Assembly: GCA_010015585.1 (NCBI GenBank)
Contig: ML975167.1
Reading direction: 5' to 3' (one strand)
Source: Eremomyces bilateralis CBS 781.70
Lineage: Eukaryota
DNA: 64,000 bases
Part shown: positions 1-64,000 of the stretch, one piece after another
Numbering within the stretch: the stretch's first letter is position 1
How the letters are laid out: each line of letters starts with the position of its first letter
Notes under the pieces: generated by a model
Told to the model about the DNA's origin: nothing
Database searches by the model: none
The model's input: only the letters and a program-made list of their open reading frames with translations
Made by a program: the position numbers and the translations under genes

Positions 1-3000
1 CCTGTTGCGGCTGTTGCCAATTCATTGCCATCCATATTCAATAGTGATCGACACTTGCCTCACACATGAATAATAATGCTAGTGATGTTATTCCGCATTT
101 GTTACACAGTGCATGCCGTTAACGCCGTTGCGCTAAACTCCCAGCTGACTCGTCGTATTTACATGGTAGATGCCGCACGACGGTAAGACCATGAGACATG
201 AAAATAATAAGTGCCGCTTCCTTGAATTTACATGACCACTGATCAAGTGAAGCTCTGCTGGGCTGGACTTCGATTCTTGGGGATAGACAGCATCAAGGAA
301 GTACTTGACATTTAGCGCGTGGAAACTTTCAACGGATCATATGATATTGTATCCATCGTCGACCACGAGAGCCGTTGACGTGGAACCGGAGATGAATTTG
401 CCTTTGTTTGGCTAGTGTCCGCTCTTCAATTTACCGATAGAAATATAACGCAACCTAGGATCGTCAATAGTAGGGATAAGAGATGGGTGTTCGATACAAG
501 TTACAAACGCAGCGAAGATAGATTGAGAGGGAGCCCGGGAGAGTGGGAAACGATTCATTCAACAAAGGACCTCAACTATGAGGCAATAAAAATGCATTTG
601 GTAATCGGAACAAGGAAAAGTATTGGAGATGGGCTGAGGCTTGAAGGGAAGAGATTTTGCTGGCATATTCAAACAACTACCAGTATGATGCCGAAGACTT
701 CGCTTTCCGACCCGCTATGGAGAAGCATTGCGAGATTACGACGGGTACTAGACATACGAATGAGCCCTGATATGTTGCCGTGATCCAGTTCCAATTTCAG
801 ACCGAATTTCGAGATCCGCTGGAGGATGGATATTTAACCGTATCTTCTCCATCCTAAGGACATCTTCCGGGTTGAATATTAATGTTGATAGATTGATGTC
901 ACGCGATGGTCTTCCCAGCGGACATGGGATAGACCCAGGACCCTTTCACGATTCGTGAATCGTGGAGCTATGGAGGCTCTTCGGTGCATACTAATGCAAG
1001 GTCCACCGTCCAACTGCCACCGTCGGTCCACGGGCCATCGAGCCATTTTGCGGCAAGGTTCATAGTTCATAAATCATGCACTGTTTATGAAGATCGTCAT
1101 ACTGCACCGATAGTGGAATATTTGACTACCTAACAGATGCACGCAGCATGACAGCATGATTCGGTAATGATCGTCCCTATTGTAGACATTAAGGTGCGCA
1201 ACCTTGAGGTTGGAACCTGCTTGTTGGAAACTTGGAACTGATCCTTACTTTCACGCATTGCGTCAACATTCAAAAAAGATGATAATATGTGGAATAATGT
1301 GGCCCTCTCAGGATCCTGAAAATACGCAATGATGGAGAACTGCAGAACGAGAGCGAGATGCTGAGATCTGAAAGTGACTGGAGTTTGCATTGGGACTCGG
1401 ATGGACCTTCCAGTGGCACATGCTGACGTGCATTGCGAGACAAAGAAGTATAACCATTCCTGTGGGAATTGGGACGATGGGATCCCACGGGCTGTTTATC
1501 GGTTTATCATGAACGAGGCCCAATTCCCTCTCCCACTCAGTGGGATTGAAGATAAAATGCCACCAAGTTTAAAGTTGGTAGAACGCTTGCCGATCGAGGA
1601 GGCTGTCGAAGGCTCGACCGCCTTAATATTCGATTAGCCGTTTCCCAGTTCCCCTCTTCCTATCTGTTATCTTGTGGTGTGAATACCACCTTTCATGATG
1701 ATACGGGGAAATATTTCCATGTATTGTTCGACAGCGGTGTTCAGTAATACCAAGCTCTTACGAATATCGAGCGAGGGCTCATAATGCGGCCTAAGCCGCA
1801 TTCCATCTGAGAGAACGAAAACGATGAGAACGGCCAGGCTTGAGACTGCAAACCCGTGCTCCACTAGTCAATGCCGATTCCGAACCGGGGAATTTTAGCG
1901 TTCGATACGAGTCTGAATATCTCACTAACCTAAGCTAGGTTGGGACGCTCTCGGCTTCAAGGTCTAACCTCTACCCACTACCCAGTAGTCAATACCCAGT
2001 ACTGCGGACCGCCGCCACAGAGTAACCAAAGCGCGGGATGAGGCGAGGTTAGGCGTGTTTCAACAATTTCTGGTTCAATACGAGAGGGCGGGATTCCATG
2101 ATGTTTGTTAGTGGAGGCGCGGATAGCCTCTGTTGGACTCTTCAGGTGAGGTACCCCCAAAGTTCGGAAATAGGTACGGAATAAGCTCAATGGTTTGAGG
2201 GCTTCTCAGCCATTTTAGTTCGGGTGGACGATCGTCTCTGTGACCCTCCGAGATAGAAAGAGTGAATGTTTTCTCGATGCAGATTAGTACTCTCATTCTC
2301 CTTGTCGGTACATGGAACTAATCGCGCTGGCGGGTAAGGTAGGAGGGTTATTGAGTGATAGATCGCCTCCCGAGATACTCCGCAGTTACTCAGTCATGGA
2401 CAATGAGTACCTGTAAGAATATCAATTAGCAAGGCCCTTAATCCTCAGGCGATGGAGCACCAGCAAGGTTCGGGATACGGGATTTCTAATAAAGGTCGCG
2501 ATATCAGTGTTTCTTGCCTCAATAATAGTATTGTCCTAACCCCAGGCCCCATCATATGTGCTTGGCAAGTGGCAATATTCAATTCCGGCCTCCATGGTTA
2601 AGCCCCATAATTATCTCTCCTTCGACTTTCGAGAGTGGTTCTTGGGACGTGGGAACAGCCTAGCACGACTCAGACCCCAGTACTCACAACAGACCAACAG
2701 ACGGACGCTATGGAGCCCCTGAGGAAGTCGAGTTGGCCTTGCGCGGCTTGCAGGGAGAGAGTCTGGCGTGTGTCTGGCGTGCGAAGGCTGCATGAGGCTG
2801 GATCGGAAAAGTTTAGAGCTGCCGCGTTCTGGGATCGAGCACTAGCCACGGAAAAGCCTCATCAACGCCTCCAATGACGGGTTCTTCGATTTCGCTCGCC
2901 AGATTCCACGGAATCCCGAATCACAATTTAGAGCACATTTTTCGGGAGTGATAATGGATGCGACGACTGCAGATGGCGACCTCGCTTACTGCTCTTCCTG

Positions 3001-5022
3001 GGTTGTTCCTCCCACTATCACGGGAAGGATCCCCCGATCTTTCTCGGGCTGAACTCGCTGCTGGTAGCCTGGTGGGAGGACGGGAGCACTGAGCAGACTG
3101 CCGGACGGAACCTGAACAAAAACGAAGGATACTACTAGTTAGTTAAGCCTCTTAATTACTAGTAGTGAAATAGCTGTTCCTCTAATTCTCGTTCCCGTTG
3201 ACCCTGTAAGACGGAATTATCCCCTGTTCTCGTTATGATTGGTGGGGACTCCCATTTTCCCGCTCGCTCCTGTGCCCCTTTCTTCAGCCGTTCGGATTGT
3301 TCCCTCGCTTCCTTCGCATTCTTTCCACGAGACACAACGGTGGTCAAATTCCTTTGGGTCACTAGTGTAGACATGATCCCTCGATTGATTCGATCAAGTT
3401 TTCAGTGAGAGAAGAGGGCTTCATTTGGGGCCATGTCTGAGTGATCACTCGTCAGCGGCTACAGAATGTCATTGTGGGTGACTCGCAATCCACCATCGCA
3501 CTGTATGCAAGGCCAGATCACAATCGGACGCCGATCGTTGGTTGATTTATGGGAAATGTCTCTTCGCAAGCCTGCAATCACAAGCAAGCGACGATCCCTT
3601 CCCCCCATTTTCAACCAGTCACAATGCTGTGCCATGTGGGGGACACCAAATTGGGGCGTGATGGCACGGCGGAACTGAACAACCTTTTCCACACCCCAAA
3701 CGGCGAGCACACACAGGCAAGGGCTGCTCGTGCTCAGTGCGTCGTTCCAAAAGGTGGTCCGATTGCAGCGCCGTATCAAAGTGGCTTTCTCGTCTCCCTG
3801 TTCCCCGACCATCGACATGGTCCACCCTTGATCCCAGCAATGAGACTCTTTTCGCCTTCGAGTCCCCAAGAGTCCGGCCATGGTGGTTTCCGTGTGGACG
3901 AAGTAAGGATAGCTAATACGGAGTAGACCCTACTGAATTGAGTTGGTTGAAGGATAGTGGTAATACGCCGCAAGAGTCTAGGAGTCTGTGCCAGTGGTTT
4001 AAACCGTCCAGACTCCAGAACCCGCTCCTCCCGTGTCTCCTTCAGATATCTGTTCAAGTATTGCGGGCTGTGTCCAGTGTCACCTTTGCCACGCGTTTTG
4101 TGACTCTTTCCATTTACCATTCCATTCTTTCTGGGAAGAATAAACGGGCACCTAGACCTGCATCGAATTGTACCACTGCGTGGTAGTCACTCGTTCCTTT
4201 CCGACTCTCTCCCTCCGCGAGCATAGCGATATCGAAACTCAGTTCCACCAGTGTCAAGATCCTCGCCAAATCTCAAACAACACCTATTCCTCGCTGCCGG
4301 TTCAAGCACCAAACCAGACATCTTGCCACGCGAGATCTGCTCTCTTTTCTAACGGTTACCGGAGAACCTGCCTTCAGTGCATTATACTGCATTCTTCGTT
4401 CACACGACTGAGGTAAGTCCAGTGATCTGCTTGAGTTTCAGGAAAGATTCAGAGTTGAATCCTAGACCGGGACAAGATTGACCCGGTTGCAGTTTGCTCG
4501 ATATAGACTTCCGAAACGAGACTGGTCCCTTGACGGACAGCCGCATTGAAATCACCACACTCCGAGGACCGCAACATCGAGCATCGAGATCGGGGATGCA
4601 ATAGTGTCAACTCCAAGCGTGCGATTGAATGTGCTGAAAAAAGAAGTGCTGGTGATTCGCACTGGGGAATGTTCCTTGCTTCAAGTCCTGTTTGCCTTAA
4701 TTCGCATTCTTGAAGCGTGCATCCCTCCCTGCTAAGGAAGCCACATTCCTCAGCAAATTCTAGAAGTGCGGGATGCCACGGGAAGATTGCTCGGAATAAT
4801 CACAGACTTGCGCCTACAGCCGTCATAATACCAGTAATTCCTATTCGACTTGGACATTTCCCACGAATTCGTGGACCATTGTGAGGCTGAAACGCTGGGT
4901 ATCTTCGACCAACAGAGCACGATTGTCTCGACGGACAGAATTCGACAACGATATCGAAACGAATGCGCGAAATACAATTTCAATCGAACCCCAGATGAAG
5001 GCATAGCGAAGACTTACTGGTC

Positions 5023-8000
5023 ATGGGCTTGACAGCTGAGAATGATGTGCCAATGGCGGCACAGGACGAACCATTTTACACAACCTGGACTGGGTTCGGA
5101 GACTCAATTGCGCTCCCACAAATTGCTCACGATGGAACGACAGAATCGAGCGCCCTAGTGGCGCCTCTCCAGCTCGCAAAGCAGTTGGTGGACATTCCGC
5201 TTCAAGAACAGACAGTCATCATGTCGGCGGCATCATCGATCAAACTGTCCCGGTCGCCATCTATAAGATCGAACGCACAGATATCACCTCCACCCACCCC
5301 AAAACGATCACGAGAATTATTACCCACGCCTCCGCTGCAACCTGAAAAAGAGCCGACTTTCCACAACTATCTCCGTGCTTTTCACCATTTCCATCCCAGC
5401 TCCACGGTCACCTCAGCTGGAGACGAGTCATCGATAACTGTACCCATTAACCTTGGAGACGTAATCCTCGTTCACTCGGTACATCCGAACGGGTGGGCGG
5501 ACGGGACGCTACTAGCCTCGGGGTCAAGAGGATGGCTACCAACGAACTACTGCGAACCATATGACCATCCGTCCATACGGGCATTGTTGAATGCATTGAC
5601 GCAGCTGTGGGACTTGGTCAGGAGCGCGGAAGAGGAGAACGTCATCTCCCTTTCCCGTCCAGACTATGTGCGGGCTATGATTGCCGGAGTGCGGATATTT
5701 TTGGTGAGTGGAAGTCGAGAAGTGGTTGACCCGGCTGAAGGACTAATTCAATCTCATCTAGGACAAGTCAAATTGTTTAAATCGAGAATCGCCGCTTATT
5801 CAGAGCGACGTTGCTTTACGAAGGCTTCGGAAAGGGCTGCTCGGCGATCTGTCCAGTTTTGTGAAAATCTCCAAGAAATTGCAAACGGTCCTGCAAAGGG
5901 AGTGCACCAACGCAGAGGCTTCCGAGGTCCTAGACCAACTGGTCTTGAAAGGTTCCAAAGTCGTTATTCGTGCCGTTCGCTTTCTTGATGTCCGGAGTCA
6001 AGATGTGCCAATTTTACAGCCCGAATTCGACTTCGGGGATCTAGATCTACATCAAGATGGCGCTCGATTACCCACCCCTCCGATCGATAGCGAAACTCAT
6101 TTGGATCGGGTGGAGGAGCCAAACGGGGACACACCCGGCGCCCTTCCGCAACCGTACGATGGAATTGCTGTTGTGCAACAACCCCTTGATCCGGCCGCGC
6201 ATCCTGCAGGTATCGACCAACAAGTTCTCTGTTCCTCAGCTGCTTCACAATCTCCCTCTGATGCATCTTTCCGCCCCAATAATCGTCCGACTTCAATATC
6301 CCGCCCCCTCTCACAAGTTTTCTCCGCAAAACGCTCGTCGGTCGCCCACCGCCTCTCCTACATCAGCAGAACCAGCACCATCCGCCGCCAGAATCTCGCA
6401 TCTGAGCGATTGGGTGCAGCACATGATTTGTTCCTTGGATTTATTGGATCGTTTATCGGACTTCACCTTCAATCTCGCTCATCGACAGAACTCCTGTCCA
6501 TTACCGAGCAATCAGTGAAGGCTTGCCGTCAACTGCTGCTCGTCGTCGAAGAGGTATGGGAGCGCGATGGACGAAGGTCTCCGAGCCTGGGACTGGCACG
6601 GGAATTTATGCATATGAAACTCATCGAGCTAGTACAAGCGACCAAAGACATGTTTGCGCAGACGACCAGTGGCGAAGAAGTGTTCATGCCGGACCAAGGC
6701 AAGCAGTTGGTGACGGCGGCGACGAGCTGCGTTCGTGCAGCAGGCGATTGCGTCGCGAAGACGAGGGCTGTCATCGAACGGATCGGTGATTTTGAGTTCG
6801 AGCGACCCGGTGAAGGACTGTCCGATGCAATTTTCGGCGCATTATCTCCAGATACGACTGCTGGGGTGCAGCAATGCGCCGTGGCGGAAGCACCTCCACT
6901 GCTGGAAAAACCTCTACCAATGCCTCCTCAACCAAAATCTCGACCTCCACCACCACCGCCAATTCAAGGTCTAGAATCCAAACCTCTACCCCAGCCTCCA
7001 GCAGAGTCTCTCTCACTCGAACCGATCCCCCAACCGTCTCTCGTGGAATCGTCCGAAGCGGTTTCATCACTCGGCTCCCGATCGTCGATCCCTCCATTAT
7101 CCCAACTACCTACTCCACATTTCTCTCCGTCCGAGTTCTCCCCGGATAGCACATCCGCAAGCCCAGATCTCAGTTCCAGCAAGCTTTTTGCAAAGTCTGC
7201 ACGCAGTGAGAGCTTGAACACCTCGGGGGGTGAGACCAACAGCACCTACCCCAGCAGCATCCAAGGCGACGCTGCGAGCATCATCTCCCAGACCTCCACA
7301 CGCGCCACCAGCCCGGATCGTAATGTCCATCAAAACGAGGATGGCCGAATGCTCAGCAGCTTTGGAAGCCTCTCTGAAATCCAATCGGCTGCAAGCGACG
7401 ATCTCGTCGAAGCTCAAATCCTTGAGACCACATATGCTCATGAGCTGATTTACAGCAAAGATGGCCAAATCGCTGGGGGGTCGCTACCGGCGCTGGTCGA
7501 GAAGCTGACTACTCACGACTCCACGCCTGACGCCATGTTCGTCACAACCTTCTATCTCACCTTCCGTCTTTTCACCAATCCGATGGACTTTGTCCACGCT
7601 TTGATCGATCGCTTCGATTATATCGGCAATAGCCAGGATATTGGGCTTCCTGTACGCCTTCGCGTGTACAATGTGTTCAAAGGATGGTTGGAGAGCCACT
7701 GGCAAAGTGAGACCGACTCGGCAGCGCTTGGTGTCATCATCGCCTTCGCCACTGGCAAGCTGCATTCGGCACTTCCCGCTGCAGGCCGCCGTCTTGGTGG
7801 GTTGGCATCCAAGGTGACGGAAGTGCATGCAGGCGCCCTCGTGCCTCGCCACGTATCATCGCTAGGCAAGACGAGTACTTCTGTCACCGTCTTCTCCGCA
7901 GTGGACAATCAGATCCCGAACCCCATTACGAGCAAGACGCAGCTCAATGCACTGAGGAATAGCAAGAACGGTGGTCCTCCTTGCAGTATCCTCGACTTCG

Positions 8001-8899
8001 ACCCTATGGAGCTGGCGCGGCAGTTCACTATTATTGAGTCGCGGATCTTCTGCGCCATTGGTCCGGAAGAGCTCCTTGCGTCCGAATGGACTAAAAAGCA
8101 GGATTCAAAGGCAGTGAACGTCCGTGCCATGTCAACCCTGTCGACCGATCTTGCCAACCTGGTTGCCGACACCATTCTGCAACCGGAGGAACCGAAGAAG
8201 CGCGCCGTCATCCTCAAGCAATGGGTGAAGATCGCGCAGAAGTGCCTCGACCTTAATAACTACGATTCTCTCATGGCGATCATCTGCTCGCTCAACTCCT
8301 CCATGGTCCTCCGCCTCAAGAGGACTTGGGATCTCGTCTCACTCAAAACCAAGACTCGCCTCGAGGAGCTCAAAACCATCGTTGACGTTGGCCGCAACTA
8401 TGCCGTGCTCCGCCAGCGTCTCCAGAACCACGTCGCCCCTTGCATCCCCTTTGTGGGCATCTACCTCACCGACCTGACATTCGTCGACGTTGGCAACCAA
8501 ACCACCCGCCAACTCCCCAGCGATGGCTCCGGTCGCGCCGAAACCTCCGTTATAAACTTCGACAAGCACATGAAGACGGCCAAAATCATCGGGCAACTGC
8601 AGCGCTTCCAGGTGCCGTATCGGCTCGCGGCGGTCCCGGAGATGCAAGACTGGATGGAAACCCAGATCCAGCGGGTGCGGAACAGCGACCAGAGCAACGT
8701 CCAGAGTTACTATCGTCGGTCTCTGCTGTTGGAACCAAGGGAGGTCCCGCAGGTCAATCCGCACCCGACCGCGAGTAAGCATTCCGCGACCGGAAGTGTG
8801 AGCAGCACCAGCATGAAAGAAAACAAGGACAAGTTTGATCTCTTCGGGTCTCTGCATCTGAACTTGTCGAGCTCCTCCAAGGAGAAGCTGAGCAACTAA
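5023..8899 (+). CDS. Ras guanine-nucleotide exchange factor (SH3 + REM/RasGEF_N + CDC25-type RasGEF domain)
   Basis: ORFs 5023-5988 and 5861-8899 join through intron 5704-5761 (GTGAGT...ACTAAT...CTAG). SH3 motif (GDVILVHSVHPNGWADG...RGWLPTNYC), REM motif (GGSLPALVEKLT...FYLTFRLFT) and CDC25 motifs (ELARQFT, LNNYDSLMAI, PCIPFVGIYLTDLTF, INFDK). Start codon uncertain. Confidence 0.92.
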
Positions 8900-9794
8900 T
8901 ACCGTCAACCCTCCTTTATTCGGTAATTTCTTATCCTACATCCCATTTTCTTTTTGCATTTTCCGGATTTGTATCTCTGATGACTCGGGACGAATATGAC
9001 TTTTCTACTTTACAAGGATACCATTTTCACACAACATTTTGCGACCTTTTATTCTTCACCATATCCTTGACCTTCTCTTTGGGCTTTCCCTTTTCACCGC
9101 GCTTCGGGTGGCGCTTTGTATAAATCCCCTATTTCTATCTCGAAAGCAAATGGATGCCTCCGGCATATGGAAGACTGCTTCGGGCGATCGGGGTAAAACC
9201 AATACCTGGTTCTCTTAGGCCATGGACTGAGAGTCTGTTGTGTGCCATTTCGTGGGCGTCAAGCTTGGATACAAAAGGTCCCTGGGTAGGGAATGGAGCA
9301 AATAGGGAGCACCATGGGCAGCCCCCAACATTATAGCTGGGTGTCTTCATTGTTAGCCACTGCTATGGGGGTAAGAATGGTGACTGTATCATAGACTAAA
9401 GAGCGCTCATTCAAATGCAAAATAATTCGCTAATTAAGATTCCCATTTGAGACTATCATTTGGATATGGATATTATTACACCCAAGAACAATAGGGTTGT
9501 GCTTAACCGTGTAGCCTCATCGTGATGCGCATTCCTTCACTTCCTTTAGAAATTGCATCTCCGCGGACCAGTAACTGGCGTCCTGTAAAGGAGACCCAAT
9601 TCAGACCTTGTTATCGTCGATACCTCAACCGCAATCGCCGATCGCTTTTCTCAATCCCTTTCCCGTGCACTAGACGAACTCGAATCGGAGTTTGAAACTA
9701 CCCAGTGTTCATATATGATGGTCTCACCTCGGCCTCGCTGCCGAAGGAAGGATCATGGATCTTGCAGAGACTCATAAGTCACGCTACGAAATTT

Positions 9795-11099
9795 TCACTT
9801 GCCCCATAACTCATACGCTGCCATGTTGAGAGAGGTAGCATCCTTCACGTCGTGGCGTCGATTGAAATGACTGACTGCAGCAGCTTGAATCTTCCGAATT
9901 TCGTGCATCAGAGGAACAATATTCGAGAGACAAAAGAAGAAAAGGGCCGCGTCCTTGGGTGACACTAGAGTATACTCCATAAAGTGCCAATTGCCCCAGT
10001 ACTCTCTAGGAGTATTCGGTCCGTACTCTGGCGGTCCATCGGTGACAACGCAGTCGACTAGAGAGAACCTGCCATCAGCCCAGGGGTCTGGCGACCGTTC
10101 CACTGTTCCGGTTCTGCGATTAAGCAGTCGAGACTGTAAAAGCCACGAATGGTCAAGCATGAGATGACATTGAATTTGAGCGGATCCGAACTTGGATGGG
10201 GCGATGTCACTCCATGGGCCCAATCGGCCGATACGTCTTCGAAGCCCTAAAACGGTCCAAGTCGTAGACTGGATAATATTCAGTGCCTTCTGCGCATCAT
10301 TTGAAGGCTGGGTGGCAGCTACCACCGCATCAATGATGTTAAAACCGCCGTGAGACATTCGCGGAGTGGAGTGTTGGAGGGTTGAGTTCGGTGACCCAAC
10401 CTGGGAAGTGCAGGCTTCGAAAAATGAGTGCAAGTTGTCGTGACGCAACCCTTCGTCGATTTCCTCCTGTTTGGTCCGGTGCTGGCTTGAGGCTGAGTGT
10501 TGCGCTTCTTCTTGGTTTCCAAGTACAGCGAGCACTTCTCGAAAAGAACCTCTTGTATCCGGGAGTGTGAGTACCCTTCTATGGATCTCTTCCAGTCGTT
10601 GTTCGATGGACGCCCCAGGAGACTTAGCCAGTGCTTGAAGGAAGACCCGAAAGATTCCATTTTGTGCAGCGATTCGGTGGCTGAGAAGCTGAATTGGCCT
10701 CGTCGGGAAAACGTATGTGATAGTTCTAGACAGCTGCAGGCCGGAGCTTGAATACTCAACGGCTCGGACCTGGTTCATGATTGTTCTGATATCTTGTAGT
10801 GTATCCTTATAGATGGCTGAGAATATCGTAAAGTCAGCCACCCATTTGGGAGGTATATCGTCCGAGAGTGTTGTAAAGTCGGTCACCCTTTCAGGGGATG
10901 CATCGGCATGGTCGATGGATTGGGCCGTGTTTTTGATCTGAACGAGGCTAGAGTGTAGAGATGTCAGTTTAGTGCCGAGGGTCTGTAGCTCTTCCAGTTC
11001 GCCTTCTTCGACAAGTGACCAAATGCGGACAATGATCCTTGCTGTAAATGTGCAGAGGGACCCAATGGTCAACGTCAACGCTAGTGGATTCGTCGCCAT
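9795..11099 (-). CDS. Hypothetical protein with possible HeLo-like/fungal STAND N-terminal helical domain
   Basis: Uninterrupted 434-aa ORF. The N-terminus MATNPLALTLTIGSLCTFTARII...ELQTLGTKLTSLHSSLVQI resembles the 'MDPLSI..SI..L' start of fungal HeLo-like N-terminal domains. No NTPase motif follows. Confidence 0.55.
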   Translation of the reverse strand: MATNPLALTLTIGSLCTFTARIIVRIWSLVEEGELEELQTLGTKLTSLHSSLVQIKNTAQSIDHADASPERVTDFTTLSDDIPPKWVADFTIFSAIYKDTLQDIRTIMNQVRAVEYSSSGLQLSRTITYVFPTRPIQLLSHRIAAQNGIFRVFLQALAKSPGASIEQRLEEIHRRVLTLPDTRGSFREVLAVLGNQEEAQHSASSQHRTKQEEIDEGLRHDNLHSFFEACTSQVGSPNSTLQHSTPRMSHGGFNIIDAVVAATQPSNDAQKALNIIQSTTWTVLGLRRRIGRLGPWSDIAPSKFGSAQIQCHLMLDHSWLLQSRLLNRRTGTVERSPDPWADGRFSLVDCVVTDGPPEYGPNTPREYWGNWHFMEYTLVSPKDAALFFFCLSNIVPLMHEIRKIQAAAVSHFNRRHDVKDATSLNMAAYELWGK

Positions 11100-11290
11100 T
11101 GAATAGTTGGAAGCGGCGTCAGATTGGGGTTTGAAAAGTGCTAGATATTTCCGGTAGTGATATTCATGTGAGGATGGAAGTTTTGGGCTAACTGAACATT
11201 GCAGTGAAGTACATATATGGCGGGGCAGGGAGGTACATGCCCAAACCAGACACTTCGGTAGAACTGATACGGTACGGTACGGTGTCGGAA

Positions 11291-11330
11291 GGTACGTACG
11301 GTACGTACGGTACGTACGGTACGTATGGTA
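11291..11330. repeat. Tandem repeat (GGTACGTAC)x4
   Basis: ggtacgtac-ggtacgtac-ggtacgtac-ggtacgtat-ggta read directly, preceded by GGTAC units near 11271. Confidence 0.9.
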
Positions 11331-13349
11331 GTTGACGGAACTTTGATTAGGAAAAACAGGTCATTAAGAAAGAACGATCTAGCGTGGTTAGGGATAGAAT
11401 GAAAGTTCAGTCCAACCGTAATCTAGAAATCGGCACCTCTAGATAATACCTGTTGGTACACGTACAGACTTTAACTCTGGCTATAGTGAACAAGATTAGT
11501 GAGCTGAAGACATGACTTGGAGGCCACTTGGTCTAGTGTGGATGTGAGTTATCAGCACACCTTGCTAAGCCTGGGGTGACTGGGAGGACTGAATCTCATG
11601 GTCAACTAGTATTCATTTCTCGGTCCGGGGCACAGTGGAACATAAAGGACAGTTGGATAGCCTCACCGTCCATAAATCCATGGACGTAGCACTCACCAAC
11701 GAACAGGTACCGATCACCACCCTTTCTTATGCAGTAGAGCAGCGTCCCACCAAACAAAAGGCACAAAACATCGTCCACTTGTGCCGTTGGGGGACACAGC
11801 GCATACCATCCTTACGCGCGACCAGGGAGGGTTCTCCCTTTATATGAAGGACAATTGCTAAGTCATCTTGTCCGCAGAGGATTCCGCCATAATGCAGCAA
11901 CGGAATTTGACGAGGGTCGAAGATGGATATTCCAAGACGCGAGTTATCAGACTGATAGAGTCGATCTCCGTTCGATCAAGTTCCTGGTTGATACATATAT
12001 GATCCACCCATGATAGTCTGCAAGGCCGATCAAGTTGACGCAGTTCCCTGAGGGCAACAGTTAAGCTTCCTGTTATTTGAGGGCCTTCCGGTCGAGTATG
12101 ATCGTCTTAGACTAGGTCGAACTGCCCCAGATAGGACTGAGCTCGAAGGGGGTAGGGTTCGATAGGCTAAGCGGCACGAGGCATCCTGTTAGCAGATCGG
12201 AAGGCACGTCGGGTGCGAGATATGGGTGTCCCGTTGAAGCAACATCATCCTCTGGAGTATCTGTATACTGGTATTCATCGAAAGCTATAGGCATGGTAAA
12301 TACCAAGACCGTAACGTTCCCTGATTTGGAAATTGGCACCGGGAGATTGTTTAACATTCCCTTCGCTCTTTTGTATTTTTTCTTTCAACCATTAGGTCAT
12401 TCATTTTGCCTAGATCACTTCAGACCAACGTATGCCGCGCCCCCCGATAGTGTAGCTGCTGGCGTCCGCATGACCATTGTTGGATTAGCATTTAGCGGAG
12501 GTCCTCGATGGATATTATGGAGATACGGTCGGGTATTGGCACCCGGATAGTTAATAAGCCACGATACAATAGCTATCAGTCTACCACCGACTCCGAAGCA
12601 TCTCCATATGTAATTACAACTACAATAACAAAGATCGAGACTGAAGATGGGGAGACACTATTGATGGACACAGGCTGAATAATGTTGGATCACTTGCATG
12701 TGATGACTGATGAGCAGTGAGCTCACTGAGCTGAGGAGGGGCTGACTAAGAACGGAATCCGATCACATGCGAACGCCAGTCTTACTGACAGGGGTGTCGT
12801 CTCGTCTCGTCTCCATCTGTGTCGAGTCTCGATCACAGGGCAATGATCACACCAGCATGTCCGCCTCTTCAACTCCCACTTCATCATCAATACTCTTTGT
12901 ACGGCTTGTGTCCTTCCTACGCCTAAATTTTACCAGTTACTACAATATCGTCCTTTCTCCTTTCATATCCATCCTATTCCTGTTTTCAAGTTGGCAATCG
13001 TCTTGAGTCCCCTTCCAGCAGTCCCTAATCCTGTGTCGTGGACTACCCTCTATTCGGCCTCCTGCGGGGCTGTTGCACCCGAGTCGACTTTATATCCCCA
13101 ATTCATTAAGAGGTGGCAGGACACGGTGTAGTAAGAGAGTGCTTGAGTGCTATACAATCTGAGGGGTGCCTCTCGAATTAAACAAAGAAGAAAGAAAGCC
13201 TGTCTATGGACGACTAACCCTCGATTGATTGAGCGACGCACCATTTCCCCTCCTGGGGAACAACCAGACAACCGAGAATACCTTCGAGTCTTGGTTTTCC
13301 ATTTTTATACGACCTCATAATACGAATCGTCTCCTACCAAATCACCACC

Positions 13350-15439
13350 ATGTCCAACATACTACCCTCCCGCCGTCGAAATCCAACACGGTCCTTCAAT
13401 TCTCCTCCACCAGCCTCCACCACGGGCCCAGTCCCCATCCCATCCTCATCCGCCGCCCCTCTCCGTTCCTTGACCTCCGACATCCAATCCCGAAGCACCG
13501 CGGACCTCCCACAATCGCTACCCGAAGACGACGGCATGGCAGCATTGCGCGCCAAGATCCATGCCATTCGCGACTCCGTGGAGTCCAATGACGAAAAGGC
13601 GATGCTCATGCACGAGATCATGACGGAGCGCTGGATGGTGCTGAAATACCCGCATCTGGCCCAGGCACAGTCCCCGGCGTCGGCCGTCGGGGCGCAGGTG
13701 GGCATTGGATCGCCTCCAGCTGTTCTGTCGCCATTGGGTTCGCCCACACCGATTCGAGGCATGCGCTTTGCGGGTTCTGATGCATCGGCTGAGGACCCTA
13801 CCAATCCATACAATGTTTGCGAGAAAGACCTCGAACCGAGCTATCGACCGCGGCGAAATCGATCGGACGCTGATGTGCGAGAGGTTCCAACGGAGCAGGA
13901 AGCCGACAAAGAGGGCCCGGATAGTGAGCCAACACAATTGGGGTGCGCACATTACAAGCGCAACGTCAAGCTTCAGTGCGCTACATGTCAAAAGTGGTAT
14001 CCATGCCGGCATTGCCACAATGACGCGGAACCATCCCATGCGCTGCCCCGGCATTTGACGAAAAACATGCTGTGCATGTTGTGCAAGACGCCCCAACCGG
14101 CGGGAGCCACGTGCATCAACTGCACAGAAACAACGGCGTATCACTACTGTGACATATGTAAACTGTGGGACGACGATGTGGACAAGCCGATCTACCATTG
14201 CGCAGATTGCGGGCTATGCCGACGCGGCGAGGGCCTCGGGAAGGACTTCGTTCACTGCAAGGTAGGAACCGTTGTTTATTTATGTAATGACATGATACTA
14301 ATATGCACTAGGAATGCACTGTCTGCATCCTCATCCAACACTTCCCAACCCACCGCTGTCTTCCCCGCGCCACTGATCGCGACTGTCCCATCTGCTTTAC
14401 TTACATGTTCACCTCCTCCGACAGCATCGTCGCCATGCCCTGCGGCCACTATCTCCACCAGAAATGCTACAACGAGTACATGAAACGGGAATACCGGTGC
14501 CCCATCTGTAAGCGCTCCGCCATCAACATGGAATTAGAGTGGCGGAAGCTAGGCGAAGAGATCGAGAGACAGCCGATGCCCGATGAGTACGACGAACATG
14601 CTCATTCAGACTCCGATTCCGGGTCCGATGAGGATCGAATACCCTCCCGGTACAGGAATCCCGGCTCACGACCTGCTCAACGAAGAGGCCCGCGCATGGC
14701 TGCCGTGCGATGCAACGACTGCGGGTCAAGAAGCGACGTACGATTCCACTGGCTCGGATGCAAGTGCTCGCTGTGCGACTCTTACAACACAGACGAGATC
14801 ACCACCAGTGCTTCCGGGCCCGACATCCCTTCTCCTCCCACGTCACCCCCAGGGCTCACCTCCGGCAGCGAAGCCGGCCCCACCAGTCCCGGCTCCGGCA
14901 GTAGCGACGGCCGCCCCCTCAACGCGAGCGGATACGGCGACGCCGAACCGTGGCGGCCGGTATCGTATCTCCTCTGGCGGCGTAGCCGACGCAACTCGGA
15001 GACGAAAGACGATGAGCCCGGCTCGCGGATCCCGTTTAGCCCGATGGACATCATGCAGCGGTTTTCGCGCTCCTTGCCGCCGATTCGGGACTATATCTCG
15101 GCGGATATGGTGAGGGAGTTGGGGATCGGGGATATGGTGAGGGAGCTGGGGATTCGGGTGGTGCCGAATGGGTCGTTCATGCCTCATTTTGGGTCGGGGA
15201 ATCAGGCGGCTGCGGAGGGGGCGGGTGACGCGAATGGAGCGGAGGGGCTGCGCGAACTAGACTTTTGGGGGGTCGCGGGTAGGTTTCTATCAGGAGATGA
15301 GGATGATGGAGATGATGAGGACGACGAAGAAGGGAGTAGTGAGGAAGAGGAGGAGGATGACGATAACCTCGATCTAGAGGATGAGGGGGAGGCGGATGAA
15401 GAGGAAGACATCGATTTCGAGCTGCTGGGGCATCGGTAG
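13350..15439 (+). CDS. CHY zinc-finger / RING-H2 E3 ubiquitin ligase (Pirh2/RCHY1-like)
   Basis: CHY domain (GCAHYKRNVKLQCATC...CRHCHN), CTCHY, RING (CPIC...CGHYLHQKC...CPIC) and zinc ribbon (CNDC...FHWLGCKCSLCDSYNT). Intron 14262-14311 (GTAGGA...ACTAAT...TAG) joins the two ORFs. Acidic C-terminal tail. Confidence 0.92.
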
Positions 15440-15636
15440 CTGAGTGCTTCGGTAAGATGGATATCACGACATTGATGAAGCAACATAGCGCGCGGTTGGG
15501 CAAGGAGCAATTTTTGCATTACTGGAGAGGGGAATTTTCACGATTGATGAACGCTTCTCATTGGCCTTTGCAGGCTAATCATGCATCAATAGGGGTATCA
15601 ACTAAATATTGAGAATCCAATCCGTCATCGGGGACC

Positions 15637-17310
15637 TCACTCCTCTTTCAACCCCTTCTGACCGTTTTGCCGCACGATTTCCCGCCAGTTGGACTTCCAC
15701 ATCCAGCTCTGCGCCCTCTCCAGCCTCCAGTCAAAGCTCCAGATCCCCTTCCAGATCCCATAAATCCCCCCCAACGGCCACGTTTCCAGGATCAAATCCT
15801 TAAAACGCCGGTACGCGCCCCCTGTGTCGGACCGGTTGTTCCGCGACACTTTGTCATACACGGTGGGCAAGCTCGTCGCGGAGTACTTCTCCCGCAACGC
15901 GTCGTACCACTCCGTCGACCGATACATGTCGGCGAATTCCCCCTTCTCGTAATGCGTGTGCGCGTACAGCCATTTCTGGCCCTGCAGCTCGTGCACCTTG
16001 TCCTCCAGCGTGCGGTTGAGCTTGCGGAAATCAAGGTCTTTCCTCCAACCGGTCGTCTCTTCGTGCGGGATTCCCCAGACGCCGACGTTCAGCATGACGC
16101 CCTTGTCGTTGGTGGCGTCGGTCGCCCCCTGCGGTCGGAGAAGGTGCGGGTGGAAGCTGCCGCGCTCGCTGCCCGCGGTGAAGGTGTCGACTTTGACGGG
16201 GCAGAGCCAAAGCGGCCAGATGTTCATGGCGCCGATGTTGTTGGTCTTTTCGGATCCGTTCATCCACTCCAAGAACTCCTCAGCCACCGCGGTGGGGCTG
16301 CCCTGTTTGCCTTGGTGCGCATGATTGAACGGCACGGCGCAGTCCTGGACGATGATGTGTTTGCCCTGTCCGCTGGCGTGGAGCGATCGATACGCCATGC
16401 GCGGCCGTAGGAAATCGTCCAGGAACCAGCGCATGAGGCGATTGAACGGGACGAAGAAGAAGTAACGGAACATGCTTCGGGCCACCCAGAAGGTCCCACG
16501 GTTATATCGGAAGAGATATGAAGGGAGGGTGGTTGCAAATTTGTATGGTTGCGAGGTGGGATCGCTGGTCATCTCTTTGGCATGCAAATAGTACCATGGG
16601 TCATTGGGTCGGACGAATTCAACGAGAGGCATCGACGGAAGAGGCTTGGAGACCATCTTGCCAGTGACCACCACACCGTGCGAATGATTGTACAGGATAC
16701 CATCAACATAGTCTAAATCATTAGCGGCCGGGTCCTTTGACAGCTCGTAGGTCAACTCGATCGCCTCTTTCGAGCTGTTGGTCCGGTGGTATGTCACCTC
16801 GACATATTCCTTGGCTTCTAGCAGGTTCAACTCGACGAGCGTCACAACGCCCAGCGAACCGACGGCCCCCGCCCCGCCTCTAAATAGGTCTTTCCGCTCC
16901 GATTCCGAGACCTTGACCACCTCGCCGTCCGCAAGGACCATCTCCACCCAATTCAGCGTCCGGTCGAAGAATCCGTGGCGGAACGAGCTGGACTCGCCGG
17001 AGGTGCCAGCATACCCGCCGCCCGCGGTAATGCCGGGGAATTCCATCACCACCGGGGGGACCAGTCCGTATTGGAGGGTCGTCTGGACCAGGCGGTCCAT
17101 GGGCACATTGGGCTCAACAAGAGCGGTCCTCGTGTTCCGGTCGACTTTGAGGACATGGTTGAGGCGGCTCATGTCCACATGATTCTCTTTGAGAGACGGT
17201 TTACGGGTGCTGTTAGTCGAGCCATGGTAGATGCGGAAGGGCTCGCCCTTGCTGTATAGGGAGCGAACGCGGGATGCGATCTCCTTGACGGCAAGATCGT
17301 GTGGCTTCAT
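15637..17310 (-). CDS. FAD-linked oxidoreductase, delta(24)-sterol reductase (DHCR24)-like
   Basis: Single 557-aa ORF with FAD_binding_4 motifs (VEPNVPMDRLV, PPVVMEFPGITAGGGYAGTSGESSSFRHGFF) and C-terminal PLWLCP, KWLYAHTHY and LPTVYDKV. Confidence 0.88.
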   Translation of the reverse strand: MKPHDLAVKEIASRVRSLYSKGEPFRIYHGSTNSTRKPSLKENHVDMSRLNHVLKVDRNTRTALVEPNVPMDRLVQTTLQYGLVPPVVMEFPGITAGGGYAGTSGESSSFRHGFFDRTLNWVEMVLADGEVVKVSESERKDLFRGGAGAVGSLGVVTLVELNLLEAKEYVEVTYHRTNSSKEAIELTYELSKDPAANDLDYVDGILYNHSHGVVVTGKMVSKPLPSMPLVEFVRPNDPWYYLHAKEMTSDPTSQPYKFATTLPSYLFRYNRGTFWVARSMFRYFFFVPFNRLMRWFLDDFLRPRMAYRSLHASGQGKHIIVQDCAVPFNHAHQGKQGSPTAVAEEFLEWMNGSEKTNNIGAMNIWPLWLCPVKVDTFTAGSERGSFHPHLLRPQGATDATNDKGVMLNVGVWGIPHEETTGWRKDLDFRKLNRTLEDKVHELQGQKWLYAHTHYEKGEFADMYRSTEWYDALREKYSATSLPTVYDKVSRNNRSDTGGAYRRFKDLILETWPLGGIYGIWKGIWSFDWRLERAQSWMWKSNWREIVRQNGQKGLKEE

Positions 17311-17670
17311 GTCTGACTATGGATTAAGTAATAAATAAATAATAATAATATAGCTTTATTGAGAAATAAAATGAGCGAGCGACTTGGACTTTTTGTAGTT
17401 GTCAACGGAATGTCTTGGTCTTTCGAGATTCTTTGAAGATCGAGGTCGGAATTCCACTATTCCTGGTCGGGACTAGGGCGCCAAGAAATTCAAGCGAGTT
17501 CCGCACAACTCAACCAACACACCCGCTTCACGATTCCTCAGGTCACTTCTCTCTACGACTTCTGTTTATTATACCTCCATTTCCACTCCCGACTTTGTAC
17601 GGCACCTGTACGTTCCGATCTCAAGACACCGAATCTCCAGACACTAACCCCGCGGTCCTTGCAGCTCGCG

Positions 17671-18190
17671 ATGGCGAAGTCGAAAACCACCACCAAGGCC
17701 GCTGGCAAAACCCAGCGCAGCGCCATTGCTGACGTTGTCGCCCGCGAATATACCATCCACCTCCACAAGCGAGTACGTCAATCCATCGCCCCGTTCGGAG
17801 TGGTTGCAATGGCTGCGACGGGAATTGAGAGAGTAGACAGAACTGACCGATGACTAGATCTTCGGCGCCGCATTCAAGAAGAGAGCACCCAAGGCCATCA
17901 AGGAGATCCGGAAATTCGCCGAGCTGGCAATGGTTTGTCTCGGATGGTCCATCCCGTCGGGCATGCGTGGCTAACTATGGGAAAAGGGCACCAAGGACGT
18001 CCGACTCGACCCACAACTGAACAAGAAGGTCTGGGAATCCGGCATCAAGGGTGTCCCATACCGATTACGGGTGCGAATCTCCCGCAAGCGAAACGACGAG
18101 GAGGGCGCACAGGAGCGGCTCTACAGCTACGTCCAGGCCGTCAATGTCAAGAACGCCAAGGGCCTGCAGACGGTTGTGGTGGAAGAGTAA
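17671..18190 (+). CDS. RPL31: 60S ribosomal protein L31 (eL31)
   Basis: Exons 17671-17772, 17858-17932 and 17987-18190 give [35 protein letters not shown]...DVRLDPQLNKKVWESGIKGVPYRLRVRISRKRNDEE. A 5'-UTR intron ends near 17664. Confidence 0.97.
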
Positions 18191-18413
18191 AAGCTGATCG
18201 GGTGCGCACGGCGCCGGCATAGGACACCACTGGGCATATTCTGGCGCAATGGGTGGATAATCGTAACGCACAAGACTACGAAGGGATTCGGCGATGGACA
18301 GCGTCTCTCGAGTCGAAAAGAAGCGGAAAGAAGGTCCTCCGATCATGTATTCATGGGATCAAAATATCATTCAATGCTCTAACGACTCCAGTCGGTCGGT
18401 CTAGTTGTTCGGT

Positions 18414-20634
18414 CTATTTGTTCTCGCTATGCTGGTGGCGCTCGTTCAAGCCCTCTACTCCCTTGCCCCATGCACCAGCTTTCTTCCCCCACCGTACAAC
18501 ACCCCATGCATGTTCGACACCAATCTTGGGTGGTGGCTCAACCATCGTGCGAAAAGAGTTTCCGCCGTTCCTAAATACCGCGTCATCTCCCTCTCCAGGT
18601 CGAATCGATGTGTGTTGATAAAGTTCTTTGTTATGCAGTTCGTCTCGTTTAAGTTCCCAGGTCCTCACATCCGCCGCGATCGGCTTCCACCGGCCTACTT
18701 GTTCCGCCTGAGCCCACCATCGCGCGCCACACATTTCCCATAACCTGCTTTCCGCTCGTCGGAAGGCAAACTTCTCGTCTTCCCCCGTGAATTGTCCTAT
18801 GCGAGCGAAGTCCGGGGCCGGACGCTGCGTGCTAGATTCCAGGTCCCCTTCTTTAAACTTCCTTCCTAGTGCTTGACGTAGCAGTCGATTGGGCGGATCA
18901 TCCTCCAGCGCATCCGCAGGCAGGGAGGAAGAATCGTATGATGCGACATTCGGCCGGAATGGCGCGGTGGCGTCCTGATAGGCATCCGAAAAGGATTCTG
19001 CATGGATTGCGTCGGCTTCGGGTTCGTCCATGCTATCCTCTGGCGCTCTCCCGCCCCTCTTTGTCCCCGACAGAGCACGGTTTGAGCCTCTAACTCGGCC
19101 GACTCCAGCATCTTGACTGGCGCGCTCGGTCGGGAAAAACAAGTCGTCGACCGCAGCCTCCGCCGTCATCATGAGGCGGCATCGGCATTCATACATAGCG
19201 TCGATCAGGGTGATGAATCGTCGAGCTTCGTTCCGCCGTCGATTCGTCAGCACAGGAGCATCCATCAGCACCACCGTTTTAAAGGCCGATGCGATGCTGA
19301 TGTAGTCCGCCGGTCCCAAGCTCGCCTCACAAAGCTCTTCGAACGTTGCGAAGAGGGTGGAGGAAGGCTCGTGGGTCTTTGGGAACATCAGAGTGCGTCC
19401 AAACACTGAAAGAGACTTTGGCTTTAGGTTGGAGTCGTCCGAGATTGATTTCCCGATCCACTTCTGTAGTTTGCTTCGTACCATGACATCGTCGTACGAA
19501 CCGACCCCAATCAAGTAGAACTCTGGTAGTTGAACGTTAGCATTTCCTGAGCCACCCATTGGTTCGTGAGGCTTCTTTAACCCCGAATCGGAATCGGCAA
19601 CAGCAGTGGACGCCAGCTGTACACTATCTCTTCGTCTGTAGTCCTTTTTACTATCCACCTGCCAGTCATCGCATCTTGCATTCAGGAGTTCCAGGAAGTT
19701 AGCGAACTCGCCCCGCCCACCATCTCGAACGGCTGTATGCCTAGGTCTTGCACGTAACCCGAAACGCCATTTGATGGAGTCTAACCGGCTAGGGGGGAGA
19801 CCGAACTGGATGCCCGCCGCCTTTGCCAGTTCTTCCGGCATGCGATTGCTGGTTGCAATCAACACGCCACCTAGCTGGAAGAAGCTCGTCATAAGGTTCG
19901 CCATAATCTTCGACGAAGCCCGATCGGGCAGCTGAAACTCGTCGAGGAAGAGAATCGGAGAGGTGGAGATGAGGTCCTTGGCGACGCGAAGCAACGAATG
20001 TTCGTCCTGAAGAAGACTGCGCCCTGCCACCATGCTTGTGCCTACACGCTCATGACGGATCCTCTCCAGCTTTGACACGGTCTCCAACATAAACGTGCTA
20101 AAATGCCACCTTCTCTTCTTATTGCTCGGGAGGCAGTCGGCAAACAGGTCGATAAGCATACTCTTCCCGGTGCCCACTTCGCCATGAAGCAGCAGGCCTT
20201 TCGGGGAATCGATGTGCATCGCCGATTCATGGTCAGTAAGCACTCGGGTTAGGGCCATCGTATCCCTTTGCTCTTTCTGGGCGATAAGTGATTGCCAAAC
20301 TCCCTGAGCTCCCACCGATCGGGCTCGTCGAGGCGTCCCGTTGCCATTTTCATTCTCAATTACTCGGCTTAATTGACTGAGTCGAGCACTATACGAAGCC
20401 GTCGGCTCATAATTTATTAAACGGTCATAGAGCTTTTGCAAATGGATCGCTGTTTTGAAAGCGTTTAGCTATATATGCCTCGACAATGCTACTAACTCGT
20501 CTCGTCGTCAGTGACGTACCTAATCTATATTGGGCCGGATCAGGCAAGATCCTTTTGGTGGCAACCAGACTTTGGTAGAGTACCAGGGGATTGGTGATAG
20601 CCAATTCCCGTGAAACAGGCGGGAAAGGCGACAT
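18414..20634 (-). CDS. AFG1/ZapE-family mitochondrial AAA+ ATPase
   Basis: Exon 1 is 20634-20520, intron 20450-20519. Walker A KGLLLHGEVGTGKS, Walker B ILFLDEFQ, plus ATSNRMPEEL, LGPADYI and ARRFITLIDAMYE. Confidence 0.9.
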
Positions 20635-20878
20635 TTCAGGATTTCGAATGAAAGATTGAACTGTATCGATTCCAGTCCATGAGGTGTAACCGGGTATACT
20701 CGGCCAATCCTCGGAAATGCTCCCATCCCCTGTACTTCACTCTGAGTGATCCATATCGTGAAACCGTCTTTCATATCTGGCGCAAATCCTTTTATGGTCG
20801 ATACTCTGGACTGTTGAGTAGCGGTAGGCAAAGAGGATGGCTTCGTGTACAATAGTGACTCGTCAACCATAAATGGCT

Positions 20879-21518
20879 CTACAGACTTGTGACCCCTGGT
20901 GCCCATTTCTCTCCAATCCTCCTCACTTCGCTAATGAACTTCTCACTCGTGATCTGGCTTGATTCAAACGACTGCTCAGACTTGTTTGGCAGAACTGAGT
21001 GTTGGTCAGGGTCGTAAAAAGGATTCCTCAACAGCCCAATATAAGCCGTCTGTAGGGCTCGGAATGCCTGAAAATCGCGACATTAGCCGTTCTATAGCGC
21101 AAATCAACCCAGACTAGAACTCACAGGCTTTAAATCTGCATCCCGTAACCCAACTGCGCCTGGATTCTTTCCAGTTGATGGGGTCGCTCCACCCTCCATA
21201 TCCACGACGATGACGAATTTGACTCCCGTACTGGTGACCCAACCATACATTGCGAGACGCTCGTCAACTGCTTGAAGGAGTCCAAAATCTTGCTCGGCTG
21301 TCCGGTAAGGCATTCGAGCCTCGAAAATATCTAAACAGGACGATAATAAAAACGAGAATTCCAGAGCTGGGCGTTTGCCTGGCGGAAAGAGAGATATGTG
21401 AAGCGGATTATTCTAGAATGACAAGTTTAAAACCCGACCGCCAAAGATTATTCGGGGATGGGTTTACCTTTCTTCCTATGACTCCAATACATGCTATTGC
21501 TGGAGATCGTCCCGCCAT
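20879..21518 (-). CDS. Sedlin/longin-fold TRAPP complex subunit (TRAPPC2L/Tca17-like)
   Basis: Three exons give MAGRSPAIACIGVIGRK / NNPLHISLF...CLDIFEARM...DFGLLQAVDERLAMYGWVTSTGVKFVIVVD / AFRALQTAYIGLLRNPFYDPD...KFISEVRRIG. Confidence 0.85.
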
Positions 21519-21892
21519 TGTTGATTAAGGAGAGATATCCCGGAGGCTCGCTCGGCACAAGAGAGGGAGGTATGATTGTTTCGCACTACATTCAGCGTCA
21601 CATCACAGACAGTATTGAATAAGGACAATGTTGGGTTATTAAGGGCCAGTTCGTAGAATGTGAGCAGCTTCAGTCCGATATCTGCAATCGTGAAGCCAAA
21701 AGATGGAAGCTGGGTTGCTAGCTAATACGACGTTCTGATTGGCTCCTTGCGCTTCGAAAGTAAAGAATGGTCCGTGCACATTTCGGTTGTTCATCACCAG
21801 CTTCGACATCGCCGTATCTGACCCCTCAAGCTTGCCACCGTCGTCCTCGCCGCCATTCCTTCTAAGCGTTTCGCTTTTTATTTCTCTCGATA

Positions 21893-22763
21893 ATGTCGGT
21901 GACAATGCTCTCGACGGCGAGGTCAACCGCGTCAATGGCGCTTCGCGGTTTGTGACCCAGCAGTGGTTGTGAGAATGCCTTTCTAATACCACAACAGCCA
22001 AGCCATCAACAGCGATGATTCTGCCGAGAGCCTTTCCGATAGCATCGATATCGACATCTTCTTCGAAAGGCGCTGCCCCTACAACCGGGTCCCCCGGTCT
22101 GGTTAAGGGAAATCCGCCTCCTCCACCGGCTATGAAGAAGATGAAGGGGGGCGACAACGTGCCTCTGCCGACTCAAGAAGGGACGAAGGGGGCTGTTCAA
22201 TATGCCCTGTATGTTTCTCCAGTACATTCCCACGCCGAAGCAAACCACTGACGCTAGCCACACAGGACGACGCTTGACCAAGTCGCCAATTGGGCCCGAC
22301 AGAGTTCGTTATGGCCCATGACCTTCGGTCTCGCATGCTGCGCCATCGAGATGATGCATCTCTCCACACCACGATACGATCAGGATCGATTAGGAATCAT
22401 TTTCCGCGCTTCGCCACGACAGTCGGACGTCATGATTGTTGCCGGGACATTAACGAACAAGATGGCTCCCGCCTTGAGAACCGTCTACGATCAGATGCCG
22501 GAGCCCCGATGGGTGATATCAATGGGCAGCTGTGCTAATGGTGGCGGCTACTATCATTACAGCTACAGTGTGACTAGAGGATGTGACAGGGTCGTGCCAG
22601 TTGACATTTATGTCCCTGGATGCCCCCCGACATCCGAGGCGCTGATGTACGGCATCTTCCAACTGCAAAAGAAGGTATGCTATCCCCTTGGAGATCGTTT
22701 GATCAGAGCTAATTCTCCTAGATGCGACACACAAAGATCACCCGGATGTGGTACAGGAAGTAA
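21893..22763 (+). CDS. NDUFS7: NADH:ubiquinone oxidoreductase PSST (20 kDa) subunit
   Basis: [46 protein letters not shown] and [11 protein letters not shown]. The last exon is [13 protein letters not shown]. Three introns and a transit-peptide-like N-terminus. Confidence 0.96.
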
Positions 22764-22982
22764 AGCTGTTCGTGCGGTTCATGCATCGGCGTTTGGCAGA
22801 CGGTGGAAGATTGTACATATCCCCTGAATCAATCGCGTTGGAACGTGCGAATCCAATGAAATTGGTATCTCGAATTGATCCGATGTTTTGGGGCCACTAT
22901 AAGTGATGCAAGTGATGCACTATGCTAAGCCAGAGCCCATACCCCGTGTACGCCATTCTCTGATGTGTCGTCCCATCCTCGT

Positions 22983-23488
22983 TTATGACCGCGGCTTTTC
23001 CTTCTTCTCCTTCCACAGTGCGGACAAGCCAACACCCGAAACCTTGACAACCTTGAAGCGCACACCGGGAATATCACCCTTTGCCTTACCCTTGCGACCG
23101 AAACCGGCCAGGAGGACCTCGTCGTTCTCGTCGACAAAGTTCAAGCAACCGTCATTGGGAACTTTCGAAACGTTAGCATTTTATCCCATCGGAGAATCGG
23201 TCACTCCGAGGAGCGCGGGGCGGACTCACCGAAAGCAGTGACTTTCTTGCCGTTCTTGATCAGCTGAACACGCACGCACTTTCGGATGGCGGAGTTAGGC
23301 TGTTTCGCTTCGACACCGACTTTCTCGAGGACGATTCCCTTGGCGTGTGAAGAGCCGCCGAACGGAGAGGACTTGTAGGCAGTTCCGAGGGCACGCTTCT
23401 TGTAGGACAGATCGGCCCATCGTTGATCGCGACGGTGGTTCTTGAGTTTGCGGGCGGCGTTAAGACCGGCCGGCTTGCCTTTACCCAT
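22983..23488 (-). CDS. RPS23: 40S ribosomal protein S23 (uS12)
   Basis: [15 protein letters not shown]...[39 protein letters not shown], one intron (~23162-23230), then [58 protein letters not shown]. Confidence 0.97.
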
Positions 23489-24007
23489 GATTGCTAGATG
23501 TCAAATCAGTCACTGTTCGATCCTTCCATTGAAAATTAGCACGGCTATGGCACTCACCGATAGAAACTGGTTAATATCGCAACGGCGGCTTGTTGATGAA
23601 GGGCTGATGTCGTGGTGGTGCTGTGAGGTAGAATTCGATGTGGGATTTCGGAGTGGTGGGTGGGTCCTGCAGGAAAAACGCTGCTCCGAAGACCCCAATG
23701 TCACGTGAAATATTATGTCACGTGCACATCGATCATCAACACTGGAGTCGAAACCGATCACTCAGCGAAATTACTTACAGTGAGATACTTCCTTTCAGTC
23801 CCATGTAATCCCTTTGCAGCCTTGCTATGTAATTGCCAAAGATGCTTTGTAATTGCCCGTACGGACATGCAAGAATCAATTTGTCTGGGGGAATTTGAAA
23901 AATTGTACTCCGTAACACCCGGGTCGTCGACTCGTCGTACATGACCAACCTCTGCATCAAAGCTCCAAGTTAAGAGGATACTTCGCCATTGCTTAAACTC
24001 GGTAGCA

Positions 24008-24856
24008 ATGTCATCAGGCAAGGCGCCGCTAGGGCGTACTCCGTCTCAGAGACTTCCAGCACCCTCATTGTTCGTTGGCCCTCCATCGAGAAATGCATCA
24101 GCGACGTCCCTTTTGTCACCACAAGTCACAGCATCTGGACGCGTTCCCTTAATACGGCAGAGGTCCCATACTGCTACGAGAAAGGGTGCACCTGGAGGAG
24201 GGGAAGCTGAAGCCGGCCCGAGTACTTTGCAAAAAGCTTACCCGAGAAGACAAGATCCGGAAGCGCATCTTGAGCAGCGGCGAAATGAGCGCACCGATGC
24301 AGCGTGGGCAGAACTGCAGAATACGCTGGAAGAGGTGGAACTGTGTGCTATGAATGAAACGCACATCTTCGGTCCGAACCACGCCAAAGCCTTGGATGAC
24401 TTGAGGACCGCACAGTTGGCCTTGGCGCAAGCATGGGCGAAAGGGGAGATCGAAGATGAGAGCGAGGCTACGACGAAAGACACCTCGGGGAATGTTCCGG
24501 AATGTTCCAATGCCCTTGACCAAGAGGCGGATCGCAAAGGAGCAGGTCCTTCCCAGGAGAAAGACGCCGGGAGAAACAGGAGTAGTTCAGTGAAGAGCGC
24601 GGCAAGCGGAAAGAGTCAGCTGGAGGAAGAAACCGAAAATGACATCCTCCTTGCGCGGAAGAGACGAGAAGCGAATGACCGCCACTTCAAGAAGGTCAAT
24701 ACTGGTGTCTTGGATGTCGTGGCTAAGCTCGGGGAGGTTTCAAAGGCAATGAAGGAGGTTGAGATCGAGAGTCGCGAGATCTGGGGGGAAGGAGAGAGTC
24801 TCGACATGAATTCAGTGAACGCTAGTGAGAGAGAGGCCTACCGCAAACCATCCTGA
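24008..24856 (+). CDS. Hypothetical fungal protein (282 aa, coiled-coil rich)
   Basis: Intact ORF with protein-like composition (AWAELQNTLEEVEL...HAKALDDLRTAQLALAQAW; ARKRREANDRHF...GVLDVVAKL) among core genes. Confidence 0.75.
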   Translation: MSSGKAPLGRTPSQRLPAPSLFVGPPSRNASATSLLSPQVTASGRVPLIRQRSHTATRKGAPGGGEAEAGPSTLQKAYPRRQDPEAHLEQRRNERTDAAWAELQNTLEEVELCAMNETHIFGPNHAKALDDLRTAQLALAQAWAKGEIEDESEATTKDTSGNVPECSNALDQEADRKGAGPSQEKDAGRNRSSSVKSAASGKSQLEEETENDILLARKRREANDRHFKKVNTGVLDVVAKLGEVSKAMKEVEIESREIWGEGESLDMNSVNASEREAYRKPS

Positions 24857-26077
24857 GGGATCATCAACCAGATTGGAGCGACTGCACTACATATTCGATG
24901 TGGCAGATGTTCCGGACACGACTATTGGTGCTACGATCGCACGTGTCACATCATCGGCAGGACGACATATTCTATCGATCCAGGCTGTCGTGAAAATACA
25001 AAGTATCGACCGATGCGAGGCGACTTGCATCGACAGTCTCAGTCTTCTACTTTCATCCTGGCAAGCGGCGACAGAAACCATTCGGTGTGAGAAGAGCTGC
25101 GCTTGTGTCACTCGAGATCCTGATCTCGAGCCCTTCGCTCCGTATTGCACGAGACGACCCAGAGCAGGGTCGGCTGCCCGTATTTCTAAGAATACCTATT
25201 TCAATAAACGTGATTGAAGGCAGTCGATAGGGAGAGTCTTCAATGCACGGAGGTTATCAATGCAACTAATTGTGTATAAATACTGACATCACACGGTCAC
25301 GGCTAGAACTCGCCTCTCTGGCCAGCATTTGAGTGTGCGTCGTAGCATTTTATCCGTCAGTTGCAGTATACATACCTTACTCCACGACGCCAGTGTAGAA
25401 GCGAATCCTACATTGCATAGTCCTGGTTCTAGACTGGAGCGGAAGGCTTTACATAGCTGTTCGGCGAACAAGAAGCACAACTCATAGTCGCTATTTATAC
25501 CCCAACCGTCATCGTCCCAGGCTACCAGTGCATAAGCTCGAGAAACCGCTTCGGAGTTCGATACGAAGGAGAGAATTTCAAGACAAAACTGCATGATGGA
25601 CGTGGAAATTCTCTATCTAGTTCGAAATATTGGCATCCATGATTTCCTGTGGCTGGCTGTAACATTCTCCATTCCGCCTAGTGTTGAGCGGACGTTGACA
25701 TTTGTTCGAGGTCTTGGTCGTGAGACATACTGGGGCATTGGCTGCTGTCAACAAGGATGCACATGATATGCCACCTAAATTTAGCGCATTCCAAGGCAAT
25801 CTGGCTTTTTCGACGTCGGCTTGCATTATTGGGCTTCTGCTGTAGGGGAGGGGGACTCCATTTACGAGAATTCGATAAACTCCCGCAAGGGGTCGATGGC
25901 CTGGATCTCTTCCGTCCGGTTGCTGCAGAGTAGTTAGTATCATGATCCTTGACCTTTCTGTCATGCGATATTAGATCTCTACGTAATGGCTGTAGGTCCA
26001 TTTCTCGGTATATTAAAGGGATTGAGTATGAAATATAATCTCCACTGCCACCCTCAACTTCCGTCACTCGTTACAAC

Positions 26078-27136
26078 ATGAAGACAGACACTATCCTGAC
26101 GTTCGCTGTCACAATCGCCACTGCGGTGGCAGATCTTCCTCTACCAAGCCTGACATCTTCTCCCCCTCCGCCGCCACAATGGACAATTCCGTGCTCGATG
26201 GGCGGATCATGTCCGTCCCCATTTACATGCACACCGACAATGCCATCGCCGAGTAGCGGTCCCTGGGGCGGGCTGTGCGTCTCGTTCCCGACCCCGACCC
26301 CCTCGTCCAGCTCGCCCGATCCACCGCAATGGACGGTTGCATGCACAGGAGGGGCCGGCGGAGATTCCTGTCCGCCTCCGTTGGTATGCAAGCAAACACT
26401 GAAGGCTCCGCCCGGGGCGACGGTATTTGGCGGGGTGTGCTATACAGTGGAGCCGACACCGACGCCCTCGTCCTCACCGCCGCCACCGCAATGGACGGTT
26501 CCGTGTACGATGGGCGGATACTGTCCACCGCCGCTGACGTGTACCCCGACGATGCCGGCACCAACGGGTGGTCCATGGGGCGGGTTGTGCTTCTCCGCGC
26601 CAACGCCACCGCCCTCCTCGTCCTCGCCGCCACCACCGCAATGGACAGTCCCATGTACGATGGGGGGATACTGCCCATCGCAAATGACATGCACGCCGAC
26701 GATGGTACCCCCTACAAGCGGCCCATGGGGCGGCCTTTGCATCACGACGCTCGTCCCATCGAGTCTTGCGCCCTGCACAATGAGCCGGCCTTCTCCGGCG
26801 TGCCCGACCGGCTCGACGTGCACGCCGACGATGGTGTGCACCAGCGGTCGTCCGTGTGGGGGGTTATGCCTCTCCACGCCGACTCCCCCGAGTTCGAGTG
26901 CGCCGCTAAGTTCTACGCCGTTGAAACGGTGCCGAGGGGGGAGGTTTAAAGAAGACTGCGAGGAAGGGCAGATCTGTACGGAGATACGGGGGTCAAAGGA
27001 CAAGAAGTTTTGCGTCGACACGTGCGGAGGGTTCGTTGGCAAGCAGTGCCCGGGGGGAAGGAGGTGTGTCGACCTGCCAGGGGACGGTTGTGATCCGAAG
27101 AGAGGCGGTGCCGACTGCCGCGGCATCTGTGTGTAG
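26078..27136 (+). CDS. Secreted Cys/Pro-rich protein with tandem small disulfide modules
   Basis: Signal-peptide-like MKTDTILTFAVTIATAVA. Repeated WTxPCTMGGYCPxxxTCTPTM...PWGGLC modules separated by S/P-rich linkers. C-terminal CGGFVGKQCP...CVD...GCDP..GGADCRGICV. Confidence 0.85.
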   Translation: MKTDTILTFAVTIATAVADLPLPSLTSSPPPPPQWTIPCSMGGSCPSPFTCTPTMPSPSSGPWGGLCVSFPTPTPSSSSPDPPQWTVACTGGAGGDSCPPPLVCKQTLKAPPGATVFGGVCYTVEPTPTPSSSPPPPQWTVPCTMGGYCPPPLTCTPTMPAPTGGPWGGLCFSAPTPPPSSSSPPPPQWTVPCTMGGYCPSQMTCTPTMVPPTSGPWGGLCITTLVPSSLAPCTMSRPSPACPTGSTCTPTMVCTSGRPCGGLCLSTPTPPSSSAPLSSTPLKRCRGGRFKEDCEEGQICTEIRGSKDKKFCVDTCGGFVGKQCPGGRRCVDLPGDGCDPKRGGADCRGICV

Positions 27137-27236
27137 AGAATTCATAAGACCGGTCCTGCAATTCACGGCAACGAAGCAATGATGCGCATCTGGATGAATG
27201 AGATCCATAGTATCAAGGCAATCCAACCATCCCTTC

Positions 27237-29678
27237 TCACTCCCATGCATCTCCCCAACCTTCATCCTCATCGTCTTGCTTCTCCGCTTTCTTCGAAGTG
27301 GGTTTCGGTTGCGGTGCTGGAGTAGGCTTCGATGAAACTACGCTTTTCCTCACAGTACTACCGCCTATGACCGTAGATTTGGTCCCTGTACCCGATCGAG
27401 ACGCGGGCGCCTTTTTAAGCCCTGTAGGCAATGGTTTGGCCTTCTTCGAAGATTTCTGGGCACTGAGCCATCCCGCAAAGTCAGGTTCCCCTTTGTCTTC
27501 GTACGTCGTGATAGTAGCCGATGTCTTCCGCGGAGCTGCGCTGGAAGCGAACATGTCAAAGTCGTCAGCGGTCGTGTCCTTCTTCGTTTCGGTCGGCTCA
27601 TCCTCGAAATCGCCCCAGGCATCCATAGCGTCTTCGTCCACTGAGTTCTGATCTGACGTCGGCGTAGATACCACAGGTGCGTTAAACGGATTGGGTGACC
27701 CGGTTGACGAATGGGATTTCTTCAACTGAGATGGATTTAATCCACGGGCATTAAGGGGATTGGGAGAGGGTTTCCGTGCATCGGCAGGAGGCGGTACTGA
27801 AGATGGCCTGGTACCATTTGGACTCACGCCATTTGGCACCGTTTGCATCTCGCCACTCGCGGTCGTAAGCTTGTTGGTGAATGATGAGATGGCCCAGCCA
27901 GCCCATGAAGACGAGTCAGATTGATCATTCCCGATACGAGGCGTATTTGAGCTGCTAGTACCAGCGGTTGACTGAAGTGCGGTATCAGGTAAGGTCTGAG
28001 CATACTTGCGTATCCTTTGCATGTAAATATCCAGCGTTTTGTTCGCCTGGTCTCGGATCAGCTTCTCCTTATCGACTAAGGAAGGGGATATCGCAGGGAG
28101 GATCTTGGTTGCCCCATCTTCCTCGCTGAACACATCAGATGTTGCGGCCAGTGCCATCAGCGCTGCGTTTCTGGCATGGATGAACGGGTCTCGAAGCGCC
28201 CGAGAAAATGCGGCGACGAGGATTTTCGAGCGGGAACTCGAATTCAGGTTTCGAGCCAGCTTGCCCAAGCATATCGTTGTGTTCGTTCGAATGCCAGGTT
28301 GGTCGTCGTTGGCGGTTTTCGCAAGATATCGGAGCAATTCCCCGTTGACGGTTCGGTCAGATAGTTTTGGCACGATGGTCAGAACTGCTTTGAGCGTCTG
28401 TTCCCGGACAACCGGAGCCACGTCCGTGAATCCAGTCACCATTTGAGGAAATATCTTGTCATTGACAAGCTTCGGAGGCAGGTGGTCGATCATGAAAGGG
28501 AGGTTGTCTAAAAGACAAACCCTCATGGCACGATCTGGGCTTCCGAATAGTCGAACGATAACCGGATTCATTCGCATCTCGTATTCCTCCTCCGAGAGTT
28601 TAGAGCTGATCTTCACCACCATCCCGAAGACCTTCGCACCACCACCCCCGAACTCCACCGATTTTAAAAGTTCGGGGAGAACTTTCATTTTGAAGAATTC
28701 TTCGGGAAAGTCATCGGACAATTCATCGAGCTCGCCCAAGAATTCTTCCCGCTCATCGTCAGACTTCAGCCCCAGGTTTTCGATGGCATCGGTGATGTGA
28801 ATGAGTGGCGTCTGAAAGAACCCGCCGCTCCTCTCCCCTTGGTCCAGAAATTGTCCGACCGTGCTCCGAGTCTTCGGATTCGCGTTGACAAGTCGTCTGT
28901 AGCTCTGCTGCATGCTCGGAGGGACAGCCTTCAACTGGCTCAGCTGCTCTCTTCCATTAAAACTTCCGTTACACACCTCAAAAATCAGGATGCCGAAGTT
29001 GTACGCATCCACGGCGGTGAGCGGATTCTTTTTGATCGCCTCCCATCCGGAGTTCGCGACTTCCGGAGGGCTATATCGCCCGGAGTCGGGGACGAGGCTC
29101 CCAAACGGATATATCACCGCATCGTCTTCTTTCATCGAGCTGAGAATATCGAAGCCGCCGAGCTTCCACTCTCCACTCTCGCCCATGAATATGGACGCGA
29201 CCCGCAACGAACCGTGAACGGATGATGCATCCTCGTTGATGAACTTCACCGTCTTCGCGACGCTGTGAAGACCCCACTTGATCGTTTCCTCGGCAAGGCT
29301 CTTCCTCTTGATGTGCCACGTCAGAGGTACCAGGCGCTCGGTCGCGATGTATATGTATTGCTCCGTCTCGACAGAGTCCAGGACCTTGATTACGCCAGGA
29401 TGTCGTAGCGTTCGGAGTTTACGAGCGGCATTTCGAGCGAGGGGAAGCCGTGACTTGTTGGCTTGCACATCGAAAGACAATATGCTGCACTTGGAACCGT
29501 CTTCCTGCATAATCGGTCAGCATCTCATGATATTCCTCCGCGTAGGAGCGCATACCTTTCTGGTCCCGTTATGTAGCGTCCATATCGAGTCAGAGAGGTC
29601 GACGCGGTCGCCGAAGGAGTAGGGAAATGGAGGCCCTTTGGATATGGCTGAAGCTACTGCCGACTTCAGAAAGTCCAT
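27237..29678 (-). CDS. SCY1-like pseudokinase with HEAT repeats (CEX1/SCYL1 family)
   Basis: Exon 1 MDFLKSAVASAISKGPPFPYSFGDRVD..., intron 29505-29555. Then LRTLRHPGVIKVLD, GEWKLGGF, HEAT region (IRTNTTICLGK, RALRDPFIHARNA) and an acidic DAW-motif tail. Confidence 0.92.
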
Positions 29679-30860
29679 AGCTTCAGTATCGGGTTGGAGC
29701 GGCGCGTTCGATGGATTTTCAGAGGGCAGAACTCAGATTTCCCATATGCCTCCAGTCAAATCGAGGGATCAGGATGGCATTAATATTCGAGCCACGGATG
29801 CATGATTGCATGTGGTAATGTGATCGCGCATGTCTTCGGGTTCAACGTCGAGGGCCCCCTGGCTGCCATTCTGTTGTTGACTGATTGTGGTCCACTAAAC
29901 TTTTGGTTCCAATCTTTTTTGATTGACATCCTGGTTCCTGACTCCTATTATTATTTTATTATTATTTTCCTATAGTTACGGAATACCGTACCCATCATAC
30001 TGAATTTTCCCATTTGTTTGCTTCCCTGCATAATCACCCGAGTATGTATAAATCGCGACTATGCCGCGACCATATTGTTTCTATGGCTTCTGCGTCGCTT
30101 CGACCCGCCCATGGTGCTGTTGGTCTTCCGGGAGAACACGATGCAATATCAACCAGATATTCAGGGGTATTGCCCACCAGCACGTAAGCCTACTTATTTC
30201 CCTACCAAATATTCCGTCAAAGTCTTCTTTCGTCAGTGATGATCACTGGTAAAAGGTCTGACATCTCCGGTTCATTGTACGGCCTCACTGCTGGTATCAA
30301 ACCCGGACGCTCAGAGAATGGTTGATCCGCCTTTGCCGGCCCCTACTCTCCGGTTTCGCCGAGTTGTCGTTGGTGACTATGTCGGCTGAAGAGAAGGAGT
30401 ACATCAACCCGTCACCAATGGAGCTTTCGACTGCTTTTTAGTCGTGTAGCCAATGGCGGTGACGTATACTTGGGTATTGTTCGCACCTCGTCTGCGGCAT
30501 CGCTGGGACAGCCTCTCCGTGACGGCGGCTGTGGTTTGATCTGGTCTAGGGCTCAATGAACCGTGTGAATGAAGGCAAAAAGACACACAAGATCTGAGAC
30601 ATCGCTATCTGCTCCTTGGTTTACAGAAGATATAAGAGGAGAAGAGCGCTAACTGGTTTTGCTAGGGTCCAATACATATATCATGCCTTCTAGAACCAGG
30701 AAGCAAATTCAAGGCGTATTAAACTCTCCATTTCATGCGCTGATGAGAGGTATTTCGATATCATATACTAACATGCTAATAGATCATCTTCGGCTGGGCC
30801 AAGATTCCGTGGAAACCCAAGATTAGAACAACATCAAGGCCTTCTCTCAAAGTGCTCCTA

Positions 30861-31533
30861 TCAATAGTCCAGCTCTGGTGAAAGAGATGTAAGTTGAGTC
30901 CTTAGTCTATGGTTCTCCTTCTCAAGGACCTCAATCCTGCCATTAAGAACCTCCATCAGCCCCGCAGCGCCCCCGGAAACCTCTTTACCGATCTTATAGA
31001 GTCGCCATAACCTCAGGATGACGGCCAACGAAGCCGCGTCCTTGGTGACGCCGCGAAGAAGGGTATCAACGACCAAATTCCCAATGATCACCGTCGCGTC
31101 AAACACACGGAACCAGGACCGAAAATATTGCGCGCCAAATGCCCAGATCGAGAAAACCAGCTCGGCCATGAATAGGCATGAGAACGCAAAGCTCACGTTC
31201 CCCAACGTGCCCAGGGCATGCGATGCCGCCTTCGACTGGATCCCATTGCAGCGTTGCTCGCAGGTGTAAAGGTTGATCATGTAGCCTACGTGGACACGGT
31301 GAGCTTGAGGTTCCACACATTCTAAAAGGCCTCACACCTGCAAGTATACAGGAACCATCGAGTCCAACCAGCAGGGAAACCAAGCCATGTCCCTTTTTTG
31401 AGTCCAAGGCGTTCTGGGTAGCCTGGCGAGCATTGCGTCTCGGAGAAAAACCGGAGTACCTGCGAAAAGCAAAATAGGACTCTCTTCTTCCAAGCAAGGG
31501 AGCAAACTCGGGGGCCTCAACGTCGGGATTCAT
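30861..31533 (-). CDS. Voltage-gated proton channel Hv1-like (standalone voltage-sensor domain)
   Basis: Intron 31286-31337 joins two exons. S1 with the selectivity Asp (LLVGLDGSC), S2 (FSCLFMAEL), S3 (VFDATVI...VD), S4 RLWRLYK, and a C-terminal coiled coil (IEVLEKENHRLR). Confidence 0.85.
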
Positions 31534-32241
31534 TTAGATGATACTGAATAGTGGAAATGTAATAATATCAAAGTCACACCCGGCTTTCATAATTCAAAAT
31601 GCTCAAGGGAGAAGACGCAGGAGTTTAATAACATGAGTAGCCAGGCAGCTCATGACTTGCCTGGTCATTCAGTCATACACGCTGTCTGTGCTTCCTACCA
31701 TTAATCGACATGAGTATGAAAGAATGATGCAGCTGATGTCTTAAACAGAGAACTCGTGTAAGGCTGCTCATATTGACCTGCTGACCTGGTCTGCCTTCTA
31801 AACTGAGACTGAGACATCGCCACCTCAATCACTCAATGAGCATAAGGCTGTCACGTGACCAATACCGGATATTCTTCGGATTCTAAATGCGACTCTCGAG
31901 GCAATGAATGGATTAGAAGCTTGGGATTGACGCGGAATAACAGTGATCAATATTATCATGGCATATTCTGAGTGAATGGAAACGCACTCCGATGAAACGT
32001 TAGCAAGCTTCCCCAATCCGCCCGGATAAGATAGTTTGGACCCATCAGAGTGGTCGCGTTCCCCCGTCCCACCAGGGTTCTGCACCGCCAACCCGTCCCT
32101 TCGCGGTTCACAGTTCCGCCTTTATTTCACCAACCCAACTCAGCCTTGTCAGGCAACACCTCCACCTACCCGATCACGTCTATTTCCTTCTTTCCCAGCC
32201 TCCACCATCTCCCACCGATCCGCACATCTACATCCTTCACA

Positions 32242-33263
32242 ATGGCGGACGAAGAGCCCCAGCATAAAGAGCAGCCGCTCGACACGCAAGAGCTCGACAC
32301 GGAACAGCTCGACACCCAAGCCGAAGATGGCCACGACGAGGTGAGTTCGCCCGGCGCTTCTCCGCGCCCTCGGACACCGTCGCTGACTCCCCGCCCTCAG
32401 GAAGATATCGCGGCCATGAAGCAGCGCGTGCAAGAAATGGAAGCGGAAGCGGCCAAGCTTCGCGAGATGCAGGCGTCGCTGGACGCGCAAAACCGAGACC
32501 TGCGCGAGAGCAAGGAGGACATCGACGCGCGCAGCGTGTTCGTGGGGAACGTGGACTACGGCGCGTCGCCCGAGGAGATCCAGGCGCACTTCCAGAGCTG
32601 CGGGCCGATCAACCGGGTCACTATCTTGCTGGATAAGTTCACGGGACATCCAAAGGGGTCAGTCAACGCACCAAGAGTCGGACTTTCTTTCTACACATAA
32701 ACCGCACGTGTTTCTGCCTGTTTTTCAAGACGTTTCTATCGGGGTGTTTTCGACATGGGTGGTCTTGATGGATCTACCCACACCTCCCTCGGTACCTTGT
32801 CTTTGAAGTCATGACCTATAGAATTTGAAGAGAAAGACCCCTCGCTACCTGGCAAGAGTTTGGCAGCAAGAGGCGGAACGCTAATGGGGGCGTTGCAGGT
32901 ATGCGTATGTGGAGTTCACCGAACCGAGCTACGTCACCAACGCTCTGGTGATGAACGAAAGCGTGTTCCGAGAGCGAAATCTCAAGGTATGCCTTTCCAG
33001 CGTTAAGAGTCGGCTGCAATTCTTACCATAAACCGTACAGGTTGTTCCAAAGCGGACAAATCTTCCGGGCCTGACCCGAGGCGGCCGTGGAGGTCGAGGC
33101 GGGCCGCGTGGTGGGCGAGGAGGCTCCAGGGGTGGCTATGGTGCTCCATCGTATCGCGGAGGGTAAGTTTCCTCCCGCCTTTCTTCTGGCAGTGCTTCTG
33201 ACCTAAATCAGTTACAGAGGAGGATCGCGTGGGCGTGGCGGTGGTGGATACCGGCCCTATTAG
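32242..33263 (+). CDS. Nuclear poly(A)-binding protein (PABPN1/Pab2-like, single RRM)
   Basis: Coiled coil ([19 protein letters not shown]), RRM ([12 protein letters not shown]...GHPKG/YAYVEF) and RGG tail ending YRPY*. Introns 32341-32400, 32658-32898, 32987-33040 and 33163-33211. Confidence 0.93.
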
Positions 33264-33648
33264 ACGCCAACGGGCACCGCTGGCATCTCGCTTGTGCACT
33301 TACTTTCGGGAGGGACACTGGGAAAATCGGGTAATGGAGTCTTAAGATTGAATATTGATCGCTCTCGCCTCCGCGGGGACGACCGGAAATGCGCCGCAAG
33401 CGCCGTGGCGTCGAGAAAATGCAGAATTCATTTCATTTCGCTTCCATGATGCACTCGCTCCCTGTGCAGTCAGATTCGTTGAATCCCCTATCCCCGTAAC
33501 TCCATCAGATCCATGCTCGTTCAGATTCTTAGCCGAACGATCCCACCAACTCCTCGTCAGGCTTGATGCCCATAAATCATCTCCTCCAGATCCACCACGA
33601 CGAAACGTCCCCTTTTCATCCCTTAAACCGGCTCGCGGCCCTACCCCA

Positions 33649-34283
33649 TCACGGCGCCGGATTCTCCCTCACCACCTGCTTGATCTTCCGCTCATACGCC
33701 GCCCGATCCTTCTTGAACAGCGTATACGCCTCCGCCTGCGCCGGCGACTCCTGATTCGGTTCGTCCAGCAGCGACTGGATCCCGAGCAGGATCTCCCGGA
33801 TGGTGATCGCCGGCTTCCAGCCCTCGTCTTCGTTCAATATCGACAGGCACACGGTTCCGCTGGGGTATACGTTGGGATGGAAGAGCGGGGGGGTGAATTT
33901 GCCTGGGCGAAGTTAGTCTTGCTCGAACTTGGTTGCGGGGAGCAAACGCACATTTTGGGGGTTTCGTTGGATATTCTTTTGGGGCCGGTTGTTAGCAAAT
34001 CTGGTTGGATGGCGCGAGCGTAGTCATCACTCACCGTCGGGGAACGTCACTTCGAGTTTGAAGAGACCGCTAGCCCAGATGGTCTTGTCCTTCCCGGGGA
34101 TACCGCACTCCCACTTCTTGATGTCGAGCACCCCGTTATTCGTGCGGACGGGTTTGGCGTAGAATCCGAATGGGTGGTCTTTCCTCCATTGCTTCCTGGA
34201 GCGAAGTTAGAGCCATGCGTAAGCAGAATACATAGAAGGACTCCATACCTCTCCTCTTGGAGACGCGCTTGGCTTAACGACAT
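33649..34283 (-). CDS. UBC9: SUMO-conjugating enzyme Ubc9
   Basis: [27 protein letters not shown]...[13 protein letters not shown]...YPTKPPK/...[28 protein letters not shown]. Catalytic Cys present; three introns. Confidence 0.96.
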
Positions 34284-35114
34284 ATTGCGAACGTGATGAA
34301 GGCAGACGCGCTGATGGGGAACACGAATCGGGCAAGGAAGATTTGTGCGTATTTACTAGCTGGTGATTGGTAAAATGATTGCCCAGAAACCCTTCCTTGG
34401 TTTGTGAGGTGGAAGACTACAGCAAGTTCGGGGTCAAAGTGAAGCGAATGCGACGTTCACACTCAATGGGGTATCGGTCAGATATTGGTGGGAACTGTGG
34501 CCTGAAGTGATATTCAAGTGAGTTTGAAGGCTGCGTAGTGTTTACCGAAGGCGGAGTGAGCGTCCACGATGGAACAATGGTGAGATGAAAGGGTCCTTTG
34601 GTGTTGTTTGCGGGTGGCGGAATTGCTCCAGTCTGATGATCATCCAAGTGAAGTGGTGGTTCACTCTCCCGGTGGCAGGCAGCCTTATACTACGGAACTC
34701 CTCAGACGGCTTTACGCAGAGATGTAACACCTCGAAATGAAACTACGAGCGTTGACTTGTCACTTCAGTGTGAAAAACCAAAGGTACATGAATTTAATAC
34801 AAGATTTCCTGCTATATATACCAGGAAATCTACCAGTATGAGAATTGTACAACCATGATGGTGAACGGTCATGCGCACCAATCAGACGCCTCCCGTCAGT
34901 CCTTCGGGCTCTTCCGTGTAGCGGCACATGAATCGGCAAACCCTCGGTAAGGTCGCCCCACCACGGGCTCTCACGCTGTTGTTAGGCACTTGTGCTGCAC
35001 CTGCACGACACAGGCATGCATGAATCGGATCAGCAGGACAGTATCACAATCTGATATTTGACATCCTCCTCAGTCCTTGCTTTATATACCCATTTCTTCC
35101 TCCCTACTCCCATC

Positions 35115-36130
35115 ATGTCGGGCGAAAAGAAGGAGGAAATCCCGCCCAGTGCGCTGGACGCCGCGCCAGACCCCCCCGAAGACGACCTAGACGACCTTGA
35201 TGGTAACCTCACGCTCCCGTGCTAAACACTCCACGCTGACCGAACCGCAGCCGTCCTCGATGAGTTCTCAGCGACGACCTTAGAACCAAAAGACAAGCAC
35301 CCGGACGCCTCAGGCGCCGACAAGTCTATCCCAGCGCCGTCATCAGATATCCCCCCCCCGATCCCCGCCGCCCCGGACTTCGAGAAGGAGCTGCAGGCGG
35401 GCATGGCGGCGCTGCTGGGCGAGCTGGATTCGAACCCAGAGATGCAGAAGGAGATGGAGGCGCTGATGAAGGAGCTGGGCAGCGCGACGGACCTCGGGCT
35501 GACCGAGCCCAGCAACCCGCCACCCGCAGCGTCGGCGGAGGGGAGTAAAGCGACGGAGGACTCGTTTCAGGAGAATATTCGGCGGACGATGGAGCGGATG
35601 CAGGCGTCGGGCGAGCAGGCGGGGGCGGCAGCAGCGGAGTCGAGCCAGCAGAATTTCATGATGGAGATGCTCAAGAACCTGGACGCGGATGGAGAGGGGG
35701 GCTTCGATCCGGCGAACATGAACGACGCAGCGTACACGAAGATGATTTCCGGGCTGATGGAGGAGCTGACGACCAAGGAGATCCTGTACGAGCCGATGAA
35801 GGAGCTGTATGATAAGTATCCCGAATGGATTGAGAAGAATAAGGAGACGGTCGGGAAGGAGGATTTGGCGAGGTATCGGGAGCAGCTGGAGCATGTCACG
35901 GAGATTGTGGGGAGGTTTGAGAGCCCGTCGTATTCGGACACCAACGCGGCTGATAAGGCGTTCATCTCGGAGAAGATGGAGAAGGTGAGTTCGGGATCCC
36001 CTTGGTATGTGATAGCTACTGACCCCTAGCCTAGATGCAAAACGCCGGGTCTCCTCCTGGCGACCTGGTCAACATGAGCGCCGCGCAAGAGGTGCTCGGC
36101 GACATGGACTCCGGATGTCCAACGCAATGA
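35115..36130 (+). CDS. PEX19: Peroxin Pex19
   Basis: N-terminal EDDLDDLD/AVLDEF motif, FQENIRRTMERM, ELTTKEILYEPMKEL and MQNAGSPPGDL. Ends in a CaaX box (CPTQ*). Introns ~35203-35250 and ~35985-36034. Confidence 0.93.
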
Positions 36131-36265
36131 TCTACATGATATTCCCCTTTACGCCTGCATGTGCCAGCCCTTCCTCTCCATAGACCATATCCATGATCCA
36201 GATACCCAACACCGAAAACGCCAAAAGACTGTGAACGCCGAGAATATCCTGATTCCTGTCTTCCT

Positions 36266-36988
36266 TCAACTAGTGTCCATCGCGTCGTGGTGCTCGCCTT
36301 GCGCACGTGGGTCGGAAGAGAACCCGTCACCTGCCATGTCCCGCCAATCATCATCGTCAAGATCGATGTCGATATCTGCGAATTGGTGTCGTTGGGCTTG
36401 AGAGATATCGTTCTTCGGCGCGTCGTCCTCCATCATGCCGATCAACGACTGCATCTCCGCATCCTCCATCTGCTCGATGAAATCCAGTTCTTCCTGTGAA
36501 TGCGACGCCTGTGGCTGACCGTAGAGCGTCTCGTGTTGGACTGGGCTGCTATGCAACGCAAACTCGACGTCATCGTCGTCAATCCCGTCTTCTAAATATT
36601 CCGCGGCGCGCGACTTGGTCGAATCCGATCTCCGCTTCTCGTGCACGAAATCCGAGCGCATGATCTATATCGCCATGTCAGCATCGACGTCTCTATAAGC
36701 TCAGACAACCAGCCTTACATATTCGCATCGCTCAGCCCACCGCTTATCGTCCCGTTTCCTCGCCACATCCCGGAAGAAAATCTCCCGCCGCTTCTTGTTC
36801 AGCGCCTCTGCGCTCTTCAGCACCGGCACCGGCTTGATTGCGCGCTTCGAGTACGGCTGCGGCGCGGGCTTGGCGGACGCACTCATGCTGAACGGAGAGT
36901 GCGGAGGGACATTGGAGGATCGTGGGGAGAGCGGGGAGGGTTTCGCAGGCATGTAGGAGTATGAGGACCAGATAGGGGATGCAAGCAT
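36266..36988 (-). CDS. Hypothetical fungal protein (two exons)
   Basis: Exon 1 MLASPIWSS...KRREIFFRDVARKRDDKRWAERCEY ends at a GTAAGG donor. Exon 2 IMRSDFVHEKRR... is acidic. Confidence 0.7.
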
Positions 36989-37624
36989 TTTGAACTGGTT
37001 AGGTAGGTATGGATATACGGTCAGGGTAAGAAATGGCGCGGTGGTTGTCTGTTGGAGGAGAGGATGAGGTGAGTGAGAGATGGATGGCGCGGTGGAACGC
37101 GATCGGCGGGGCAAAGACGTGACCAGACGCGACCCCATGATCACGCTAAACCCGTTCCGGAACTGCATCAACCACTTGTTCCTCCTAAATCAACGTCACC
37201 ATAGGAGGAATTCTACCATTTCAACGTCAAATCGCTCTGAGGATGGCACTACATGATGATAGTTCCCCTCAATCATATTCCTAAGGGTTATATACTTTTT
37301 TCATTCCAAATCTATCTATTAAGATCTGAAAGCAGCCTCGCCATACAATGACGAGCAGCATGTTATGGGCATGGCCCATGGTTGGCATAGGCTGAGAGCC
37401 TAAGCCTGATCAAGCCTAGCGTAGAGATGGAACCTCATCAAGATTCCTCTGTCATAGTCACCTTATACTCTTCATCTCAATCTAGAATATCTTTGGCTAC
37501 GCGTATGTTGTGTGCATCCAGCTACCGTGCCGTAACACAGCATCCGTATCGGTTTCCGTCTTTCCGATTTGTTCTCGGCGCACAGTCCTCCTAACAAGGA
37601 GGACTTCCTACGTATAACGTAGTA

Positions 37625-39538
37625 TCCGTGCCCCATGACCCCCCCACAACCTCCGGTTGTTGTGCTCCCACACCAAAAGTCAAACCCACGCCAAAAGTCC
37701 AATTTTACCATCATCTTCAAATCTATACACCAAACATGTCTAAACGCGTCAAATATTCAGAGGAGACTATACTCTACAGAAAGCACTCAAGAAGGCTACA
37801 GAGCAAAAAAAAGCAGGAAAATCGGTTAACGTTTCAGCGTTAGCGCGTGAGTTCCAAATCAGCCGGCCTGTCCTTCGAGGCCGCCTTGAAGGAAAAACAT
37901 CCTATACCAAACGTTCTTCGTTCGTACAAGCGACTAAACTCGGTCAGCTACAAGAAAAGGCTCTCCTAGCTTGGATCCATCAGCTTGATGAGTGGGGAGC
38001 GCCTCCTACGCCTACAGAAATCGAAGCGTGCGCCAACTCTATACTCCGAAGAAACGCCCTCGATACAACGCAGCCACCTCACGTTAGTAAGAACTGGAAA
38101 TATAAATTTATCAAGCGCCACACCCTTTCGCTTATCGACCAAAAACCAGTCAAAGACGACCGCCTACGCGCTGAGGATCTTGGACATATACAGTATTGGT
38201 TTCAACTCCTTCAGGAGCAGATTCAAGAGCATGGAATTGAGGCCCGGAATATATATAATTTCGACGAAAGTGGCTTCCGCCTTGGTGAAGGGAAGCGCCA
38301 AAAAGTAGTCAGTTTCCGACCGGGGGCAAAACGAGGCAGTCCTAGTACAGAGTCAGGCGAATCGGTTACGGATATCGAGTGTATCGCTGCTGATGGTTTC
38401 GTTCTCCCGCCGTACTTTATCCTAAAGGGCGAGAACCATCTTGAACGATGGTACGAAAACCGGATTCCAGACGATTACCGTATCAATATCTCTAAGACTG
38501 GATGGTCAAACGACCTCATTGCCTTCGATTGGATCCAGCATTTCCATCGGTATACAAGTCACAGAGCTAAGAAGGGGAAACGACTCCTTCTAATGGATAA
38601 CCATACTTCGCATCTTACCTATGAGTTTATTCAATTCTGCGAAAAAGTTGATATTATTCTTGTCCCATTTCCTCCGCATACGACCCATTTCCTTCAGCCG
38701 CTTGATGGGAAGCCGTTTCTTGCGTTAAAACACTACTTCCGGCAGACAAATACGAAGATTTCACGGTGGGGATTCGACGCGGCGGAAAAGGCCTCATTCC
38801 TTACAGAAATGCCCCAGATCCGCCAAAACGCCTTCAAATCGCGTACGATTCGACACGCTTTTAAAGAGAGGGGCCTTTGGCCATGCGATCCTGAGCAGAT
38901 TTTGCCAACCCTTCGGCAACAGGTTGACCAAGAGGCAGAGGAGCTTCACATATTCAATGGCTCGCCTCCACCGTCAAGTATTACGGCAACACCGTGCGTA
39001 TCTCCACCAAATACTATTCGTACGGTACGCCGGAAACAACAGAAGATCATAAATACGCCTGAGGCCCTACTTTCTAGCCGGAAATACCAACGTCGCGTTC
39101 GCCAAGCTACAAACTCATTGATCAAGGCGGTCGAAGAGATCGAGGCGTATAAGGGGTCCGTTTCAGCCACACAACGCCAGCAAACCAAAAAGAGTCGCCG
39201 CCAGGTTAAAACAGGACTTCGCCAGACCGGTGCTTCGTACGTTAGTGAGGCGAAACGCCATATCGAGGCGCGTGGTCAGAAGGAGCGGGAGGCGGTAATT
39301 AGGAAGGCACAGCGGGACTGGCGGCAGGAAAAACAACAGGAAAGTCAGCAGGAACCATCTCCTGCACTCGGTCAACCTACTAGTACGGAGGATCTCGGTT
39401 TTTTTATCGATTTACATCCTGAGTTCTGATATATAGATGATGGTAGTGAAATTGGACTTTTGGCGTGGGTTTGACTTTTGGTGTGGGAGCACCAACAACC
39501 GGAGGTTGTGCCGTTGTGGGGCGGTCATGGGGCACGGA
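37625..39538 (+). mobile_element. Full-length pogo/Fot1-type (Tc1/mariner superfamily) DNA transposon
   Basis: Imperfect TIRs of ~90-100 bp starting TCCGTGCCCCATGACC (left from 37625, right ending GGCACGGA at 39538), with TA target duplication at 37623-24 and 39539-40. Encodes a DDE transposase. Confidence 0.95.
37736..39429 (+). pseudogene. pogo/Fot1 transposase (HTH-CENPB + DDE_1), frameshifted near the 5' end
   Basis: The ATG at 37736 is out of frame with a stop-free frame running 37774-39429. That frame contains EKALLAWI...WGAPPT, YNFDESGF, LLLMDNHTSH and PPHTTHFLQPLD. Confidence 0.9.
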
Positions 39539-39960
39539 TAATCATTACCCCCGCGAAATGCGACACGACCCTGTTCGGGCATCGCCATTGGCGTCTGCTT
39601 CACGCTGACGGACCCTAGACTACCGTTGCAACCGTGTCCGTAGTAGGGCCCAATCATTGACCAATAAATAATAATGAATAAAAACCGCTTTTTCTGCAGA
39701 CGCACGACGCGGGGAGAAAAACACATCACGTCATTCCCCCACGTCGTCTGCACCGTGCGACCCTTGCAAGCCATGCAGCCATCAAGCAATTAGGCGTCCC
39801 TTGCCACCAGCCCTGTCGTGGATGCTCGTTCTTCGATTATCAGGTGTCTCGTGTCTAGAATTGAATGCAGATTTGAGCTCGCTTCGGCGGTATACTCAGT
39901 TCCTTGTTTCTTCCTAATTGGCGTGAGAGGTCAGAGGATATCGATGCGTAGTTCGCGTCC

Positions 39961-40107
39961 AGCCCCACTGTAACCACTGACAGCCCCACTGTGACCACTG
40001 ACCTCACTACTATTATACATCGTATGCGAATAAGGCGACATCGCATGTGAATATGGTGACAACGCCTAAAGAGCTCAAATGGATACCTCAAATGGATACC
40101 TCAAATG
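39961..40107. repeat. Two short tandem duplications (21-bp AGCCCCACTGTRACCACTGAC x2; 13-bp CTCAAATGGATAC x~2.6)
   Basis: Read directly at ~39961-40002 and ~40074-40107. Confidence 0.8.
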
Positions 40108-40404
40108 CTTGGTGGTAGTGCTCCGAGCAGACATGTTCCTGCTAGCTCGACACTCCGCCATTGTCTAGGCCCCGTCGACCTACTTTGTATAAAATATGTA
40201 TTCTGTGGTGGCGCTAAGCCAATATGAGTCCAGCTAATATTGTCCACCGCTGGGCCTCCCCAGAGAACATCACCAGCAAAGGGCGTTGTTCAGGTGGAGC
40301 CCGCAATAGCGCCGAATTGATCACTCCTGGGTCCTGACGATTCAGCAAGCCAAGTGACCCCAGCTCAAAGCTCTTTGTCGACCATCTCTTCCCTACGAGA
40401 TATA

Positions 40405-40831
40405 ATAATAATAAGAATCAATTTAACGTACTATCTGGATCCCTTTCGGGTCTATGAGCACGGCATTCTATCTGGTCTGCCGCGGGCAAAAGTTTCCCCG
40501 TAGCCCTGAGGCTGCGGGTACATAAAATCCCGCCTCCTCCCTTTAGTAGACTATCTCAACCGTTTATCATCTATCCGTACGAGTCGGTGTTTCCGCCTAC
40601 GCGGAGAACTTATTCTGGCACGTCGTGGAGGAACTGGAACGGTTTCCAGTCCTCTATTACCTCCTCCTCAACTTCCTTGGCCACCCGGTATTGCTCTAGG
40701 CCTCCCGCATCGATCAGCCACCTTGCTGCGTGACGCACCTTGTCCCTGTCATGCAATATCCTCTTAAAGTCCGTTGTTCCAGCTCGTTGGAGGAGCGCGA
40801 TCCTCTGGTCGGTCCGCTGCGGGCAAAATGC
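40405..40831 (-). mobile_element. 5'-truncated Tad1-like LINE (ORF2 C-terminus + 3' UTR + (TAT)n tail)
   Basis: Flanked by the exact 15-bp direct repeat TCCCTACGAGATATA (40390-40404 and 40832-40846). The minus strand encodes FCPQRTDQRIALLQRAGTTDFKRIL...AARWLIDAGGLEQYRVA...*, like the post-CCHC end of fungal LINE ORF2, and ends in TTATTATTAT. Confidence 0.88.
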
Positions 40832-41581
40832 TCCCTACGAGATATAGGGAAATGACTTCAGAGATATACGAATAATGAAAATATTTATTCGTACGAATAT
40901 TAATAAGCGGAAATTCTAAATTTAACTATTCGTATTCAACTACGAATGTTCGAGTCCACCCCTAATAGATATCAAATCACAACTAAAGCTGGTCGAAAGT
41001 AACTTTTCTGAGTTGAATGCAAGGCCAAAAGAGTGAGGTCCTTGCTTACTTAAATACATGAGGTCCTCCTCCTGGGAGCACTTGGAGAGAGAGATTCCTG
41101 TCCTTGTTAGGCCTCTAATTAGTTGAGGCCCATGTGGGGGCGATTATAATGTGTGCAACCGTCTTAGAGTGACACAGTCTGGATGCGCAAGGTCTGCGAT
41201 TACCAAGTTCCATTAATCTAAACTGAAGAGAGAGAAGGAAGAAATCTCCTAGCGCCTCTGCGCGCGAGATATCGACTCTTCTCTCTGCTATCCTAACACA
41301 GCTCCTTAACACAGCTCCGTCCTAACACACAGCTCCTACATGACTATCTCCTTGATGCCATCCACTAGCCACATCCCTGTGGCGTCAGCCATACTCAAGG
41401 GCCCAGGCCACAGGCCTAGGACCATAACATAGAGTCCTATTACCATCCGGCCCATCCTGTGACAGGGGCTCCCAGTGTCTCCTGCTGTGCTTGGCAGAGT
41501 CCTTTTGGGAGGGCCCATTTTGGCAGGGTCTCATTTATTAGGTGTCTCAAAACCCTATAAGTTAACAAATGTTGCAATGCA

Positions 41582-41710
41582 TTTACTCCCACTGAAGACG
41601 CAAAACCTAAAACTTGTGGAGACCGGCATAATGTGGAAAGAAATTCCAGATTAGCTACTAGGAAGAAGTGAGCAAGGCTGCATTGGGCGATATAAAAAGA
41701 GACTAAGAAA
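41582..41710 (+). pseudogene. Degenerate Myb/SANT-like DNA-binding domain fragment
   Basis: FTPTEDAK[frameshift]LKLVETGIMWKEIPD*LLGRSEQGCIGRYKKRLR fits the Myb pattern (W/F)T.EED..L......WKEI...L.GRS...C..RY. Confidence 0.6.
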
Positions 41711-41788
41711 AGAGAGCTCTATATAATTCAACTACAACAGAAATTATGAGGATATAGGAGAACAAGATTACTGAGCGAAATCCAGGCC

Positions 41789-43502
41789 CTATAAGTTCCT
41801 AAAATTGTGAACTGTATGATATTTTGGCCTAATAATGGTTCGCGAGATGTCATCGGCAAGCAAACTAGCTCTCCGCACGCCCATGACGGAGCCAATGTGA
41901 CGGAGGACTTCCGTTGCCCAGGATCTCTCGTTATAAAGGTTTAGAGGTTCTTGGGCGACCACGAGCAGTGGCCATATGAGGGTGGTGGAACCTATATGAA
42001 TATATTAATGAATAGTGAAGAATAAAACGGAACGACCAAGAGAGCTTACGAGGTTTTCCCAGGAAGTTAGGAGCAGAAATGCAAATCTCGACAGACAATT
42101 CTTGGATAAGTGATAGTAAAAAGTATTCCTGGGAACGACTAGCCGTATCGTAAGGAGGCTGATGGTCAAAGATGATTCTATTGACAAGTATCCGCTGGGT
42201 TCGCCAGTTATTCCAGACCTGGGCAATATAAGGACTGCTGTAGACGTGTTGTTTGCCTCCAAAATATGACCCGGCAGGAATATCATGAGCATCCACAGTA
42301 GCATACGCCCAAACGGGAGGAAGGCTTGCCCTCCAGCTTTTAAGGTCGTTGTCCATTTGTATTGCTACATCGAGTATGGCGTCGTGGTCTGTCATATCAC
42401 CATTCTTGATCGCTGCCCGGAGATCGAGCAGTCGGTACGATATATCTATCATTTGGCCCGGCTTAACCGTCATGCGGGGTTTGCCCCTGATGCTGCCTCG
42501 AAAATCTTGGTGTAGCTCGCGTAAAGCTTGCGGAGGGGCGAGGTCTTGCTGCAAACAGGCATATAGCTGTGATTATGTTAGCCTGCATATATCGGAGACT
42601 TGAAAATGGTCTTACAAGTTGGGACCGAAATTGCGCAAACAGTTGCTCCCCACGCTCATGGTTGAATTGTTCTTGGCCGCGGAGTTGAAGCAGTGCCGTT
42701 GCACCATCGAGGTGAGCAGACCAGGAGTGATAGAGATCCCAATCCTCAAAGGTAATGAACTTGTAACGTGTGAGCAATGGCTTGCTAGATCTAGAAGCTA
42801 AGCGTTACCTCGAAAATTCCCAAATTGATCACCGTGACTAATGTCGCATCCGAGACAGATTCGTGTGGATTGTTCAAGGCTTGCTTTGTAGCAGCTAAAG
42901 CCTCAACGTATCTTTCTTTAGCTTTGGAAGCAATCTCCGGGGCATAATTTACGTTGGATATTCCTGCCATGCCAGTGGCCTCGATGACTGCCCGGAACGC
43001 ATAATTTGGCTGATTTTGGTTGTACATCTTGGCAAGCCAGCTGAAAAAGTCCGAAGATAAAGGAGGCTCATCACAGGTGTATTTGGCAAAGAAGAAGTTT
43101 GCGGCCATTTCAATAATGGGCAGGGGAAGAACTCGGGGTACTCTAGGAGAGTCGGCAGTTGTTGCGCCATCCGAGCCATTGGACTGTAATTGGACAGTTG
43201 GGACGGCATTGTGCACTATAAGTGGTGCTCGCTGTTCTAATGGGGCATTATCATCATAAGTCTTGCGAACTCTCTTGATGATCCTTAAAGATTCGTCCCT
43301 GAACATGACATCGTTTAGGTTCCGGAACCCTGGACACGGCGTCTTTGCTTTCTCGCATTTCAAGCATCCGGGCCTGCGTTGGTCACACTGCGAGCACAGA
43401 TTAGACAAGCCCCATAGATTGCTTGGGCCGAAAAACACATGCCTTGATCTTGCGCTGGCGACAGCGCTGGCAACCTTTGCTCAGGGCGCCATAATAGACC
43501 AT
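41789..43502 (-). CDS. Zn(II)2Cys6 fungal transcription factor
   Basis: MVYYGALSKGCQRCRQRKIK / CDQRRPGCLKCEKAKTPCPGF joined by GC-AG intron 43388-43442. Later exons give DATLVTVINLGIFE, WSAHLDGATALLQLRG, QVWNNWRTQRI and LIWPLLV. Confidence 0.9.
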
Positions 43503-43909
43503 GCCGATGGAGTAGCTAGCAAGTAGTTTATACACCCTTCCACTAGCGGTTCCTTAGACACTCTCCTCGATGATACCTGCTTAGATCAAGGATTCAGCGA
43601 TCGAGAGCAGCGAGACCAGAAAATAGCGGTGTCAAGCCAAAGGAAGTACCGTAGCGAAGGGGATACTTTAGCAGAGCAACGCCGTCAACGTTCGCGCTCG
43701 TGGCCTGTTTTGGGACTAGCGTCATCTGGCATGACTCCTCTGCCGGAAGGTTAAATACCTTCGTAGTCCATCATTTCTGTAGTTAAAAGATCTAATTCTA
43801 TGGTAAACTACTTCCTATCCTTCTCTCTCCCTTTTCTCAACTACACCTTTTATCCCATTCTAACCACATCTAATTCTCACGTGACGCCGCCCGTCCGCAC
43901 CCGACGACG

Positions 43910-44848
43910 ATGGCCGCTGTCGCCCCCGCGGAAAAAACGTTCCGCTCCTTCACACCTGCGGAAGCCTCCGCCTACGCCCAGTACCGGATGGACTATCACC
44001 CAACCTTATACAACACCATCCTCGCGCGTCACACCTCCACCGGTGGGCAGCTCAGGACGATTCTAGATGTCGGCTGCGGGCCCGGCACTGCCGTACGTAT
44101 GCTGGCTACCCGCTTCCAGCAAGCCACGGGGCTGGACCCATCTGAGGGTATGATCGCGGGCGCAACCAAGATCGGGGGGACGACGGGATCTGGCGCGGAC
44201 ATCACGTTCGTAGTGGGCAGCGCTGAGGAGTTGCCCGAAGTGCGGGATGCCAGTGTCGACCTGCTTACGGCAGCGACAGCAGCGCATTGGTTCGACATGC
44301 CTGCATTCTGGGCGCGCGCGGCACAGGTCCTCAAGCCGGGGGGTAGCGTGGCGCTGTGGACGAGCGGGGACACGGCAATCGATGATTCCGTACCCAACGC
44401 GGCGGCGATGCAGGCGGCCCTGGATGCGCTTCGGGTGGAACATCTGGAGCCGTACATGCTACGGGGGAACTGGCTTGTCCAGGACCTATATGCAGATCTT
44501 CCGCTGCCGTGGGGAGTGGAGCCGGCTGTTGCGGGGTTTCATGAGGAGTCGTTTCTTCGCCAGGAGTGGGGAACCGGTGCGGAGGGTGCATTACCCAGGG
44601 ATGAGTTTTTTGCAATTGGCGCGCCTGAGGTGGATATGCATACACTGGAGGCGGTGCTAGGAACTGCGAGTCCAGTTGCGAGGTGGAGGGAGGCGAATAA
44701 AGACAAGGTCGACACAGAGAGGGATGTCGTGAGGAAGATGAGGAGGGAGGTTGAGCGGTTGTTGCATGAAGGCGGCATTGAGAAGGGCAAAGAGTTTATC
44801 AAAGGAGGATCTTCCGGCGTACTGTTATTTGTGAAGAAGGTGGCCTGA
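43910..44848 (+). CDS. Class I SAM-dependent methyltransferase (Tmt1/Crg1-like)
   Basis: YAQYRMDY, motif I ILDVGCGPG, GLDPSEGMI, SVDLLTAATAAHWFD and VLKPGGSVALW in an intact 312-aa ORF. Confidence 0.9.
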   Translation: MAAVAPAEKTFRSFTPAEASAYAQYRMDYHPTLYNTILARHTSTGGQLRTILDVGCGPGTAVRMLATRFQQATGLDPSEGMIAGATKIGGTTGSGADITFVVGSAEELPEVRDASVDLLTAATAAHWFDMPAFWARAAQVLKPGGSVALWTSGDTAIDDSVPNAAAMQAALDALRVEHLEPYMLRGNWLVQDLYADLPLPWGVEPAVAGFHEESFLRQEWGTGAEGALPRDEFFAIGAPEVDMHTLEAVLGTASPVARWREANKDKVDTERDVVRKMRREVERLLHEGGIEKGKEFIKGGSSGVLLFVKKVA

Positions 44849-45679
44849 TTGTGTAAAGGAGAACGCATTCGGGGATAGAATAGTAGGACTCTTGAAAGAA
44901 ACGATTTGTTCTGTGGTAGTATCTCGCGGACAAACATTATATTCGCATGTGATGGTCCTGAAGAGCATCTCTGTAAGATATAAATACCTGATGCGAGCAT
45001 GGAGCTGATATGGCTAGCTAAATCAAGTATTCCAACCGCGTGACTCAAAACACCACCGAGCAGAATGTTGACAAGACAGGACATGACATAAACACTAATG
45101 CATAATCTACCTTGAATCCTTCTGGGCCCAAGTATGTGGAAATTGAGCGAGCAAAGATAAGGAGACCTCATTCGCAGCAGACAGGAGCTGAGAAAACATC
45201 AAGCTAGAATACCTACCGTAAGGCATACAATTCGGTTCTCTGCTACCTTGGCCCCTGTTGTGGCTTGTCGCATTACGCGTGGGTGATTATTAGTTAAGAG
45301 AGCAGGTTCGCTGCTTAAGCACGCATGTGGTGAGCTAGCGTAATACAAATGGTGTGCCTCTTGCGATTCGTAAGGGAATATCAGATTCTGTATTGTTGCG
45401 CACTGCGGTTATGACGAGATTGATCCTTAAGGAATTAGAGAGAGAGAGATTCATACGCCCGTTATCCATATGTCACAGAATATCTGTGTTTCTTGGCGTT
45501 TCCGCACGGCTTCATTCCATATTCGATTCTATCCCTATTCTTTCCCTCTTCAGGGAATAGATCACCATTGTAAACCATATCCCCTTGGCCGTCGCAGTGC
45601 ACAAACGACCGGGATCTGACTGGGATTTGACCCTCGACCAACTGATTCCCTCTGCAAAAGTTGGCTACAGCTCAAAAAC

Positions 45680-47043
45680 TATGCCAACGCCTTACACCGG
45701 AGTAAGAGACCTTTCTAGTCGATTGGATACTCGAGAATAACGCCCAGGGACTTCCTCCTTCCCACGCACGGGTACGTGAAATGGCCTCTCGAGTCTTCCG
45801 TCTCCAAGGCGACTCTCCACCCTTGGGAAGAACTGGGTGCCGCGCTTTCTACACCGCAATCCACGCGTTGCAACATGTGTAGGACGTAGTCTTGATGTTA
45901 CTAGACGTCAGGCTACAACGCAAGGTGCAGTTGACGGATTCTATGCGTATTTCCAGCAAGTCCAACAAAAGTACGATATCCACCTCTCTGATACCTGGAA
46001 TATAGATGAGGTCGGTGTAGGACTCGGTATATGCGCTAATTCTACAGTTATCACAGACTCGCAGAAGTCAACAGCCTATATCACTAGTCCTGTAGACGGC
46101 GAATGGATTAGTATCATCGAAACCGTCTCTAAGACCGGGCAGTCTCTCCGACCTACCATTATCCAGAAAGGCATGTCAATCCAGGCCTCCTGGTTCCCGG
46201 ATGCCCCTCCAGACTTCCATTATACAGTCTCCGAGAACGGCTGGACCTCAAATCAACTCGCATTAATCTTGCTTCGTACAGTATTCCTACCTGAAACCGC
46301 CGTTCAAGGGCGATACCGGATTCTCCTACTCGATGGACACGGAAGCCACGCAACGGTCGATTCTCTTTACGAATGCAGGATCAACGATGTTATTGCGGTC
46401 TTCCTACCTGCGCATACCTCGCATATCCTACAGCCCCTCGATCTCGCCTGTTTTTCGCCTCTGAAACGCTTCTACAAGAGCCTTATCCGCTAGAACGCAC
46501 AAGATTCATTGTCCTATACGCAGAGGCGCGCCGGAAACGCCTGACCGTCCGGACAATCAGGTCAGGGTGGAAGGCTGCAGGTCTAATGACGTGGGACCGT
46601 CAAAGGGCCTAAATAACCGCTTCGTTGCTCCGCCTGCGCCTGCTGAAAATCCACCCTCAAACGAACCATCAAGAACGCCTCCACAGACCCCAAGATCAGT
46701 CCATCCAGTTCTCCAGACCACGCCGTACAAGCCAAAACAGGTTCAGACTGCATTACGTGTCCTTAGCAGGAATATACGCGTCACAGAGACGACGAGGGCG
46801 TATATTAAGAAGGCAGGCAAGGCGATCGGAGTGCTACAGACGCGTCAGGCCGCATCAGATCTCAAAATGGAAACGCAAGAAGAAGGTACGGGGAGTTCTA
46901 AACCAACTGTTTGCACAGGTTCGAGAGATCAAGATCGCATAGAGGTAGTAAGGGGTCTGAAGGAAGACTACCAAAGGAGGCATCCCGTTTCAGAGGCCCA
47001 ATCAACGTCAGAGACTCTTCAAACGATGTCTTTCGAATCCTAG
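45680..47043 (+). pseudogene. Degenerate pogo/Fot1 transposase (second, divergent family)
   Basis: PPSHARVREMASRVF, WVPRFLHRNP, WNIDEVG, ENGWTSN, LLLDGHGSH and LPAHTSHILQPLD, with stops and frameshifts after 46491. TIRs not identified. Confidence 0.85.
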
Positions 47044-47161
47044 AAAAACATTCTACATAGTACTGTGTAACGACAATCGTCTACACTCTCTTAACTCGGG
47101 ACTTTGTAAAGCATTAGAATCGGTAGGTCTGTTATCGAGCATAGCTATACGATAGAATCAA

Positions 47162-50100
47162 TCAAAAAAACAAACCTCCTTTGCAATGATGCGCACAGCC
47201 GAAAGGCGCTCTCATTGATTCCCTATCATGGCGAACACACTGTCTTTTGCCCCTCGCTTGCTCTGCTCCCTCAGAACAAGCTCTAACGGAACATGCTCTA
47301 TCTTCTCTGAGACGAGCCCAACGAGCGCATCCCACGCATCGATCTTCATAGCAGGATCGCAGAAATTGTATCAGTTTATACCCAATGCGCAAGAAGGCAT
47401 GTCGGCGGATTTCTGGTGTTCGCCTCTGGTGTTCGTACAATTCCCACCACCTGTCTGTGAGTCGGAGACATTCCTCAAAGGCCAATTTTGCTTCAGCATC
47501 GTCAAAGAGCCGACGAATTTGTTTGGCTTCGCATTGCTCTTTTATATTTATGTAAAAATCCTGTGCTCTTGGATCTTCTTTTTGTTCTTCCGCAGTACAC
47601 CTCAAGCACTCTTCGCAAAGGCTCATGGCTTCTTTGGCGTCATTTTCCTTTAGCGCTTGCCGAGCAACGGCTTGCAGATAAGTGGACTTGACTTCATAGA
47701 AGGCCTGTCTCGATACGCTTGGAAACGTGCATCCTCTCCAACGTTTCTCCATGTCCGCATAAAGCTTGGAGCTCTGCGTAATATTGCCATTGGCAGTTGC
47801 GTTTTGTAAGGCAGAGTAGGCATGCTCCCAGTGTTTTCTCTCTGTGTAGGTGATAAAATCGCCGACATCGACCTTTGAGATTTTTGAAATAGAATCAACA
47901 ATGGCCCTCGCTACATCGAAGTCTGCGTTTGACAGTGCCAAGTACCAATCAACTGTAAGCTTGTGGAGCACACGCTGTTGGAGTAGAGCTTCTCGGAATT
48001 TGGGAAGAAAATTAGAATCGTTTAGGAGATCTTGCAGATATTCTTCCTTTTCCACGAGGCCTTCCAAACTATCCAGCTTTTTAAAACAAAGATCAAAGTC
48101 TTTAACCTCGAATGCAGCTTTGATCTCAAGGAGAAGCGAAGCAAAGGCCTCGGAACAGTTGCACAAACACCAAAACCACTTGGGATCTTGCGCTTTTCCA
48201 CCATACTTTCTCATGATGTATATGAACCGGTCTCTGCTGATTGGAGTTGGGTAAGCAGTGTCGCCATCATTCTCTCTCAGCGTTTTGTAGTGTATCAGCG
48301 CCAAGTGAGTCTGCTCCGGAAAGAGATCAGTCATTGATTCAGCTAGGCTTGTAGCTAGATCAAGAGCGCTCTGAATGCCACCGGTGTCAGACGGAAAAAG
48401 TGTTGACGCTATTTGAAATGCCGATTTCTGCTTTTGTATTTTCTTTTTCAAGTCGGCAACGAGTGGTGGTGCATCGGAAATGAATGAGGATTTCTGAATA
48501 ATTTTTTCAACAGCTGCAACATGTTCAAGTGCCTCGCTGAACAAGAACATGTGAGCTGCGGTTGTAATCAGATTTCCGTGGGACACAACGGCTTCGTACC
48601 AGTTTCCAGTATCAATTGCATCTTCCAATGTGCCTTGCATTTGAATGCGCTGGCGGTATCCACTAAGTGTTTCGAGGTCCAGGTTTAGCAAGGAGTATTG
48701 ACTTGCTCTTTCAAGTTCACCAGAGTCTGGAAAGAATTCCTCTGCTATTGAAAACCATTGTGCGACTTTGATACTGCGATCTTGCATGATCTTCAGCGTC
48801 TCATTGTTCGCACAAGGTGAGTGAGTCCGTACATGATTCTGAATGCAATTGCTCATTTCGGTCAATATGCACTGGAGTTTTCCAATAGCAGAGTGAATCT
48901 TGTCGGACGATGAGCGATCAGAATCCTGATACTCGGCCTGTGGAGCCTTTGTCAAAGTTGTAAAAAGCCATCCATCTGATCCACTTGAAGTCAAGGAAGA
49001 CGGCTTATCATGCACGCAGGTCTCGTCCCGGCTGAGTTGGTGGCGTAGCTGCTCGTTGTATCTAACGACTGCATGCCGAATCTTCTCAGCCTCTTCCTTA
49101 TGATCAAGATCGGAAAGAACAAGGAGGTATGAGGACAGGAAAAGTACCAGCTGTAGTTCAGCCAGACAGTGTATTTGCCTTCTCTGGCAAGTTGCCAATC
49201 TTAAAGCTAATTCACAACTTAAGCTTGTTATCTCTAGTATCTTGCTTTTCAAGGATTGATCACGACCTAAGTTAGAGGAGCAACAGAAGAATAATAGAAC
49301 GCTGAAGAACCAGCCATGTCGCGTCCCCCATTTTGGAAGTTGGTTGAGTTGGATGGTGTTAAGCAATTCAACGAACTTGAGCATAAAGAAGGACCTATCT
49401 GCGATGGTTCCGCTCAAGCTGAAATGCCAGATATAGACGGAAAACAGTCGCTGAGGCCACTGGTCCACTGTAATACGTGGTCTTTCGGAAACACAAGAGT
49501 TTATACAAGTGAGGAGGTTCGCTTTGCCGCGTTCGAGCTGTTGATATAGAGGTGCGGTAACCGTGTGATAGAGGTCCATGTCAAATCGAGAAACATACAA
49601 GTCCTCAATGGTGCTGCGGACCCAGTGGTTTCGTTCCCGGTCGCCAATGTCCTTGAATAATCCGTTCGTACCAGTCTGACCGAGTCCTAGTAATACCCAC
49701 GCTCGGGCCTGTACTGTGAAACTCGGATGTATCATTGAGATCCATTCGTCATCATCCATGCGCAAATATCCTTGATCGGATGCAAGGCGTATGATACGTT
49801 TGGCTTGTGATTTGTACTCAATGTAATTTTCAATCTGTTTCGCAGGCTTGATGTCTTTGCCAGCAAACAAAATAGACAAGTGAACGAGAGCCTTTGGCGA
49901 TGGAGCTTCGTGCCAATATTGGCCAAGAAGGAGCAGGAAAGTAAATTCCCGCCTCGGCAACTGTAAGGAAAGATGACGGAGCTCTTGAGCCATAACTGAA
50001 GATTTGAAGAATGCTGATTCATATTCACAACGCGAGGTAACGAGACCGGCGTGGAGGCGCTCGTAAAGTTGTCCCCACGGCACCCTTAAAATCGATTGTC

Positions 50101-52192
50101 CTCGAAGTATTTCTTTGATTGAAGCTGGAATTCCTTTGAATAAATCGACCACTTGTTCCAAGCTGTTGAAATCTTCATGTGTCCAACAGTCAATATCCTC
50201 ACCCGCTTCGCGAAGAATCCGTTCCGCAAGTTCAATGGCGTCGACCATTTCAAGACCTTGAAGTTCGTAGCACGGTGTATCTTGCTTTTGGCCGATGTAC
50301 ATTTCGAGCCAGTTGGTCTCAGAACACCTAGCGGAACAAATAACATAATTTCTTTTGTTCTCGCTAGGAGCCATGAAATATGAAAGCAACGAGTTGAGAA
50401 ACGAATGATGTTCGAAACGTTGTGTCTTGACTTGATGATCTGACACGCTTGATGGATGGCCAATTCTGAGTGCTGTAGCTGACCCATCCAGGATGATGAG
50501 TGTATTGAAAGAGGGGAGGATATTCATAATAATTTGTTGCACAGTGCTCTCGTCATATGAATTCACTGACAGGGAGGTGATAGTCCAAAGCCGTGGTTCG
50601 TAGATTTTGGCATCGGCATTGAATAGTTGTCGAAGAACCGAGACGCTGAGTTCTTCTCGAGACCCGTACTGCATTGTTTTGAAGTCAATTATGATGCTGA
50701 CGTCAATGAAAGCAGTTGATTTCCATATGTCGCATGCGTATTGTAGAAATGCAGTCTTTCCAACGCCAACTGGCCCTTCGAGGTATATCCGGCCTTTCTC
50801 CAATAGTTTCGTTTCTAATCGGAGAAGGTCAAACTCTCTTCCTGTTATTGTTGGTTTATCCAAATTCTTGAGACTTTCATCAATGTCCATAAAGGTCTGG
50901 GGGGTCTCAAGGAGTGTTTCAGTAGTGACCAAATTGGGCGTCGAGAGGATGAAATCGCAACTAGCGGAATATACCACAGGCACGAACCAGTCCATATGGG
51001 TTCTCGTAAGCCCAAATCTTGCAGGGCGGCTGGAATGTATGCGAAGCATACGTCGTGAAATAGCAGCGGCGCGAGTAAAAGACATTCCACCTATGAAAAG
51101 TTCATGGTAGAAAGAGCCCAAGAATATCTCTGCTGCTCCGCTTGAAACCTTGAACGACATGGCAAGTACATTCCGAACGCCATGCGTGTAAAAAACCTTG
51201 GCAATATTCCCATCGTCTCCGCAATTAGCTCTGGCAGATTCGCAGGCATTGAGAACGACATAGGGGATCTTGTATTGACTCAGTGTTCTCGCCACCATAT
51301 GAGCTGCTATGGGCGTGGTACATTCTAACTCGGGGTGACTGAAGTAAAGGATTCCAAATTTCGACGCTTTGCCAATCCGCGTGCCAACTCTGCCATGGAG
51401 GTCGAAATGAACGATGTGATAGTAATTCGCACCATGGATATCTTGAGACCGTTGCAAATGCTGCTTGAAAGATGTAAAAGTTCCGGGTCGCACGACTTCT
51501 ACATTCAAACGCAGATTGTTTGCCTTGCTCTTCGACATGCTCTTCAATATTTGCTGAACTCTGATTAGAACACCAGACGCGAGGGACGGATTTACATCGT
51601 TGTAGAAGTTCGCATTTTTCGAAGTGTGCCTTGCTACCACTAGGAGTATGTTGATCGACATGCATTTGACAACACCTGGTTCGCAGGAAGGTGGTTGAAT
51701 AGGCGATAGTTGTACGGTAGAAGACTCGGGAAAAGAACGAGTGACGACAACATCCAGTTGATCATTCCACGTCGCTGGGACCTCTAGTAATTCCCAGTGC
51801 AACTGGTGTATCGTACTTTCATGTTTGTCGAAGATACACGCCTCGTCGAGGATCTCGATCAACACGGTGCGGTGGGTACTTCCTTGAGGAAATTGAGCGA
51901 CGATTGTTTGAAGATGTAGCTGCTTGGAGAGATATGCAGCGTAGCTGCCAAGGAGATATTCAGCATCCTTCGCGAGGTCGACTGAAAAGGGCGATCGGCT
52001 AGTGAATTCCTCGAGGTACCAACGGCAAAAGGTCTTCTGTTCTTGCTTGAGAGGATCCTCAAGTAACGCGTTTTGCACCACTCTTTTCTCGTCCAAGAAC
52101 ACGTCAATAGTCCAGCTAGAGGTCGCTTCTCCGAGACTACCAGCTGTTCGTGCCACAATCCTCAATTTTATAGGAGGCGAAGTGGAAGCCAT
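47162..52192 (-). CDS. NLR-like protein: CHAT (caspase-like) protease + STAND P-loop NTPase + helical (TPR-like) C-terminus
   Basis: Intronless ORF, open from 52378, with MASTSPP at 52192 as the likely start. CHAT motifs: LHWELLE, NILLVVAR, YHIVHFDLHG (catalytic His), VVLNACESA (catalytic Cys), VLAMSF and DWFVPVVY. NTPase motifs: ITGREFDLLRLE, Walker A GPVGVGKT, Walker B LIILDG. Confidence 0.88.
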   Translation of the reverse strand: MASTSPPIKLRIVARTAGSLGEATSSWTIDVFLDEKRVVQNALLEDPLKQEQKTFCRWYLEEFTSRSPFSVDLAKDAEYLLGSYAAYLSKQLHLQTIVAQFPQGSTHRTVLIEILDEACIFDKHESTIHQLHWELLEVPATWNDQLDVVVTRSFPESSTVQLSPIQPPSCEPGVVKCMSINILLVVARHTSKNANFYNDVNPSLASGVLIRVQQILKSMSKSKANNLRLNVEVVRPGTFTSFKQHLQRSQDIHGANYYHIVHFDLHGRVGTRIGKASKFGILYFSHPELECTTPIAAHMVARTLSQYKIPYVVLNACESARANCGDDGNIAKVFYTHGVRNVLAMSFKVSSGAAEIFLGSFYHELFIGGMSFTRAAAISRRMLRIHSSRPARFGLTRTHMDWFVPVVYSASCDFILSTPNLVTTETLLETPQTFMDIDESLKNLDKPTITGREFDLLRLETKLLEKGRIYLEGPVGVGKTAFLQYACDIWKSTAFIDVSIIIDFKTMQYGSREELSVSVLRQLFNADAKIYEPRLWTITSLSVNSYDESTVQQIIMNILPSFNTLIILDGSATALRIGHPSSVSDHQVKTQRFEHHSFLNSLLSYFMAPSENKRNYVICSARCSETNWLEMYIGQKQDTPCYELQGLEMVDAIELAERILREAGEDIDCWTHEDFNSLEQVVDLFKGIPASIKEILRGQSILRVPWGQLYERLHAGLVTSRCEYESAFFKSSVMAQELRHLSLQLPRREFTFLLLLGQYWHEAPSPKALVHLSILFAGKDIKPAKQIENYIEYKSQAKRIIRLASDQGYLRMDDDEWISMIHPSFTVQARAWVLLGLGQTGTNGLFKDIGDRERNHWVRSTIEDLYVSRFDMDLYHTVTAPLYQQLERGKANLLTCINSCVSERPRITVDQWPQRLFSVYIWHFSLSGTIADRSFFMLKFVELLNTIQLNQLPKWGTRHGWFFSVLLFFCCSSNLGRDQSLKSKILEITSLSCELALRLATCQRRQIHCLAELQLVLFLSSYLLVLSDLDHKEEAEKIRHAVVRYNEQLRHQLSRDETCVHDKPSSLTSSGSDGWLFTTLTKAPQAEYQDSDRSSSDKIHSAIGKLQCILTEMSNCIQNHVRTHSPCANNETLKIMQDRSIKVAQWFSIAEEFFPDSGELERASQYSLLNLDLETLSGYRQRIQMQGTLEDAIDTGNWYEAVVSHGNLITTAAHMFLFSEALEHVAAVEKIIQKSSFISDAPPLVADLKKKIQKQKSAFQIASTLFPSDTGGIQSALDLATSLAESMTDLFPEQTHLALIHYKTLRENDGDTAYPTPISRDRFIYIMRKYGGKAQDPKWFWCLCNCSEAFASLLLEIKAAFEVKDFDLCFKKLDSLEGLVEKEEYLQDLLNDSNFLPKFREALLQQRVLHKLTVDWYLALSNADFDVARAIVDSISKISKVDVGDFITYTERKHWEHAYSALQNATANGNITQSSKLYADMEKRWRGCTFPSVSRQAFYEVKSTYLQAVARQALKENDAKEAMSLCEECLRCTAEEQKEDPRAQDFYINIKEQCEAKQIRRLFDDAEAKLAFEECLRLTDRWWELYEHQRRTPEIRRHAFLRIGYKLIQFLRSCYEDRCVGCARWARLREDRACSVRACSEGAEQARGKRQCVRHDRESMRAPFGCAHHCKGGLFF

Positions 52193-52322
52193 GTTTCTCC
52201 ATGTGAAGGTGGGATTTATTGTCGTGTAAGTCTCTTCAATAGAAAGAGTAGGTTGAGGTAACAGAAGTTGTCCGTTCTCACCAGATACGGACGAGGATGA
52301 TAGATATGGAATCTCAGTGCCT

Positions 52323-52382
52323 GATGAAACAGGCCCATGCCAGATGAAACAGGCCCATGCCAGATGAAACAGGCCCATGGCA
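52323..52382. repeat. 20-bp tandem repeat GATGAAACAGGCCCATGCCA x3
   Basis: Units at 52323-52342, 52343-52362 and 52363-52382 (last has one mismatch), lying between the divergent CHAT-NLR and gasdermin-like genes. Confidence 0.95.
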
Positions 52383-52573
52383 GTCTTCCTGGCCGATATG
52401 TCAGGTCTATTGCCCTAACACAGCGACAACAGAGGGCAATATAAATAACGCAATCACCCCTTGGGACTAACAAGGTCTCAACACTTTAGAGACCTGCAGC
52501 ATTTCCTTCTTACTTCGGGCCCCACTCGGTTCCAAACAAGGCTCAGGTCTCCTGCGATATCAGTTTCAGCCGC

Positions 52574-53539
52574 ATGGTCCTCCCAGAAAGGGAAGAAATC
52601 AAGATGGCAGGGAAACGATACTTTATTCTGGAAGAAACAATCGCCGCAACAGAGATCGAGAGTATGATGGGTCGTGTTGTTATCTCGAAGACGCTGCCAC
52701 TCAACAAGTTTGCGCCATTCCCTGCCATGTCTCCCAATGAACCTTCCCACAACACCAACGATATCATACCTTCAATTCTTCCGAGTCCTTCGCTATCCTT
52801 AAACAGAAAAGAATTCTTTTCTGCCGTTCGAGGACACGAACTTCACGTGGCACTAAGTGCTATTCTTGCCGCGGATATTAAGAGCACGCGAGAGGGCTCG
52901 GCAACGTTAGACAGCCAACAAGTAAAGCGATATACGCTTGACAATCCAGAGCAATACTTCCGTGCTCTTTTACAAAACGAACTGTACAGTCGGGACATGC
53001 GCACTATTCTCGAAGCTAGTAGTACGAAGCGAGGATACTTTGTCACCGGGTTTCTCACCACTACGGAAACCACCTGGAATAGAGAGACTAACCGGTCGAA
53101 GAAAGGAGGCTTCTCAACTTCTCTCCCTGTTTCGCAATTGACAGGATTGCCTCTCCCAGTAATTTCCGACTTAAGAGTGGGATCCGCGCATGAGAGCACC
53201 ACCCAGCATGGGCAAGATATGAGTGTGCCTGCAGAAGAGATCTTTGCAATGTCCTACTCAATTGTCAAACTGGAATACAATTTCAAGCTTTCACTTGCCA
53301 ACCCTATCATAAAAACACCTGTCTTTGGGCCTCCAAAGAGAGCAAAAGCGCGGCATCTTGCTTTGAGTCAAGAGAGTGATGAGGAGATTGAGGATGGCTC
53401 AGATGACGATGATAACAAACACAATAACGGACATGTAGCTTGCAAATGGCCCCGAGGCTCTACTATCAAATTTATCTGGGACAATGGCGACGAGCTTCTG
53501 GGCGATATTCCGGGAACCAGTTTTCTCTTGAATCGGTAG
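52574..53539 (+). CDS. Putative fungal gasdermin (RCD-1/HET-Q1-like pore-forming protein)
   Basis: 321 aa (311 from the ATG at 52604). N-terminal YFIL...MGRVV...P, central YFVTGF and late IFAMSYSIVKL motifs, two Ser/Thr-rich beta-hairpin-like segments and an acidic C-terminal tail. Adjacent to a CHAT protease gene. Called from motif order and context only. Confidence 0.68.
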   Translation: MVLPEREEIKMAGKRYFILEETIAATEIESMMGRVVISKTLPLNKFAPFPAMSPNEPSHNTNDIIPSILPSPSLSLNRKEFFSAVRGHELHVALSAILAADIKSTREGSATLDSQQVKRYTLDNPEQYFRALLQNELYSRDMRTILEASSTKRGYFVTGFLTTTETTWNRETNRSKKGGFSTSLPVSQLTGLPLPVISDLRVGSAHESTTQHGQDMSVPAEEIFAMSYSIVKLEYNFKLSLANPIIKTPVFGPPKRAKARHLALSQESDEEIEDGSDDDDNKHNNGHVACKWPRGSTIKFIWDNGDELLGDIPGTSFLLNR

Positions 53540-55004
53540 CTTCCTTTGATCTCAAGGAGAGGGAGGGAAACGGCACTGATGTATCATTGTTCCTCTGGAT
53601 CCTTATCAAGTCTATAGTATTTCATCACGTACGGTGTCATAAAGAACCATCGCTCAGGTGACTTCTGTAATGATACGAAACCCTCACAGACAGGTAATCT
53701 GAAGAACGGGTTCATTCGTGATATCGAAGCTATGGAAGAAGGGAAGAAACGGTGCATCTTACGATGCAGGTAAAACTATCTATACTGGTGGTCACGTGAC
53801 CACGCCCACCAGAGCCATTTTGTAACAGCTTCCATGGTAAGGGCGGGCCCGCAAAGCCCAACTGTACGCGTCCACGTCGCTACGGGTGGAAACGTCGTTA
53901 GAGAAGAGTTCTCTGATGATGGCCAAGTACAGTGGCGATGAAAGAGACGCGTGCGCCGCGCGCAGGTCGCTGGCGATGACCGTAGTGTCCCTACAGTACC
54001 ACCGCCAACGCGACCGTGTCTACTGCCTCCGTCTAGACGCGGTGTCCTTTCATGAAGGGAGGCTCATCAAGGGAAACTGGGATACGAAAACCACCCGATG
54101 GTGACCTATCTAGCTCGTAGCTAGATCCTGAAGCTTGACTTATCATCAGGTGGATGAGGACGCGTCCTAGGTCTCCAACAGGACACACTTGGGCTCGCAC
54201 CTACTCTGGGACTATGCATACGCGTAGCGAGGGTTTGGGACAATCCTGATCTAAAGAACTCGTTAAGGCTAACTTCTATAGATCTGGGCGAACTTTGTTA
54301 AGGCCGGAGGGCCTCCTCGCAACGGGAGCACTTGTTAAGGCCTCCCTATCGAAACTTGTTAATGCCACAACGACACGATCTTACCGGGTGAGCGATTTAG
54401 CGAACATGATAGCTTACAGAAATGGAGTTACAGGCCAATTCGGTGGAGAGGAATCACAGGGTAAGCTCCTGGTGGAGGCTCGAGGGAGACACAGACCAGT
54501 CGCCTAGATCGATACAATGGGAGAATCACGGGCCAGCTTAAGAGATGGAGGACGCGAGTCTGGTTAGTAGGATAAGGTGGTGGATGTCGCCCGGCGTGGG
54601 ACATCTACGCGGCCACAGCACAGCAGCAGCCATACGATATTTCCGGCTACCTTATCCTGCAAGACACGGTCGGCCCATCAGAGGGAGACCTCTATGGGCA
54701 ACGCGAAACGGCTATATTTATAGCTGCGGGGCGTAGTGCGTGGTAGCCACTGCTGGCTCCGAGGACCTCACCCTTTTAATGGGCTCTGACCCTCCGTGAA
54801 CCTGAGAGCCGGCGGGATCAATCCCTGGCTGGAGAGACTACCACGTAGCTCGAGAGAACGCATGCGCATGTCTGGACACAGAGAAACAGGACTAGTCGCT
54901 AGGATAGAACGCTGGTGATATATGCTTAAGGAGCAAACAGGCGTTACACAGGCAGGAACCCTTTTGGGCGGGGGGCGACTGGATAAGCAGAGGCTTAGAC
55001 AACC

Positions 55005-55550
55005 GTGGCAGGTGTCTGGATAAGCAGACAGATGATACCTGCTATTGTATATAAACGCAATATAATGACCTGCCCGGAGGCCGCCTGCAACTGGATCCTT
55101 CAATTCTGTGTCGACCGGAAGGCGTCGATCATTGTCAACGGAAGCGAATCAGCAGTCTACAGCATCCAGCACGCAGGACTACCGCAAGGCTCCCCTCTAA
55201 GCCCAACCCTTTTCCTTTTCTACCACTCAGATCTCGTCCAGAGCAAACATACTGATCGCGGATGGTCGCTAGCATTCGTGGACGACTACTCTGCATGGGT
55301 AGTCGGGCCAAATGAGCGCGAGAACGCAAGGAAGGTCCAGGCGGTTATCATTCCGAAGGTCGAACGATGGAGCTGTACTAGCAGAGCTACCTTCGAGCCG
55401 AGCAAGACCCAATACATCCACTTTACAAGGCTCAAGAAAACGACCGCTTATAAGACCTCAGACCTTACCTTCGCTGGCCAATCGAATACCGCCCAATAAG
55501 AAATCAAAGTCCCAGGGGTTACGCTAAATCAGAAGCTCTCCTTCCACTTG
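55005..55550 (+). mobile_element. Non-LTR retrotransposon (Tad1-like) reverse transcriptase remnant
   Basis: NWILQFCVDRKASIIVNG...GLPQGSPLSPTLFLFY...AFVDDY...ATFEPSKTQYIHF. The region ~53800-55000 upstream may be the decayed remainder. Confidence 0.88.
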
Positions 55551-55644
55551 GCACGTCTGGTATGACGAGATTAGAAATCGAGCTGCGGGGAAATTATCCG
55601 TTTTGGTTTAGCCTCGCTATTTCCGGTTTAGCGCCGCCAAGCTC

Positions 55645-56664
55645 TCACGTAGAGTTTTGCCGTGGCCTCTGTCGACTTTTAGATGCGCCATGTACTGTAA
55701 CTTGAGCTGCCAGGCGATTGAATAACTCAAACTCCATCCTTTCAGCAGCCTTCGAGCCACTTAGTATATCGCCAACTATGTCGGAGCCAGGAGGGAAGTC
55801 ATGCTCAAAGGAAGGCTCGCCAGCACCTCTCATATTTGCTAGAACAGCCTGCCTGAAATGCCATCGCAGCAGTTGATCAATTGGCCGTTGAGGATTATCA
55901 AGTAGCTGTCGGTCGAGATGCTTGCCGGCAAGACCTTTTCCATCAAGGTCAAAGAACATAATCTTATAATCATCCTGGAATAGTGTTAGTTAGCCAGAAT
56001 ACAGCTACAAGAGTATATAACATACATACGTCTGGATTAATAGAGAGGATGTAGTTGTCAAAGAGTTGGTGTACGCCAGAATTAAGTAATAACCCGTTTT
56101 GTACTGAGTTGATTGCTCCGCCATCGTCTGGTTGAATAGTAATCCAGCGGTCGTAGCCATGATCTTTCCAATGACCTTCGTAAGCTATTGGAAATATATG
56201 TGCGGCCTCAAAGCTGTCCCAGCGGTCGAATTGCGCCGCGACTGCTACCTCTCCAGATATAACGCACCGACGATCTCGTGAGCGTACAGCATCGCGGAAA
56301 CAATGGGTACGAGTTCCAGTAGAAACAGATATCGTACGGACTAGCCACGACTCGTTGTTGACCGCGAAAGAACCTATATTCGGAGTAAAGATTAGCCTGG
56401 GTATGATAAGATGGCTGTACACTTACCAGCGGCATGAATGTAGTAATTCCCCGGCCAAAGTGGATCATCAGTCCTTTGGATCTTGGTGCCTTCTTCGTTT
56501 TGTAGTTCGAAAGCAGTTGTGAACAAGACGAGAATCTCCACCATCGAGTAGAAGTTGGCATTCGTGACGCCATTCGTAAGAATTAGACCACCGAGAACAG
56601 TAGTGCGGTCGCTGGCATCGTAGATATGAACGTCGCGACCTAGTGACCGATTGCGTGAAGGCAT
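55645..56664 (-). CDS. HNH endonuclease-domain protein (HNH_2 type) with N-terminal accessory domain
   Basis: Three exons: MPSRNRSLGRDVHIYD...PGNYYIHAA / FRDAVRSRDRRCVISG...FEAAHIFP...INSVQNGLLL...HQLFD...SINPD / DDYKI...LLRWHFRQAVLANMRGAGEP. Alternative ATG at 56736. Confidence 0.88.
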
Positions 56665-57241
56665 TATAGAACTTTGCGGCGGATTCAGAGGATCGGGGGT
56701 TCTGGAGGGTGTCGCGGACGTTTTCGGAGACGACATAGTGGGTGCTTAAGATGTTAGACGTCGCATAAGGACAGCAGGTGGCAGGTGCAAGCTTCAAGTT
56801 ATAATTGGCAAGAGGGTTGTTCATGAAAGGTGAAAAGTGCAAGAGCTCGAAATAACAGTTCAAACTGAAGCTTAAGACTTCAAACAAGTGAGAGGTTCCC
56901 GGTCACGTAGGTCTCAGCTGAGGGAAAATAACCCGCAAACCCCCCTCAAGGGACCTGCGAAATTCCAGGACATTTTCCCTACAGATTTATATGTGCCGGA
57001 GAATGGCCTAAAGATGACAATATCCCTCCTTCTTGGGTAATAGCGGGCCGCTTGCTTCCCGTGCCACTATCTAGACAACGATGAAGCATTATATTAACTG
57101 TGCCGATGGGTTCGGAGAGCTAACCTCCATCAATAATGCTAACTGCAGATGACACGCCTACCATGGTCGCTGCGCTCAAAACATGATTTGTCGGTTGTCC
57201 TGTGTGTAGGCGGGACTAGAAAGGACACCTGCTGTGGTGGT

Positions 57242-57635
57242 CGATACGATTGTTCATTGGCATTGAAATCAACGAGGACATCTTGCGACAAGTTGCCCGG
57301 GTTCTGTTTCGTGAGGCTAGTACGGTAATGCTGGATTACGATAAAAGGCTATTTGGGTTAAGGAGCCTGATTGGGCTCGGTCAGCATGGGATGAGGAGCC
57401 CATTTATGTGAAAGGCCAGTTCGGGACGATGGCCAGTTTGACCCAGCCACAAGTTCTTGCCTCTTATATATACGGAATGCCCCGAGAAATGGCTATGCTT
57501 TTTATTATTCTTCTACTCTTGTCTAGCGGCAAATCGTAGTGTTGCGCAAAGGGAATGGAACTTGGTTGGTGAGAGGGTTTAACCCATGAGAACAACTTGC
57601 TGGGTATGCTCGCCTAGGTTGATCCCTTATGCATC
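57242..57635. repeat. ~400-bp dispersed direct repeat, copy A
   Basis: 57242-57315 matches 59913-59985, and 57356-57635 matches 61012-61309 (shared GGTTAAGGAGCCTGATTGGGCTCGGTCAGCATGGG and TACGGAATGCCCCGAGAAATGGCTATGCTTTT). Confidence 0.92.
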
Positions 57636-57858
57636 TATTCGGGTCGATCTAGCATCAAGAACCTCAGAAATCTGCGGTCATTCATTTCCTTCAGCAGCTT
57701 GACCAAGACCCCTGGGCATGGAACAAATTTTAGCCGGTATCTAATAATATATTTCTTGGTTAAGTAGCAATCAATTAACACAGCTTTCTACCTACTGAAT
57801 TGCCGCCCTTTGCCTCGCCTTGCCTGTTTTCGAATCGATACGACCACTTATCCCTGCT

Positions 57859-57945
57859 TTGAAACTGCGCAAGAGCCAATTACGAGTTCTGGAATTGGAT
57901 CGTCCTGACACTATATCTTCCTTAGCAACGTTGGACGAGTGGCGG
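57859..57945 (+). pseudogene. C-terminal TPR fragment of an NLR-type gene
   Basis: LRKSQLRVLELDRPDTISSLATLDEWR resembles the terminal R.RVLG.DHPDT.SS...L..W repeat of fungal NB-ARC-TPR proteins. Confidence 0.5.
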
Positions 57946-58452
57946 ATGGACTCTGACGACGCAAGTTCAGGAGATTTTGATATAGACGAAGACTATGTAT
58001 CTGGACGGAGGAACGAAAGACATGAAGACCAGATTCGATCAAGACTTGCAAAGAACCTTGAGTGCTGCCAAGGTAATGTGTATTGCTATCGTTTACGTGA
58101 GAAACGCTCAGCTCTGGTAGTACTGTGTCTCTCCCTTAATTACCAAGTAAGGTCTTGTTGAATTTCTGGCTAAGAGACTCGGAGTGGAAGTACGGACACG
58201 TACGTAGAGGGCTAGAGGCAAGCTATTGGAATGTCTTCATTGGTTAATCATGTCATGTCTGGCCTTAGTCAGCGCACCCAATGGGAAGTGACCGCGGTGA
58301 GTAGTTAATCCGGATCTGAAACTTACCATCAGCCTCTCTGCCGCCGCAACACCGCTACGCCGCTCTAACCATTCACTCCACACAACGATACATGAAGAAT
58401 GTGACAGTGTCAATACTTGCAGGCAAGCATCTTGCATGCCTAGTCGGTCATA

Positions 58453-59737
58453 ATGGCGCACCCACTTCGCCGGCACCGTTCATCCCTGGAAGGAGTTATC
58501 GTTCCTTTGTCGCAACCTTTGAAGCCTGAGGACCGTGACCTTGCGATTCCAATTTTCGACAAGATTATTCTGCACTTTGAGCCTTCTCAGGCAACGGACA
58601 GCAGCTACAAACCAGTCACTCTTATCAGACTCATGAAAAACGAGATTTCTGAAAAAGACGAATTCTTGAGCTTCTTTTTATCTTTTATCCAGCAAGACCT
58701 GCTTGGGGAAAGTGATAGAAGAACCGGTCTTGATCGAGTCTTATCACACCTTACTAGCTTTTCTAGCTGGTCAGCTGAAGAGAAAAACGCTTTAAGTGGA
58801 AGTCTTGTTGCATTCGCCAAGTATTTGGTAGACAATTTCTTCTTACCCCGTAAGTATCTAGACTACGCGGGATCTAAAACACTGACAGTTCTTAGTAAGA
58901 GCGTTGGCAGGTAAAACTCCTCAACCTACTCCAGCTCTTTCTCGAACTAAAACGCCCGAAATCGCCATCGGCACCCCTCAACGTGTCTCGAACCTGCGAA
59001 AAGCCTGCCTTATTCGTGACCGCTACCGATGTGTCATTACTCGGAAATTCGACGCCCAAGAAGGCCAGAATCGATATAAAGAGCATGGACGTGATGTGAA
59101 AGACGATGATGGCAACTCACTACTTCCAGAACGTGATACTATGACGTTTTTGGAAGTCGCTCACATAATACCTCACTCTCTCAAGTCACTTACTGGTGAA
59201 GGAGGTGAATGGAGACTTGTAAGTAGGCATATTATGGCCAATCATTCATCCATATCTGACAATATTTAGGCAGATCCAAAGCAAATTGCTCACAGAATCC
59301 TAACAATGTTCAACCCCGGCGCTATCCACCTAATTGATGGCGTTGATATTGACCGACCGATGAACGCGTTGACCCTAACACACGACCTTCATCGGCTATT
59401 CGGTAACTTTGAAATTGCGTTTGAACCGGTTGGTTCCCACCCGCATACATACCGAATTGACTACGTAGATCCAGACCGCATGGGTCGGGTTGAAAGGCTC
59501 CCTGTCACTGTTAGCCTTTTTCTTACACCTGATCAAAGTATAGAACCGCCTTCTCCTTATCTCCTCAGGGTTCATAGTGCTATCGGACGCATCCTTCATC
59601 TTAGCGCCGCCGGTGGTTATATTGATAACTTTCTTCGGGATCTAGAGGAGATGAAGGGTAGTGAAGTGATGCTAAACGGATCCACACGTCTCGATGACTA
59701 TGTTTGGTTTAGGTTTAGGGAGATGTGTGTTTATTAG
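58453..59737 (+). CDS. HNH endonuclease-domain protein (HNH_2 type, second family)
   Basis: Introns 58850-58895 and 59219-59269 join three ORFs in frame. Motifs LRKACLIRDRYRCVITRKFD, LEVAHIIPHSL, IDRPMNALTLTHDLHRLFG and PPSPYLLRVHSAIGRILHLSAAGGYID. Confidence 0.9.
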
Positions 59738-59912
59738 AATAATAATGAATGGAAGATGGTACTAAATGCTCGATTTGTGACTTTTGAGGTGAGCTGCCTA
59801 GCGTGCTCGCACTTTTATCTAATATTCGTGTTGACTTTACGATGATGTAATCTCAATATGAAGGAAAAGATTGTGTAGTCCTAATAAGGCTTAGTCTGGG
59901 AGTAATGGGCAG

Positions 59913-61309
59913 CGATAGGATTGTTCATTGGCATTGAAACCAACAGGGGCATCTTGTGACAAGTTGCCTGGGCCTGTTTCGTGAGTCTGGTATTCCGTAC
60001 GCTCTACGGTACTCCGTACTGGACTGCGATTGTTATGGTTATGGCGGATGCATCAATAGGGGCATCCTGCCTTGATGCCTCAGGCATATATGGTCAGGTG
60101 ACCACCTCATCTGTATCTAAGTTACCTCAGGCTCTCAGGCCCTTCAGTGGGACGCAAAGGCGCTAACCCAAAATGGGTCACCCACACGAAGGGCCTGAGA
60201 CAAATTTGAAATTTTTTGGTGGCGTTGACGTTCGTGGCATGCAAATTGCCCCTCCAAGCTCCGCTGCGAACTCGTCTCGAAATCGACATCAAGTCAAAGT
60301 ACGAAGCCAAACAGCGCGTCCAAGTCGGCAACCAAACATATTCCTAAATCCCCGATCTCATTAGGCGAGGTGGCTAAGTAGTCATGAAGAATCCTGAGAC
60401 CTGAGTAATAGTAGTAGGTTGCAGCATTGATATTGGAGATGCGAGAACTATTTAATAACTAACAGCGAACCTTAAGGACGGAAGAGAGTGAGTTCCTTCT
60501 GCCTATTGATTCGTATATGCTTGCTGAACTGACGTAGAACTCTTGGACAGCCGATCTCTGAATATGGTTTCTAAAGGATCTTCTTCTTCGACTGTAGCAG
60601 AAAATGGCGCATCTGCTCCATCTTCATTGTTACCGCCTCCAACATCGAAGGCAAGGACTCGCGATCAGGGGGGCGCGGTAGTTTGTGTAGCAGAATGGTC
60701 GATAGCTGGGATCCATAGCTCCGAATTCCAAATTTTTGAGATAGAATTGGTCTATATTGCGCGTAGAATCATTCCATGAAGCTGATGATGTTGACCTGAA
60801 TGCTCACCAATTTGCATGCCACGAACGTCAACGCCACCAAAAAATTTCAAATTTGTCTCAGGCCCTTCGTGTGGGTGACCCATTTTGGGTTAGCGCCTTT
60901 GCGTCCCACTGAAGGGCCTGAGAGCCTGAGGTAATATCTAAGCTCTAATACGTCACCTCCATAGTAATCTACATCTTCTCCTAACTATCTGTCTTTGCAA
61001 CAGCGATAAATGGTTAAGGAGCCTGATTGGGCTCGGTCAGCATGGGGAGCGGAGCCCATTTAGGCCAGAGGCCTGTTTGGGACGACGGCTAGATTGACTC
61101 GACCACAAGTTATAACTAGCCTTTTATATATATCTATACGGAATGCCCCGAGAAATGGCTATGCTTTTATTATTTTTCTACTTTTGTCTGGCGGCAAATC
61201 GTAGTATTGCGCAAAGGGAATGGAGCTCGGTTGGTGAGGGGGTCCCAGGGGTTTAACCCTTCAGGAGAACGTACTGAGTATGTTCGCCTAGGTTGATCCC
61301 ATCTGCATC
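59913..61309. repeat. Dispersed direct repeat, copy B (interrupted by ~1 kb including the TIR element)
   Basis: Blocks 59913-59985 and 61012-61309 align by eye with copy A at 57242-57635. Confidence 0.88.
60122..60934. mobile_element. Non-autonomous TIR DNA element (813 bp, 127-bp TIRs, 8-bp TSD)
   Basis: 60122-60248 is the reverse complement of 60808-60934. TATCTAAG is duplicated at 60114-60121 and 60935-60942. No recognisable transposase inside. Confidence 0.95.
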
Positions 61310-63785
61310 GACAAGTCAAGTAGCGCCGAGCTCACGGAGGCTATCAACTCTATGTTTCGCTGGTACCGGGATGCAGCAAAATGCTATGTGTATCTCTGAC
61401 GTTTCAACAGGAAAGCACACCCGGTCTTCAGAGGTCCTATGGGAATCGGCGTTTAGACAGAGTCGATGGTTCACCAGAGGCTGGACACTACAAGAGATTC
61501 TTGCTCCGCGATCGGTCGAGTTTTTCTCCCGAGACGGCAAGCGACTTGGTGATAAAGAGTCGTTAGAACAGCAAATTCATAAGATCACTGGGATTGCAAT
61601 TGACGCACTTCGAGGACATGTGTCTCAATTCAGCGACAATGAGCGAATGTCATGGGCAGAAAAGCGAGAGACCACGAAGGAAGAGGATCAAGCATATTGC
61701 CTCATGGGAATCTTTGACGTCTCCCTACCAGTCACCTATGGCGAGAGGAAAAGAAAAGCACTCGAACGGCTTCGAGAGGCGATCGATAAGCGTTCAGGCA
61801 ATATGCGAGGTAATTCAACCGCCGAATTTTTTAGTTAGCTGGCTAATCTGCGAAGTGGAATGGAACGACAAGGAACTAGAATGTATGCAAGCCCTGCGTA
61901 ATTCAGCTTCCGACTACGAGCAGTTCAAAGACAGGAACGATAGCCGACTTAGAGATACCTGCCGATGGGTTCTCCGTCATGACAATTTCCGAAACTGGAA
62001 AGACAGCAGCTCCTCAAGTCTTCTTTGGATATCTGCGGATCCTGGATGCGGAAAATCTGTTTTCTCAAAATCTCTTGCCGACGACCTCAAACACACGGAC
62101 GGTCACACAACTTGTTACTTCTTCTTCAAAGACGACGACGACGTACAGAAAAGTGCAGTTACAGCGCTTGCGGCACTACTCCACCAGTTCTTTCGGCAGA
62201 AACCAGCACTTATCAAACACGCTATGTTGGATTTCACCGCTAATGGAGATAAACTTTCTCAATCATTTCATATACTCTGGAGTATTCTAATAAAGATAGT
62301 GGCTGATCGGAATGCCGGAGAAGTCTTTTGTGTCTTAGATGCCCTCGACGAATGCGCAGAAGCAGGGCAGTATCAGATTATTAACGCTCTCAGTTCATTC
62401 TACCAGCAAGCAAGCTCTAGAAACAATACATCTCGACTTAAAATATGTATCACTAGTCGTCCTTACCCAGACATCGAACGGCGCTTTACTGATCTTACTT
62501 CTAACTTTCCTACGATTCGGCTACACGGTGAGCAGGAATCAGATGAAATCAGTCGTGAGATCGACCTAGTCATCAAATGGAGAGTATCTCAACTCGGATC
62601 TGAGCTCAAGCTCAATAATTCAGAATAGTCAAATCTCGAAACAGAGCTGTTAAAGATGAACCACCGAACATACCTCTGGTTAACACTCATTTTCGATATC
62701 ATTCGCAAAATGATTCGACCGACAAGTCGGAAACTGAAGGCAGTTATTAGTGACCTTCCGTCTACAGTTAATGAAGCATACGAAGCGATTCTTGCAAAAA
62801 TCGAGGATGATCGACCACAAGCACGGAAATTGTTCTCCATCGTTGTTGGAGCAACCAGGCCTCTTACGCTGAGGGAAATGAACATCGCTCTAGCTATAGA
62901 AGACCGTCATCGCTCCTATAACGACCTTGAACCTGATCTTGACTATGAAGAGAGGTTTAAAGCGTCGGTGAGACACCTCTGCGGGCTCTTTGTGACTGTT
63001 GTGGATCAAAAGGTCTATCTGATCCATCAGACTGCAAAAGAATTCCTTCTCGCGAAAAGTGAGGCCGCTACTATTGGATGGAAACATTCTCGTGTTCCAA
63101 CGGATTCTGAGACCCTTATGGCCAGAGCATGCCTTATATATCTTTCATTCACTAAATTTGATGGAGCGACAGATCAGATCTCTGCAGCAGTCAAACACGG
63201 CTACTTAGATTATGCGGCAGGTTTTTGGGCTGCCCACTGTCGAAAAGTGCAGCATAGTGCAGCCGAGCAAATGTCGGACTTGGTTTTCCGAGTCTGCGCT
63301 ACACGATCCCAGCGGTTCAAGACTTGGTTCGATGTGTACTGGCGGATGGCTCACCAGTGGCAGTCCAATCACAGTTCACAAGCATTTTGATGGTAGAGTC
63401 ATATTTTGGGCACGAGGGTATCGTCAAGCTACTGCTCGAGGCCAAGGCCGACGCCGACTCGAAGGATGAGTACTACGGCGGGGCGCCGCTATGGTGGGCG
63501 GCCGAGAACGGGCATGAGGGTATCGTCAAGCTGCTGCTTGAGGCCAAGGCCGACGTCGACCCGAAGGATAACGACGGTCTGACGCCGCTGTCGGGGCCGG
63601 CAGCAAACGGTCACGAAGGTATCGTCAAGCTGCTGCTCGAGGCCATGGCCGATGTCGACTCGAAGGATAGCGACGATGTGACGCCGCTGTCGGGGGCGGC
63701 CGCAAACGGGCACGAGGGTGTCGTGAAGCTGCTGGAGTCCTTCAGCGGTATATCATTTGCAGCCTCCTCCCCACCCACTACCTAA
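61304..63785 (+). pseudogene. HET-NACHT-ankyrin NLR, 5'-truncated and disrupted
   Basis: HET domain from CIDKSSSAELTEAINSMFRWY...SRWFTRGWTLQE. NACHT WISADPGCGKS / VLDALDEC, then LIHQTAKEFL and 3-4 ankyrin repeats. Frameshifts near 61397 and ~63370; in-frame TAG at 62626-62628. Confidence 0.92.
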
Positions 63786-64000
63786 AGTCATCCACGCTCT
63801 ATATATCCTGTATAATATTGACAAGAACTGCTATTGCTTTGAAATCAATATGCTGTAACTTCCATGCTGCTCTCGAATTGGTAATAATCGTTGGTTTGAT
63901 GTACCACGTGGTGTACCCAATTGACAGCCAAATGCCTTTCGTTGCCACCATATACTTTGCATTTTAACAACGTTCTTTTGAGATCAGCATTAGCTCAATC

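Follow-up and report, generated by a model that had tools for sequence, protein, structure and literature searches.

The window analyzed here, a 64,000-nt stretch of contig ML975167.1 from the ascomycete Eremomyces bilateralis CBS 781.70 (assembly GCA_010015585.1), contains two divergently oriented genes, one coding for a predicted NLR with a CHAT protease domain (i.e., a CHAT-NLR) and the other for a predicted gasdermin. The pair is real and intact in the sequence. The genes, the spacer between them, and the main flanking features were located as follows.

45780-47043: DDE_1 transposase, frameshifted, flanking the pair
47162..52192, minus strand: HET-Q2-like CHAT-NLR gene, a single unbroken CDS of 1676 aa (ATG at 52192, stop at 47162-47164)
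52193..52603, no strand: divergent intergenic spacer, 411 nt between the two start codons
52604..53539, plus strand: predicted fungal gasdermin gene (HET-Q1/RCD-1 type), 311 aa, intronless, assigned from its fold, its relatives, and its listing in Dataset S1 of Clavé et al.
54999-55499: reverse-transcriptase fragment of 166 aa, flanking the pair

The raw ORF scan gave slightly longer frames, 47162..52378 on the minus strand (1738 aa counted from the first ATG) and 52574..53539 on the plus strand (321 aa). The start of the CHAT-NLR was placed at M63 of the long ORF (nt 52192), which matches the start in its relatives and in NCBI protein P0031, and ORF residues 63-1738 are colinear end to end with proteins P0033 (1-1671 of 1673), P0032, and P0034. 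For the gasdermin, M11 of the raw ORF (nt 52604) was chosen; 29 relatives use the same Met. The spacer contains a 20-nt tandem repeat (3.3 copies at 52318-52383), as well as TATAAATA near 52438. Because this repeat supplies upstream in-frame ATGs, the raw NLR ORF is lengthened by 62 codons; we rejected these as coding, since they arise from the repeat and are absent in relatives. The first-pass annotation had described two intact, intronless ORFs diverging from a spacer of about 400 bp among decayed neighbors. The divergent pair and the size of its spacer were confirmed, and "intronless" is supported for the NLR by the colinearity of M63 to the stop codon with the closest relatives over the full length. 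The picture of decay holds for the immediate surroundings, where transposon remnants and HNH_2 fragments flank the pair, but not for the window at large, of which 1-36 kb contains ordinary housekeeping genes.

Within the CHAT-NLR gene, the following segments were distinguished.

51023..51679, minus strand: predicted CHAT (caspase-like, clan CD) protease domain, Pfam-matched part (PF12770, E 1.5e-12)
51395-51397 and 51242-51244, minus strand: CHAT catalytic codons for His and Cys, respectively
50207..50788, minus strand: NACHT-like STAND P-loop NTPase module, with Walker A at 50753-50776 and Walker B at 50483-50500
47357..50098, minus strand: helical C-terminal region, presumed sensor (AlphaFold model m0e4824d19545)
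49418..49597, minus strand: in-frame 180-nt segment spliced out as an intron in the deposited model and read here as coding on account of its conserved columns
47165..47356, minus strand: Cys/His-rich C-terminal tail (C-x2-C-A-R-W ... H-D-R ... P-F-G-C-x-H-H-C-x-G-G), missing from the deposited model

The CHAT domain scored 48 bits in Pfam against a cutoff of 24 (ORF residues 234-452), and 24 of 24 full-length NLR relatives matched it as well. Four motifs named in the first-pass annotation were found at the sites given there, i.e., HFDLHG and LNACES (residues 324-329 and 376-381 of the NLR ORF) for the CHAT dyad and GPVGVGKT and LIILDG (535-542 and 627-632) for the STAND P-loop. The motif residues were followed in a MAFFT alignment of the window ORF with 90 relatives over the first 900-950 residues. 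Among these 91 sequences, His328 was conserved in all 91, Cys379 in 89, and the Walker A Lys541 in 90, with 80 Asp and 10 Glu in the Walker B Asp631 column. As judged from these residues, the gene encodes a caspase-like cysteine protease, whose activity is predicted. The Pfam NACHT match in the window NLR was below its own cutoff (E 0.014; 15.7 bits versus 26.7); among the 24 full-length relatives, at E<=1e-3, NPHP3_N matched 15, NACHT 14, and nSTAND6 6. Searched against PDB sequences, the full-length NLR profile gave weak P-loop matches to NLRP9 and NAIP5 (E 0.075-0.12) and otherwise designed helical proteins.

The C-terminal part had been described as long and helical, and the AlphaFold model of ORF residues 761-1738 (978 aa; nt 47165-50098, Cys/His tail included) agrees, being predicted as helix nearly throughout (mean pLDDT 75.3). 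A Foldseek search with this model returned nothing at E<=1e-3, and the top weak rows were TPR/HEAT-type solenoids. With respect to the C-terminal repeat domains typical of NLRs (TPR, ANK, WD40, or LRR), the region is all-helical, with weak, subthreshold TPR/HEAT fold matches. Pfam at E<=10 likewise gave no usable family and no repeat family for the Cys/His tail, the N terminus preceding CHAT, or the C-terminal 1014 aa.

The deposited NLR model (the 100%-identical NCBI protein P0031) has 1539 aa and lacks both the 49418..49597 segment and the Cys/His tail. The 180-nt segment contains columns that were invariant or at least 90% conserved in the 25 sequences of alignment A2 (N194, L196, C202, W214, and P215, with N194-P215 corresponding to ORF residues 954-975). 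The Cys/His tail motif was visible in 13 of the 25 alignment rows, the window NLR among them, and a regular expression applied to the 90 NLR relatives found the last part of the tail in 19 and both halves in 17. Judging from these sequences, the tail is a feature of a subclade of these NLRs, and the deposited gene model treats as introns two segments that are conserved and coding. The window tail terminates in GGLFF, where relatives have GGYCF. Sequencing run X1, of unrecorded kind and possibly DNA, yielded contigs without joints, one of which (49482-49814) reads without a break through the annotated splice junction 49597/49598; as X1 may be DNA, these contigs are silent on splicing and expression.

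The gasdermin gene was divided into three parts.

52604..53326, plus strand: predicted pore-forming gasdermin domain, residues 1-241 (a domain of roughly 245 aa; model-to-pore alignments stop at residues 246-250)
53327..53368, plus strand: conserved linker, residues G242-P-P-K-R246-A-K-A-R-H-L-A-L254-S255, candidate protease recognition or cleavage zone
53369..53536, plus strand: acidic, predicted disordered tail with a short hydrophobic end (SFLLN), residues 256-311 (56 aa), presumed inhibitory piece

The smaller protein had been called gasdermin-like from the order of its motifs, and the structure prediction and search proposed at that stage bore this out. The AlphaFold model has an overall pLDDT of 64.5, with 83-95 in the core and low confidence in two long hairpins (residues 67-95 and 166-201). 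Foldseek ranks 1-12 were all gasdermins, with the RCD-1 pore (8jyz_A) at the top (E 1.7e-8), followed by GSDME, Trichoplax GSDM, GSDMD, GSDMA3, and bacterial gasdermins. An independent search of 48,161 chains with VIA-align also ranked 8jyz_A first (Z 10.9; 207 residues aligned; rmsd 3.9), ahead of 8sl0_A (Z 9.6), 8jyx_B (Z 9.1), and 7n50 (Z 6.8), where 8sl0 and 7n50 are bacterial gasdermins. In a sequence search of the PDB with the 63-sequence profile A3, weak matches to characterized fungal gasdermins led the list, with RCD-1-1 (E 7.5e-4), RCD-1-2 (3.7e-3), and the HET-Q1 pore sequence 9uv9_A (only 0.13) making up 3 of the 8 matches at E<=10; the narrower profile A1, built from 29 close sequences, had no matches there. 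An actin match in the single-sequence PDB search (E 0.76) was taken as chance. Pfam assigned no gasdermin family to the 311-aa protein or to its 28 aligned relatives, with scattered chance matches in 1 or 2 of these 29 sequences; a Pfam gasdermin match is not defining for the fungal gasdermin group. On the strength of the model, the 311-aa protein has a gasdermin fold and is a predicted pore former.

Beyond the pore domain, the linker is a conserved candidate for protease recognition and cleavage. The family consensus reads G-P-P-K-R-A-K-A-H-H-L-A-[LMF]-G, and among 29 gasdermin sequences, G242 was kept in 27, R246 in 27, A253 in 25, Leu, Phe, or Met at position 254 in all 29, and G255 in 24. 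In the 17 CHAT-paired metagenome relatives, which include near-duplicates and represent roughly 8 lineages, position 254 was hydrophobic in every case, and Arg246 was present in 12 and lost in 5. This conservation marks the linker as the likely cleavage zone, within which any exact position of the cut is a guess from sequence. Residues 249-311 had pLDDT values below 50, with a short strand at 305-308. The tails of relatives carry an acidic run and vary in length, and the C-terminal 56-aa tail presumably keeps the pore domain inactive.

Conservation of the pairing was examined across 32 metagenome loci containing a gasdermin relative (26-53% identity). In 19 of them, tblastn matched the CHAT-NLR, in all 19 upstream of the gasdermin and on the opposite strand. 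Wherever the gasdermin ORF was intact (293-311 aa) and the upstream sequence reached 900 nt or more, a CHAT-NLR relative was found (17 of 17 loci). The informative loci without a CHAT-NLR (L007, L010, L026, and L030) had truncated or partial gasdermin frames and no protease domain; the borderline locus L011, with 902 nt upstream, likewise had a truncated or partial gasdermin frame and no protease domain. No other proteases were found in the ORFs of loci without a CHAT match. One such locus, L004, carries a gene with a Piwi domain. Four gasdermin relatives and four NLR relatives were on contigs of equal sizes (9975, 12811, 22221, and 15940). The check for paired orthologues suggested by the first-pass annotation showed the divergent, head-to-head arrangement to be kept in distant relatives.

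Both the pair and the mechanism hypothesized for it have already been published. This exact pair is listed by Clavé et al. (2022, PNAS; PMC8851545) as a CHAT-type het-Q1/het-Q2-like cluster (Dataset S1, row 549), a category defined there by a gasdermin no more than 10 kb from a gene with a protease domain; here the start codons are 411 nt apart. The NLR is entered as CHAT plus P-loop_NTPase (Dataset S2, row 443), and the gasdermin is the sole one recorded for E. bilateralis, with no HeLo or HELL genes (Dataset S3). The same study counted 353 of 1,884 fungal het-Q1 homologues near a CHAT-type gene, and its Discussion and the legend to its Fig. 6 propose an NLR whose own caspase-like protease cleaves the adjacent gasdermin (PMC8851545). 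The fusion of sensor and protease in one NLR acting on its gasdermin neighbor, also put forward in the first-pass annotation, is supported as a reading and equals that model.

The closest experimental precedent is Q1-6/Q2L-6 of Podospora anserina, in which the CHAT domain of Q2L-6 processes the neighboring Q1-6 (PMC8851545). As in E. bilateralis, the gasdermin gene adjoins the CHAT gene and the gasdermin carries a short C-terminal extension. The proteases differ in layout: Q2L-6 is a truncated TPR-CHAT protein (N-terminal TPR repeats and C-terminal CHAT, without a NOD), whereas in the E. bilateralis protein, CHAT is N-terminal and is followed by a NOD with a P-loop and then by a helical region without annotation. 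In the passages of the literature considered here, Q2L-6 alone among fungal CHAT proteases had been demonstrated to process a gasdermin, and they contained no cleavage, toxicity, or pore assays for any fungal CHAT-NLR or for this pair. The earlier remark that the CHAT-NLR layout is little characterized experimentally in fungi is consistent with this record. HET-Q1/HET-Q2 of Podospora anserina shares with the pair a fungal gasdermin under protease control (presumed here). HET-Q1 is cleaved after F238 and loses a tail of about 40 aa, and the linker considered here (242-255) is similarly far from the N terminus; HET-Q2, however, belongs to the subtilisin-like S8 serine proteases and not to the CHAT cysteine proteases. 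Bacterial operons of gasdermins with caspase-like or CHAT proteases and the mammalian NLR-caspase-gasdermin D pathways follow a common logic of sensor, caspase-type protease, and gasdermin. Bacterial gasdermins are related to the E. bilateralis protein only at the level of the fold, and mammalian NLRs recruit their caspase as a separate protein via adaptor domains, whereas here protease and NLR form one chain (PMC8851545).

We consider it probable that the two genes form a module for regulated cell death of the HET-Q1/HET-Q2-like kind in which the CHAT-NLR activates the gasdermin. What the analysis demonstrates is the folds, the motifs for catalysis and nucleotide binding, the intactness of both genes, and the conserved pairing; activation, cleavage, the position of the cut, pores, and the biological role are inferred. 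The NLR would be a single chain composed of an N-terminal CHAT effector, a NACHT-like STAND NTPase serving as switch and oligomerization module, and a helical sensor of about 1000 aa ending in the Cys/His tail. A ligand or other trigger would release its autoinhibition, and nucleotide-dependent oligomerization would then bring the CHAT domains together and render them active. The activated protease would cut the gasdermin within residues 242-255, the best-kept candidate being after the hydrophobic residue 254 (H-L-A-[LMF]|G), with Arg246 as the alternative. Removal of the tail would allow the N-terminal domain to oligomerize into membrane pores and kill the cell, in the service of either defense or allorecognition. 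A complex prediction for NLR residues 63-500 with the gasdermin, run twice without alignments or controls, scored 0.00 in both runs and gives no verdict.

The gasdermin might instead act without proteolysis, for example, via an allelic or partner gasdermin as in RCD-1, with the CHAT-NLR having some other substrate. RCD-1 of Neurospora crassa (PDB 8jyz, 8jyx, and 8jyy) is the best match in both structure and sequence (profile A3), at 12-14% identity to the E. bilateralis gasdermin in structural alignments. It is reportedly activated by the pairing of two allelic forms, whereas activation by a protease is ruled out in the work of the depositors of these structures, as reported, and it is not known to be encoded beside a protease; the fold alone is therefore no proof of cleavage control. 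We nevertheless hold activation without proteolysis to be very unlikely. The divergent pairing persists in each of the 17 relatives that are intact and have enough upstream sequence, even at 26% identity; the gasdermin extends past its pore domain with the conserved linker and 56 aa of tail; and in Podospora a CHAT neighbor does process its gasdermin (PMC8851545). Also very unlikely, in our view, is that the module, although intact in sequence, has no present function and merely rides along in an accessory region rich in transposons, silent or disabled not long ago. The frameshifted DDE transposase, the reverse-transcriptase fragment, and the HNH fragments beside the pair would fit such a fate, as would the absence from the window Cys/His tail of the last Cys kept by relatives. 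Decay is opposed by unbroken frames of 1676 and 311 codons, by the retention of all catalytic and nucleotide-binding residues, and by the colinearity of both proteins with their relatives along the whole length.

A further alternative is about what the module does for the fungus rather than how it works, and it can hold together with the two-gene cell-death module favored above: the same machinery may serve conspecific allorecognition (i.e., heterokaryon incompatibility) and not defense against other organisms. HET-Q1/HET-Q2 and RCD-1 are allorecognition systems (PMC8851545), and hetB of Aspergillus fumigatus is based on a CHAT protease (PMC11138114). On the other hand, het systems derive from broader immune pathways in the view of Clavé et al. 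(PMC8851545), and the present basis is one genome, which offers no view of polymorphism. We regard a role in allorecognition as rather unlikely.

Gasdermin-mediated death under the control of an NLR with a caspase-like protease of its own is the simplest known pyroptosis-like layout, and it links fungal, bacterial, and animal immunity. The E. bilateralis pair is a clean, compact, and intronless example usable for a direct test of the published model. Little is added here as discovery; the additions to the printed record are a corrected NLR gene model, a candidate cleavage motif, and the conserved Cys/His tail. A speculative extension, which we think improbable, is that this clade of CHAT-NLRs works as a one-chain inflammasome in which the Cys/His tail, possibly metal binding, would act as latch or sensor and the gasdermin would be cut at H-L-A-[LMF]|G before its acidic tail. 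If so, both features would be new to the literature, and the latch or sensor would have been cut away in gene models such as the deposited one. The motif would then point to a hydrophobic P1 preference, like that of some bacterial CHAT-type proteases and unlike that of caspases.

Both open reading frames described in the first-pass annotation were found, and they diverge from a spacer that contains a short tandem repeat.

47162..52378, minus strand: raw ORF of the CHAT-NLR, 1738 aa counted from the first ATG
52318-52383, divergent promoter/spacer: 20-nt tandem repeat, 3.3 copies, 95% matches
52574..53539, plus strand: raw ORF of the gasdermin, 321 aa

Because every copy of the repeat carries a minus-strand ATG in frame with the NLR gene, the raw NLR ORF is 62 codons too long. 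Relatives of both proteins begin at a later methionine, which places the starts at M63 of the NLR ORF (nt 52192; 1676 aa) and at M11 of the gasdermin frame (nt 52604; 311 aa). The start-to-start spacer is 411 nt, close to the ~400 bp originally estimated.

The small protein is a fungal gasdermin. No Pfam family matched it. A profile of its 29 close relatives (ascomycetes, 37 to 58% identical) retrieved 1,018 cluster representatives at E values of ≤1e-3, and 393 at ≤1e-10, from a library of 1.84 billion proteins. The AlphaFold model (29-row alignment) had a mean pLDDT of 64.5 and a pTM of 0.62, with core blocks at 83 to 95; a pair of long hairpins (residues 67-95 and 166-201) and the tail (249-311) scored low. 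In a Foldseek search against the PDB, ranks 1 to 12 were all gasdermins (RCD-1 [8jyz_A and 8jyz_B], GSDME, Trichoplax, GSDMD, GSDMA3, bacterial, GSDMB, and RCD-1-2), headed by the RCD-1 pore 8jyz_A (E value, 1.7e-8). VIA-align, which is independent of Foldseek and covered 48,161 representative chains, also placed 8jyz_A at the top (Z, 10.9; 207 aligned, rmsd 3.9), with bacterial gasdermin 8sl0_A (Z, 9.6), RCD-1-1 8jyx_B (Z, 9.1), and further gasdermins down to a Z of 5.4, above MACPF/CDC proteins. The Foldseek comparison had been proposed as a check on the gasdermin-like assignment, which both searches bear out. Against PDB sequences, the narrow profile of close relatives had no match, and a 63-sequence profile matched RCD-1-1 (E value, 7.5e-4), RCD-1-2 (3.7e-3), and the HET-Q1 pore (0.13).

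Pfam matches, motif conservation, and a helical model together define the architecture of the large protein: a CHAT domain, a NACHT-like NOD, and an extended helical region that belongs to no named repeat family. The CHAT match spans ORF residues 234-452 (E value, 1.5e-12; 48 bits versus a cutoff of 24), and a NACHT match at residues 531-724 fell below the cutoff (E value, 0.014). The window ORF was aligned with 90 relatives over the first 900 to 950 residues; the His of HFDLHG was conserved in 91 of 91 sequences and the Cys of LNACES in 89, and the Walker A Lys was present in 90, with either Asp (80 sequences) or Glu (10) as the Walker B acid. The CHAT dyad and STAND P-loop proposed initially are both present. 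Among 24 full-length relatives, Pfam (E ≤1e-3) detected CHAT in 24, NPHP3_N and AAA_16 in 15 each, NACHT in 14, and nSTAND6 in 6, and matched TPR, ankyrin, and WD40 families in none. The model of the last 978 residues (25-row alignment; mean pLDDT, 75.3) was nearly all helix with a few short strands near its start, as the first-pass annotation had anticipated. Foldseek returned nothing for it at E ≤1e-3; the best weaker rows were TPR/HEAT-type solenoids (Ctr9, TTC7B, and Ski3).

The pairing of the two genes is conserved. Scanning of metagenome contigs with the gasdermin family alignment yielded 32 loci, 19 of which were matched by the window NLR (tblastn). In all 19, including a short rearranged fragment (L028), the NLR relative is encoded upstream of the gasdermin relative and on the other strand, N-terminal part first. 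Eight of the 13 unmatched loci have <450 nt upstream, too short to show an NLR. No protease domain was found in the other five (L007, L010, L011, L026, and L030; 902 to 3781 nt upstream). Wherever the gasdermin frame is intact (293 to 311 aa) and the contig extends 900 nt or more upstream, the CHAT-NLR is present (17 of 17 loci). Separate protein searches found four gasdermin and four NLR relatives on equally long contigs. Of these five partnerless loci, four have truncated gasdermin frames (L007, 217 aa; L010, 236; L011, 65; L026, 119), as if copies losing the partner decay, although introns are possible in them; the frame in L030 is only a partial match. At another locus, a Piwi-domain (Argonaute-type) gene (L004:2760-3604, minus strand) lies ~1.6 kb downstream of the gasdermin relative.

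The best-supported reading of the pair, which we consider probable, follows the model in the literature: a STAND switch under ligand control would gather CHAT domains, these would cleave the gasdermin linker, and the released N-terminal domain would make pores. Folds, motifs, intact frames, and conserved pairing support the initial interpretation of sensor and protease in one NLR beside its gasdermin, and from them we infer each activation step. Set beside the recurrent pairing, it is very improbable that the gasdermin acts independently of cleavage with the CHAT-NLR as an unrelated neighbor. The surroundings raise another alternative.

37662-39492: Tc5/pogo-type DNA transposon, apparently intact (561-aa frame, HTH_Tnp_Tc5 and DDE_1)
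45780-47043: decayed DDE_1 transposase, split over two frames
54999-55499: decayed reverse-transcriptase fragment, 166 aa
55970-56422 and 59270-59737: two decayed HNH_2 fragments
61278-63785, may extend past 63785: second NLR (NPHP3_N/NACHT, winged-helix and DUF7069, ankyrin repeats)

From 37.7 kb on, the Tc5/pogo element (flanked by 57-nt inverted repeats, 93% complementary), a methyltransferase, and the broken transposase precede the pair, and the reverse-transcriptase fragment, HNH fragments, and second NLR follow it. Decayed neighbors, as first described, do flank the pair, but the opening 36 kb carry unremarkable genes (RasGEF, a CHY/RING protein, AFG1, a HEAT-repeat kinase, and Pex19). 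That the pair, with both frames intact, is a silent passenger of this transposon-rich region is very improbable. A role in allorecognition in place of defense is a rival as to role, not mechanism. The second NLR runs across three reading frames, which could reflect introns or breakage. Just upstream of it, 60- to 100-nt segments of 57242-57635 recur at 59913-59972 and 61012-61309 (84 to 91% identity, ~3.66 kb apart), suggesting a local duplication, and a perfect 127-nt inverted repeat has arms at 60122-60248 and 60808-60934 (559 nt between).

Neither the pair nor the hypothesis is new to the literature. In a survey of 1,884 fungal het-Q1 homologues, 353 (19%) adjoin CHAT-type genes, some HET-Q2-like proteins are NLRs, and Fig. 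6 depicts an NLR-like protein with a CHAT domain that activates a HET-Q1 homologue (Clavé et al. 2022, PMC8851545); the point is restated in PMC9815663. The window pair is row 549 of its Dataset S1 (CHAT-type cluster). Row 443 of Dataset S2, identical in N-terminal sequence to the window NLR, is annotated "CHAT; C-ter P-loop_NTPase; 1128 aa," in agreement with our architecture, and Dataset S3 credits the species with a single gasdermin and with neither HeLo nor HELL genes. The same paper reports processing of Podospora Q1-6 by the CHAT domain alone of its neighbor, the TPR-CHAT protein Q2L-6. According to a 2025 review, NLRs whose effector is a protease form "a small subset"; in the text available, the review cites experiment on TPR-CHAT only (PMC12881547). 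A HET-Q1 pore structure has been reported (PMC13475620), and heterokaryon incompatibility in Aspergillus fumigatus has been tied to a CHAT protease, with no gasdermin target demonstrated in the accessible text (PMC11138114). Within the full-text literature, subscription journals aside, we found no report of experiments that combine a fungal CHAT-NLR and its gasdermin, consistent with the first-pass remark that this layout has received little experimental work. We add three minor items: a corrected gene model, a Cys/His tail, and a candidate cleavage motif.

At NCBI the NLR is deposited as a 1539-aa protein (P0031, 100% identical), named as a hypothetical protein with a CHAT domain from Eremomyces bilateralis CBS 781.70. 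In this model ORF residues 928-987 are missing, and a short, differing sequence takes the place of the final 91 ORF residues.

47165-47437 and 49418-49597, minus strand: NLR segments removed in the deposited 1539-aa model, conserved in relatives

Read without interruption from M63, the ORF is colinear end to end with its nearest relatives, P0033 (1-1671 of 1673), P0032 (4-1661 of 1663), and P0034. The "intron" at nt 49418-49597 encodes 60 residues, among which N, L, C, and W-P (ORF 954-975) are invariant or ≥90% conserved across an alignment of 25 sequences. The dropped C terminus holds a conserved Cys/His motif (C-x2-C-A-R-W ... H-D-R ... P-F-G-C-x-H-H-C-x-G-G-Y-C-F) seen in 13 of the 25 rows, window included; a regex finds its last part in 19 of the 90 relatives, 17 of which have both halves. 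In the window copy, which ends GGLFF, the final Cys is absent. Because of the end-to-end match and the conserved residues in both removed segments, we read the gene as intronless, as first claimed, and the deposited model as containing two false introns; the 1676-aa reading agrees better with relatives. Contigs of the one public run with the locus have no joints, and the run kind is unrecorded, so they have no bearing on splicing.

Outside the gasdermin core, the best-conserved stretch follows the last pore-domain strand (G242-P-P-K-R246-A-K-A-[HR]-H-L-A-[LFM]254-G255), with an acidic run and then a variable tail downstream. Conservation among 29 sequences was 27 for G242, 27 for R246, 25 for A253, 29 for L/F/M at position 254, and 24 for G255. 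Among 17 more distant relatives, from metagenome loci with a CHAT-NLR neighbor and a complete linker (several near-duplicates, ~eight lineages), position 254 was hydrophobic and position 255 small in all 17, with Ala253 in 15 and Arg246 in 12. Judged from this conservation, the CHAT protease may cut within residues 242-255, with a cut after residue 254 as the better-kept candidate and Arg246 as an alternative. Cleavage after Leu or Met occurs with some bacterial CHAT-type proteases, a preference that would fit a cut after 254. HET-Q1 is cut after F238 (PMC8851545), at a distance from the N terminus similar to that of the linker here.
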